The notes beneath the pieces were generated by a model, which had not been told where the DNA came from, made no database searches, and saw only the letters and a program-made list of their open reading frames with translations. Below, one piece after another: positions 1 through 39,115 of a stretch of 39,115 nucleotides of DNA. Source of the stretch: a virus (lineage: Duplodnaviria > Caudoviricetes); the IMG/VR virus record IMGVR_UViG_3300020592_000107, positions 1-39,115 of that record. One strand, given 5' to 3'. Numbering within the stretch: position 1 is the stretch's first letter; every line of letters starts with the position of its first letter. The position numbers were made by a program, and so were the translations under genes.

Positions 1-612
1 TCAGCACGTACACGCGAGGCGCGCGCAGGCACTCGCGACATCGAGCGCAGCGCGCATCGGGCCGAACGTCCCCAACGCCTCCGCGTACTCCAGCAGCAGT
101 GCCGGCTTCGAGTTCGGTGCTGCCAGATATCGGTGAAGCGCGGCGTGCGCGATCGGCTCGCCAAGGCGTCTCCGGAATCTCATGAGATCCACCACCGTCC
201 TCGCCGCATTGTAGATACGCACGGGCTCTCCCGGACCCGCCTCGAACGAGGCCAAACCCAGTTCAAACGTGGCCTCCTCGAAGCGAAACACCGTCACGGC
301 CGGGTAAGCGATCACCGGTGAATGCGACCGCTTGGGCACAGCGATCTGCACTGACGCCGGCATCTCATCCGTCAGGTCGTGGATCGTCGCCGCCGAGACG
401 CAGCACACGATCGCGCGAGGAGCGCGGTGCGCCACAGCGATCATGTCGGGGTAGGACGCCGGGGGCGCGTCGGCTCGACGGAAGACCCCGCGCGAGAGTT
501 CGACGATCCGCCCCCCATCTCGCCAGGCATACAGATCTCGCGGATGCACACCGTGCGCCCGCGAGGTCTCCGTCGTGAACGTCGACGGGAGCGACTCGTC
601 CAGCTCCTTCAT
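1..612 (-). CDS. Type IV toxin-antitoxin AbiEi-family antitoxin (host gene, outside prophage)
   Basis: N-terminal winged-HTH (GVHPRDLYAWRDGGRIVELSRGVFR), followed by SAATIHDLTD and YNAARTVVDLMR motifs typical of AbiEi antitoxins. No toxin gene is visible in the window. Confidence 0.8.
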   Translation of the reverse strand: MKELDESLPSTFTTETSRAHGVHPRDLYAWRDGGRIVELSRGVFRRADAPPASYPDMIAVAHRAPRAIVCCVSAATIHDLTDEMPASVQIAVPKRSHSPVIAYPAVTVFRFEEATFELGLASFEAGPGEPVRIYNAARTVVDLMRFRRRLGEPIAHAALHRYLAAPNSKPALLLEYAEALGTFGPMRAALDVASACARLACTC

Positions 613-660
613 GGATACAATCCTCGCACAGGCCGCTCAACTATGTGCGGTTTTTATCCA
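612..660. promoter_or_regulatory. Imperfect inverted repeat upstream of abiEi, candidate autoregulatory operator
   Basis: TGGATAcaatcctCGCACA ... TGTGCGgttttTATCCA abuts the start codon. AbiEi proteins are known to bind inverted repeats in their own promoters. Confidence 0.45.
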
Positions 661-918
661 GCTCGGGCAACGCGCTCTTCTCGTTCTGGTCAACAGATCT
701 CGGCCTCAACCATCTCCTGCCGTGAGGTCGACCCCGCGGGGATGTCGGTCGTTCGGTTGCCTCGCTCCCGGATTTGACCTCGACGACATGTTCCTGATGA
801 GAGCGAGACGCCCCTCTCACGGGTTTCTGGTCACCAATGTGGTCACTGGACGCCAGATCGCGGCGCCGACGGAGCGAGGAGGGAGCCGGAATTCCTAGAG
901 AACTCCAGCGATTCGTTG

Positions 919-966
919 CTGGGGTGCCTGGACTCGAACCAAGAACAACTGAACCAGAATCAGCCG
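919..966 (-). other. Prophage att core: displaced 3' half of tRNA-Gln(CTG)
   Basis: The minus strand reads CGGCTGATTCTGGTTCAGTTGTTCTTGGTTCGAGTCCAGGCACCCCAG: anticodon arm (CTG), T-arm and 3' acceptor strand. No D-arm or 5' acceptor strand lies upstream. Confidence 0.85.
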
Positions 967-1054
967 ACGCCGATTCCGCCAGATCACATCACCCCTGATC
1001 AGCGGGCATTTCACTCCCTCGCGAATCCCGACTGATCCCGACAGAATCGGCACC

Positions 1055-1077
1055 ATAAGGTGCAGAATAGGGTGCAG
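1055..1077 (+). repeat. Integrase arm-type binding repeats (left)
   Basis: ATAAGGTGCAGAATAGGGTGCAG is a tandem repeat matching 39060-39082 at 22 of 23 positions. Confidence 0.75.
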
Positions 1078-1195
1078 TCACGCCGCCCTCCTCCCCCGCC
1101 CCCTCACTCTCCGGGCGGTGATCGGGTCGTGCTCCTGGGCTGACCCGCACGCGGTGCGGTGTCCCGGCCGACTTTGTAGGCCGAGAACTGCGCTT

Positions 1196-1321
1196 CGCAT
1201 TGAACGCGTTCTTGACGGTCAGGTCGCCTCGACCATCCGCGAGCACGTCGTGGACTCCAAGGTCAACAACATCAGGCGGATCGACCCACGCGACGCGACG
1301 TTGATCAATCCCGTGAGCTAG
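1196..1321 (+). pseudogene. C-terminal remnant of an SOS response-associated peptidase (SRAP)-like gene
   Basis: IREHVVDSKVNNIRRIDPRDATLINPV resembles the SRAP C-terminal V..VN.vr...p.LI.P motif. No full-length ORF is present. Confidence 0.45.
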
Positions 1322-1411
1322 ACGCGAAATCGACCTCGCGGGGCCGAGTGAGCGACGACTGTCGGGTCGCCGGGTCGAGCTTAGAGGGCACGCGGGTGCC
1401 CCGCGAACGCA

Positions 1412-1461
1412 AAAACCGCCCCGTCACCGGCTCTCATGGAGCACGGTGACGGGGCGGTTTT
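1412..1461. terminator. Bidirectional intrinsic terminator ending the late operon
   Basis: AAAACCGCCCCGTCACCG...CGGTGACGGGGCGGTTTT forms a long stem with A and T tails. Confidence 0.85.
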
Positions 1462-1566
1462 CATATCCCGTAGTTGTCCAAAGTGTCGCGGAGCAGTCTT
1501 CGCTCCGCCGCAGTCAGAGCCCGAGGGTCCGACACAGGCAGCTCGTCGTCAGCGAGCGCGGCAGGG

Positions 1567-1866
1567 TCAGGCGGGTCCGGCGGTGCCATCGGTCTGTCCC
1601 TCTTCAGGGAGGTCACCAGGGCCGACCGGAACGAACGTGGAGGTCGACTGTGCGGGGGTGTTCGCGAGTGCGAGGCCTGCACCACCGGACCCGGCGATGA
1701 CTCCGAAAGCGGCAGCGGTGAACACGAACCACTGAGGGAGGACAGCACCGATCGCAGCGAACCCCGCAGCGCACGCGGCGATCGCCAGGCCGATGATGAC
1801 GATGATCGAGTACACGACCTTGCGGACGGTAGCGTTCGTGATGATGGAGGACAGCTGGTCAGTCAT
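1567..1866 (-). CDS. Holin
   Basis: Start MTDQLSS with AAGGAG RBS; two hydrophobic helices; RKVVY and LALANTP motifs typical of actinophage holins; downstream of the endolysin. Confidence 0.75.
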   Translation of the reverse strand: MTDQLSSIITNATVRKVVYSIIVIIGLAIAACAAGFAAIGAVLPQWFVFTAAAFGVIAGSGGAGLALANTPAQSTSTFVPVGPGDLPEEGQTDGTAGPA

Positions 1867-1874
1867 GAGTCTCC

Positions 1875-2231
1875 TTAGAGGGTGTGGAATCCGGGCACGA
1901 TCAGGGCGAGGACGGTGAGGACGAGTCCGGCACCCACAGCGCCGAGGACGGTCCATCCGAGCTTCGGCAGCCAGGAATTCGTGTCGCGGTCACGCTCAAG
2001 CAGTGCGATGCGTTTCTCTTGGGCGTCCAGTTCGATGTGCACCGGCTCGAGCGACTGCGCGAGTTCGGTTTTGGTCACACGCACGCGCTCAGAGGTGCGC
2101 AGACGTTCCTCGTGGTCCCGGATCTGTCGTTCTACCCAGTCGATGTGATTCGGGATCTTTTCGTTGAGGATCGCGACCTGGGTGATCAAGTCCACAGCCC
2201 AGGAGGGGCGACCCTCGTCATCCGTGGTCAC
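1875..2231 (-). CDS. Lysis-cassette membrane protein (coiled coil plus C-terminal TM helix)
   Basis: GTG start overlaps the endolysin stop (GTGA); coiled coil ending RIALLE; C-terminal hydrophobic helix. Confidence 0.65.
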   Translation of the reverse strand: MTTDDEGRPSWAVDLITQVAILNEKIPNHIDWVERQIRDHEERLRTSERVRVTKTELAQSLEPVHIELDAQEKRIALLERDRDTNSWLPKLGWTVLGAVGAGLVLTVLALIVPGFHTL

Positions 2232-2962
2232 CACTGGATGTCGCCGGCGTGCACGGTGGCGTAGAACGCCCCGTTGCGGTCGACGCCGCGCACCAGACGC
2301 TGGCCGGGGACGAGGTTGAGCAGGTCCTGCCACTGGTAGCCGAGGGACTCACACCACCGGCGCAGGTCGTCGTCGGAGAGCCGGTTGATCGCCGTGCCGG
2401 CGACGACCCCGCCCTTGAGGCCGAGGTAGTTGAGGACCTTGGTCACGTCCTCGTGGACGATGTGGGTGATGCCGGTCGGGTCGCCCATGTAGACGTGCCC
2501 GGTGGTCTCCTGCGTGACGATGGTCATCTCGTCGTCTCCTGTCTGAATGATGGTGGTTCCGGCCGCGATGGTCGGGTGGGGTGTGTAGACGGTGAGGCCG
2601 CCGAAGTCCTCGGTCCAGCCCAGGTAGGTGGTTGTCGGTGAGAATGCGCGGGTTACGGCGTCAATCGACGCGAAGACCTCGTGGCCGACCGCCTGGGCAC
2701 CCTGAGTGACCGGTGAAGACCACACCTGACCGGTGGGCACGTGCAGCATCGCCACATGCCCGGCCGGCTCCCACGAGATCGACCAATAGACCGGCAGCCA
2801 CTCCGCGTCCGCGGGGAAGGTTCTGTCCTCGTGTCGGGCGTTGCTGGCGTACCAATCCGACAGGGCTGTGGGTCGCGCGATCGGTGCGTCTCCCAGGAAT
2901 CGGCTGACGTAGGCGCGACACCACCCGGCAGCCGCGGACGCTTGCAGGTTCATGGCGACCAT
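2228..2962 (-). CDS. Endolysin with N-terminal CHAP/NlpC-like Cys-His peptidase domain
   Basis: GWCRAYV...GHVAML catalytic motifs and YLGWTEDF; GAGGAGG RBS; position between tail genes and holin. Confidence 0.75.
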   Translation of the reverse strand: MVAMNLQASAAAGWCRAYVSRFLGDAPIARPTALSDWYASNARHEDRTFPADAEWLPVYWSISWEPAGHVAMLHVPTGQVWSSPVTQGAQAVGHEVFASIDAVTRAFSPTTTYLGWTEDFGGLTVYTPHPTIAAGTTIIQTGDDEMTIVTQETTGHVYMGDPTGITHIVHEDVTKVLNYLGLKGGVVAGTAINRLSDDDLRRWCESLGYQWQDLLNLVPGQRLVRGVDRNGAFYATVHAGDIQW

Positions 2963-2994
2963 CTGGTCCTCCTCATGAAGTAGCCCCAGGGGGC

Positions 2995-3219
2995 TCAGTG
3001 GATGGTGAGCGACCAGGCATCCCGGTCGTGTGGCGACAGCACGACAGTGCAGTCGCGGGGCAGACGGTTCAGCAGCGTCCGCCATGCGTCGGCGTCGTCT
3101 CGGGTCCCGTCGCCCAGCACCGGCACGGTCGCGTGCCCGAGCCTGAGCGGCCGGTCGATGCGGTACGTGCCGGCAGGAGGACGGGCCGCGCAGCGCTCGA
3201 TATAGTCCGCGTCGTTCAC
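2995..3219 (-). CDS. Small protein made of beta-helix N-terminal cap-like motifs
   Basis: PAGTYRIDRPLRL and GDGTRDDADAW motifs; start overlaps the tailspike stop. Confidence 0.55.
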   Translation of the reverse strand: MNDADYIERCAARPPAGTYRIDRPLRLGHATVPVLGDGTRDDADAWRTLLNRLPRDCTVVLSPHDRDAWSLTIH

Positions 3220-5081
3220 TGCGTCTGGACCAAGTTCAGCGCGACGATCCCGATATCAGCCGGGTAGGTGTCGTTCGAGTCCGTCGCGATCCGAACCGCG
3301 CGCACCCCGATAGGGCCGAGGGTCGCAGGCGTGGTCGCATGCGCTTGGCCGCGGAAAACCCCGCCAGCACCGGATACAGGTATCGAAATCGTGGTGTTCG
3401 CAACCTGATCGGTCATCGTGGCGGAGGGGATCATGCGCGACAGCTGGATTCTTACCGTGCCGGAGGCGGCCGTGGTCGTGCAGATCACCACCTCCACCGC
3501 CACGAGAGTCGCGCCCTCCGGCGGCTCAAGGAACCCGCCCACACCCTCCGAGGTGTCCGGGTCCAACAGCATCACCGGGTAGTTGTTGTTCACCCCAGGA
3601 GTCGGAGACCCGATCGTGGGCGTGAGCGCGGCACCGGACAGACCCCGTGACGGCATCGCCAAGGTGGTCGAGTTCAGCGGCCCGGCGGTGGTGCGCAGGC
3701 GCACCTGCCCGAGCCCGGAGACGGTGGGCGACCCGTTGATGCCGTACCCGGTGCCGCCGGCGACGCTCAGCCCGTCGATCCACACCCGCACCGAGGTTGC
3801 ATCAACGTTCACCGCGTCCCCGGTCGCGGCGACGCCGACCAGCGCCATGCGGGTCGACAGGATCTCCACGTCCGAGCAGCCGGTGAGGAGGATGCCGTGT
3901 CGGCCGATGCGGGACAGTGCGCATCCGACGATGACCAGGCTGGGGCAGTTCACCGCCGTGATCGCGTCGAAGGTGTACAGCGCGGACCCGGTGCCCGTGA
4001 ACAGGTTGTTGCCGATGAAGGGGGAGTCGCAGTACTCCAGATACACGAAACCCGCGGTTGCCTCCTGCACCGTGTTGCCCGAGATCATCAGACCCCGGAT
4101 CGGGGTTCCGGACACACCCACCGCCTGAACGGCCACTCCCATGCAGTTGTTGTCCCAGTAGCTGTCCTGGATCACACCGTGCCGGTAGTCGGTGTGGTCG
4201 TGGATGCTGATCGACGGGCTGCTGCCAGCAACGCCCACAGCATGGAAACGACAGTCGCGGACGATGTTGCCGCGGATGATGTTCGGCTGTCCCATGTCGT
4301 GATAGCTGGGCGTCTTCGCCAGCTGCTCCCAGGCGATCGCGAGCGCGCCGAAAAGCGTCTGCTCCACCGTCAGGTTCCGCCCGTGGGTGATGATCGCCGT
4401 GCCCAGGTTCAGGAAAGAACACTGGGTCACGCGGCCGTCCATGTCCCCAGCGACCGACCCGTAATAGTCGATGCCCACCTGCCACCCGTAGGTGCTGTCC
4501 GCGCCGAAAGCGGAACGTCCCACGATCGAGAAATATTCGAACTGAACGCCCGCGGCCTTGACCTGGAACATGGGCTTGCCCGTGCCGGTGAAAACAAAAC
4601 CCCCGTTGTACTCGTAGCTGGAGGGCCCGACGATACGAAGCGAATCGGTGGTGATCACGATCGTGTCGCTGATCACCGACCATGCCGCCCCCGAGTCAGA
4701 CGGCGGCAGCATGATCGTCGTGCCACGCGGCACCGAGTCCACAAGGTTCTGCCATGCGGCCGTGTCGTCGGTCTCCCCGTCCATCACCACACCGAAGTCG
4801 GCCGCGGACACCATCCCGGTACGGTGACGGGTCAGGTCCCGCAGGGTGCCGTAGAACGGGGAAGCGGGTGTGGTCGCGTAATCGGCCATCGCCTCCGCGG
4901 TCGGGACCGCGTTCACCCCAGGCAAACCCGCGGGCAGCCGGAACGTAAACTGCCGGTTCTGATCGGGGCCGGACATGACCACCGATGCAGGCTCACCCGA
5001 GGGCAGCGTCTCCGCGACAGCCGAAGTGATACGCGCCGCGGGGCCGCGCAAGTTCGTCAGCGTTGTGTAGGTGTCAGCCAC
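3216..5081 (-). CDS. Tailspike/tail fibre with right-handed parallel beta-helix (putative depolymerase)
   Basis: ADFGVVMDGETDDTAAW pectate-lyase-3-like cap; many I.GN/DC.F beta-helix rungs; last gene of the tail module. Confidence 0.8.
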   Translation of the reverse strand: MADTYTTLTNLRGPAARITSAVAETLPSGEPASVVMSGPDQNRQFTFRLPAGLPGVNAVPTAEAMADYATTPASPFYGTLRDLTRHRTGMVSAADFGVVMDGETDDTAAWQNLVDSVPRGTTIMLPPSDSGAAWSVISDTIVITTDSLRIVGPSSYEYNGGFVFTGTGKPMFQVKAAGVQFEYFSIVGRSAFGADSTYGWQVGIDYYGSVAGDMDGRVTQCSFLNLGTAIITHGRNLTVEQTLFGALAIAWEQLAKTPSYHDMGQPNIIRGNIVRDCRFHAVGVAGSSPSISIHDHTDYRHGVIQDSYWDNNCMGVAVQAVGVSGTPIRGLMISGNTVQEATAGFVYLEYCDSPFIGNNLFTGTGSALYTFDAITAVNCPSLVIVGCALSRIGRHGILLTGCSDVEILSTRMALVGVAATGDAVNVDATSVRVWIDGLSVAGGTGYGINGSPTVSGLGQVRLRTTAGPLNSTTLAMPSRGLSGAALTPTIGSPTPGVNNNYPVMLLDPDTSEGVGGFLEPPEGATLVAVEVVICTTTAASGTVRIQLSRMIPSATMTDQVANTTISIPVSGAGGVFRGQAHATTPATLGPIGVRAVRIATDSNDTYPADIGIVALNLVQTQ

Positions 5082-5556
5082 GTCCCACTCTCCTCAAGTC
5101 CCCGATCAGGGGGTCATCCAGCGGCATCTCCTGATCCGCGGCAGGCGAGTACAACCACCAGCCCGGCCAGCCAGTCGGCGGCGGGTCCAGAGACACCCAC
5201 ACCGCCTCCGGCGAGATCGGCGCGCCCGGCAAGTCCTTGAACGCCCCACCCTCCGGCGGAACCTGCACCTTGTTGGGCCACCACCACCGGTTCGTGTACC
5301 CCTCACCCAGGGCAAGCTCGATGATCTCGATCTCAAACCACGTCTCCGGGACCGTCCCGCCCATCGTCGGCACGAGGTTGATCGTCCAATCCGTCGCGTT
5401 CAGCCACGTCACGTCCACCGGCCGGTGCGGCATCAGCTGCTCATTGCGCAGAGACACCGACCCCTGCGCTGACCGGGGATGCCACCGGATGATCGGTGCC
5501 CGGTTGTTCAGCGCCCCCCAGATGAAATCGGAGGCACGGCCCGTCACCTCAGCCAT
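5074..5556 (-). CDS. Minor tail protein
   Basis: Start MAEVTG with purine-rich RBS; overlaps the tailspike start; located in the tail module. Confidence 0.6.
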   Translation of the reverse strand: MAEVTGRASDFIWGALNNRAPIIRWHPRSAQGSVSLRNEQLMPHRPVDVTWLNATDWTINLVPTMGGTVPETWFEIEIIELALGEGYTNRWWWPNKVQVPPEGGAFKDLPGAPISPEAVWVSLDPPPTGWPGWWLYSPAADQEMPLDDPLIGDLRRVGRG

Positions 5557-5566
5557 GCGGACCCCC

Positions 5567-5601
5567 TTGTTTGTATGTGCAGGTGTATGTACGATGCGGG
5601 T
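5567..5601 (+). promoter_or_regulatory. Putative leaderless SigA promoter of the RHH-lipoprotein moron
   Basis: TTGTTT-17bp-TACGAT-6bp-ATG, with the direct repeat TGTATGT twice within it. Confidence 0.5.
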
Positions 5602-5751
5602 ATGGCGCGCAAGGCGATGGCCCACAGGACGATCCGGATACCGGACCAGCTCTGGCAAGATGCAAGAGACGTAGCCGAACGTCGTGACGAGACGGTCAGC
5701 GACGCGATCCGCCGCTTCCTTGAGGGCTACGTACGGAGGAACCAGAAGTGA
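5602..5751 (+). CDS. Ribbon-helix-helix DNA-binding protein (49 aa)
   Basis: MARKAMAHRTIRIPDQLWQDARDVAERRDETVSDAIRRFLEGYV matches the Arc/CopG RHH pattern. Confidence 0.8.
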   Translation: MARKAMAHRTIRIPDQLWQDARDVAERRDETVSDAIRRFLEGYVRRNQK

Positions 5752-6158
5752 AAAGGACCATCCCCGCCGTCCTGATCGCGGCATCCCTCGCCCTCGCCGG
5801 CTGCGCCAGCACGGCGGCAGATCAAGCCAGCACTGCCGCAGGAGCAGCACTGCCGACTGCGACCGCGACAGCAAGCCCAGCCCCGATCGTGATCGACGAC
5901 ACCCCAAACGCCGCTCCGACAGAGTCTGACGCCGACTCGGAATTCATCGAGGCGATCAAGAAGGGATGGACGGACGCTCCTACGGATGAGCAACTGCTCG
6001 CGGCGGGACACTCGGCATGCGACCAGCTCTCTTCCGGCGCAGACCCTGCGTCAATAGTCGTGGTCTCGGGCGACTCTGAAGCTGCGCAGTTCTGGAATCG
6101 GTCGCTTGTACAGACCGCGGCACAGATTCTCTGTCCCGCGCAGTTCAGCAAGTTCTAG
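5748..6158 (+). CDS. Lipoprotein with DUF732-like domain
   Basis: Signal peptide with LAGC lipobox, Ala/Thr/Pro linker, then GHSACDQL...AAQILCP. Confidence 0.8.
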   Translation: MKRTIPAVLIAASLALAGCASTAADQASTAAGAALPTATATASPAPIVIDDTPNAAPTESDADSEFIEAIKKGWTDAPTDEQLLAAGHSACDQLSSGADPASIVVVSGDSEAAQFWNRSLVQTAAQILCPAQFSKF

Positions 6159-6829
6159 GACGGCTTCACCTTCACCACATCGCCGTCGCGCCACAGATCC
6201 CCGAAAGCCAGCCCCGATGAAGTGGCCGGAAGACTGCTCAGGTTCACCTTCGTCCCTGTCACTGTGAGGTCTCCGGATACCTGGGTGCGATCGTCACCAA
6301 CGGAAACTCCGTTCGCTCCGTTCTGCATCGCTACGGTCGAGTTGTAGACGCCGAGGAGCGCGCCACCGTCTGGGGATACGATCGTGCTGCCGGCCACGTT
6401 CCCGATGTACTTCCCGCCCGATGAGAACTCCACGCCTGGCAGCCCAGCAGCAGAAGTCGGGCCAATCGTCAGCGGAATGTCGCCCTCGACGGTGATCTTG
6501 CCTCCCGAGCCGACGGTGATCGTGCCACCGGACCCGACCGTGATCGTGCCACCGTCAGTCAGCGTGAACGTCCCCATCCACGTGATATCCCCGGAACCGT
6601 TCACCTGACCGGTGATCGTCAACGTGCCCTCGACTCCGAGCTCGCCCAGGATGCGCAACAGGCCCTGGACAAGCCCGGATCCGAGCAGTGACCAGGACTC
6701 TTCCCCGATGAACTGCGTCTGCCCCTCCGAAACGGAGGAGTGACCGAGCTGAGGGTTCCGCTCGATCTTCGACAGGCGGGCGAAGGTGCGCTTCAACGGC
6801 GGGGACGCATGATTACGCCGTGCGACCAT
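6155..6829 (-). CDS. Minor tail protein (Gly-rich beta repeats)
   Basis: ATG overlaps the upstream stop (TGATG); GGTITVGS repeats; C-terminal GDLWRDG motif. Confidence 0.65.
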   Translation of the reverse strand: MVARRNHASPPLKRTFARLSKIERNPQLGHSSVSEGQTQFIGEESWSLLGSGLVQGLLRILGELGVEGTLTITGQVNGSGDITWMGTFTLTDGGTITVGSGGTITVGSGGKITVEGDIPLTIGPTSAAGLPGVEFSSGGKYIGNVAGSTIVSPDGGALLGVYNSTVAMQNGANGVSVGDDRTQVSGDLTVTGTKVNLSSLPATSSGLAFGDLWRDGDVVKVKPS

Positions 6830-7911
6830 CACTGCACCTCCAAGTGCACCGTCTGCGTCAAATCCCCAGACATTCCCAGCACGTTGATCTGGCGCCAACC
6901 CTCGGCAAGCCACTCGTTGCCGGGATGCCAGAACTTCAGCACCGCGCCCGGCTGCAGCCCCTGCGCGATCAGATTCGACGCCGTCGACAGCTGCACGTCC
7001 ATCGCGAACTGCTCCGGCAGCTCCCGGTACGCCTGCAGCTCAGCCAACGCCAACGCGTCCAGGGTTCCCTGGTCTGCGACGTCCTTATGGGCGCGAGTTG
7101 CGTCCCGGTACGGGATCACGGTGCCGGGCATGTTGCCGGCTTCCCCGTGCAACATTGCGGCTTCCTGACCGGCACCGATCGTGAACACCCCGGTGAGCTG
7201 GTCGTCGCCGCGGATCGTGGTCTTCACCTTCAGCAGACCAGCGGGGCGGAGACTGTTCACCTGCACGGTGGTCAGGTGCAGAGTGGGGTCCCCGATGAGC
7301 ACATCCCAGGACAAGACCCCGCCGTTGAGCACCGGACGGAAATGCACGTCCGGGCCGCCAGGCAGTGCGGCGAGATTGTCCAGAATCTCGCCAGCGGACT
7401 GGAACTCGTAGTTGTTGAACGTGAACGACTGGTCACCGGACTGGTCGGGCTGATAGTTGAACGGCAGATGCCACGGATCCCCCAAGGGGGGACGGTACGC
7501 GGCGGCGCGAATCACCGCGCGCGCGACACCGCCGATGCTCTTCCCGGTGACGGTCAACGTGCCGGTCGCGTACAGGCCAATCGTGAACAGCTGCCGCAGA
7601 TCGAGCAGCGTGCGCACTTCGGAGGTCCCCACGACGAGCTCGCCCGTGTCGTCGTCCCAGTCCAGGTCACGCACCAGCCCCGCATAGACCGGCTGCCCGT
7701 CCAGGCACTGCACAATGGTTCGCGCCCACGGGGTGAACAGGGCACGGTTCTGCACCTGCCCGTACTTCCAATTGCTGGAGCGCAATCGGAACGTGTGGCT
7801 GCCGTCGCCGGCCTCGTTGATCGCCGACCGCCACCGCCCATCAGCGGCGCGGACGTACCCCTGGAACGTGCCCGTGAGGGTGTCGTGCACGTTCAACGTC
7901 CAATCCAGCAC
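6829..7911 (-). CDS. Minor tail protein (baseplate hub-like)
   Basis: Size and position two genes after the tape measure; typical siphovirus order. Confidence 0.7.
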   Translation of the reverse strand: MLDWTLNVHDTLTGTFQGYVRAADGRWRSAINEAGDGSHTFRLRSSNWKYGQVQNRALFTPWARTIVQCLDGQPVYAGLVRDLDWDDDTGELVVGTSEVRTLLDLRQLFTIGLYATGTLTVTGKSIGGVARAVIRAAAYRPPLGDPWHLPFNYQPDQSGDQSFTFNNYEFQSAGEILDNLAALPGGPDVHFRPVLNGGVLSWDVLIGDPTLHLTTVQVNSLRPAGLLKVKTTIRGDDQLTGVFTIGAGQEAAMLHGEAGNMPGTVIPYRDATRAHKDVADQGTLDALALAELQAYRELPEQFAMDVQLSTASNLIAQGLQPGAVLKFWHPGNEWLAEGWRQINVLGMSGDLTQTVHLEVQ

Positions 7912-7920
7912 GCAGCCCCC

Positions 7921-8703
7921 TTAGATGAACGTGTCCGGGATTTGCCCGGAGATGGTCACGCCCGCTGGCGCTCCGGCGAGCGACACCGTGCCGGACGTGG
8001 CTGCGGGGATGGTGAACAAGCGTGGCGCGGTCACCGCACCGGGCACGACCGCCCCGTCGATCGACAACGTTCCGTCCTCCATGTCGATCACGTGCGGATG
8101 CCCGGCCGTCAACGCCTGGCCGACGACGAACTGCTGCCCTGCCGGGCCGACGATCGTGTAGCCGCCAGGGCGCGACCCGGCAACGGTGAGCACAGGAGTC
8201 GCAGGGAAATTGCCCCGGTTCGTCAACTGAATGGACGACGCGGGCCCGTCGTTGCTGACCGGCCCGTACCGGCGCGGGTCCGGCAGGACGAACAAGAACC
8301 GGAACGACGCCCAATACAGGTCGCCCTCACGGTGACCCGAGTCGATGAAATCGACCTCAGCGAGGCGCGCCCACGCCCAACGGGTGACGTACCGGTCGCT
8401 GACCGTCAACTTCACCCGTGACCCATCCGCGCCGACCGCGTTAACCAGGTCCCCGAGCTGCTGCAGCCCGGCAGCCGTGAACGCCCGGGCTGTGCCGTCG
8501 ATCGCCGGGGTGGCCGCATCCCGCACCACCGGCACGTCGAACTGGCCGTGCCCGCCGGGAATGGGTACCGCGTCTCGACGGGTCGGCGTGCCGGAGTCCC
8601 ACCCCTTGAATCCGTCCTCGTTGATGAACAAGCCCTCGGTCTGGGGAATGTCGAACCCCCACATCACCACCGGGTTGACCCGCACCTGCAGCAGTTCGCT
8701 CAT
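7921..8703 (-). CDS. Distal tail (Dit-like) protein
   Basis: Directly follows the tape measure; GWD...PGGHG, PDPRRYG and NRGNFPATP motifs. Confidence 0.75.
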   Translation of the reverse strand: MSELLQVRVNPVVMWGFDIPQTEGLFINEDGFKGWDSGTPTRRDAVPIPGGHGQFDVPVVRDAATPAIDGTARAFTAAGLQQLGDLVNAVGADGSRVKLTVSDRYVTRWAWARLAEVDFIDSGHREGDLYWASFRFLFVLPDPRRYGPVSNDGPASSIQLTNRGNFPATPVLTVAGSRPGGYTIVGPAGQQFVVGQALTAGHPHVIDMEDGTLSIDGAVVPGAVTAPRLFTIPAATSGTVSLAGAPAGVTISGQIPDTFI

Positions 8704-10886
8704 CGGGGCGCCTGCCTCTCCAGCTGATCCAGCTGCTTCGTCGTCAGGTTCACCGCAACCTGCGGGTCCTCGGAGGCGAAGTTGTTCGTCTGGTTGATCG
8801 TCAGACCCGCGCCCGCACCGATGAGGTCGCCCGGGTTCACGCCCGGCGCTGCCAGGGTGGACGGCACGCGATCACCGAACGCCTCCCGGAACGACGACGC
8901 CGGCTGCGGAACTCCCGCCCCGGTGGAGAGCTTCGCGCCGGAGAAGTCCACGTGCGCCAGCGGGGCGATCCCCACACTCGTGATCCCGGTGACGAGGCCG
9001 ACCACCGAGTTGATCTGGTCGATCAGCGCATTCACCAGGTCGATGACCCCGTTCACGACGCCCTGCGCGATATCGATGATCGAGTTGATGTTCGAGATCG
9101 CGATGTTCGCCAAGCCCCGCCACGCCTTGTCCCAGTCACCGGTGAACACGCCCGTCAAGAAGTCGGTGACGCCGCTGAGCATGTCGAGCATGTCGTCGAT
9201 TGCGGGCAAGAAGTCGTTGAGGATCCCTGCCGCGGCGTCCAGGATCGGGCCGATCAGGCGCGTGAGCAGGTCGATCAGCGGCGGCAGGATGAACCCGATG
9301 AGTTCCAGCAGCGGCGTCAGCAGCTGCAATAGCGGGTCCAGCAGCTTCACCGCGATCGCGATCAGGGGCGTCAGGATCGGCAGGAGCTTCGCGGCGAGCA
9401 TCGACACCAGCGGGGCGACGGCGGCGAGGATCTTCAACACCACACCGGCCATCGCGGTGAACGCGGGCAGCAATGCGGTCAGCAGCGTCGGAATGATCGG
9501 CAGCAGCGCGTGCAGGAGCTGCAACGCCACACCGGCCAGCTGCGACACCAGCGGGATGATGATGGGCAGAGCGTCGGACAGCAGCTCGCCGAACAGCGCA
9601 AGGATCTGCCCCAGGTACGGGGCCACCGTCTCGATCGCTTGTGCGAGTACCCCGCCGAGTCCTTCTGCCAGGTTCGCCAGCAGATGCCCGATGATGGTCA
9701 TCGACGGTGCGAGCTGTTGGAGCACGCCACCGAGGGCGGTCATCACAGAGGTGAAGGCGTCGCCGAGCGCGGTGCGCAGCTCCGGGGAGATCGCCAGCAG
9801 TCCCGCGAACGCGCCGGCCAGAATCCCGACTGGCCCCGACAGTGCCGTGAACACGCCCCCGAGGGGTCCGAGCAGGGCACCCAGAACGGGGATTCTGGAG
9901 ATCAGTCCGCCCAGTCCGCCGATGCCCAGGGCGGCCAGGACGCCGGCGAGGGGACCGATGATGCCCTGGAAGTCGGACAGGAACCCGAGGACCTTCCCGC
10001 CGGAGGACTGGATCGCATCGAAGGCGGGCACCACGTAGCGGGCCAGGGCGTCGCCGACAAGCTTCGCCTTGTCCTCCACCGGCGCGAGCAGGTTCGTGAT
10101 CCCGGCGAAGGTGCGCTGGAACAGGGGGAACACCCCGCCCAGCAGGTTCGCACCGATCCGGGACAGGGACGCGAGCATGTTCTTGAACGCGCCCCGAGTG
10201 GTGTTCCCGGACTGCAGAGCCGCCCCGCCAAGGTTCTCCTGCATGGCGGCGGCGAAGTTCTCGAAGTCGACCTGCCCGCGGGAGACCATGTCCGAGGCGG
10301 CCTGCGCGGTGATGCCATAGTGCTTCGCGAGGAACTGCAGCACCGGCACACCGCGGGTCTGCAACTGCAGAAGATCGTCACCCTGCAGCTTCCCGCGGGC
10401 GGCAACCGAGTCGAAAATCTGGCCCGTGTCGACCATCGACGCGCCCGCGATCGTGGCCGTGTCCGCGATGGTCTTGAGAACACTCTCAAGCTGCTCGCCT
10501 GGCCGAATGCCCGCCGCCACGGCGCCAGCAGCGACGGTCGCCGCCTCGTCCAGCCCGAACGCGGTGCCCTTCACCGACGCGAGCGCGTTGGTCATGATCG
10601 CGTCGACGGTGGAGACGTCGTTGCCCAGTCCGAGGAGCTTCGCGCGGGCGTCCTCGATGTTCAGCAGCCGGGACAGGCCCCCACCGATGGACGTGGCAAA
10701 CGCTGCCCCGAGGGTCGTGGTGACGGTCGTGGCCAGGCCCTTGACCCCGCTGCCGATGCGCTGCCACAGTCCCGCGCCGCGCTTCTCGACCGCGTCGAAG
10801 CCGGCAGAGAACTCGCTTTCGACCTTGCCCTTGATCCCCTTGGTGGTGGGGACGATCTCGACCCAGAGTGCTGCCTCGTTCGCCAC
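8700..10886 (-). CDS. Tape measure protein
   Basis: VKGTAFGLDEAA and GKLQGDDLLQL tape-measure domain; Leu/Pro-rich amphipathic repeats; 728 aa. Confidence 0.93.
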   Translation of the reverse strand: MANEAALWVEIVPTTKGIKGKVESEFSAGFDAVEKRGAGLWQRIGSGVKGLATTVTTTLGAAFATSIGGGLSRLLNIEDARAKLLGLGNDVSTVDAIMTNALASVKGTAFGLDEAATVAAGAVAAGIRPGEQLESVLKTIADTATIAGASMVDTGQIFDSVAARGKLQGDDLLQLQTRGVPVLQFLAKHYGITAQAASDMVSRGQVDFENFAAAMQENLGGAALQSGNTTRGAFKNMLASLSRIGANLLGGVFPLFQRTFAGITNLLAPVEDKAKLVGDALARYVVPAFDAIQSSGGKVLGFLSDFQGIIGPLAGVLAALGIGGLGGLISRIPVLGALLGPLGGVFTALSGPVGILAGAFAGLLAISPELRTALGDAFTSVMTALGGVLQQLAPSMTIIGHLLANLAEGLGGVLAQAIETVAPYLGQILALFGELLSDALPIIIPLVSQLAGVALQLLHALLPIIPTLLTALLPAFTAMAGVVLKILAAVAPLVSMLAAKLLPILTPLIAIAVKLLDPLLQLLTPLLELIGFILPPLIDLLTRLIGPILDAAAGILNDFLPAIDDMLDMLSGVTDFLTGVFTGDWDKAWRGLANIAISNINSIIDIAQGVVNGVIDLVNALIDQINSVVGLVTGITSVGIAPLAHVDFSGAKLSTGAGVPQPASSFREAFGDRVPSTLAAPGVNPGDLIGAGAGLTINQTNNFASEDPQVAVNLTTKQLDQLERQAPR

Positions 10887-10930
10887 GGTCGTCCTCCCAG
10901 CGACGACACCCGCGGCAACTCAGGTGTGAT

Positions 10931-11655
10931 TCAGAACAGGGCGGCCAGCTTCTCCCGACGCATCCGGCGTCCCTCGTCAAGCTCAGGGGCGGTCTGCTTG
11001 TAGCTGGGCGGGTGACCCATCCAGGGCCGCCTGACCCGGATGCGACCCACTCCCTTCGCCCGGCGCAGGTTCACCTCCTGCTCGAAGATCGCCCACGCCG
11101 CCATCTCCGCAGCGGCAGGCACGTACACGTCCCCCCGGATCGCCGAGCAGGTGTGACTGGCCGGCTCGCGCAGGACCTCGTTGATGTACAGCCACGCTTC
11201 GTTCCAGCAGATGCGGCCGGAGAGGATGTCCTCCACCGTCACCTGAATGCGGCGCAGGTCGTATCGCAGCGGGCCCTCATGCCATCGCAGGAGGGCCAGC
11301 ATCATCACGCTTTTGGGTCGAAGCCCTCCGAGGACGCCACCCAGTGCGCGATGACCGCCTTCAGCTGCTCCTCGTCCAGACGCGCCAACTGGCGCGTCGC
11401 TTCCGGGTACAGGTCCGCGAGCGTGTTGATGAAGTAGGACCACGCCTGGGCGATCTTCGTGTCGGTCATGCCGCCGCCGCCCTTGATCAGGTCGTAGAAG
11501 ATCGAGAAGGCGGACATCAGACCGGTCGGCACCCCGGGACGGCCGAGAACGGGAAGTTCGAACAGGATCTTGCGGGTGCCGTCCGGACGGGTCTGCCCGA
11601 ACTGCACCATCTCCAGGGCGGTCTGCCCGCCGCTGATCTCCATCATCTCGGCCAT
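10931..11655 (-). CDS. Tail assembly chaperone gpGT-like fusion via -1 programmed frameshift
   Basis: C CCA AAA heptamer at 11317-11311; the -1 frame continues PKSVMMLALLRW...LRYDLRR to 10931. Confidence 0.8.
11305..11655 (-). CDS. Tail assembly chaperone (gpG-like)
   Basis: Between the major tail and tape measure genes; ends GAC CCA AAA GCG TGA with a slippery heptamer. Confidence 0.85.
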   Translation of the reverse strand: MAEMMEISGGQTALEMVQFGQTRPDGTRKILFELPVLGRPGVPTGLMSAFSIFYDLIKGGGGMTDTKIAQAWSYFINTLADLYPEATRQLARLDEEQLKAVIAHWVASSEGFDPKA

Positions 11656-11694
11656 GTCGGCAACCTTTCGTCATCGGCAACAGTGCGAGGTAGA

Positions 11695-11732
11695 CCGTGG
11701 GGGCAGGCGGTTGCCGTCGCCTGCCCCCACGG
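11695..11732 (-). terminator. Strong hairpin after the major tail gene
   Basis: CCGTGGGGGCAGGCG...CGCCTGCCCCCACGG, a 15-bp stem. Confidence 0.65.
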
Positions 11733-11738
11733 GGCTTG

Positions 11739-12593
11739 TTACTCCGCCGCGGCGCGCGCGTAGGAGAAGCCGTCCGTCACCCCACCAGGGGTGGTGACGT
11801 AGATGTTCGCCGTGCCCGCCGAGCCGGCCGGCATGATCGTGCGGATCTGCGTGTCGGAGTCCACCTGGAACCACGGCGCTGCTGTCGCACCGAACTTCAC
11901 CAGGCTCGCCCCGGAGAATCCGGTGCCGGTGATGGTCACCAGCCCACCGGGCTCCTGCTGCGCCTCAGGCAGCGCCGCGGCGATCGTCGGGGCCGCCGGC
12001 ACGGCGTCGACCCACAGAGTGGACCAGGCCCTGAACTGGTAGCCCAGGGTGGGGTCCTTGAACATGCGCAGGGTCATGCCGTAGCTGTTCACGTCACCGG
12101 GGCCGAAGGTGATGGCGTCCCGGTCGGACACCTTCACCCGGCCGGCGTGCACCACGATGATGTCCTCGCCGCTGCCGTAGTTGCCCACCAGGATCAGGGA
12201 CCGCCAGGTGCGCACCGACGCACGGGTGACCGTCATCTGCCCGGTCGCCGAGTCGATCGCGGCATCGAAGTAAGTCTCGGCCTGCTTGCGCCCCTGCTGG
12301 ATTCCGGTGAACTGCGCCGCCCAGGTGCCGTCCTCGTCCTGGTCGATCACGACGTCCTTGTTGTGCGCCTTGACCTGCGTGTTGTCGCCCGGCTCAGGGG
12401 TGAGAGTGAAGCCGGAGTCGCTGTAGTAGCCCAGGTCCGTGTAGGTTCCCGATGCGAGCACCGAGCTGGGGTCCCAGGAGGTTCCGGTGGGGGCCGGAGC
12501 GCCGTAGGCGCCCAGGAGGATACGCCCATCTTCGATGAGACGCACGAGGTCCGCGTCGTTCACGCGGCTGTTCTCGATGAGAGCAACCATCAC
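11739..12593 (-). CDS. Major tail protein with C-terminal IPT/TIG Ig-like domain
   Basis: DLGYYSDSGFT tail-tube motif; GGLVTITGTGF...VDSDTQI...VTTPGG IPT/TIG motif. Confidence 0.88.
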   Translation of the reverse strand: MMVALIENSRVNDADLVRLIEDGRILLGAYGAPAPTGTSWDPSSVLASGTYTDLGYYSDSGFTLTPEPGDNTQVKAHNKDVVIDQDEDGTWAAQFTGIQQGRKQAETYFDAAIDSATGQMTVTRASVRTWRSLILVGNYGSGEDIIVVHAGRVKVSDRDAITFGPGDVNSYGMTLRMFKDPTLGYQFRAWSTLWVDAVPAAPTIAAALPEAQQEPGGLVTITGTGFSGASLVKFGATAAPWFQVDSDTQIRTIMPAGSAGTANIYVTTPGGVTDGFSYARAAAE

Positions 12594-12649
12594 AGTCGCC
12601 TTTCGGTCAGTTGGGTGGGGGGTGACCCGCTGGCAACTGGCGGGAAGAT

Positions 12650-13024
12650 TCAGGCAGCGCGGCCGATGATCGTGGCCGTGGCCGAGTAGAAGTAGACGCC
12701 GGCCTCGTCGCGGTTCTCGTTCGGACCGGCGACATCCGTCAGGCGCACGAAGACACCGTCAGGGCGTCCAGACGTGATCGCGTGAATCGCGTCCTGGCAC
12801 AGTGCGAGCGCGGTGCTCTTGCCAGGCGCCCACGTCTCCACCGTGATCAGCACGTTGCGAGAGATCGGTGTCAGAAGCTGCGCGGGCACCGCCGAGACAA
12901 CAACCTGCGCCGGCAGCTTCTCGTTGCGTTCAGCCGACACCGAGGTTCCGGGTGCGAGCTCAACCAGACACCGGCCGATCGCCCACAAGCGGAAGTCCGG
13001 CCAACGGGAAGCGAACTCGACCAT
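12650..13024 (-). CDS. Tail terminator protein
   Basis: Start MVEFASRW overlaps the upstream stop; position directly before the major tail gene. Confidence 0.65.
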   Translation of the reverse strand: MVEFASRWPDFRLWAIGRCLVELAPGTSVSAERNEKLPAQVVVSAVPAQLLTPISRNVLITVETWAPGKSTALALCQDAIHAITSGRPDGVFVRLTDVAGPNENRDEAGVYFYSATATIIGRAA

Positions 13025-13293
13025 CAGCCCTCCAGGTGAACGCGGGCCAACGCGGCGCGCAACGCGGCCCGGCGGTCGCGGACGCTGCCCCGATCGGACT
13101 GGTCCACGATCCACACCGACAGGCGGCCTGCGTCCGCGTAGCCCCGGTGCACGAACACGTCCTGCCCCGGCGCGGCCGCGGCCTCAGCCGCTTCGAACAG
13201 GGCCTTCTCGACCCCGGTCCCTTCGGAGTCCAGCAGCAGCTGCTCGCGGATCGCCTTCCGGTTGCGGGAGTCGATCGGGAACCGCACAGGCAT
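13024..13293 (-). CDS. Neck/connector protein (HK97 gp10-like position)
   Basis: Size and synteny; translationally coupled on both sides. Confidence 0.6.
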   Translation of the reverse strand: MPVRFPIDSRNRKAIREQLLLDSEGTGVEKALFEAAEAAAAPGQDVFVHRGYADAGRLSVWIVDQSDRGSVRDRRAALRAALARVHLEG

Positions 13294-13610
13294 CAGGACA
13301 CCGCCTTCAGGTGAAGCTCGGTCCCCACGTGCCCGTCATCGTCGGCCCACTCGGCGACATCCCCGTCGATCAGGTACGTCACCCCATCGATCACCGCTCG
13401 GTCGGTCGCAAGAATCCCGGACGGTTCCGTGCCGCGAATGTAGGCGGTGCGCTTGCGCACCACCGTGTTCCTTCCCGGCTCCAGAGTCTCCGGCACGTCC
13501 GTCCAGCCGATCAGCCCATCGAAGTCGGCGAAATGCTGCCAGGACCCTGGTTGCGGGTCCCCGTAGACGTCCACGACAGTGACCGGCCGTTGAATGCTGA
13601 TCAGCGGCAT
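13293..13610 (-). CDS. Head-to-tail stopper
   Basis: DVYGDP, TDRAVIDGVTYLIDGD and LHLKAV motifs typical of actinophage stoppers. Confidence 0.75.
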   Translation of the reverse strand: MPLISIQRPVTVVDVYGDPQPGSWQHFADFDGLIGWTDVPETLEPGRNTVVRKRTAYIRGTEPSGILATDRAVIDGVTYLIDGDVAEWADDDGHVGTELHLKAVS

Positions 13611-14197
13611 GGTCGGGCCACCATCGTTCCGCCCAGCTTCTTGTTGAACGTGTCCGCGAGGGCGATGTCGTCCGGGGAGAGCATCGTCTGCCCGCCGACA
13701 GCCCACGCTGCGTACGACTCCTGTGTGGTGAACGGGCCGTCCACGCGCATGCGCGCAGTCGCTCCAGCAGCGGCGCTCTCGTCGATGGACAGGACCCGTT
13801 TGGCGATCTCCGCAATGCACAGTCGCACCACGTCAGGCACCACACCGCCGTGGGTGTAGCTCACTCGCACGAACTGGTGAGCGCCCAGCGGCACCGTCAA
13901 CACCTGCCCGAACAGGGTGTACGGCACCGCAGTCCCGTCGTCACACGTCACCGAGGTGACCGTAACGACGGGACGCTGCGGCAGGCGCACCTCACCACCG
14001 TTCGACTTCAGCCGTACGGTCGACTGCCCAGGGGTGAACTGCTGCCCGGAGCGGCGGCGGAACAGCTCCGACGCCTTCTCCAGGATCGGCACGACCCGCT
14101 GCTGCTCCTCGGAGGTCAGGTCACGGCCGAGCACCGCCTTCACGTCGTCCGGCTCCGCCAGCGGCGGAAGCTCAGTCGTGTACCACGGCTCAGCCAT
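13601..14197 (-). CDS. Head-to-tail adaptor
   Basis: LAEPDDVKAVLGRDLT, YTHGG.VPDVV and DGPFT motifs; follows the capsid gene. Confidence 0.8.
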   Translation of the reverse strand: MAEPWYTTELPPLAEPDDVKAVLGRDLTSEEQQRVVPILEKASELFRRRSGQQFTPGQSTVRLKSNGGEVRLPQRPVVTVTSVTCDDGTAVPYTLFGQVLTVPLGAHQFVRVSYTHGGVVPDVVRLCIAEIAKRVLSIDESAAAGATARMRVDGPFTTQESYAAWAVGGQTMLSPDDIALADTFNKKLGGTMVARPCR

Positions 14198-14215
14198 GAC
14201 CTGACCTCCTCAGAC

Positions 14216-15436
14216 TCAGGACGCGACGATCGTGCCGCCGCCGGTGATGTTCGCGTCCTCAGCGGAGAACGCGACCTCACCCGTGAACGTCACCGTCTTC
14301 GCAGTCGTCCCGGTCACCTTCACACCAGCGACACCATCCAGCCCGTTCAGCGCCGCAGCGATAACCGTGTTGCTGGCGTCGTAGGCGATGGCGTCCGTGG
14401 TCTCACCATCGACCGTCAGAGTGAACGTGCCACCCGAGACGGTGCCGCTGTAGGTCAGCGTCCACGCCGCCTTCTTCGAAGACGACCCGTAGTTGACCTT
14501 CACGGCACGGAAGAAGTCCATCTGAACCTCACCATCGACGACGATGACCTTGCCGTCATCCCCGACTTCCGGGTCGAGGACGGGTGCGGCACCGACGAAC
14601 GACTCAACGATGGAGCGGTCCTTCGCGTTCACCGAGTCGTAGTCGAAAATCTGTGTGATCGCGACACCACCCTCGGAGACCGACGCGCCCGCGACAGCGC
14701 CGCGAGGCACCACAGGGGCGACGTTCGCGATCGCGATAGCGGACTCGTGGACGAAGTACGACTCCTCCGGGTCCAGCGCCGACAGCTCCACCACGACGAA
14801 CCCGCCGAGCTTCCCGACAACCCCGTCACGCAGAGCCTCCGGGAGACCGGAAGTGTCCACAGCGAGGAGCCGCGGGTGGCCGGCGATGTTCTCCGACACA
14901 GTGGAGCCGACGAGCCAGTAGCGGCCCGACGTGGGAACGTTCGCGTCCTGGAAGTGCTTCCGGGCGCGAAGCGCGACCGTGGCCGGGTCGTGGTTGTAAG
15001 CCGTCGCGGGGCTGGTCGGGGTGAAGTTCACCTCGAACACGAAATCCGCCGCGCCGAGCGTGTCCACGATCACGTCCTCGTAGAACTCGCTGATCGCACG
15101 CACCTGCGGCGCCTGCACGTCACGGACGAAATCGACCTCATCGAGGGTCGCTTCCTCCGGGGACAGGTGCACCGCACTGTACGGGAACTTCGACAGCGGA
15201 ACCTTGATGCTCGACTGCACCAGGTCGTCAACGACGATCGCGTTCGACGTGCGCCATCCCTTGTCCCGGGCGCGGAGCAGCGGGGGCCGCTTCACGTTCA
15301 CGACATCCCCGGCAGCACCCTTGAAGTCGGTGATGCCGTACTTGTGGATGAACAGGCCGGGAGCCTTCACCTCACGGCGAAGCAGCTCCATAGCCGTCGC
15401 GGCGAGCTTCGTCGCCTTCTCGAAAATGTTTGCCAC
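14216..15436 (-). CDS. Major capsid protein with C-terminal Ig-like extension
   Basis: DFKGAAGDVVNVKRP and ANVPTSGR motifs; C-terminal GGTFTLTVDGETT...IAAALNGL domain. Confidence 0.88.
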   Translation of the reverse strand: MANIFEKATKLAATAMELLRREVKAPGLFIHKYGITDFKGAAGDVVNVKRPPLLRARDKGWRTSNAIVVDDLVQSSIKVPLSKFPYSAVHLSPEEATLDEVDFVRDVQAPQVRAISEFYEDVIVDTLGAADFVFEVNFTPTSPATAYNHDPATVALRARKHFQDANVPTSGRYWLVGSTVSENIAGHPRLLAVDTSGLPEALRDGVVGKLGGFVVVELSALDPEESYFVHESAIAIANVAPVVPRGAVAGASVSEGGVAITQIFDYDSVNAKDRSIVESFVGAAPVLDPEVGDDGKVIVVDGEVQMDFFRAVKVNYGSSSKKAAWTLTYSGTVSGGTFTLTVDGETTDAIAYDASNTVIAAALNGLDGVAGVKVTGTTAKTVTFTGEVAFSAEDANITGGGTIVAS

Positions 15437-15501
15437 GATGACCTCCTCATGGTCAGTGGATCTGTGGCCGCTCGGTCTCGTGGCTGGAGTCCTCGCGGGT
15501 T

Positions 15502-15981
15502 TCAGCGCCTGGTCGCCGCGGCAACGATGTCCTTCGCGGACATGTCACCGTCGCCGATCTGCCCCCCTTCGCCCTGACCGTCAGCAGACGGCGCGACAGG
15601 GACCTCGGGGAGCAGAGCGAGGATCTCGTCGGCGTGCGCCTCGAGCTCCTCACGAGTGGTGCCGCGGAGAGCGGTAGCCGGAATGTCCCGGCCCTTGAAC
15701 TTCTCCTTCGCGACGTCGGAGCGGAGTTTCTCCGCCTCGGCTTTCGCGTCAATGTCGGCAAGCTTCTTCTCGGCAGCTTCCGCGCGAGCCTGGAGCTTCT
15801 CCAGCTCAGTGCGGTTCGCCTCCTCCAGCTCGTCGAACTTCTGTGCCTTTTCGGCGTTGGATGCGGCGCGTTCCTCGTTCTTACGCGACAGGGCCTTCCA
15901 CTTCTCCGCCTCAGCGAGAGCAGCTTCAAGCTGTGCGGCGAGATCCGTTTCGGTCGTCTCGCCTTCGGGCGTTTCAGGCAT
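15502..15981 (-). CDS. Capsid scaffolding protein
   Basis: KWKALSRKNEERA, RTELEK and LRGTTREELEAHAD motifs; coiled coil; directly upstream of the capsid gene. Confidence 0.85.
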   Translation of the reverse strand: MPETPEGETTETDLAAQLEAALAEAEKWKALSRKNEERAASNAEKAQKFDELEEANRTELEKLQARAEAAEKKLADIDAKAEAEKLRSDVAKEKFKGRDIPATALRGTTREELEAHADEILALLPEVPVAPSADGQGEGGQIGDGDMSAKDIVAAATRR

Positions 15982-16052
15982 TGTTTCCCCGTTTCGGAGT
16001 GAATGGTCGGCACCCCGTTTCGGGACACCGCAACCCGCATGCGCGGGAAGAC

Positions 16053-16889
16053 TTAGAGGCCGAGGTCGGCGGCGGACGTGAACTGGTCGGTGCGCCACGT
16101 CAAGGTGGGGCCGAGCTCGCCGTGCTCTCGGGTGACGATCAGGTCGGTGAAGTCGGACAGTGGCTGACCCTTGGAAGACGTTTTGCCCAGCCCGAGGTCG
16201 CGAGCCTGATAGTCGGTTCCGCCGAGCTTCTGGTCGATCACCGCGTGGGTCTGATCAAGCAGGGCCTGGTCGATGACCTGATCGTTGCGGGGCTGCGTGA
16301 ACGGCTCCACACCGCAGTCGCATCCCGGATGGATCGGCATCAAGTCGCCTCGGTGGTACCGCTGGGTGGATGCGATCACGCAGAGGGCGCAGTCCTCCTT
16401 GCCGGTGAGCACTCGCCGGAACCCGCTATAGCCGGAACGGCTGAGCGCCGCGCGGGCCTGCCTGGTTCGTGACTGCTGTAGATCCGAGCTGAGGATTGAG
16501 CCGAGGCGGGCGAGACCCGCCTTCTTCGCCACCTCGAACGGCTGACCCGCGGCGAGCTTCGTGTACACGGTCGTCACGGGACGCCGATAAACCTCCGCTG
16601 CAGGCACGCCCCGGTAGCCGAGGATCGCGTCCCGATCAACGCGCGCGGACGCTATCTGGACACCCTCCGCTGCGGCGAGACCGGCGATGTACGCGTTCGT
16701 CAGGTTCGCCAATTGGATCTGACCGGCCTGCACTGCCGGGATGAGGCGGGCGACCAGGCGGGCGACATCAGCGTCCCGCAGCGACGGGGCCTCCGCCCAC
16801 AGGGCGAAAGCGAGTTCGGTCACCCGGTCACGGACCGCGGTGGACGCTGACGCGTATGCCGCCGTGATCTGTTCAGGCCGCGACGCCAC
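16053..16889 (-). CDS. MuF-like minor head / capsid maturation protein
   Basis: RRVLTG..CALC.IAS...IHPGCDC motif; located between portal and scaffold. Confidence 0.75.
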   Translation of the reverse strand: MASRPEQITAAYASASTAVRDRVTELAFALWAEAPSLRDADVARLVARLIPAVQAGQIQLANLTNAYIAGLAAAEGVQIASARVDRDAILGYRGVPAAEVYRRPVTTVYTKLAAGQPFEVAKKAGLARLGSILSSDLQQSRTRQARAALSRSGYSGFRRVLTGKEDCALCVIASTQRYHRGDLMPIHPGCDCGVEPFTQPRNDQVIDQALLDQTHAVIDQKLGGTDYQARDLGLGKTSSKGQPLSDFTDLIVTREHGELGPTLTWRTDQFTSAADLGL

Positions 16890-18207
16890 CGGCAGCCCCG
16901 ATGAACGTCACCGCTTGAAGCTGCTCCGCGCCGCGGTCGGCCGCCTCCTGATCGATCTCATCCGGGGACATGCCCCAAATGTGTTCGTCGATCCAGCGCT
17001 GCGACTTCCCGCCGTTCTTCGCCGCCTGCGCCGCTGCCGCTTTCTCCGACAGCGACACATGCTCGGGAGGCTCGAACGTGACCTGAATCGTCTCCGTGTC
17101 ATCGAGGCCGAGAATCCGGGCCGCCGTGAGCAGTGCCGCCTCGGCCGCCATGCGTGCACGGACGATCCGGTCCTTCGCCTTCTGGATCTCGCCCTTGTGC
17201 GCGTTCGCCGCACCTGTCGCGGACTGGTTCTCACCGGACGGAACGAACACATCCAGGGGCACCTGCATCACGGCGGCGAGGTCACGGAGATCCGCCTTCT
17301 CACCGTTCAGCAGGGACGTGATATCGACCGCTTGGGACTCCCACACATCCACCGCTTCGGGAAGGTCGATGATCGCGCCGGGAGCGAAGTTCAGGCGGGC
17401 ACCCCAGTCGATGTCGTTGCCGTCTTCGTCCTTCTCGGGAAGGTTCTTGAGCGCGCGCGCCTTGAACGCCTGATACGCGGTCACCACGAGCCGTTGCAGC
17501 TTCCCCAGGTTCACGGCATCGATCGCGTCGATGTGCGCCTCGAACTCGGCGCGCCCGTCGAAGTTCTCCATCCCGTACACGGGGATCGGGCCCTTGAACG
17601 GCTCCGGGTCACCATCCAGCACCCAGTCGCCGGCGACCTTCCCCCGGATCGTCCCACTGTCGGTCTTGATGTTGCGGCTGAACCGCTGCCGGACACCGTT
17701 CGCCCACACGAACGCGAAATCCCGCTGCGCGTCCTCGTCACGCCACGCCATCAACGCGGCACGGGAACGCCACGGCTGCGCCGGGTCCGGTGCCGTGATC
17801 ACCTTCTCGGGCGGCTCCGACGTGATGACCGGCTCCCCATCCCGCGTCCCCACCACGAGATACCCCCACGAGGTGGTGAGCATGTTCCAGATCGCGTCAG
17901 CGAACACGAGCGCAAGACGATTGTTCCGCCACACCAGCCGCAGCCCGTCCACCACGGGACCGTCCGAGCTCGACCCGACACGGACACCGTTCGGGACGAT
18001 CCGGCCCGCGAGAGACGAACACGCCAGACCTGCGACGTTCTTGCGGGCCTTCTTCTGGAACGCCTCCCACGACTTCCGCGTGTTCTGCCCCATCTCCGGC
18101 AAGTCCGCGTCACCGCGCGCGTAACGCCGGTTCTTCAACACGCGGGGCATACGGTCGTCGAGACGCTTGGCGAGAATGGGGAGCCATTCCTCCGGCGTGG
18201 TTGCCAT
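16873..18207 (-). CDS. Portal protein (SPP1 gp6-like)
   Basis: Follows the terminase; RYARGD, EFEAHIDAIDAVN and QAFKAR motifs. The start could be 18222. Confidence 0.88.
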   Translation of the reverse strand: MATTPEEWLPILAKRLDDRMPRVLKNRRYARGDADLPEMGQNTRKSWEAFQKKARKNVAGLACSSLAGRIVPNGVRVGSSSDGPVVDGLRLVWRNNRLALVFADAIWNMLTTSWGYLVVGTRDGEPVITSEPPEKVITAPDPAQPWRSRAALMAWRDEDAQRDFAFVWANGVRQRFSRNIKTDSGTIRGKVAGDWVLDGDPEPFKGPIPVYGMENFDGRAEFEAHIDAIDAVNLGKLQRLVVTAYQAFKARALKNLPEKDEDGNDIDWGARLNFAPGAIIDLPEAVDVWESQAVDITSLLNGEKADLRDLAAVMQVPLDVFVPSGENQSATGAANAHKGEIQKAKDRIVRARMAAEAALLTAARILGLDDTETIQVTFEPPEHVSLSEKAAAAQAAKNGGKSQRWIDEHIWGMSPDEIDQEAADRGAEQLQAVTFIGAAGGVAA

Positions 18208-18221
18208 ACGGCCCCCTTCCA

Positions 18222-19895
18222 CTACGCGATCTGTCGAGGCATCCGCCTACTCGTCTTCGTCACGCCCTTGCCGACAGCGTCCAGACCTGCGGCGAGCGCG
18301 AACATCGCTCCCCAAGCCAGGTCGATCTTGCCGAAGTCCTGGTTGTCGTCTGCCTTCTTCAGCACGTAGCCGGCACGCCGTGGATCGCGGCGAGCGTTGA
18401 GGAAGTGCCGGATCAGATCCGGGTCGTCCTCGATCGTGATCTCCCCTGAACGGATCATCGAGTACAGCTGCTCGAACGTGTCCGCCGTGCGGGTGACGTC
18501 ACGCTGCTTCCAACGGATCGGCTCGGCGACGGTGACTTTCGCCTTGTAGCGGGAGTGGTACTTCGCCTCCCACGCCTTCACGTCACCGGCCCAGCCGGCA
18601 GACGGATCCCCGTAGAAGCCCACGACATGCCTGCTGCGATGTGTCTCGTCGACCTTCGCGTTGATCTCGTCCTTCGGAGGCTGCCAGCCCTCGCCCCGCG
18701 GACCTTCCGGCTGCTCCCACAAGCCCACCTTGAAGATGTGCTTCTGCGCGATCGAATACCCCACCAGGACAGTCGAGTCCGCGATGCCGCGCCTGCGACC
18801 CTCCGAGCCGTCGAATCCCAGCGTGATCGGCTCGGACCGGGTGATGTCCTTGTGCGCGAGCACGGCGCGCAGCTCCGGGTCGGATACGAACGCGTCGCGT
18901 GCAACATCGATCTGGTTCAGGAAGTCCGCTCGCATCTGGGCGACATCGTTCGACGTGTCCAGGAAGTCCAGGGCGATTCGCTCCAGGTCGACCCAGCCCG
19001 GCTCGCACGGCGGATCGTGCAGCACGCAGCCTCGGGGATCGGCTGAGGAGTCGCCGTACGCTACCCGCAGACCCTCGATGAGGGAGTCGTGGTCGCCGAT
19101 GTCCGTCGTTGCCGGAGCGGAACGGTGATCGAAGTAGATCGACTTCACGTCTTCCAGCGCCTTGTACTTGCCCGACTGGATGGCATCCCAGAACGCGTAG
19201 GACTCCTCGGCCACTGAGTGCTCGCCGAGCGTATACGCGTTGGGGGTCTCGATCGTGATTCCGCCGAGCTTCGTCGCGTTGTTCCGCAACGTCTGGGCGA
19301 GCTTCACGCCGGAGTTGGACTTGAGCCAGGTCTCCGTCTGATCCAGAGACGCGGCGACGGCTTTGAACCCCTTGATGGACAGCGGTGACGCCGTGATTGG
19401 GACCATGCGCCCGCGTGGCAAAGCGACGAAGCTGTCCATCGGGTCCACCCCGAACTCGTCCGGGGCCGACCCGTTGCGCAGCATCTCCAGGATCGGCTGC
19501 CACGTGTTACGCGTCTGCTCCTCGGTCACCGCCGCGATAGCCACGTACGGGGTGCGCACCCGAGACCATGGCTTCGCTACCGGCTGCCCGAACGCGTCCC
19601 ACCCATCAGGGACGACCTCGAACATGGCCTCCGCGCACATGATCGCGCCGACGAAAGGCGACTTCGCCCAGCCACGTGCACGCATGAGAACCGAACGATG
19701 AATCTCGCGCCGGCACGTGATCGGGTCCAGCCGATACAGCTCGTTAAGGAACTCCTGCATCTCACGGGTGACCAGATACGGCGCGGACTGGTCATCATCT
19801 CCGGCATCCGGCATGCCAAGGTATTCGGCCATCTGCTCGGCGACGTGCCAGCCCAGAGTTGGGAAGTCGTCCTCCGACTGCGGCACCCACGGCAT
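18222..19895 (-). CDS. Terminase large subunit
   Basis: RARGWAKSP Walker A variant; LDQTETW Walker B; ITLGFDGS nuclease motif; KIDLAWG. Confidence 0.93.
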   Translation of the reverse strand: MPWVPQSEDDFPTLGWHVAEQMAEYLGMPDAGDDDQSAPYLVTREMQEFLNELYRLDPITCRREIHRSVLMRARGWAKSPFVGAIMCAEAMFEVVPDGWDAFGQPVAKPWSRVRTPYVAIAAVTEEQTRNTWQPILEMLRNGSAPDEFGVDPMDSFVALPRGRMVPITASPLSIKGFKAVAASLDQTETWLKSNSGVKLAQTLRNNATKLGGITIETPNAYTLGEHSVAEESYAFWDAIQSGKYKALEDVKSIYFDHRSAPATTDIGDHDSLIEGLRVAYGDSSADPRGCVLHDPPCEPGWVDLERIALDFLDTSNDVAQMRADFLNQIDVARDAFVSDPELRAVLAHKDITRSEPITLGFDGSEGRRRGIADSTVLVGYSIAQKHIFKVGLWEQPEGPRGEGWQPPKDEINAKVDETHRSRHVVGFYGDPSAGWAGDVKAWEAKYHSRYKAKVTVAEPIRWKQRDVTRTADTFEQLYSMIRSGEITIEDDPDLIRHFLNARRDPRRAGYVLKKADDNQDFGKIDLAWGAMFALAAGLDAVGKGVTKTSRRMPRQIA

Positions 19896-20362
19896 CAGGC
19901 CTCCAGCCGTTTCGGCTGCCCATAACGTTCACGCGCAGACACAGTGCGGCGCTCCGAACGCTCAGCGTTCGCATCCTCCGCACCCTCCGCCTGCGCCAGC
20001 ACGAACCGCAAGCGGGCAACATCATCCGGCGTGATGCCGAACTTCGCGATCTGCAGCCGCGCCTCCGAGGCAAACCTCGCGTCGCCTTCCATCACCGCGT
20101 CGTCCAGCATCATCGCCCGTGCGAGCATCAGCCACTGCGCCATCAGCAGCCCCCGCGTAGTCGGGAACGAACCCAACGACTCCCACAGCCGCAACGTCGC
20201 CGCATGCCACGCCTTGCCCGTCATCGGATTGCGCGACCCGATCGCTTCCTTCAAGCTCGGCTGAGCATCAGGGACGACCGTGATCATCCGCAGCGGGGTC
20301 GCCGGCTTATTGCGCCGGGCACGCTGATCGGGAACCTTCGGAGCAGGACCACGCCCAGCCAT
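19895..20362 (-). CDS. Terminase small subunit
   Basis: MAGRGPAPK...RARRN and EARLQIAKFGITPDDVARLR, the classic actinophage TerS pattern. Confidence 0.88.
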   Translation of the reverse strand: MAGRGPAPKVPDQRARRNKPATPLRMITVVPDAQPSLKEAIGSRNPMTGKAWHAATLRLWESLGSFPTTRGLLMAQWLMLARAMMLDDAVMEGDARFASEARLQIAKFGITPDDVARLRFVLAQAEGAEDANAERSERRTVSARERYGQPKRLEA

Positions 20363-20583
20363 CAGCGACGCACCGGCAGCAACTCAGCGCGGAAGCGGAA
20401 CACCCGCTTCCACTGCCCACCCTGAACCTCGAACGCCTCCTGGGTGAGCTCCGGCACCACGAAACCGCGCAGACCCTCATCGCCCTCGACCACGCCACGC
20501 AGATGCTCGACCGCGGCCTGCAGCGCTTCCTCCAGATCCTCAGCGGTGAAGGCGAACGAAATGATCTCCGGCTTGATCGTCAT
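20362..20583 (-). CDS. Hypothetical protein (first gene after the predicted cos)
   Basis: GGGAG RBS; stop coupled to the terS start. Confidence 0.55.
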   Translation of the reverse strand: MTIKPEIISFAFTAEDLEEALQAAVEHLRGVVEGDEGLRGFVVPELTQEAFEVQGGQWKRVFRFRAELLPVRR

Positions 20584-20741
20584 GATCGTCACTCCCGTTT
20601 CGGGATCGCAGGACCCGTTCCGGGTCACCTGCTACAACACGACTCCGACCAGGGCTCAGCGAACCCTCAGACCCGTACAGAGGAATTCCCACAGCACCTC
20701 CCCGCCCTTGAATTCGTGGGGGGAGGGGGTGGTGGGTGGGG

Positions 20742-21053
20742 TCATCGGAACGCTGGGTGCTGTTCAGGTGGTCGTGTAGGGCTGGGCTTGGTGTGTGTGG
20801 CTTGGGTGCGGGCGGTGGCGGCTTGTTGTTGGGTTTCTCGGTTGTGGTGCCAGTGGCAGAGTGTGCGGACCATGTCGACGGTGGTGTGTTCCCCTGGTTG
20901 CCATTGACCGAGGTGGGCTGCTTCGAGGTTCGTGGTTTCGGGGCAGCGTTGCCCGTTCTGCATCACGGCGGTGCAGCGGTGTCCGTCGCGGTCGAGGGCT
21001 TGCTCTCGGACGCGAGTGGGGACGTGGTTGGGGCGGTTGTTCTGCCATGCCAT
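20742..21053 (-). CDS. Packaging-associated HNH endonuclease
   Basis: RDGHRC...C...EAAH...LCHWHHNRET; located upstream of terS. Confidence 0.8.
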   Translation of the reverse strand: MAWQNNRPNHVPTRVREQALDRDGHRCTAVMQNGQRCPETTNLEAAHLGQWQPGEHTTVDMVRTLCHWHHNRETQQQAATARTQATHTKPSPTRPPEQHPAFR

Positions 21054-21132
21054 CAGGTGCCCCCGGGTGTGCTTCGTTCGGCGGGTCGGTCATCGGCAGG
21101 GTCAGCGTTGACGTGCAAGCCGTTCCGCAACA

Positions 21133-21321
21133 TCAGGTCAGGGCGAGCAGCAGATCATCTGCTAGCCGTTCCGTGAGGAATCGTTGGTCGCGCCAGTCGG
21201 TCACGAGATCACGGGCGAGCTGCATGCGATACCGGAGACGGTCGCGTTCACGGACGAGTTCACCGATTTTGTCGAGCATCAACGCCTCGCGCCGTTGCAC
21301 GTCAACCACAGTCGAACGCAT
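21133..21321 (-). CDS. Hypothetical coiled-coil protein
   Basis: Short helical ORF in the operon direction. Confidence 0.45.
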   Translation of the reverse strand: MRSTVVDVQRREALMLDKIGELVRERDRLRYRMQLARDLVTDWRDQRFLTERLADDLLLALT

Positions 21322-21534
21322 CCCTGTCGAGCACCGCGTGTTGGTCCGCGGCGCGGAGTACTTCGAGCACGTCGGTGGTGGGGTCGCGCAGGTCCGGGGA
21401 CCAGTCGCAGCGGGTGGAACCGTCGAAGGCGCACATGTTGACCTCGCTTCGCCGTTAGGCAGTGGGAGGGATGGTGGGGTCAGAAAAGTGCCTATTAGCG
21501 CGGTTATGTGACGTAAGAGCCAGAATGATGGCTG

Positions 21535-22260
21535 TTACTTGTCGAACGTCGTGCGATCGGCATCGTTGTTCGTGTGGAATCTGTTCCGAGCTTCAATGGC
21601 CGCTTCTTCGGCGTCCTCAATGCGCGAGAAGACCTTCCGCAAGACAGCCTCTCCGTTATGCCAAACCTGAGCTACCCAACCGCCACCACGGCTAGGACTA
21701 ACCCCACGTATGCCAGTCTGGCTATCGGATCGCGCCCCGGAGTGGTTTTCCACGTTCTGCTTCGGAGTAGCAAGGCGAAGATGGTCGATGCGCACGCATT
21801 TACGGTTGTGGCAGATGTGGTCGATGTGAAGGCCGTCCGGAATAGGACCTTTCAGCATCCGCCAGACGGTTCGGTGAGCGGTGACTGCCTTGTCATGGAT
21901 GCTGAGCATGCCGTATCCAGTGGGCGCTATCGCGCCGGTCCACTCCCAACAGGAGCCAGACTTGTCGACCTTCGCCCAGAAGCGATCAGACACTTGCTCA
22001 TCTACGCGGTGTGAGGGGCACTTATCGAAGGGTGCAGTCCGCACTCGAGTGCGGCAACCATCTACGGCGCATAATGGGTAGCGCTCGGCCACTGATTCAC
22101 GCTTCCGAGCAAGGTACCTGTCTCGATTCTCGAGATAGTGCGCGCGCTTGTAACACTCATTGGAGCAGTAGCGACGCGGGTTTCCCGGCTTGACCGTCCA
22201 CACGAACGCTTGTCCGCACGACACGCAAACTGATTCCTTGATACGCTCCGTGATAGCCAC
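21535..22260 (-). CDS. HNH homing endonuclease with C-terminal AP2-like domain
   Basis: RFWAKVDKSGSCWEWTG, HIDHICHNRKCV..DHL and SQTGIRGVS...WVAQV motifs; visibly lower GC than its neighbours. Confidence 0.85.
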   Translation of the reverse strand: MAITERIKESVCVSCGQAFVWTVKPGNPRRYCSNECYKRAHYLENRDRYLARKRESVAERYPLCAVDGCRTRVRTAPFDKCPSHRVDEQVSDRFWAKVDKSGSCWEWTGAIAPTGYGMLSIHDKAVTAHRTVWRMLKGPIPDGLHIDHICHNRKCVRIDHLRLATPKQNVENHSGARSDSQTGIRGVSPSRGGGWVAQVWHNGEAVLRKVFSRIEDAEEAAIEARNRFHTNNDADRTTFDK

Positions 22261-22330
22261 ATCGCCTCCAACTAGGTGATTGGGTTAGGCCCGGTGAGTG
22301 TTGGTAGCACTCATTCGGGCCGTTCATCTT

Positions 22331-23164
22331 CTACCGGATGGGTCTCGTAAACTGCGGTTTACCGACAAGCAGGTTCGACCTAACAGGCGATCCACAATCG
22401 TCACAACGAAATGCTTCGTAGGCGCGAACATTCGCTCGGGCCGGCTTGTGCTGGCGCGTGAGGCGTACCGAACCACAGTTAGGACAACGCGAAGTCTCGC
22501 TGTCGTCGATCATCACGCCGAGATGTGCGCTTCCCGGCAGCCAGGAGAGTTGTCGCAGCCAGATTTCCTCGGTGACTTCCACGTCGCGAATGTTGTATTC
22601 ACGCATCTCTTCCCACGCGTCAGGGTCGCCTTGCTCGCAGAGATCCCAGAGGTCTTTGCCGTCGTGGTCGATCTTTCCTGCGGTCCCGTGCTCACGCGCC
22701 AGGTACCGGAGCGACCTGTAGGGGCGTGCGAACCGCTGCTTGTTGATCTTGTATAGATCAATCGAGCGGGACGGCATCGGACGCGGCAATCCGAAGTGCT
22801 CGAATTCCTCGTGCATCCAGGGATGATCGGCCTTATCGCCATTGAAGGTCACGATGACATCGGCGGAATTGACCAACTCCCACATGGCCTTGACCATGCG
22901 TTTCGCCCCGCCTGTGCCCTTGCCATTCCTGCCGCGCTCGTCAAAGTAGATTATTTCGTCTGAGCCGTACCATTTCGCGGCGAAGCACATGATCCTGGGC
23001 CGGGACACCATCGTGTCCATGTGTAGGAACTTCGGCGGATACGGGTCCCACCGTCGAACCTTCCACTCTCCGCGCTGACGCTCAACATCGATCGTCAGAA
23101 TCTTGACGTTCTTCGCCGCGTCGGCCAGCCCGCGCGCCTGCTCTATGTCGTCAAGCAGACTCAC
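22331..23164 (-). CDS. DEDD/RNase H-like (YprB/DnaQ-like) 3'-5' exonuclease with C-terminal zinc ribbon
   Basis: TIDVE, VTFNGDKAD, IDL and YNIRDV exonuclease motifs; CPNCG...CDDCG; GTG start VSLLDDI. Confidence 0.8.
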   Translation of the reverse strand: MSLLDDIEQARGLADAAKNVKILTIDVERQRGEWKVRRWDPYPPKFLHMDTMVSRPRIMCFAAKWYGSDEIIYFDERGRNGKGTGGAKRMVKAMWELVNSADVIVTFNGDKADHPWMHEEFEHFGLPRPMPSRSIDLYKINKQRFARPYRSLRYLAREHGTAGKIDHDGKDLWDLCEQGDPDAWEEMREYNIRDVEVTEEIWLRQLSWLPGSAHLGVMIDDSETSRCPNCGSVRLTRQHKPARANVRAYEAFRCDDCGSPVRSNLLVGKPQFTRPIR

Positions 23165-23360
23165 GGTAAGCCTTGATCGTGGCGTCGCCGATGCGGATGC
23201 CGTTCTTTCGCAGCACCCTCGCCACAGTGTCGAGCGAGACGCTTCGGTCGCGAACGAACTCGAGTACTGCGTCGCGTTCCTGGTCGGATGCTGTCTCCAA
23301 CCATTTCTCGAGAGTCGGCGGTTGCCGTTCGACAGCTGCAATATCGTCGAGCAGTCCCAC
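23151..23360 (-). CDS. Small helical, possibly HTH-like protein
   Basis: GTG start with AAGGGG RBS; SLDTVARVLRKNGIRIGDATIKAYR; overlaps the exonuclease start. Confidence 0.65.
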   Translation of the reverse strand: MGLLDDIAAVERQPPTLEKWLETASDQERDAVLEFVRDRSVSLDTVARVLRKNGIRIGDATIKAYRESA

Positions 23361-23383
23361 GGTTGCCCCTTCTGTCAGGTTCG

Positions 23384-23461
23384 TGGAGATGGGGGCAATC
23401 GAAGCCCCGTCCGCCGTAGTTCCGCGTGCGGTTCTGCTACGTCGATCAGCCTTGCATCCCC
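23384..23461 (-). ncRNA. tmRNA tRNA-like-domain-only RNA (mini-ssrA-like)
   Basis: GGGGATG/CATCTCC-A acceptor stem with G3.U70; stemless D-loop ending TCGAC; short P2-like stem; GAC linker; GGGGC-TTCGATT-GCCCC T-arm. Confidence 0.75.
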
Positions 23462-23604
23462 AGCGGTCGCTGTGCGTCCCCGACCAAAGGCACGTGTTCA
23501 GTGCGCGCTCATGCACGCCTTAAACGAGCGAACCCCGACTTGCGTATCGAGGCCCGCACGAGAGAATCAGCCCACACCGGTACCTGGGCGGACTGATCGG
23601 CACC

Positions 23605-23640
23605 AAAGAAAATCCCCACCAATCCCGGAGACGGTGGGGA
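23605..23640 (-). terminator. Intrinsic terminator in the leader of the late region
   Basis: TCCCCACC...GGTGGGGA followed by TTTTCTTT on the minus strand. Confidence 0.7.
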
Positions 23641-23697
23641 GCAATAGGGTGTACGACACCCATGATCCGGAACAATAATCCGGCCAGTCCAGCTGTA

Positions 23698-23913
23698 CTA
23701 CAACTCCCGCGCTCGGCGTGTCGCATATTTGCGTAAAGTCATCTCCTTTTCAACGCGGAGGAGATCATTGACATTCAACCAAAGGTAGCGGTCAACTCGT
23801 AGCGTCCGGATTTCCAGCTCTGGACGTTGCAGCCATGCGTAGATCGCGGATCTCGATCGCTTGACACGTTTATGTGCCTTCGTAGCGAGAACCCATTCGT
23901 CGAGCACACTCAC
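23698..23913 (-). CDS. Small HTH DNA-binding protein
   Basis: ATKAHKRVKRSRSAIYAW...LWLNVNDL excisionase-like winged-HTH pattern. Confidence 0.6.
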   Translation of the reverse strand: MSVLDEWVLATKAHKRVKRSRSAIYAWLQRPELEIRTLRVDRYLWLNVNDLLRVEKEMTLRKYATRRAREL

Positions 23914-23915
23914 AG

Positions 23916-24167
23916 TTACTCCGTACCGCCCTTCAGGGCTCTGATGCGCTCCTTCGCTCCGCCGCTACCAGCCCACGTCACTGCAGGGGAAGCGTCAGCG
24001 GTTGCGATAACCTCGTCCAACACTGCGTCACGGATCACGGGATAGACCGCGCGAGCATTCGCTCGACAAGCCTCCATGTCCACATCGCCCGGCTCCGGAT
24101 CGCATCCGAACCAGAGCTGAAACAATGCCTTCGCTGCTTGCTCGATCACGTCGTCACGGGCGGTCAT
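23916..24167 (-). CDS. Hypothetical phage protein
   Basis: Coupled ORF with VIEQAAKAL motif. Confidence 0.55.
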   Translation of the reverse strand: MTARDDVIEQAAKALFQLWFGCDPEPGDVDMEACRANARAVYPVIRDAVLDEVIATADASPAVTWAGSGGAKERIRALKGGTE

Positions 24168-24724
24168 CGCTTAGCCCTCTCCGCGTTCTCCGCCTCGATC
24201 AACGCCACCGCGCGACCCCACAACGTTTCATCCATCACAGCCCCGCACTCCTTGTTCGTGCACTTCACCGTCGTGTCCAACAGTTGCCCGTTAGCGAACG
24301 TGGGCGGGTAGTAGCGGAGGGTGAGCATGTCGCAGGCGAAACAGCGGACGTGTTGCACCTTGTGGGGGCGGTCCGAGATCGGCCACCGTGCCATCGCAGT
24401 CTCAACCTCACGGATCAGCAGCTCTGCGAAGTACACCCCGTCGTCATCGTTCGCCGCGTCCGACAGTTCCGGCCACTTGTTCAACTGCTCTAACAGGCGT
24501 TTGATCTCCTCTGCCGCCAACCACGGTGCAGGTAACGGCAACGGGTAGCTATTCGACGACGACACCCGCTCCAGCTCCTCCGCCGCGCTGTTGCGAATGT
24601 GCCCGCACACCCGCCACCACGGAACATGCTTGATCGCGTTGTTCACCGCACGTTCGAGCCGGTTGAACTGGTCCCAGGTCATCAGGCCGACGTAACCGTC
24701 AGCAGGATCAATGTCTGTTCTCAC
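24164..24724 (-). CDS. Hypothetical protein with C4 zinc finger (possible late regulator)
   Basis: CFACD...CTNKECG; GGAGG RBS; last large early gene. Confidence 0.6.
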   Translation of the reverse strand: MRTDIDPADGYVGLMTWDQFNRLERAVNNAIKHVPWWRVCGHIRNSAAEELERVSSSNSYPLPLPAPWLAAEEIKRLLEQLNKWPELSDAANDDDGVYFAELLIREVETAMARWPISDRPHKVQHVRCFACDMLTLRYYPPTFANGQLLDTTVKCTNKECGAVMDETLWGRAVALIEAENAERAKR

Positions 24725-24821
24725 GTACCCTCCAAATAGAAGACGCCCCCACCCGAAGGCAGGGGCGAACGAACGGTGAGCGCTCTAGCGCGCTTCCTCG
24801 ACGCTCGGCGTGTACGGGGCG

Positions 24822-25082
24822 TCAGGCATCACCCAGCTCCTTCTCGATGATCTGCTGCACGTCGGCTTTCCGGTACGGATTTGGTATCGGGTCGTCGTCA
24901 TCCCAGAAATCGCGAGCTAGATTCTCGCATGCCGCCACCCCGCCTTCGTCCCATGCTTCGGCTTTGATCTGCCGGATCACGTCAGAGGCGAGAATCGCGT
25001 CGGCAACATCATCAATGTCGCCGTTGTACTTCCAGTGTCCGAGTGGTTCGATCAGCCGCGCTAGTTCCTCACGAGTCGTCAC
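24822..25082 (-). CDS. Hypothetical phage protein
   Basis: KAEAWDEG...NPYR motif common in actinophage small proteins. Confidence 0.6.
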   Translation of the reverse strand: MTTREELARLIEPLGHWKYNGDIDDVADAILASDVIRQIKAEAWDEGGVAACENLARDFWDDDDPIPNPYRKADVQQIIEKELGDA

Positions 25083-25279
25083 GAGCGGCCTCCTTCACAA
25101 GGTCGAACTGGCGAACCATTGACGAAGTGAGGACAGGCCCGCCAGGCTTCTTCCCGCGTGAGTTAGTCAGGCGCGCCCGCTCGCGGCCGTCCAAGTAGTT
25201 CTTCGATACCTCTTCGACGCCGAATCTGCGCCCGTCCTTCCGCCGCCGCCAGACCTGCCCGACCTTCACCTCAGGCATC
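25069..25279 (-). CDS. Hypothetical protein (VKVGQVWRR motif)
   Basis: Start near MPEVKVGQVW with GGAGGAG RBS. Confidence 0.5.
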
Positions 25280-25522
25280 TGCGTTCTCCTCCGGATCAAT
25301 ACCAATCTTGCGCAGGGCGTTGGCGTATGCCTCGACCGTCTCGTGTGCCAGCGCCGCGGTCAGCTCGGCAGCGTCAGCAACATCGCGAGCCTGCTGCATC
25401 TGACGCACCGCAGCGTCGTACTTCTCGACAGCGAGCCTGTGTCCAGCGCGAAGCACGGACTCCGGCTCGCTCATCCTGAAGTCGAGTCCCTGATGGTGGC
25501 CGTGTTCGATGAAATCAGCCAT
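25271..25522 (-). CDS. Hypothetical phage protein
   Basis: GAGGAG RBS; coupled ORF. Confidence 0.55.
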   Translation of the reverse strand: MADFIEHGHHQGLDFRMSEPESVLRAGHRLAVEKYDAAVRQMQQARDVADAAELTAALAHETVEAYANALRKIGIDPEENADA

Positions 25523-25841
25523 TCGTCTTCTCCTCTCGCAGCTCGCGCCGTTCGCCGTACTCGTTCACCAGGCCGAGGCGGCAATGCGGATGCTGTGCCA
25601 GAAACCGTCTGGCGTTCATCGTGAAGTACGCGCGCGTCATGGCCTCCTCTGAGTCCGTCCCGCCGAACCTGACGGACTTCATGCGCCAGTACGAGTCGTC
25701 TTCCCCTTCGTCGACCGGGCGCGCATCTGCCAACGCGACGCCCCGACGGAAATGCTCGTCCTCAGTGTGCTGAGTGAACTCGTCCTCGCTTCTCAGTGGC
25801 GGGTCGTGGTCGAGGCATTCGAAGTACCAGTACGTGCTCAT
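25515..25841 (-). CDS. Hypothetical phage protein
   Basis: Start MSTYWYFECLDH overlaps the upstream stop; ends FLAQHPHC...NEYG. Confidence 0.6.
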   Translation of the reverse strand: MSTYWYFECLDHDPPLRSEDEFTQHTEDEHFRRGVALADARPVDEGEDDSYWRMKSVRFGGTDSEEAMTRAYFTMNARRFLAQHPHCRLGLVNEYGERRELREEKTNG

Positions 25842-26197
25842 GCGTTTCCCTCTCGCAGCTCGCGCGCCTTGGACTCGAGCAGATATGCGTCTCCCTCGGT
25901 CGAATCCAACAAGGAAATGTGGCCAGCATCGCGGAGCGTGCCGCCGATCACCTTGTGGTACCAACAGTGCGCGTACCAGGCCCCCACATCGCGATAGTCG
26001 CTCCGATTTCCCGGGCCCTTTCGAAACCACACTGCGATGCTCTTGATGGTCGACTCCATCGCTTCGTTCCGGCGGATTGCTTCGTCTAGGCGCTCCTGCG
26101 TCGCTCGGCACTCGGCCTCAGCGTCGTGCCAGAATGCCTCGACGCGGCGAAGTCGGGCACCGATTTCGCCGAGAGCATCAACGTCGTCAGCCATCAA
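25838..26197 (-). CDS. Hypothetical coiled-coil protein
   Basis: GGAGG RBS; coupled ORF. Confidence 0.55.
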   Translation of the reverse strand: MMADDVDALGEIGARLRRVEAFWHDAEAECRATQERLDEAIRRNEAMESTIKSIAVWFRKGPGNRSDYRDVGAWYAHCWYHKVIGGTLRDAGHISLLDSTEGDAYLLESKARELREGNA

Positions 26198-26363
26198 GCG
26201 CCTCCTTCCACTCCTTGCCGTCTACGAACACTCGCATCCGCTTCCGCTTCTCACTGAACGCCAACTCGAAGTTCCGGCCCTCGAACGTCGCGCGATAGCT
26301 GATGCCCTTTCCGGGGAAGCGCGCGTAGGCGATCTCCGATGGCCCTGCATAGTCGTCGGTCAT
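26187..26363 (-). CDS. Hypothetical 58-aa protein (not in ORF track)
   Basis: MTDDYAGPSEIAYARFPGKGISYRATFEGRNFELAFSEKRKRMRVFVDGKEWKEALDG; overlaps the next start. Confidence 0.5.
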   Translation of the reverse strand: MTDDYAGPSEIAYARFPGKGISYRATFEGRNFELAFSEKRKRMRVFVDGKEWKEALDG

Positions 26364-26611
26364 CGCTCGCCTGCTTCGATCAACGTGCGCCCTTTCGCGC
26401 TCACGGTTGCGGTTCCTTGTAGACGCGCGGCTTCACGAGACACCATCCGAGCGAACTATCAGCGTCGCGGCGAGCGCCGCATACACCGGATGCGTCGCCC
26501 GCTGATCAGCGCTCACGCAGCTATACGCCACCCAAGCGGTCGTGCGAGCGCGCAGGTCACGAACATTCGGCAGGATCTGAGCGCCCGTGGAACTCTCCAC
26601 GAGTACCGTGC

Positions 26612-26965
26612 TCATCGAGCACCCCCATCCGCGCGAACAGCATCTCCGATGAGCTCGGCCACGGGCTCTTCTTCGATGCAGAACGAGTCGCCCGGCGTGC
26701 CCGAGAAGATCCACGTGTGGCGACGGGTGCCCAGGCAGGCGACGTCCACGAGGTGCCAGTCGCGTAGCGGCAGTGCGGCGCGCAGCCACTCCGTGTGATC
26801 GAGGCACGCGTAGACCGTGTACGCATCGGGCGCGTCCTGGCCCCCGATCCAGGCATGCGTGGTCGCCACCTTGCCGCAGATCGTGCCGCTGCGCGTCGGG
26901 TCGTATCCGCAGTGCCCGTCGCGGTGCGACGGCAGGACGAGGCCCTCAGCCACGGGACTCACCAA
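26612..26965 (-). CDS. Cys/His-rich hypothetical protein
   Basis: HCG...ICG...ACLDH pattern; coupled ORF. Confidence 0.5.
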   Translation of the reverse strand: MVSPVAEGLVLPSHRDGHCGYDPTRSGTICGKVATTHAWIGGQDAPDAYTVYACLDHTEWLRAALPLRDWHLVDVACLGTRRHTWIFSGTPGDSFCIEEEPVAELIGDAVRADGGAR

Positions 26966-27738
26966 CCTCTACGTCGGGGACCGCCTCGGCTTCGGCCTTC
27001 CATTGCCGCGCTCGGGTCGATCATCCGGTCCAGGAGGTCAAGGGCAGAAGCCTGCAATGCCTCGATGGTGGGTTGAAGTACGTCCCTGGCAGCGTCCCCG
27101 GCAGCGTCCCTGGCAGCGGCCCCGGCAGCGTCCCAGGCAGCGTCCCAGGCAGCGCCCCAGGCAGCGGCCCCGGCAGCGTCCCTGGCAGCGTCCCTGGCAG
27201 CGTCCCTGGCAGCGTCCCCGGCAGCGGCCCAGGCAGCGGCCCCGGCAGCGCCCCTGGCAGCGCCCCTGGCAGCGGCCCAGGCAGCGTCCCCGGCAGCGGC
27301 CGCTCGCGCCCGAACCGAAAGCACAACCGGACCAGCGCTCTCGGCCGTAGCCATGTCCACGATGCGCCGCAGCGACCGCAACTCCGTCGCCTCAGTGGTC
27401 AATCCCGCGAGGTCAAGCCAGGCCGGAGTGAACGTGCGGATCAGCCAGTCCAACGCGAGATACGACCGGGCCTCATCCTGACCGTCGCCCGCTGTCCCCA
27501 CCATGCGAGGCAGGAGCGGGATCAGCTTCTGTCGCTGCTCGTGGCCCCACTGGTCGTTGAGGTTGATCGTGAAGTCACGCAGCACGGGAGAGGCGCACTC
27601 GGGGCAGTCCGTATGTCCCAGACCGGCAAGCCACGCCACGACCTCCATTGCGCAGTGCCCAGACTCAAAATCATCATGGGCGCCCTCCGCAAGCGTGATG
27701 GTGTCAAGCGCGTCCAGGCGCTCCTGAATGATCGTCAT
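26959..27738 (-). CDS. Protein with Ala-rich AA(W/R/G)(D/A/G) tetrapeptide repeats
   Basis: N-terminal [21 protein letters not shown] domain followed by a repeat tract. Confidence 0.7.
27081..27300. repeat. 12-bp coding tandem repeat (about 18 copies)
   Basis: Units of the form GGCAGCG(T/G/C)CCC(T/A/C). Confidence 0.9.
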
Positions 27739-27740
27739 TT

Positions 27741-28019
27741 CTATACTCCTTCCTGCTTCAGCGCGGCGATAGCCGCGAGAGCATCCCAGACGCCGTGGTT
27801 CTGTGCGAGACGACCAAGCGTCACCGCAGGCCGCACCAACGCCTCTAACGCAGCCACAGCCTCATCCAGGGCTTGCTCGCGCGCCCACGCGGCGATGATC
27901 GGAGCGGCAACGCCGAGTTCGTAACGCAACATCACCGCGTCGTCTTCATGTCGGAAGCCCACCGCGTTCACCGCCGCCTCGATCACTTCCTCGGGGATCG
28001 AAACTGTGTTCCCCATCAC
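27741..28019 (-). CDS. Hypothetical phage protein
   Basis: IPEEVIEAA and AAPIIAAW motifs. Confidence 0.55.
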   Translation of the reverse strand: MMGNTVSIPEEVIEAAVNAVGFRHEDDAVMLRYELGVAAPIIAAWAREQALDEAVAALEALVRPAVTLGRLAQNHGVWDALAAIAALKQEGV

Positions 28020-28149
28020 GCCCCCTCAACGTTCGAAACTGTGTTCCCCTGCCCAGATGCACCAGGGACGGTTGAAATCGCGTCAGACGGGCGCACAGAG
28101 CCGCTGGAGGCCGAATCCTGGCCGATCCGGTCGCCCTTGTTGTAGGTAG

Positions 28150-29277
28150 TCATGCCGCCACCACCTTTCCGCCACGCAGCGTGTAGAACACATCCGCCTT
28201 GATGCGCTTCCCGTCGACCTTCACCGTCTCCACGGCGACGATCTTGTACTCCTCGTCGCGCTCAGTAAGCACCAGCCAAGCCCCGACAGTGCCACTCGCC
28301 TCGCCCTTGTATCCGGTGGCGATCGCGAGGGCGTCGGCACCGCTGGCGGTGGCCTTGGAGTAGGAGCCCGTGACGAGCGCCGCCGAACGGTCGCCCGTGT
28401 TCGACGCCACCGAGCGGTTGCCCGTGTTTGACGCCGCCGAGCAGTTGCCCGTGTTCGACGCCGCCGAACGGTAGCCCGTGTTCGACGCCACCGAGTAGTC
28501 GCCCGTGTTCGACGCCGCCGAGTGGTAGCCCGTGTTCGACGCCACCGAGCAGTCGCCCGTGTTCGACGCCGCCGAGTGGTAGCCCGTGTTCGACGCCACC
28601 GAGCAGTCGCCCGTGTTCGACGCCACCGAGTAGTCGCCCGTGTTCGACGCCGCCGAGCAGTTGCCCGTGTTTGACGCCACCGAACGGTCGCCCGTGTTTG
28701 ACGCCACCGAACGGTCGCCAGTGTTCGACGCCGCCGAACGGTCGCCCGTGTTCGACGCCACCGAGCAGTTGCCCGTGTTTGACGCCACCGAACGGTCGCC
28801 CGTGTTTGACGCCACCGAACGGTCGCCAGTGTTCGACGCCGCCGAACGGTCGCCCGTGTTCGACGCCACCGAGTAGTTGCCAGTGTTCGACGCCACCGAA
28901 CGGTCATCGGTCTTGTGTGCGGACTTCTTGCCATCCGGCTTGATCCCCGCCCTCACAACCTCGACGTGCGCCTTCACCAGCCCAGGGATGCCGATCTCCG
29001 CGCCAATCGTGATCGTCCGACCGGCAACCTTCGAATCGGATTCGCGCTCCTCCGACACATCACCCAACTCCACGAGCCGGTACACCGACTCCGCAGGCGG
29101 GTAGTAGGCGAACACGTCCAACGGGGAAGTGACAGCGTGGAACCCCGACACGCACAGCTTCGCCGGAGTGTCCTGCTCGTAGGTCTTGCCTTCCTCGTAC
29201 TGGAACCCGCGGCACGTCATATCCGCGTTGAAACCCTTGAACGCCGTCACACGGTCGCCCTCTGAAAACTTCGTCAT
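28150..29277 (-). CDS. Phage protein with nonapeptide (ASNTGxxS) beta-solenoid repeats
   Basis: N-terminal FKGFNADMTCRGFQYEEG...GFHA domain, 19 repeats, C-terminal VDGKRIKADVFYTL. Confidence 0.8.
   Translation of the reverse strand: MTKFSEGDRVTAFKGFNADMTCRGFQYEEGKTYEQDTPAKLCVSGFHAVTSPLDVFAYYPPAESVYRLVELGDVSEERESDSKVAGRTITIGAEIGIPGLVKAHVEVVRAGIKPDGKKSAHKTDDRSVASNTGNYSVASNTGDRSAASNTGDRSVASNTGDRSVASNTGNCSVASNTGDRSAASNTGDRSVASNTGDRSVASNTGNCSAASNTGDYSVASNTGDCSVASNTGYHSAASNTGDCSVASNTGYHSAASNTGDYSVASNTGYRSAASNTGNCSAASNTGNRSVASNTGDRSAALVTGSYSKATASGADALAIATGYKGEASGTVGAWLVLTERDEEYKIVAVETVKVDGKRIKADVFYTLRGGKVVAA
28380..28905. repeat. 27-bp coding tandem repeat (19 copies)
   Basis: GTGTT(C/T)GACGCC(A/G)CCGA core recurs every 27 bp. 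Confidence 0.92.
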
Positions 29278-29678
29278 GCTGACTCCTTCAACGACCTCGG
29301 CCGACGCCACGACCTCGCCTCAACCACAGCCTCATCAATCGACCCGAACGACTTCTGCACCACCGTCGAATCCACCACCTGCCGTTCCGCAGGCGACAAA
29401 CCACCCCAAACCCCGAACTTCTCTCCGTTCCGCAAAGCGAAGTTCAAACAGTCCAACCGCACCGGACAACCCGCACACACCCGCTTCGCCGCCGCCACCT
29501 TCTCCGTCTCTCCCGGCTCAGCGAAGAACACCTCCGGGTCCGTCTGCGCACACAACGCATCCCGCACCCAAGGCTCCGGACGCACCAAACCGACCACCGA
29601 CTCAAACGGCGACCTCACATCACCCACCACATACCGGCGATGCTGAACCACACGATCCGTATCAGGCTCCGCAACCAT
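29274..29678 (-). CDS. whiB: WhiB-family Fe-S transcription factor
   Basis: W..DALCAQTDPEVFF...AKRVCAGCPVRLDCL..AL...FGVWGG. Confidence 0.9.
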   Translation of the reverse strand: MVAEPDTDRVVQHRRYVVGDVRSPFESVVGLVRPEPWVRDALCAQTDPEVFFAEPGETEKVAAAKRVCAGCPVRLDCLNFALRNGEKFGVWGGLSPAERQVVDSTVVQKSFGSIDEAVVEARSWRRPRSLKESA

Positions 29679-29679
29679 C

Positions 29680-30093
29680 TCAGAACGGAACCTCAGACGA
29701 ACCCCACGACTCCTCCGGAGCACGGGAACCGGAACCGCGGGTCACCGAGGCGGTCGCGTAGCGCAGGCTCGGACCGATCTCGTCGACCTCCAGCTCGAAC
29801 GTGGTGCGCTTCTCGCCCTCGCGCGTCTCGTACGAGCGCTGCTTGAGCCGCCCGGACGCGATCACGCGCATGCCCTTCGTCAGCGAGCCGGCGACGTTCT
29901 CCGCGAACTCCCTCCAGACGCTCGCGCGCAGGAACGTCGCTTCTCCGTCGACGTATTCACCCTTCGCCTTATCGAACGTCCTGGGTGTGGAGGCGATGGT
30001 GAAGTTAGCGACCGCCAAACCTGACTGTGTGTAGGTCAAAGTCGGGTCCGCGGTGAGGTTCCCGATTACTGTCATGACGATTTCGTTAGCCAT
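29680..30093 (-). CDS. ssb: Single-stranded DNA-binding protein
   Basis: IGNLTADP...[11 protein letters not shown]...EVDEIGPSL, with acidic EVPF tail. Confidence 0.95.
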
Positions 30094-30270
30094 CAGGCCG
30101 CTTCCTTCCGGGTACGAGCGCGATCGCGCTCTCGTTCGCAGGCGATGCACTTGCGAATGGTCGGACTCAGGTCAGACATCCGTTGTTTCCTTGGTGATGG
30201 GCTCTGTCACGGGGTTCCTTTCATGAGAAAAGCCGACCCGAAGCACGGCTGGTTGCCCTCCTTCGGGCAC

Positions 30271-30298
30271 GAAAAAGGCCTGCCGGTGACGGCAGGCC
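30271..30298 (-). terminator. Intrinsic terminator
   Basis: GGCCTGCCG-TCAC-CGGCAGGCC-TTTTTC on the minus strand. Confidence 0.75.
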
Positions 30299-30317
30299 AG
30301 ATTGGTTGTTGTTCAGC

Positions 30318-30941
30318 TCAGGCGATCTCGTCAGTGCGTGCGATGCACCACAAACACGAACCGTCCTTCTGCCACGTGTGCCCGTCACGATCACAGTCGT
30401 GCTTCTTCGGGGGCTTGGGTGGCGTCCAGGCTTCAGATCGTTCCCGTGCCCTTTTGCAGGCCCTGCACGGTTGGTCTGTGCCGTTGGGGTGGTTGAAGCA
30501 GAACGGGGAGGGGGGCGCGAGCGCTTCCCCTTCCCCTTCTATTTCTTCTTCTACTTCTTCTTCTAGGACAATTTTTCGAAAAGTTTCAGAACTTTTCTGA
30601 ATCTTCTCCAACGGTGCTGGGATCTTCGACTTCTTCCGATACTTCAACTCCTGATGTTCGTCCCAATTGACGACCTCGAAGTACCTGCGACCACCCACCG
30701 TGTACGGGCGAATCACACCCTCCTGCTCAAGCCCCAGCATCCACCGTGCAACGGTCTCCGCGGTGATCTCATCATCCAGAGGGAAGGTGTCAGCGACGAT
30801 CAGACGACAGTCGTAAACGCCCCGCCCGAAGTCGTCGCAGTACCCCCACAGTTGCGTCCAGAAGAACCGCAGCGGGATCGGCCACCGGTTGACCTTCTCC
30901 GAGGTGCGCATCTCCGCGCGGATCATTCTGTCTACCGCCAT
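30318..30941 (-). CDS. Phage replication initiator-like protein
   Basis: N-terminal RMIR...TSEKV..W...RFFW..LW.YCDD.GRG winged-helix initiator pattern; internal AT-rich tract; C-terminal C..HP.G..PC..C. Confidence 0.7.
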   Translation of the reverse strand: MAVDRMIRAEMRTSEKVNRWPIPLRFFWTQLWGYCDDFGRGVYDCRLIVADTFPLDDEITAETVARWMLGLEQEGVIRPYTVGGRRYFEVVNWDEHQELKYRKKSKIPAPLEKIQKSSETFRKIVLEEEVEEEIEGEGEALAPPSPFCFNHPNGTDQPCRACKRARERSEAWTPPKPPKKHDCDRDGHTWQKDGSCLWCIARTDEIA

Positions 30942-31292
30942 TCAGAACGGCACCTCCTCTCGCGTCACACCGCCGAAGTCATCCAGCAGCACCCGCCCGT
31001 GCACGGCATGCTGGATGAGCACGTGCGACGGGTCGTCGTGCGAGCTGATCTTGATGCCTCGCTTGCGTGCCGCTTCCGCATAGTCCGGGTCCGACTCGAC
31101 GAGCCCGTTCGTGGTCGAGCACAACCAGACGAGATTCGAGATTCGGTCCTTCGACTTCGAACCGCCCATGCCCCTGTTCGCCCGGTGATGCGGGACGAGG
31201 GCGTCAGGGTTGCACGCTCCGGCGAAGTGCCAGGCACATCGTCTGCCGTCGCGCAGCTCCAACGCCCTCAGAAGGGCAGGCTTGACACTCAT
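30942..31292 (-). CDS. HNH-like endonuclease
   Basis: RDGRRC...PHHRANRGMGGS...NLVWLC motif. Confidence 0.7.
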   Translation of the reverse strand: MSVKPALLRALELRDGRRCAWHFAGACNPDALVPHHRANRGMGGSKSKDRISNLVWLCSTTNGLVESDPDYAEAARKRGIKISSHDDPSHVLIQHAVHGRVLLDDFGGVTREEVPF

Positions 31293-31344
31293 GCCGTCTC
31301 CCCGAAGTCGAATTCAGCGACGGGTTGCTGATCCTCGAGCCAGG

Positions 31345-31746
31345 TCACCATGCCTCCACATGAATGTGGACGCCGGGTTGCTCCCCAGCGTCCACGTAAC
31401 GTTTCGTCGGTTCTCGGAACTTGAAGATCCGGGAATCGTCGGACAGCAAGCCTCCGTCTACGAGCCCGTCATTGACTGCCCGGATGAGTTTGTCGAGGTC
31501 GGGTTTGACGGCGTGCTGTAGGAACTTCGGCCGCTTTGGCTTGGGAAGTAGGAACTCGTACCCGACGACCACGGGGGAGTCGAACGTCAGCCCCACATCT
31601 GCCCGGTTCGCTACGGTCGCGCGCCACTTGCGGAGAGCGTCAGCGTTCGCGTCGACCATCCATGTCTTCCCGCCGCGTCGCATGAGCGTCTTGGATCCTT
31701 GGGGGACGGGGATGCCGGGGACGAAGAAGGTGATCACGTCAGTCAC
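31345..31746 (-). CDS. rusA: RusA-like Holliday junction resolvase
   Basis: VPGIPVPQGSK, KPDLDKLIRAVNDGL and DDSRI motifs. Confidence 0.9.
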   Translation of the reverse strand: MTDVITFFVPGIPVPQGSKTLMRRGGKTWMVDANADALRKWRATVANRADVGLTFDSPVVVGYEFLLPKPKRPKFLQHAVKPDLDKLIRAVNDGLVDGGLLSDDSRIFKFREPTKRYVDAGEQPGVHIHVEAW

Positions 31747-32296
31747 CGTCGGTCCTAGTTGCGAGCGCAGCTTTCCGCTCGTCCTTCAGTGAGATCACCT
31801 CATGAGAGGAAGCGACTCCGGCCTTGCTCGCTGCTGCCCATGCGGCCTGTAGTTCCTCGAGGGTCGAGGCGCCCGACAGAGCCGCGAGGTGCGGTGCGAT
31901 AGTGTCCCTGATCGGCTGCACCACAAACGGTGCACGCTTGCCACGGGTAACAGTGAGGTTGATCGACTTCGGTTCGTCGATGTGCGACAGTGCGGCGATC
32001 CGAATCCCGCCGACCTCTTGGCCTGCCCACTTGACGGTTGGATCGTTGAACAAGGTGAGACGCCGGCCGACGTAAGTCCCCGCTTCGGGGCCCCAGCAAG
32101 CGACGAGTACCCGGCGCATCGACTTGGCCGGCCTGTAAGTACGTCCCGGGAACTCGACGAGATGAATGAAGACTGGCTGATCTGCCGTACCCTTCTCCAC
32201 CCCGGCTATTGTCACGGTGGCTGGTCCTGCGAGGAAGTCCTCCGCGTTCACCTGCTCACTCTTGGGGATAATCGTCTCGGACAGATCCACTGTCAC
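31739..32296 (-). CDS. Conserved phage recombination-module protein (possible ssDNA binding/annealing partner)
   Basis: PKSEQVNAEDF...PAKSMRRVL..CWG...GGIRI; sits in the partner position of the exonuclease. Confidence 0.6.
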   Translation of the reverse strand: MTVDLSETIIPKSEQVNAEDFLAGPATVTIAGVEKGTADQPVFIHLVEFPGRTYRPAKSMRRVLVACWGPEAGTYVGRRLTLFNDPTVKWAGQEVGGIRIAALSHIDEPKSINLTVTRGKRAPFVVQPIRDTIAPHLAALSGASTLEELQAAWAAASKAGVASSHEVISLKDERKAALATRTDGD

Positions 32297-32835
32297 TTCT
32301 CCTTCTGAGCTATGCGATACCGCCTACTGCTCAAGCGAGCCGACTCTCTGAAACGCTCAGGGTGCTCCGCGCGCCAAGCAGATGCCCTCGCGATGTACTC
32401 TTCGCGGTTCTCCTGATAGTGCCGCCGACCAAGCTCACGCTTGCAAGATCGGCACGTTCGTCCGCGCTTCCCGTAGGTGGTGTTTTCCGGGGTAAACTCG
32501 TGACCCCTCAGGCAGTGGGTTTGTCGTTCAGCTCGAGCCCTCGACACCTCAGCGGCGATGCCACGCCTGACGTTTTCGGAAGGAACGACAGGTTCGAGGT
32601 GATCTGGATTAACGCACCCTCGGTTCCGACACAGGTGGTCGATCTGTAGTCCGTCCGGGATCTTCCCGACGAAATGCTCATAGGACCATCTATGTGCGAG
32701 TGCTCCCCGCCCATTCACGTAAAAACGGCCGTAGCCATTCGCGCCTCTGTACGCCAACCATTCAATGCATCCGTTGTCGAGCAAGCGCGTCTTCTCTCTG
32801 AACCTGTCGATCGCAGGCCGCGTCTTCGGTGCCAC
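32293..32835 (-). CDS. HNH homing endonuclease
   Basis: CIEW...GYGRF...AHRWSYE...QIDHLCRNRGCVNPDHLE and THCLRGHEFTPENT motifs. Confidence 0.88.
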   Translation of the reverse strand: MAPKTRPAIDRFREKTRLLDNGCIEWLAYRGANGYGRFYVNGRGALAHRWSYEHFVGKIPDGLQIDHLCRNRGCVNPDHLEPVVPSENVRRGIAAEVSRARAERQTHCLRGHEFTPENTTYGKRGRTCRSCKRELGRRHYQENREEYIARASAWRAEHPERFRESARLSSRRYRIAQKEK

Positions 32836-33713
32836 TAGATCTGGATGTCTCCGCTCTCGTATCGCATCTCGTGCTCGATGACTGCCCACGCGGGCGGATC
32901 AAGCACAACAACCCCAGGGTCGTATCCCGGCCACACACCGGACTCGGTGCACTGTCTGAAAATGCGTCGCGCCTCCGCCGCTTTCGTGCGACCCATCCGC
33001 ACCCACAACTCCGGAAGCTCGAACACCGCCACTTCGTACGGGCCGGACTTCTCCACAGCGATGAAGATGAAACGGTCGATCGGTCTGCCCACGCCAGCCT
33101 CGTGCACGTCCCTGTAGTGGGCTTCCTGCACGTCGTACCCGTACCGTTTCACCGACGACTCGAGCCCCGTCTTCGTGGCGTCCTCAGTGGTCTTCAGGTC
33201 GACCGCGAAGACGCCGTTTCGGGTGGCGTCAGAAAGGGCGTCGAAGCGGGCCCGGCACGGCACATCGTCGACGGTCGCGAAAACGGACACTTCACGATGC
33301 ACCGCAACCTCAAGGTAGGGGCGTGCCGTCTCGTGGGCGAGCACAGCCTCAGCCATTGCGTCCACGGTGGCGGCGTCGTTCGGGCTCACAACGGTCAGGC
33401 CGGCGGCTCGCTGCTCGGCTTCCCAAGCGAGCGTCGCCGCCTTCGTTGACACATTCCCGCTCGGTGTCAGGTGCTCGTCAGGGTAGGTGATGACGTTCGC
33501 ACCGACACCGAGGACCTTCGCATGCACTGCATGGCCGATGTCGAACGTGCGGGATGTTTTCGGGTGCGCCTTCGCCCACTGGAACTTCCTCGGAGACCCC
33601 GCGTACTCGGGCAGCAACTGCCGCGCACCCGTGGATGAAAGCTCGGGGCGGGCGTGATACTCCCACTCGGGAAGTCCCGCAACGATCCCGCTCGGAGGCG
33701 CTACCGGCTTCAT
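32835..33713 (-). CDS. RecE/ExoVIII-like PD-(D/E)XK exonuclease
   Basis: EYHA...LSSTGAR, GHAVH, CRARFD...VDLKTT and YDVQEAHY motifs. Confidence 0.88.
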   Translation of the reverse strand: MKPVAPPSGIVAGLPEWEYHARPELSSTGARQLLPEYAGSPRKFQWAKAHPKTSRTFDIGHAVHAKVLGVGANVITYPDEHLTPSGNVSTKAATLAWEAEQRAAGLTVVSPNDAATVDAMAEAVLAHETARPYLEVAVHREVSVFATVDDVPCRARFDALSDATRNGVFAVDLKTTEDATKTGLESSVKRYGYDVQEAHYRDVHEAGVGRPIDRFIFIAVEKSGPYEVAVFELPELWVRMGRTKAAEARRIFRQCTESGVWPGYDPGVVVLDPPAWAVIEHEMRYESGDIQI

Positions 33714-33940
33714 ACCGTTGTTCCTTCGATCGGGGTGATCGTGTACATCACCTGCGCCGCCTGCCTGATCCCCGTGTTCTCGCACACGCTCACCGGGTGA
33801 GTGAGCATCCACAGCACCTCCCGTGTACGGCACACAGAGCACAGCAGGGCGACGGTCTTGCACACGTGGCACCGCTGAACCCACTGGGCGTCCCGAGGGC
33901 AGCAGTCACAGCTCGCCGTGAAATCCAGGTGGTCGATCAT
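33710..33940 (-). CDS. Small Cys-rich (zinc-binding) protein
   Basis: CDCC...CHVC...CSVC; coupled ORF. Confidence 0.55.
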   Translation of the reverse strand: MIDHLDFTASCDCCPRDAQWVQRCHVCKTVALLCSVCRTREVLWMLTHPVSVCENTGIRQAAQVMYTITPIEGTTV

Positions 33941-34155
33941 CGGCCCGCAGCGATCCACAGAAACGCGGAGCCGATCGCCCCGACCGCCACACCCAGCAGC
34001 AGCACAGCAGCGAACGCCAACCACGACTCCGACACCGACCGACGCCGCACCCGGTCAGACCCGAGATTCCAACTCCCGGCAACCTCAGACGCCGACACAG
34101 GCGGATGCGCTCTCCTCAACGCCTGCTCACCCACACCCACACGAACCGTCCTCAT
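33937..34155 (-). CDS. Small membrane protein
   Basis: C-terminal hydrophobic helix WLAFAAVLLLGVAVGAIGSAFLWIA; start uncertain. Confidence 0.5.
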   Translation of the reverse strand: MRTVRVGVGEQALRRAHPPVSASEVAGSWNLGSDRVRRRSVSESWLAFAAVLLLGVAVGAIGSAFLWIAAGR

Positions 34156-34370
34156 GTCACCCACGGCCCCTCCTCCACAACGCAACGACCAGATACGCAA
34201 CCGCCACAGCAAGCCCGGCCACCATCAACCACGACTGTGCTGTGGACGCGGCCATCACCAGCCCTCCTTGAACCGGGACCGAGCTGCGTCCACCGAATCC
34301 CAGAACGCCTCCTCCTGCGGATCGTCCGGCTCGGGAACGTCCTCGATCTCGTCATCCCGATACGGCCAGA

Positions 34371-34670
34371 TCACGACGCGACCTCCCAAACGGTCGCCCG
34401 ATACCCGGACCGCCCGATCCTGGTGACGTTCGACGCCCGCAGCACGCCCCGCAACGTCAGTTCCTTGCGGGCGGTGCGGATGCGTTGCGGGGTGCGATAA
34501 GGCCCGACCCGCCAGACCTTGGGAATCAGTTCCTCATCGGTCAACGGGCCCTCCCGCAGCAGATTCAGGATCGTGGACTGCAACTGGGTCCACCCCTGAT
34601 CCGTGATACCTTCCGCGGCGTCAGCACTCGTTTGCGGGTCCACCGTGCGAACCCATCTGTGATCAGACAC
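34371..34670 (-). CDS. Winged-helix DNA-binding protein
   Basis: RTVDPQTSADAA...GPLTDEEL...RTARKEL...SG..ATVW, a common actinophage wHTH pattern. Confidence 0.7.
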   Translation of the reverse strand: MSDHRWVRTVDPQTSADAAEGITDQGWTQLQSTILNLLREGPLTDEELIPKVWRVGPYRTPQRIRTARKELTLRGVLRASNVTRIGRSGYRATVWEVAS

Positions 34671-34708
34671 AACAGCCCCCTTTCGGGCATGAGTCAGCCA
34701 TGAGTGAG

Positions 34709-34790
34709 TGCCGGTCCCGGGACTCGAACCCGGACGCCTGAGGGGCGGCGCATTTTGAGTGCGCTGCGTCTGCCATTCCGCCAGACCGGC
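34709..34790 (-). tRNA. tRNA-Leu(CAA), phage-encoded
   Basis: GCCGGTC/GACCGGC-A acceptor; TGGCGGAATGGCAGACGC D-arm; GCGCA-CTCAAAA-TGCGC anticodon arm; long variable arm; CCGGG-TTCGAGT-CCCGG T-arm. Confidence 0.93.
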
Positions 34791-34911
34791 GAGCGAGCAG
34801 TTTCGACTCATGCTCAGGACGGGCCGACTACTCCTTGCCGTCTGCCATGGCTGGTGCCGCACTTATCGGGTTCCCGGCACTTGCTGGGCTGCCGCTAAGC
34901 GGTACTCCGCG

Positions 34912-34953
34912 CGCTCGGGCAGGGAATCGAACCCCGCCTGCGACCATCCGAGC
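34912..34953 (-). ncRNA. tRNA minihelix-like element (acceptor stem plus T-arm only)
   Basis: GCTCGG-ATGGTCGCAG-GCGGGG-TTCGATT-CCCTGC-CCGAGC-G. Confidence 0.5.
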
Positions 34954-35423
34954 TACCGGTCCTGCCTACGTCGCAGCCTTGACGATGAGACGGCGGCGCG
35001 GTGGCACACGGGGCACCAACGCTTCTTACTCGGGTCGCTCCCCGTGTACGGCACTAACGGATGCCCATTGCGGCACTCGGTTCGCTCGGTGTTTCGCCGC
35101 CAGCCCGCCGCCATGTTGTCGAACGGGAATGTGCCGTGTGCGATCTGGTCCCGGACGTTCTGCCTTTGCGTGCCGTACGCCAAGTTCGATGCCGCGTTAT
35201 TCAGGCGGTCTCCGTCGAGATGTCTAATGACGTGGCCATCGGGCCGTGGCCCGATGAACGTCTCGGCGACGATCCCGTGGACCGTCCGGTTCCTAGACCC
35301 GATTCGAACGTGTAGGTATCCGTTCCCGTTGTCGAAGGGTTTCAATACCCTCCGCGGGCCGCGCACCCGTCCGTCTCTACTCGCTTCGTATCCCGGTGCG
35401 CCCGGAATCTGAGTCCATCCCAT
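34953..35423 (-). CDS. NUMOD4-HNH homing endonuclease
   Basis: WTQIPGAPGYEASRDGRVR (NUMOD4); VHGIVAETFIGPRP...RHLDGD..NN..SNL; CRNGH. Confidence 0.88.
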   Translation of the reverse strand: MGWTQIPGAPGYEASRDGRVRGPRRVLKPFDNGNGYLHVRIGSRNRTVHGIVAETFIGPRPDGHVIRHLDGDRLNNAASNLAYGTQRQNVRDQIAHGTFPFDNMAAGWRRNTERTECRNGHPLVPYTGSDPSKKRWCPVCHRAAVSSSRLRRRQDR

Positions 35424-35450
35424 GTCGCCTCCTATTTACTGCGCGCCCGC

Positions 35451-35762
35451 TCACGGCTTGAACGTGAGTGCCTGCCAGTCGGGCTGTTCTCCTGCCTCGT
35501 GCCGCTCCCCAGGGCTATGGATCAGCGGACGGTGTGACGGCGCGACCTCCAAGTAGGAATGCCCCAGCCTGCCGTCGTAGAGAACAAAGAATTTGTGACC
35601 CCACCAGGTCACCCACTGCCACACGATGGACAGCACTCGCCCGTTACCTGCACCCCGGCCACTCCGTCGCCTAACGGCCCGAAGAGTGCGTACACGATCC
35701 CCAATGGCATGCCCACCGGGACCTACCGGCAGGGCTAGCTCGGACAAGTCAACGAGCATCAC
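35451..35762 (-). CDS. Hypothetical protein
   Basis: ORF in the operon direction; weak support. Confidence 0.35.
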   Translation of the reverse strand: MMLVDLSELALPVGPGGHAIGDRVRTLRAVRRRSGRGAGNGRVLSIVWQWVTWWGHKFFVLYDGRLGHSYLEVAPSHRPLIHSPGERHEAGEQPDWQALTFKP

Positions 35763-35864
35763 AGGACCGCTATATCAGCGTGTCTCACTCTGTAGTTGTG
35801 AAAGAGCACCCCCCAAAAGGGGCCAGCACCTGCCGCCGATCCGCGAGCGCACGACAGGCCAAAA

Positions 35865-36008
35865 TCAGAGACGAGGAACCCCGTCTAGCCGGTCCAACAC
35901 GGACCCGTGCACACCGTCCAGATGCGACCGCAGAGCCTCCAGCTCCGCGAACACCGGCCGGTCCGCACAGGTCAGACACGTCACGGAGCGGTCCCCATTG
36001 ATCCGCAT
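35865..36008 (-). CDS. 47-aa C2H2 zinc-finger-like protein (not in ORF track)
   Basis: MRINGDRSVTCLTCADRPVFAELEALRSHLDGVHGSVLDRLDGVPRL; ATG overlaps the upstream stop (TGATG). Confidence 0.65.
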   Translation of the reverse strand: MRINGDRSVTCLTCADRPVFAELEALRSHLDGVHGSVLDRLDGVPRL

Positions 36009-36256
36009 CACGACGCACGCTCCGGCTTCTCGGCTGGGAGCCCGAAAGTCCGCTCCTCAAGGAATCGGTTCAGCTCGGACGCCGGAACCCGCTGGTTCCC
36101 CTTGCCCGTCCCGAGCTCGACCACCCTCTGGAAGGTGCCGTCTTTGATCCGGTCATAAACCCACTGCACCGACACGTCCAGCAGCTCAGCGACCTTCGCC
36201 ACCTTGTAATGCGGCTCCACGACGGTCGTCCCGGTCGTCTCACTGGTGAGAGTCAT
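36008..36256 (-). CDS. Excisionase-like HTH protein
   Basis: YKVAKVAELLDVSVQWVYDRIKDG...RVPASELNRFL. Confidence 0.8.
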   Translation of the reverse strand: MTLTSETTGTTVVEPHYKVAKVAELLDVSVQWVYDRIKDGTFQRVVELGTGKGNQRVPASELNRFLEERTFGLPAEKPERAS

Positions 36257-37017
36257 GCCGCCACCGCCTTGTTGAGGTACCGGTTCACGAAGTACGCCTG
36301 ACCCTTCCCGGTCACCTTCGGCGTCTTCGATACCGTCACGTGACCATCCGAGTGAGTGACAGCGGTCTCCTTGATCTCGAACAGGCCCAGCTCCATTGCC
36401 TTCTGTGTGGGCATGTTCCAGTCCGAACCCTTCCGCTTGATGAGGTACCCGTCCGCGCGGAGGTCATCGAAAAGCCGGTTCTGCCCGACCTCGAGACCGT
36501 TCGCGCGAAGGATCTTCGCCAGCTCACCAACGAGGATCGTGGACCGTGACGCGGCCACTGAATCCGCGAACAACACCTTCGGCTTCGCAGCCTCCAGTTC
36601 ACGCTCCGCCTCCTCGGCACGCTTCGCCGCCTCAGCCGCCAGCGCGAGAAGCTTCGACGACGGAAGCGCCGCCAGCATCTCCACATCCGAGCCATACCGG
36701 CCCGTCTTGCGGATCGTCGGGAGAACGTCACTCGTGATCCAGCGACGGAAGGCCACAGCTTCGGGCTTGTCGGAGCGCAGCACGACCTCGTACATGCCGG
36801 CCTCGGACACGATGGTCGTGTGCTGGACGCCTCCAGCAGTCGGAAGGGGGTACGTCTGGCGTACCCCCTCATCGAGGCGGTCCTTGATCTGCGATGCCGC
36901 CCGCGACAGGCCGAGCACGCGAGCGAGGTCGTTGAGCACGAACCACGGCTCACCGTCGATCGTCACGACCCGGACCTCGCGCCCGGAGTAGCTGAACGGT
37001 ACGATGTTGTTTGACAT
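36253..37017 (-). CDS. Phage antirepressor (BRO-N plus KilAC/ANT)
   Basis: VRVVTIDGEPWFV...SEAGMYEVVLRSDKPEA (BRO-N); PKVLFADSV...GQNRLF...TPKVTGKGQ (KilAC). Confidence 0.93.
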   Translation of the reverse strand: MSNNIVPFSYSGREVRVVTIDGEPWFVLNDLARVLGLSRAASQIKDRLDEGVRQTYPLPTAGGVQHTTIVSEAGMYEVVLRSDKPEAVAFRRWITSDVLPTIRKTGRYGSDVEMLAALPSSKLLALAAEAAKRAEEAERELEAAKPKVLFADSVAASRSTILVGELAKILRANGLEVGQNRLFDDLRADGYLIKRKGSDWNMPTQKAMELGLFEIKETAVTHSDGHVTVSKTPKVTGKGQAYFVNRYLNKAVAA

Positions 37018-37056
37018 GAAAGTCCTTACCTTTCGTGTTCTGAGGCCGTCGCGCTG

Positions 37057-37299
37057 CTACGCGGCGGCCTTCTCCATTGCCCGACTGTCCGCAAGGAACT
37101 CGGCGGCGCTCATCCCGAGCGCGTCAGCGACGGCAATCACCTCGCGCATCGTCCAGCCGTGCCCGTTGCGGAAGCGGCGGTCGAGCGTCGCGTAGGGGAT
37201 GCCGGTCATCTCCGCGAGCTTCTTCTTGGACAGCCCGGAGCGAGTGAAGGCGTAGGCGATACGCGCTGCTGCCTCTTCGGCTGCTCGGTTGATATCCAT
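37057..37299 (-). CDS. Cro-like XRE HTH regulator
   Basis: GLSKKKLAEMTGIPYATLDRRF; divergent from the repressor; first gene of the lytic operon. Confidence 0.85.
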   Translation of the reverse strand: MDINRAAEEAAARIAYAFTRSGLSKKKLAEMTGIPYATLDRRFRNGHGWTMREVIAVADALGMSAAEFLADSRAMEKAAA

Positions 37300-37394
37300 A
37301 CAGATACCTAAGCACCCTGTTCGGGTCCTGTCAAGTCCCAGAATCCATCTGTTTGGAGCTTGCAAGTATCCACTATGGGTAGTAGAGTGCCCAT
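37300..37394. promoter_or_regulatory. Divergent lysis/lysogeny promoters with operators
   Basis: Plus strand: TTGCAA(37360)-17-TAGAGT(37383)-6-ATG. Minus strand: TTGACA(37334)...TAGGTA close to the cro ATG. Palindromes ACCC-N5-GGGT (37314-37326) and TATCC-N5-GGGTA (37367-37381). Confidence 0.7.
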
Positions 37395-37640
37395 ATGGTT
37401 ACTGACGGAAGAGCAGAGGCGCAGGCGCTCGCCGCCCAGCTTCGCGCGGAACGTGCAGCAGCGGGACTGACGATCGACCAGCTCTCCGAGGCGTCCGGCG
37501 TCCCCAAGCAGACCTTGATGCGCTACTTGAAGGGGACGCGCGACATTCCAATGTCCACGTTCTACGCCCTAGCCGAGGGGCTCGGCCTCCCCGCCGAGAC
37601 GATCCTCGCGCGAGCTGAGGGGCGATACCGCCAGGGCTGA
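37395..37640 (+). CDS. Immunity repressor (XRE HTH, 81 aa, no S24 peptidase domain)
   Basis: LRAERAAAGLTIDQLSEASGVPKQTLMRYLKG; between cro and the integrase. Confidence 0.85.
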   Translation: MVTDGRAEAQALAAQLRAERAAAGLTIDQLSEASGVPKQTLMRYLKGTRDIPMSTFYALAEGLGLPAETILARAEGRYRQG

Positions 37641-37757
37641 CCATGGCACCCGCAGGCATGTCGCGGCGACAATCAAGTCCCGCACCGTCGCGCGCGCGTC
37701 CCGACGCAGGACCTCCGAAAGGTCACGAATCACCTGACCGTCCACACAGACCCCCAT
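37569..37757 (-). CDS. Putative DNA-damage-induced small antirepressor (half-HTH)
   Basis: ATG immediately follows the SOS box. LSEVLRRDARATVRDLIVAATCLRVPWSAL resembles XRE helices 3-5. Confidence 0.5.
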   Translation of the reverse strand: MGVCVDGQVIRDLSEVLRRDARATVRDLIVAATCLRVPWSALAVSPLSSREDRLGGEAEPLG

Positions 37758-37795
37758 TCGAATCTTTGTTCGAACGGTAGCGTGACCCCCCGACA
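37758..37795 (-). promoter_or_regulatory. RecA-NDp (PafBC-type) promoter plus LexA SOS box
   Basis: The minus strand reads TGTCGG-GGGGTCACGC-TACCGT followed directly by TCGAACAAAGATTCGA. Confidence 0.75.
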
Positions 37796-37942
37796 TCCCA
37801 CCCACCACTACCCGAGTAGACAGGAACCTCCCATGACCGCAGTTCCTCTACAGCCTCTTCATCGCCCTCGGCATCGCGATCGCGTACTCAACGAGCCTCG
37901 AGCCGACACCGGTCAGTGGGTGCACCGGGAACAGGTCGCCTG

Positions 37943-39115
37943 ATGGCGCGTAACGCGAAGGGTGAGGGGTCGGCTTTCAAGACGGACAGCGGCTACCGCG
38001 GGTACGTCACCGTCAACGGGAAACGCCGCTACTTCTCCGCGAAGACGAAAGCGGAAGCCGCGCAGAAGAAACGTCAACTCCTCAACCAGCGTGACACCAC
38101 CGGCCTCGCGACGGGGAAGGGGTACACGCTCGGACAGTGGTTGGAACATTGGCTGTCGATCACCAAGTCATCCCACAAGCCGAAGACGCACTCCGGGTAC
38201 ACGTACATGGTGGAGCACTACCTGTCGGAACCCTTCAAAGCCACTCCCCTGGCGAAGCTCACCGTGGAGCGCATCGAAGCGGAGTATCAGCGCCTCGCGG
38301 ATGCGGGGCTGTCCGGGTCCACCCGAGCGCAGGCGCACTCCATCATCCACACGGCGTTGAAGGTCGCTCAGCAGCGCGGGCACATCGGCATCAACTTCGC
38401 CGCACTCGTGGTCGACAAGCCCCGAGCCGAGCGGAAGAAGGTGCACCCGCTGTCCGAGGCGGACGTGCTCGCCATCGAAGCAACACTCGCGGGGAACCGG
38501 CTCGAAGCGCGATGGCTGATTGGCCTCGACCTCGGCATCCGGCCCGGTGAGGCCCTCGCGATCGAGTGGACTGACATCGACTTCGACGCGGGGACGCTGC
38601 ACATCCACCAGCAGCTCCAGAAGGTGGACAAGAAGGTCATCCTCGTGCCGACCCCGAAGACGGACGCCGGTAACCGGACGATCCCCCTCCCCGGCTATCT
38701 GCTGGAGAAGTTGAAGGAGCATCGCCGCCAGCAGATGGTGGAGATGCTGTCCGAGAAGTGGGAACCGTGGTCACCGGATGGGAAGCCGCACGCGTGGGCT
38801 TTCACGTCGCAGAGGAACCCCGGCCGGCCAGTGACAGACGACGGGGACTCGACCCAGTGGCGGAAGATTCTCACGGCGGCTGGGGTGCCCCACACGCGCA
38901 GGTACACGGCACGTCACACCGCCGCGTCGGTGCTGATCTCGAAGGGCGTGGACCCGGCCACCGTGGCGATGATCCTCGGACACAACGACCCTGGTTTCAC
39001 GATGCGGACCTACGTGCACGGCATCGACGAGAGGGTGCAGGCCGCGGTCGCGCTACTGGATAAGGTGCAGAATAAGGTGCAGCAGCCTGGCGAGGCAGAG
39101 AGGCAACCATCCTGA
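37943..39115 (+). CDS. int: Tyrosine integrase
   Basis: N-terminal arm-binding domain (RNAKGEGS); catalytic IRPGE, PKT, YTARH, LGH and TYVH motifs. Confidence 0.95.
   Translation: MARNAKGEGSAFKTDSGYRGYVTVNGKRRYFSAKTKAEAAQKKRQLLNQRDTTGLATGKGYTLGQWLEHWLSITKSSHKPKTHSGYTYMVEHYLSEPFKATPLAKLTVERIEAEYQRLADAGLSGSTRAQAHSIIHTALKVAQQRGHIGINFAALVVDKPRAERKKVHPLSEADVLAIEATLAGNRLEARWLIGLDLGIRPGEALAIEWTDIDFDAGTLHIHQQLQKVDKKVILVPTPKTDAGNRTIPLPGYLLEKLKEHRRQQMVEMLSEKWEPWSPDGKPHAWAFTSQRNPGRPVTDDGDSTQWRKILTAAGVPHTRRYTARHTAASVLISKGVDPATVAMILGHNDPGFTMRTYVHGIDERVQAAVALLDKVQNKVQQPGEAERQPS
39060..39082 (+). repeat. Integrase arm-type binding repeats (right, within the 3' end of int)
   Basis: ATAAGGTGCAGAATAAGGTGCAG, matching 1055-1077. 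Confidence 0.75.

What the first reader, a model, noticed from the sequence alone, without database searches (positions are those of the whole stretch)
23384..23461. Phage-encoded mini-tmRNA: tRNA-like domain only, no mRNA domain
Seen: the minus strand reads GGGGATG CAAGGCTGATCGAC GTAG CAGAACCGCACGCGGAA CTAC GGCG GAC GGGGC TTCGATT GCCCC CATCTCC A. It has a 7-bp acceptor stem with the G3.U70 wobble and A discriminator, a stemless D-loop ending TCGAC, a short stem replacing the anticodon arm, a GAC linker and a T-arm with a compensatory C53-G61 swap. Established: G3.U70/A73 is the AlaRS identity element, and GGGGNTG...TCGAC / GAC...T-arm...CTCCA is the layout of the tmRNA tRNA-like domain bound by SmpB. 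The pseudoknots and tag ORF are entirely absent here. Inference: it may be a SmpB/EF-Tu decoy that blocks or rewires host trans-translation, or a decoy for tRNA-targeting defences. From memory, a similarly reduced tmRNA was noted in mycobacteriophage DS6A (needs verifying). Standard annotation would probably miss this one.
Basis: partly seen in the sequence, partly recalled or inferred. Interest (0 to 1): 0.9.

Follow-up and report, generated by a model that had tools for sequence, protein, structure and literature searches.

The report
Phage mini-tmRNA without a tag message
This prophage carries a 78-base gene for only the tRNA-like end of the bacterial ribosome-rescue RNA (tmRNA), a form published from one mycobacteriophage but common and conserved in phages, which likely competes with the host's rescue RNA so that stalled proteins are not tagged for destruction.

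Summary
Observation confirmed. Window 23384-23461(-) hits Rfam tmRNA (42.4 bits, E 1e-14, under the cut-off of 47) with 318 model positions replaced by 24 nt; ARAGORN misses it. It lies mid-genome in a complete temperate prophage of Microbacterium-phage type, away from the att site. It is a new member of the published DS6A 'TLD-only' kind and shares DS6A's apical hairpin. Pattern scans gave about 280 distinct relatives with strong covariation; the 2025 tmRNA database lists 9 of this form. With the acceptor left free, G3.U70/A73 held in 45/45 and 92/93 sequences; with the SmpB joint left free, U17/G19/A334 equivalents held in 85, 86 and 88 of 92. Both alanine charging and SmpB binding therefore look selected, which a plain sponge would not need. 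Best mechanism (inferred, 0.55): a charged, SmpB-bound competitor that takes stalled chains without tagging them. This copy is atypical: the only C53-G61 pair among 234, a weak arm, and a predicted competing fold. No expression evidence was obtained. The scan's earlier notes list this kind on at least 7 other genomes.

The parts
23384..23461 (-). mini-tmRNA gene (tRNA-like domain only), 78 nt to the discriminator A73
   Evidence: Rfam RF00023 42.4 bits; family model R1 59.4 bits
23455..23461 (-). acceptor stem 5' strand; G3 at 23459
   Evidence: sequence; covariation at pairs 4-6
23442..23454 (-). stemless D-loop with GG and U17-C18-G19-A20 (SmpB-contact side); 4 nt between GG and UCGAC, longer than the usual 2
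   Evidence: contact residues U17, G19, A334 named in PMC8363625
23412..23441 (-). capped helix-2 arm replacing the whole mRNA-like domain: stem, A-rich internal loop, apical hairpin
23422..23431 (-). apical 3-bp hairpin with CACG tetraloop, identical to that of DS6A
   Evidence: a related strain changes a G-C pair to U-A here
23409..23411 (-). GAC linker (A334 equivalent at 23410)
23392..23408 (-). T-arm; C53 (23404) pairs with G61 (23396), the reverse of the usual pair
   Evidence: 1 of 234 sequences
23384..23391 (-). acceptor 3' strand with U70 (23387) and discriminator A73 (23384)
23381..23383 (-). CGA at the CCA position; CCA would have to be added after trimming
   Evidence: CCA encoded in only 44 of 126 representatives
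23462..23667 (-). non-coding leader with a terminator-like hairpin (23632-23612); related strains keep leader and RNA but diverge beyond 23667; probably holds the promoter (inferred, none detected)
23151..23360 (-). downstream small ORF (weak phrog_3979), starting 24 nt after A73; followed by a 3'-5' exonuclease-like gene and the packaging/structural genes (context, not part of the RNA)

Best explanation
This is a phage gene for a tmRNA cut down to its tRNA-like domain, which is likely processed, charged with alanine and bound by the host's SmpB, and would then compete with the host's full tmRNA at stalled ribosomes without being able to add the degradation tag. Steps: (1) shown: gene anatomy, family membership and selection on both the alanine marks and the SmpB-side residues; (2) inferred: transcription with the late genes that follow it, RNase P-type 5' cut, 3' trimming and CCA addition; (3) inferred from established tmRNA biochemistry: AlaRS charges it through G3.U70/A73, EF-Tu delivers it with SmpB to an empty A site, and the nascent chain is transferred to its alanine; (4) inferred: with no template there is no SsrA tag, so host tagging and proteolysis fall, both because SmpB is tied up and because chains are diverted; (5) open: whether the ribosome is then freed (drop-off and hydrolysis), gets more alanines, or stays blocked.
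For: Acceptor-free scans: G1-C72, G2-C71, G3.U70 and A73 in 45 of 45 distinct sequences while pairs 4-6 swap freely; U70 and A73 in 92 of 93 in a second scan, the exception being a one-base register shift that also reads G3.U70/A73. Joint-free scan: U17 85, G19 86, A334 88 of 92 placed sequences, first arm pair C-G 78 / U-A 8. Covariation in 126 representatives: T 49:65 125/126 vs shuffled mean 49.5, arm pair 1 123/126 vs 54.4. No carrier virus encodes SmpB (0 of 50) and 1 of 50 has a full tmRNA, while 5 of 5 actinobacterial genomes that carry the mini form also have a full tmRNA, so it must use host SmpB beside the host RNA. Papers (passages): a TLD-only RNA with SmpB makes polyalanine on ribosomes without template (Shimizu and Ueda 2006 as cited in PMC2481249, and PMC3929946); the DS6A-type form inhibits endogenous tmRNA in E. 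coli (Mao 2009 as cited in PMC4131195 and PMC11915505).
Against: No transcript, charging or binding was shown; the one RNA run has contigs on both sides of the gene but none over it, which is uninformative. Inhibition is reported to occur whether or not the RNA is chargeable, so charging may only protect the RNA. The joint is less strict than the alanine marks: canonical UCGAC..GGAC in only 54 of 92, and DS6A itself has CAC. True rescue is doubtful: a phage plating assay needs tmRNA to resume on its template and terminate (passage), and only 2 of 50 carriers encode PTH2. This copy may work poorly: arm energy rank 164 of 175 unconstrained, and a fold pairing the D-loop with the T-arm is predicted 7.5 kcal/mol below the tRNA-like fold, rank 3 of 234, family median 1.0 (nearest-neighbour model only; 34 of 234 also have T-stem probability under 0.1). 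Shuffle controls ignore relatedness.
Confidence: 0.55

Rival explanations
1. Plain SmpB sponge: the RNA only ties up SmpB (and perhaps EF-Tu); the alanine marks are kept because charging protects the RNA from decay, not because it enters ribosomes.
For: Non-chargeable version reported to inhibit tmRNA too (passage); SmpB-side residues kept in over 90%; no phage SmpB.
Against: G3.U70/A73 are more strictly kept than the joint (vs 105); TLD plus SmpB is competent in peptidyl transfer in vitro, so a charged copy would be hard to keep out of stalled ribosomes.
Confidence: 0.2
2. Decoy against a host defence enzyme or toxin that recognises tmRNA or the tRNA-Ala acceptor end; the RNA soaks up the enzyme and spares the host's RNAs.
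For: Would also explain strict acceptor identity; patchy presence (related phages with the same downstream gene lack it) is typical of counter-defence genes; CoCoNuT systems are predicted, not shown, to target tmRNA (passages).
Against: No defence system known from my searches to cleave tmRNA (2 versions of one predictive paper); no counter-defence partner recurs beside the RNA in 28 bacterial loci scanned; conserved arm geometry and length are not obviously needed.
Confidence: 0.13
3. The family is functional but this copy is decaying, or serves only as a processing site that cuts and stabilises the late transcript.
For: Unique C53-G61, two mismatches in the family register of the arm, predicted competing fold; it sits 24 nt before a gene at the head of the late cluster.
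Against: All 12 acceptor and T-stem pairs and the whole joint are intact; C53-G61 needs two matching changes; a related strain has five substitutions and one insertion inside the gene, all in the internal loop and apical hairpin, and keeps the hairpin; processing needs neither G3.U70 nor the joint.
Confidence: 0.09
4. Remnant of a host tmRNA gene left by integration or excision.
For: tmRNA genes are common integration sites (abstract listing).
Against: Both ends are present, 14 kb from the integrase; the visible att remnant is a tRNA-Gln 3' half near 917-965 (read by eye); five host tmRNAs lack the apical hairpin and score 37 bits or less on the family model; the arm covaries across the family.
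Confidence: 0.02

Closest known systems
TLD-only tmRNA of Mycobacterium phage DS6A (tmRNA Website tmID 11587, Phage__Mycobacterium.9; 'Standard, no CDS' form; JN698994.1 28478-28560)
   Same: Same order and size, G3.U70/A73, stemless D-loop, capped arm with the identical apical hairpin, CCA not encoded; 58 of 81 aligned columns identical; both score on one model (69.5 and 59.4 bits).
   Different: Here the linker is canonical GAC (DS6A has CAC), the T-stem closes with C53-G61 (DS6A G-C), the lower arm is weaker and belongs to a subgroup that can pair in two registers; host group differs (Microbacterium-type temperate phage).
Standard tmRNA (SsrA, Rfam RF00023)
   Same: tRNA-like domain with alanine identity and SmpB-side residues.
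   Different: No pseudoknots, resume codon, tag ORF or stop codon: 318 model positions replaced by 24 nt; under the gathering score.
CDS-less organellar tmRNAs (jakobid/oomycete mitochondria; ~65-nt Mallomonadaceae plastid forms, PMC11915505 passage)
   Same: tRNA-like domain without a tag frame.
   Different: Those are the organelle's own tmRNA, and 72 of the 81 no-CDS entries in the database are permuted; this one is in standard order and sits beside an intact host system.
Engineered TLD fragment with SmpB (Shimizu and Ueda 2006, as cited in PMC2481249 and PMC3929946)
   Same: Same minimal anatomy; shows what such an RNA can do on ribosomes.
   Different: Artificial, in vitro, E. coli system; says nothing on the natural role.

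Membership tests
DS6A-type TLD-only tmRNA ('Standard, no CDS') | Both ends of the tRNA-like domain in standard order in one short gene | tested here: met
   model positions 1-374 matched over 81 nt
DS6A-type TLD-only tmRNA ('Standard, no CDS') | No tag frame or pseudoknots; helix 2 capped by a short hairpin | tested here: met
   29-nt arm between CGAC and GAC; apical hairpin as in DS6A
DS6A-type TLD-only tmRNA ('Standard, no CDS') | Alanine identity G3.U70 and A73 | tested here: met
   family invariance
DS6A-type TLD-only tmRNA ('Standard, no CDS') | Scores with the family above host tmRNA ends and tRNAs on an independent model | tested here: met
   R1 built without this sequence: window 59.4, DS6A 69.5, host tmRNA ends 28.8-37.3 bits
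DS6A-type TLD-only tmRNA ('Standard, no CDS') | Expressed, charged, binds SmpB, inhibits host tmRNA | not testable with these tools
   only contigs available; RNA run has no contig over the gene
Standard tmRNA (RF00023) | mRNA-like domain with tag ORF and pseudoknots | tested here: not met
Standard tmRNA (RF00023) | Rfam gathering score 47 | tested here: not met
   42.4 bits
Standard tmRNA (RF00023) | SmpB-side residues U17, G19, A334 | tested here: met
   sequence nt 17, 19, 52; residues named in PMC8363625 passage
Permuted (two-piece) tmRNA (RF04321) | 3' half upstream of the 5' half | tested here: not met
   22.2 bits, E 0.11; the supposed second half lies in the start of the next ORF
tRNA-Ala | D-stem and anticodon arm with an alanine anticodon | tested here: not met
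   ARAGORN no call; apical loops vary freely: CACG 21, CAUG 14, GCAA 6, GAAA 5 and many others among 126

The most novel reading that the evidence does not exclude
Phages across several bacterial phyla carry a dedicated, template-free arm of ribosome quality control: an alanylated 78-80-nt RNA that hijacks host SmpB to clear or alanine-tail stalled chains without the SsrA tag, a third outcome for non-stop ribosomes beside tagging and release-factor rescue; a few small-genome bacteria may use the same form as a cellular gene.
Probability: 0.3. Interest if true: 0.8.

Novelty: new member of a known kind. Interest (0 to 1): 0.5.

Why it matters
The form was treated as a curiosity (9 'Standard, no CDS' entries among 97,179 in the 2025 database), yet limited scans here gave about 280 distinct sequences under clear selection, unannotated or called a hypothetical protein in cultured Streptomyces phages (GiJojo, LuckySocke, Alone3, pSt2308, BRock). 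These give a ready laboratory system to ask why phages would turn down trans-translation and what happens to a ribosome after peptidyl transfer to a tmRNA with no message. This particular copy adds little beyond a natural T-stem variant.

Tried and rejected
Expression: the only RNA run (X10) has contigs at 23030-23287 and 23472-23642 but none over the gene; contigs cannot show small RNAs, so no conclusion. Promoter scan: 0 sigma-70-like sites in 20500-25500. Leader folding z -1.8 and -2.2, not taken as a second RNA. Single-sequence folding does not give the tRNA-like fold; covariation was used instead. Other C53-G61 copies: 120 metagenome hits (13 of 64 parts scanned) and 5 viral hits to this copy's D-loop were all chance matches. 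Second model hit at 33068-33150(-), 23.3 bits, lacks T-arm and acceptor and lies inside the exonuclease ORF: rejected. The 121-aa ORF 23151-23516 over the RNA: only its last part matches a family, real start taken as 23360. Pseudomonas phage SM1 hit is a full permuted tmRNA, not a relative. Peptidyl-tRNA hydrolase PTH2 as a partner: 2 of 50. Link to temperate lifestyle: tyrosine integrase in 8 of 50, serine integrases not tested. Spread in cells: family model found nothing in 100 relatives of G006 (only 46 candidates scored per genome) and no further short form in 40 relatives of G002. Mao et al. 2009 is not held; the supplement of PMC11915505 gave no hit for 'no CDS', 'noCDS', 'Phage', so I could not see which 9 sequences the database holds and some of my relatives may be among them. 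Rows dropped: 5 of 200 and 5 of 239 with fewer than 11 of 12 acceptor and T-stem pairs; 1 of 94 with no T-stem; L299 passed the filter but may be the tail of a full tmRNA.

Full report
Observation. Rfam's tmRNA model matches end to end at 42.4 bits, E 9.8e-15, with 318 internal positions replaced by 24 nt; it is one of only two RNA hits in the window, the other being tRNA-Leu(CAA) at 34708-34790. ARAGORN does not call it.

Setting. The window is a complete virus record classed as provirus. PHROG matches give a siphovirus-type temperate layout: integrase at the right end, repressor/antirepressor, recombination and replication genes, then terminase, portal, capsid and tail genes, nearly all on the minus strand. 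The terminase is 77% identical to that of Microbacterium phage vB_MoxS-R1. The RNA gene lies in a non-coding gap after a terminator-like hairpin (23632-23612) and 24 nt before a small ORF, an exonuclease-like gene and the packaging genes, so late expression is inferred, not shown. Eight viral loci with the same downstream exonuclease have no such RNA nearby (0 of 8; whole records 0 of 5), so it is accessory. A tRNA-Gln 3' half near 917-965 (read by eye; no tool call found it) looks like the att remnant, far from this gene.

It is a family. Together with later scans about 283 distinct sequences were held. Of 195 that passed at the first count, 130 are 78-80 nt and 16 are 62-65 nt. In 126 representatives, positions defined only by flanking motifs pair far above partner shuffles: T 49:65 125/126 (shuffled mean 49.5, max 68), T 50:64 126/126 (52.3), arm pairs 1-5 123, 116, 115, 112, 108 (49-57) (acceptor and T-stem counts follow a filter that dropped 5 of 200; shuffles ignore kinship). 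RNAalifold on 58 sequences recovers acceptor, arm and T-stem with double changes at 13 of 17 pairs. Cultured Streptomyces phages carry it too: GiJojo scores 57.4 bits and is annotated as hypothetical gp44; LuckySocke, Alone3, pSt2308 and BRock match with no annotation. Among 28 bacterial loci, 8 have clear phage genes next to it and 4 look cellular.

It is the DS6A kind. Passages of PMC4131195 list DS6A as 'TLD only' and say a similar molecule, chargeable or not, strongly inhibits tmRNA, perhaps by titrating SmpB; PMC11915505 (passages and part 1 of its Results section) repeats this and counts 9 'Standard, no CDS' sequences among 97,179. The DS6A gene has the same plan and the same apical hairpin; 58 of 81 columns are identical. 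A model built from 58 relatives, without either sequence, scores DS6A 69.5 and this gene 59.4 bits, against 37.3 or less for host tmRNA ends. Nine literature searches showed no survey of this family; subscription papers, Mao 2009 included, were not seen.

What is under selection. Because my first patterns imposed the features of interest, I ran scans that left each free. Acceptor free: G1-C72, G2-C71, G3.U70, A73 in 45 of 45 distinct sequences while pairs 4-6 swap; U70 and A73 in 92 of 93 in a second, overlapping scan, the exception being a register shift. SmpB joint free: the canonical UCGAC..GGAC in 54 of 92, but U17 85, G19 86 and A334 88 of 92, and the first arm pair changes C-G to U-A in 8 (my script misplaces a few, so these are near lower bounds). 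U17, G19 and A334 are the SmpB contacts named in PMC8363625 (passage). So alanine identity is the strictest feature and the SmpB face is kept more loosely. None of 50 long carrier records encodes SmpB, one has a full tmRNA, two have PTH2; 5 of 5 actinobacterial genomes with the mini form also have a full tmRNA.

Mechanism. Established: G3.U70 directs alanylation and EF-Tu delivery; a TLD-only RNA with SmpB supports template-free polyalanine synthesis (Shimizu and Ueda 2006 as cited). Inference: the phage RNA is charged, takes host SmpB, enters stalled ribosomes, accepts the chain and cannot tag it, so trans-translation is damped and stalled products escape the SsrA route (0.55). Against real rescue: a phage plating assay is said to need template read-through and termination, and no hydrolase partner recurs. 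A plain sponge (0.2) fits the cited inhibition by a non-chargeable form but not easily the invariant alanine marks; a defence decoy (0.13) fits the marks and the patchy spread but rests on a prediction (CoCoNuT passages).

This copy. It has a fully canonical joint and all 12 acceptor and T-stem pairs, but it is atypical. C53-G61 occurs in 1 of 234 (G-C 228, U-A 4, A-U 1) and was not found again. Its arm ranks 164 of 175 in stability, and a fold that pairs the D-loop with the T-arm, using the swapped G61, is predicted 7.5 kcal/mol below the tRNA-like fold (rank 3 of 234, median 1.0). A related strain in two runs differs at five positions plus one insertion inside the gene, all in the internal loop and apical hairpin, and keeps the hairpin with a G-C to U-A change; a third run has a contig over the whole gene with no listed change in it. 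That argues for continued constraint, but weaker activity cannot be excluded.

Expression was not shown. Earlier notes of this scan describe the same kind on at least 7 other genomes; none concerns this genome. They gave the DS6A coordinates and the lead to test joint variation; I counted them as leads only.

Verdict. Real RNA gene; new member of a known but under-counted kind; mechanism inferred. Interest 0.5.

Noticed in passing
window ~917-965 (-): 3' half of a tRNA-Gln(CUG)-like gene, likely the att remnant of this prophage (read by eye); an AbiEi-like ORF (1-612, weak Pfam hit) lies beyond it.
   Followed up: partly
window 34708-34790 (-): Intact tRNA-Leu(CAA) among the early genes.
   Followed up: no
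L286 3324-3396 (+) (G004): 73-nt mini form about 570 nt from smpB among housekeeping genes of a Saccharibacteria-labelled MAG; no full-length tmRNA was found in this 0.5-Mb incomplete genome. Could be a cellular tag-less tmRNA.
   Followed up: partly
L282, L289, L295 (G001-G003): 62-nt form in three Saccharibacteria-labelled MAGs that also have full tmRNA and SmpB; uridine kinase/CYTH and TrmB neighbours in two look cellular; not seen in 40 relatives.
   Followed up: partly
L001 1502-1582 (phage GiJojo): Annotated hypothetical gp44 starts on top of a mini-tmRNA inside a tRNA array; probably a mis-annotation.
   Followed up: yes
L002 1473-1772 (Pseudomonas phage SM1): Unannotated full permuted tmRNA, 118.6 bits.
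   Followed up: no
L646, L657, L672, L631, L691: Joint variants in which both sides change together (UAGCC with UAC; UCGUC with CAC).
   Followed up: partly
G010 C30 and C99; G037: One actinobacterial genome has two mini-sized hits besides its full tmRNA; one 124-kb virus has both a mini and a full tmRNA.
   Followed up: no
window 24021-24057: In run X5 a short contig has 37 matching bases between two copies of the same ~27-nt repeat, which looks like a CRISPR spacer against this phage (tables 7 and 8).
   Followed up: no
L308 2980-3282; L283, L297, L301, L308: Mini form inside large tRNA arrays, once with a PTH2 gene about 700 nt away.
   Followed up: partly

What the first reader, a model, noticed from the sequence alone, without database searches (positions are those of the whole stretch)
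37569..37795. Dual PafBC/LexA DNA-damage switch driving a half-HTH ORF against a non-cleavable repressor
Seen: between repressor and integrase the minus strand has TGTCGG-N10-TACCGT (37795-37774), then TCGAACAAAGATTCGA (37773-37758), then ATG (37757). The resulting 62-aa ORF overlaps the repressor 3' end in antisense by 72 bp. Established: TGTCGG-N10-TANNNT is the actinobacterial RecA-NDp promoter activated by PafBC, and TCGAAC-N4-GTTCGA is the actinobacterial LexA box (one mismatch here). The 81-aa repressor has no S24 autopeptidase and no intact ImmA is visible, so another induction route is needed. The ORF (LSEVLRRDARATVRDLIVAATCLRVPWSAL) resembles the repressor's C-terminal helices (LMRYLKGTRDIPMSTFYALAEGLGLPAETIL) but lacks the first HTH helices. 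Inference: an AND-gated induction system using a dominant-negative repressor mimic and/or an antisense RNA.
Basis: partly seen in the sequence, partly recalled or inferred. Interest (0 to 1): 0.85.

Follow-up and report, generated by a model that had tools for sequence, protein, structure and literature searches.

The report
Damage-wired mini-Cro facing phage repressor
A Microbacterium-type prophage carries a conserved 58-codon gene behind sequence matches to both actinobacterial DNA-damage signals (PafBC and LexA); its product resembles the tail half of the phage's own Cro-like protein and likely wakes the prophage by binding a repressor that has no self-cleaving domain.

Summary
The motifs are real and at the stated places. 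The tandem PafBC-motif + LexA-box occurs once in 39 kb and in 0 of 100 shuffles. The ORF is a conserved protein gene, with synonymous changes in M. karelineae and M. resistens prophages, but it likely starts at GTG 37745 (58 aa). The module recurs in Micrococcales prophages and cultured Arthrobacter phages. Of 46 short repressor relatives, 31 have a LexA-like box downstream and none has an HExxH protease nearby. Of 14 long-tailed relatives, none has the box and 12 have a Pfam-confirmed ImmA/IrrE gene. The ORF's core is closer to helices 4-5 of the phage's divergent Cro-like protein than to the repressor's (38 of 40 loci). The AND gate is not universal: PafBC-only and LexA-only versions exist. 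Overlap length varies from none to 207 nt, which argues against antisense RNA as the main effector. Best reading: a damage-induced antirepressor derived from Cro. It works like Bacillus AimX-AimC but is not a member. PafBC wiring and a Cro-derived effector were not found in my ten literature searches. Binding and induction are untested.

The parts
37774..37795 (-). PafBC (RecA-NDp) promoter motif: -26 element TGTCGG, N10, -10 element TACCGT
   Evidence: Only match in window; fits tGTCgg(N10)tA(N3)T (PMC8635444); spacer is 10 in 29 of 29 loci with a motif although 9-11 was allowed, 8 of them forced by the fetching pattern
37758..37773 (.). LexA (SOS) box, 1 mismatch to TCGAAC-N4-GTTCGA, abutting the -10 and covering the inferred transcription start
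   Evidence: Only <=1-mismatch box in window; same position in L001, L029; 31 of 46 short repressor relatives
37751..37755 (-). GGGGG ribosome-binding site for GTG 37745
   Evidence: Sequence; G-rich site between box and start in relatives
37569..37745 (-). 58-aa ORF, Cro-derived half-HTH, candidate antirepressor; last 72 bp antisense to the repressor 3' end
   Evidence: 44% and 51% identical to ORFs of L001 and L029; third-position-biased changes and no stops in this frame; AF2 helices 3-15, 21-30, 35-39
37635..37691 (-). Conserved 19-codon core matching XRE helices 4-5 (T-x-x-[ED]-x-x-x-x-A-x-x-x-[GR]-V-P)
37395..37640 (+). 81-aa XRE repressor, HTH only, likely leaderless (TAGAGT 6 nt before ATG)
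   Evidence: Pfam HTH_3/HTH_31, no S24; relatives annotated 'immunity repressor' in Arthrobacter phages
37057..37299 (-). 80-aa divergent Cro-like XRE protein, first gene of the early lytic operon; its helices 4-5 are what the small ORF resembles
   Evidence: Pfam HTH_3/HTH_26, phrog_4583
37943..39115 (+). Tyrosine integrase
   Evidence: PF00589, PF14659; phrog_1

Best explanation
The element is a conserved 58-codon gene behind PafBC and LexA motifs, pointing tail-to-tail at an HTH-only repressor, and it is likely a DNA-damage-induced antirepressor that would bind the repressor through a helix pair resembling the phage's Cro-like protein. Shown: motifs, gene conservation, absence of S24 and ImmA hits, mutual exclusion with ImmA in relatives, and greater likeness to Cro than to the repressor. 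Inferred from established biology: in the lysogen LexA sits on the start site and the promoter needs activated PafBC at the -26 element; damage activates PafBC (ssDNA) and clears LexA (RecA*), giving a burst of the small protein. Inferred and untested: the protein lacks XRE helices 1-2, so it cannot bind operators. It would pair with the repressor at the helix 4-5 surface and break the DNA-binding dimer. The divergent promoter then fires cro, ant and xis, and full-length Cro would hold the lytic state through the same contact (Mor-like).
For: Tandem motif in 0 of 100 shuffles. Coding selection: differences at codon positions 1/2/3 are 15/14/20, 14/11/24 and 11/15/21 over 35 codons; 12 residues are identical in all three versus 1-7 in the other five frames. 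Of 60 non-redundant repressor relatives not fetched by motif, a box lies within 300 nt in 31 of 46 short versus 0 of 14 long-tailed; control windows give 0/42, 1/40, 3/39, 2/40, and shuffles 84/4600. HExxH within 1.3 kb: 0 of 46 versus 12 of 14, 13 of 14 with a looser pattern; 12 of those 13 hit Peptidase_M78. The same promoter cassette sits directly before an M78 gene in L052 and L053. Graded series from near-full HTH (L012 passes HTH_3; Zucker gp41, Maja gp31, Shoya gp38 annotated HTH) to helix 4-5 only. ORF core versus own Cro 28.3 and own repressor 8.1 mean BLOSUM; Cro higher in 38 of 40, also with free register. Own-clade Cro beats permuted clades (0 of 20000, 16 clades) while fourfold sites are saturated (0.31 versus 0.30), so the likeness is kept at protein level. 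The two nearest host species have LexA and tandem or fused WYL (PafBC-like) genes. Precedent: AimX-AimC; CI:Mor.
Against: No transcript, binding or induction data. Likeness to Cro fits equally well a protein that poisons Cro. In this phage the Cro likeness is modest (17 versus 2; its clade's own Cro ranks 5th of 16), and without the first five core positions Cro wins in only 29 of 40, in positions 11-19 only 20 of 40. 10 of 46 short repressors show neither motif, so other routes exist. The box pattern was widened after seeing the Arthrobacter variant; strict <=1 mismatch gives 16 of 46. Later searches used profiles that included motif-fetched repressors, so sampling is not fully independent. 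The ImmA/long-tail state changes 5 times on the best tree, but well-supported branches do not exclude one origin. ORF cores were partly chosen by eye. The phage also has a Bro-N/KilAC 'antirepressor' in its lytic operon.
Confidence: 0.62

Rival explanations
1. The protein is a dominant-negative of Cro, not of the repressor: it pairs with Cro and damps or delays the lytic switch during damage, or tunes its threshold.
For: It resembles and co-varies with the cognate Cro. A fragment of a homodimer's interface most simply poisons that homodimer (inference).
Against: It leaves these phages with no induction route, yet the module stands where ImmA stands in long-tailed relatives, and the same cassette drives M78 proteases in L052 and L053.
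Confidence: 0.15
2. One reading: the protein copies the repressor's own C-terminal helices and forms a dead heterodimer (SinI/AimX style), with no role for a Cro-repressor contact.
For: Family profile aligns to repressor helices 3-5 (72%; 91% over 41 columns including the long helix 5). Own repressor scores above permuted ones (1 of 5000; 567 of 20000 at clade level).
Against: Cro scores higher in 38 of 40 loci. The window ORF scores 9.1 bits on the Cro profile, above all 279 reported of 300 shuffles, and gets no reported score on the repressor profile.
Confidence: 0.1
3. The damage-induced convergent transcript silences the repressor by antisense pairing or polymerase collision; the peptide is secondary.
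For: 72-bp overlap and no terminator-like site between the genes.
Against: Overlap varies from -25 to 207 nt; coding selection is clear; no Rfam match; in phi106 an aimX stop allele lost induction and recoding the overlap did not matter.
Confidence: 0.06
4. It is a damage-induced phage protein with another target (a host XRE regulator, a co-resident prophage's repressor, or integrase control), placed here by history.
For: Gifsy/Fels-1 antirepressors act on non-cognate repressors (PMC3121763 abstract).
Against: Co-variation with the cognate Cro and a core-to-repressor-stop distance of 43-61 nt in 35 of 40 loci tie it to this switch.
Confidence: 0.07

Closest known systems
AimX-AimC-AimL module of Bacillus phi106-family arbitrium phages (bioRxiv 10.1101/2025.11.23.689978; read: abstract, sections 7, 9, 10 and passages; supplements not seen)
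   Same: LexA site, then a 29-80 aa ORF convergent with and often overlapping a short repressor that does not respond to RecA; divergent cro-like gene; activator plus LexA dual input; protein rather than antisense RNA is the effector there.
   Different: Activator there is phage AimR, here host PafBC. AimX binds a separate C-terminal oligomerization domain, whereas this repressor is HTH only (81 aa). The sections read do not describe AimX as an HTH fragment; this ORF is a Cro-like helix 4-5 fragment. No aimR/aimP found here.
LexA-controlled antirepressors of Salmonella Gifsy-1/-3 (GfoA, GfhA) (PMC3121763; read: abstract and outline)
   Same: Non-cleavable repressor inactivated by a small protein under direct LexA control.
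   Different: [quoted passage not shown]
CI:Mor switch of lactococcal TP901-1 and staphylococcal phi13 (PMC11149083; read: passages)
   Same: The Cro-position HTH protein binds the repressor's HTH domain, using the repressor's helix 4 and C-terminal region; precedent for the Cro-repressor contact inferred here.
   Different: Mor is the full lytic-operon protein and its N-terminal aromatics (Tyr3, Tyr5) are part of the interface; no separate damage-induced Mor fragment appears in the passages read; those repressors have C-terminal domains.
ImmR/ImmA (ICEBs1-type; Peptidase_M78) induction
   Same: Same repressor family uses it in long-tailed relatives; two prophages put an M78 gene behind the same PafBC+LexA cassette.
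   Different: Absent here; this repressor lacks the acidic tail seen in the ImmA-linked relatives.
Host genes under both PafBC and LexA, such as recA, uvrA, uvrC (PMC8223512 passages; PMC8635444 passages)
   Same: Both motifs upstream of one gene.
   Different: Host repair genes; no prophage switch under PafBC was found in my searches.

Membership tests
PafBC-dependent promoter | tGTCgg(N10)tA(N3)T with the GTC triplet | tested here: met
   TGTCGG-N10-TACCGT; consensus from PMC8635444
PafBC-dependent promoter | Host encodes PafBC | tested here: inconclusive
   Host genome not held; nearest relatives G001 and G002 have tandem or fused WYL genes
PafBC-dependent promoter | PafBC-dependent, damage-induced transcription from the predicted start | not testable with these tools
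   Two soil RNA runs gave no contig over the ORF
Actinobacterial SOS box | TCGAAC(N4)GTTCGA, 0-1 mismatch, over the promoter | tested here: met
   1 mismatch, abuts the -10; consensus from PMC3381160
Actinobacterial SOS box | LexA binds it | not testable with these tools
   Needs gel shift or ChIP; LexA present in 2 of 2 nearest hosts
AimX-AimC-AimL extended arbitrium module | Small ORF behind LexA site, convergent with short repressor, divergent cro | tested here: met
AimX-AimC-AimL extended arbitrium module | aimR-aimP directly upstream of the small ORF | tested here: not met
   Upstream lie a 36-aa ORF and the integrase on the other strand
AimX-AimC-AimL extended arbitrium module | Repressor has a separate C-terminal oligomerization domain | tested here: not met
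   81 aa; the repressor profile covers it end to end
AimX-AimC-AimL extended arbitrium module | Sequence homology to AimX | not tested
   No AimX sequence was fetched
LexA-controlled small antirepressors (works-like class) | Direct binding to the repressor and release of DNA | not testable with these tools
XRE/Cro-C1 HTH family | Complete five-helix domain passing HTH_3/HTH_31 | tested here: not met
   No HTH hit for the window ORF; relative L012 passes HTH_3 at 23.5 bits
XRE/Cro-C1 HTH family | Homology to helices 3-5 | tested here: met
   hhalign 96% to the Cro alignment, 91% to the repressor alignment; best non-self hit in 401 genomes is the C-terminal half of an XRE protein, E 2e-4
XRE/Cro-C1 HTH family | Fold match of the model to XRE helices | tested here: inconclusive
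   No Foldseek hit at E<=0.001, best VIA Z 3.9
ImmR/ImmA | Peptidase_M78 gene beside a tailed repressor | tested here: not met

The most novel reading that the evidence does not exclude
A widespread Micrococcales phage family has plugged induction into the host's PafBC activator, with LexA as an optional second lock, and built its trigger by trimming a copy of cro down to the two helices that contact the repressor; this mini-Cro has repeatedly traded places with the ImmA protease, and living phages show every stage from full HTH to helix pair.
Probability: 0.4. Interest if true: 0.8.

Novelty: new variant of a known kind. Interest (0 to 1): 0.62.

Why it matters
My ten literature searches turned up no account of how temperate phages of Microbacterium and Arthrobacter with short, non-cleavable repressors sense DNA damage. 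This gives a specific gene, promoter and target to test in cultured, deposited phages (Zucker gp41, Maja gp31, Shoya gp38, ArV2 gp33; unannotated in Judy, Hestia and MargaretKali) on a harmless host. If true, it would tie prophage induction to PafBC, so that PafBC-only variants could be induced without RecA*. It would also show an antirepressor evolving from Cro and imply an unrecognised Cro-repressor contact. The general logic (LexA, small ORF, convergent repressor) is already known, which caps the interest.

Tried and rejected
Single-sequence searches found only the window's own protein and one more with a two-row profile; the ESM Atlas gave only hits under 0.9. blastn against GenBank phages: no match. 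BLASTP of ORF against repressor: nothing; the three-row profile against repressors: 2%. Fold searches of the 58-aa model were uninformative. Two soil metatranscriptome runs held 6 short contigs in 36000-39115, none over the ORF; no evidence on expression. The exact tandem pattern is not found in genomes G001 and G002, whose prophage copies are degenerate. Sigma-70 promoter, terminator and Rfam scans were empty. Rejected: ATG 37757 and GTG 37808 starts (no ribosome site; 37808 lies upstream of the promoter); recent duplication from cro (synonymous sites saturated). Rows dropped before the 60-locus count: the window, 8 motif-fetched loci, and L036, L124, L125 (other HTH types); 122 loci with a hit had first been collapsed to 72 at 90% identity. 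The three-way comparison used 40 of 42 loci (L072 and L087 had no usable Cro). Literature searches; most subscription papers are not in the library, and the AimX preprint's supplements (AimX sequences and models) were not seen and may bear on novelty.

Full report
Observation. The minus strand carries TGTCGG-N10-TACCGT (37795-37774), then TCGAACAAAGATTCGA (37773-37758), then an open frame ending at 37569, 72 bp inside the repressor gene. The first motif fits the PafBC consensus tGTCgg(N10)tA(N3)T (PMC8635444, passages). The second is one mismatch from TCGAAC(N4)GTTCGA (PMC3381160, passages). Each is the only match in 39 kb. Alone they are not rare (9 and 20 of 100 shuffles), but the abutting pair appears in 0 of 100 shuffles at up to 2 mismatches.

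Context. The window is a virus record with structural genes, an integrase, an excisionase-like HTH, a Bro-N/KilAC protein, an 80-aa Cro-like XRE gene and a divergent 81-aa XRE repressor with no S24 domain. No Peptidase_M78 hit was found in 79 further ORFs and my HExxH pattern found nothing in six frames. The nearest repressors are in Microbacterium resistens (69%) and M. karelineae (65%). Both genomes have LexA and tandem or fused WYL genes; the fused 662-aa protein of M. karelineae looks like PafBC (the name is my reading).

The ORF is a gene. Both close relatives have the box at the same place and a homologous ORF. Over the 35 codons outside the overlap the three align without gaps from GTG 37745. 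Changes favour third positions (15/14/20, 14/11/24, 11/15/21), and 12 residues are identical in all three against 1-7 in the other frames. GTG 37745 has a GGGGG site 5 nt upstream, matching the G-rich site between box and start in relatives. The protein is therefore likely 58 aa, not 62. It has no meaningful Pfam, PHROG or NCBIfam hit. A profile of 16 such ORFs finds 32 representatives at E<=0.001, 28 of them under 90 aa.

The module is widespread and excludes ImmA. I gathered loci by repressor similarity and by motif. 122 loci with a repressor hit collapsed to 72; removing the window, 8 motif-fetched loci and 3 unrelated HTH hits left 60. A LexA-like box lies within 300 nt of the stop in 31 of 46 short repressors (16 at strict <=1 mismatch; the wider pattern admits the TAGAAC half-site that I saw in Arthrobacter phages) and 0 of 14 with a tail of 30 residues or more. 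Control windows gave 0/42, 1/40, 3/39 and 2/40. An HExxH gene follows 12 of 14 tailed and 0 of 46 short repressors; a looser pattern adds L116, 12 of these 13 hit Peptidase_M78, and the last, L063, has an annotated metallo-protease about 1.7 kb on. On the repressor tree the tailed state changes 5 times, but strong branches do not rule out a single origin, and later search profiles included motif-fetched sequences. In L052 and L053 the same promoter cassette sits directly before an M78 gene, which links the cassette to repressor inactivation. Cultured Arthrobacter phages annotate the convergent gene (Zucker gp41, Maja gp31, Shoya gp38 as HTH; ArV2 gp33 as hypothetical); Judy, Hestia and MargaretKali have it unannotated.

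The dual input is common, not universal. 20 of the 31 boxed short repressors also have the PafBC motif. The spacer is exactly 10 in all 29 loci with a motif although 9-11 was allowed; 8 of these were forced by the fetching pattern. Five unboxed loci (L031, L070, L073, L077, L079) keep the PafBC motif before the ORF, and L001 keeps the box without a motif match. Ten of 46 show neither. In this phage both are intact, so AND logic is a fair inference here.

What the protein resembles. Members range from near-full HTH (L012 passes HTH_3) to 35-45 residues holding only two helices. The window's model has helices 3-15, 21-30 and 35-39 (mean pLDDT 77.5), aligning to XRE helices 3, 4 and 5; helices 1-2 are missing. 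The family aligns to repressors (72%; 91%) but better to the divergent Cro-like proteins (96%). In 40 loci with all three genes the 19-residue core scores 28.3 against its own Cro and 8.1 against its own repressor, Cro higher in 38, also with free register. The signal is concentrated in helix 4: ORF and Cro share T-x-x-E where repressors have P-x-x-A. Without the first five positions Cro wins in 29 of 40, and in positions 11-19 in 20 of 40. Own Cro beats permuted Cro at clade level (16 clades, 0 of 20000), with saturated fourfold sites (0.31 versus 0.30), so this is not a recent copy. For the window's own clade the effect is modest (rank 5 of 16). Cores were partly picked by eye.

Mechanism. 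Established: PafBC adapts SigA polymerase to promoters with a -26 element once it senses ssDNA, and LexA is cleared through RecA (PMC8223512, passages). Inferred: damage switches on the small protein, which lacks a complete HTH and binds the repressor at its helix 4-5 surface, as Mor binds CI helix 4 in TP901-1 (PMC11149083, passages). That XRE proteins of this size dimerise through these helices is recalled; the nearest solved relatives are C.BclI, C.AhdI and ClgR. The rival, that it poisons Cro, explains the likeness as well but leaves no induction route. Antisense action is weak: overlap varies from -25 to 207 nt, and in phi106 the transcript without protein was inert.

Comparison. It works like AimX-AimC-AimL (bioRxiv 10.1101/2025.11.23.689978; abstract, sections 7, 9, 10) and, more loosely, the Gifsy antirepressors (PMC3121763 abstract). 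It is not a member: no aimR/aimP, and no C-terminal oligomerization domain. Earlier scan notes report the same layout in other phyla (unchecked), so the layout is not new. A PafBC-wired prophage switch or a Cro-fragment antirepressor did not appear in the listings of ten searches. PMC9030533 (passages) describes an IrrE-bearing Microbacterium prophage, the other route. PMC6789036 and PMC2897130 (passages) added only background.

Verdict. Real and conserved; new variant of a known kind; antirepressor reading 0.62; interest 0.62.

Noticed in passing
window 37833-37943 (+): 36-aa ORF with a good ribosome site whose stop overlaps the integrase ATG (TGATG); no Pfam, PHROG or NCBIfam hit. Possibly a translational-coupling leader or a remnant of the accessory gene found here in L029.
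   Followed up: partly
window 37290-37400: Repeated TATCCA/ATCCA half-sites between cro and repressor, shared with L001 and L029, one overlapping each start codon: candidate operators. Repressor genes of this family look leaderless.
   Followed up: partly
window about 912-965 (-), 1056-1078 and 39061-39083: A tRNA-like 3' fragment (my reading; ARAGORN did not call it) followed by a direct repeat that recurs inside the integrase 3' end: likely attachment core and arm-type sites; 1-900 would be host DNA (AbiEi-type regulator).
   Followed up: partly
window 28223-29032 and 27033-27344: Long tandem arrays, 27-nt units inside a DUF7666 gene and 12-nt units in the next gene.
   Followed up: no
window 34708-34790 (-): Phage tRNA-Leu(CAA) in the early region; three HNH_3 endonuclease genes and a WhiB gene also present.
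   Followed up: no
L052:2001-2037 and L053:2001-2037: Same PafBC+LexA cassette placed directly before an ImmA/IrrE (Peptidase_M78) gene, suggesting transcriptionally damage-induced ImmA in other actinobacterial prophages.
   Followed up: partly
L051, L055, L056: The cassette also precedes unrelated genes (an unknown ORF; an HD-like gene by eye in L056), so it is a portable damage promoter.
   Followed up: no
L057-L064 (Arthrobacter phages): Box has a TAG(A/T)AC left half-site and sits 5-11 nt below the -10, unlike the abutting Microbacterium form.
   Followed up: partly
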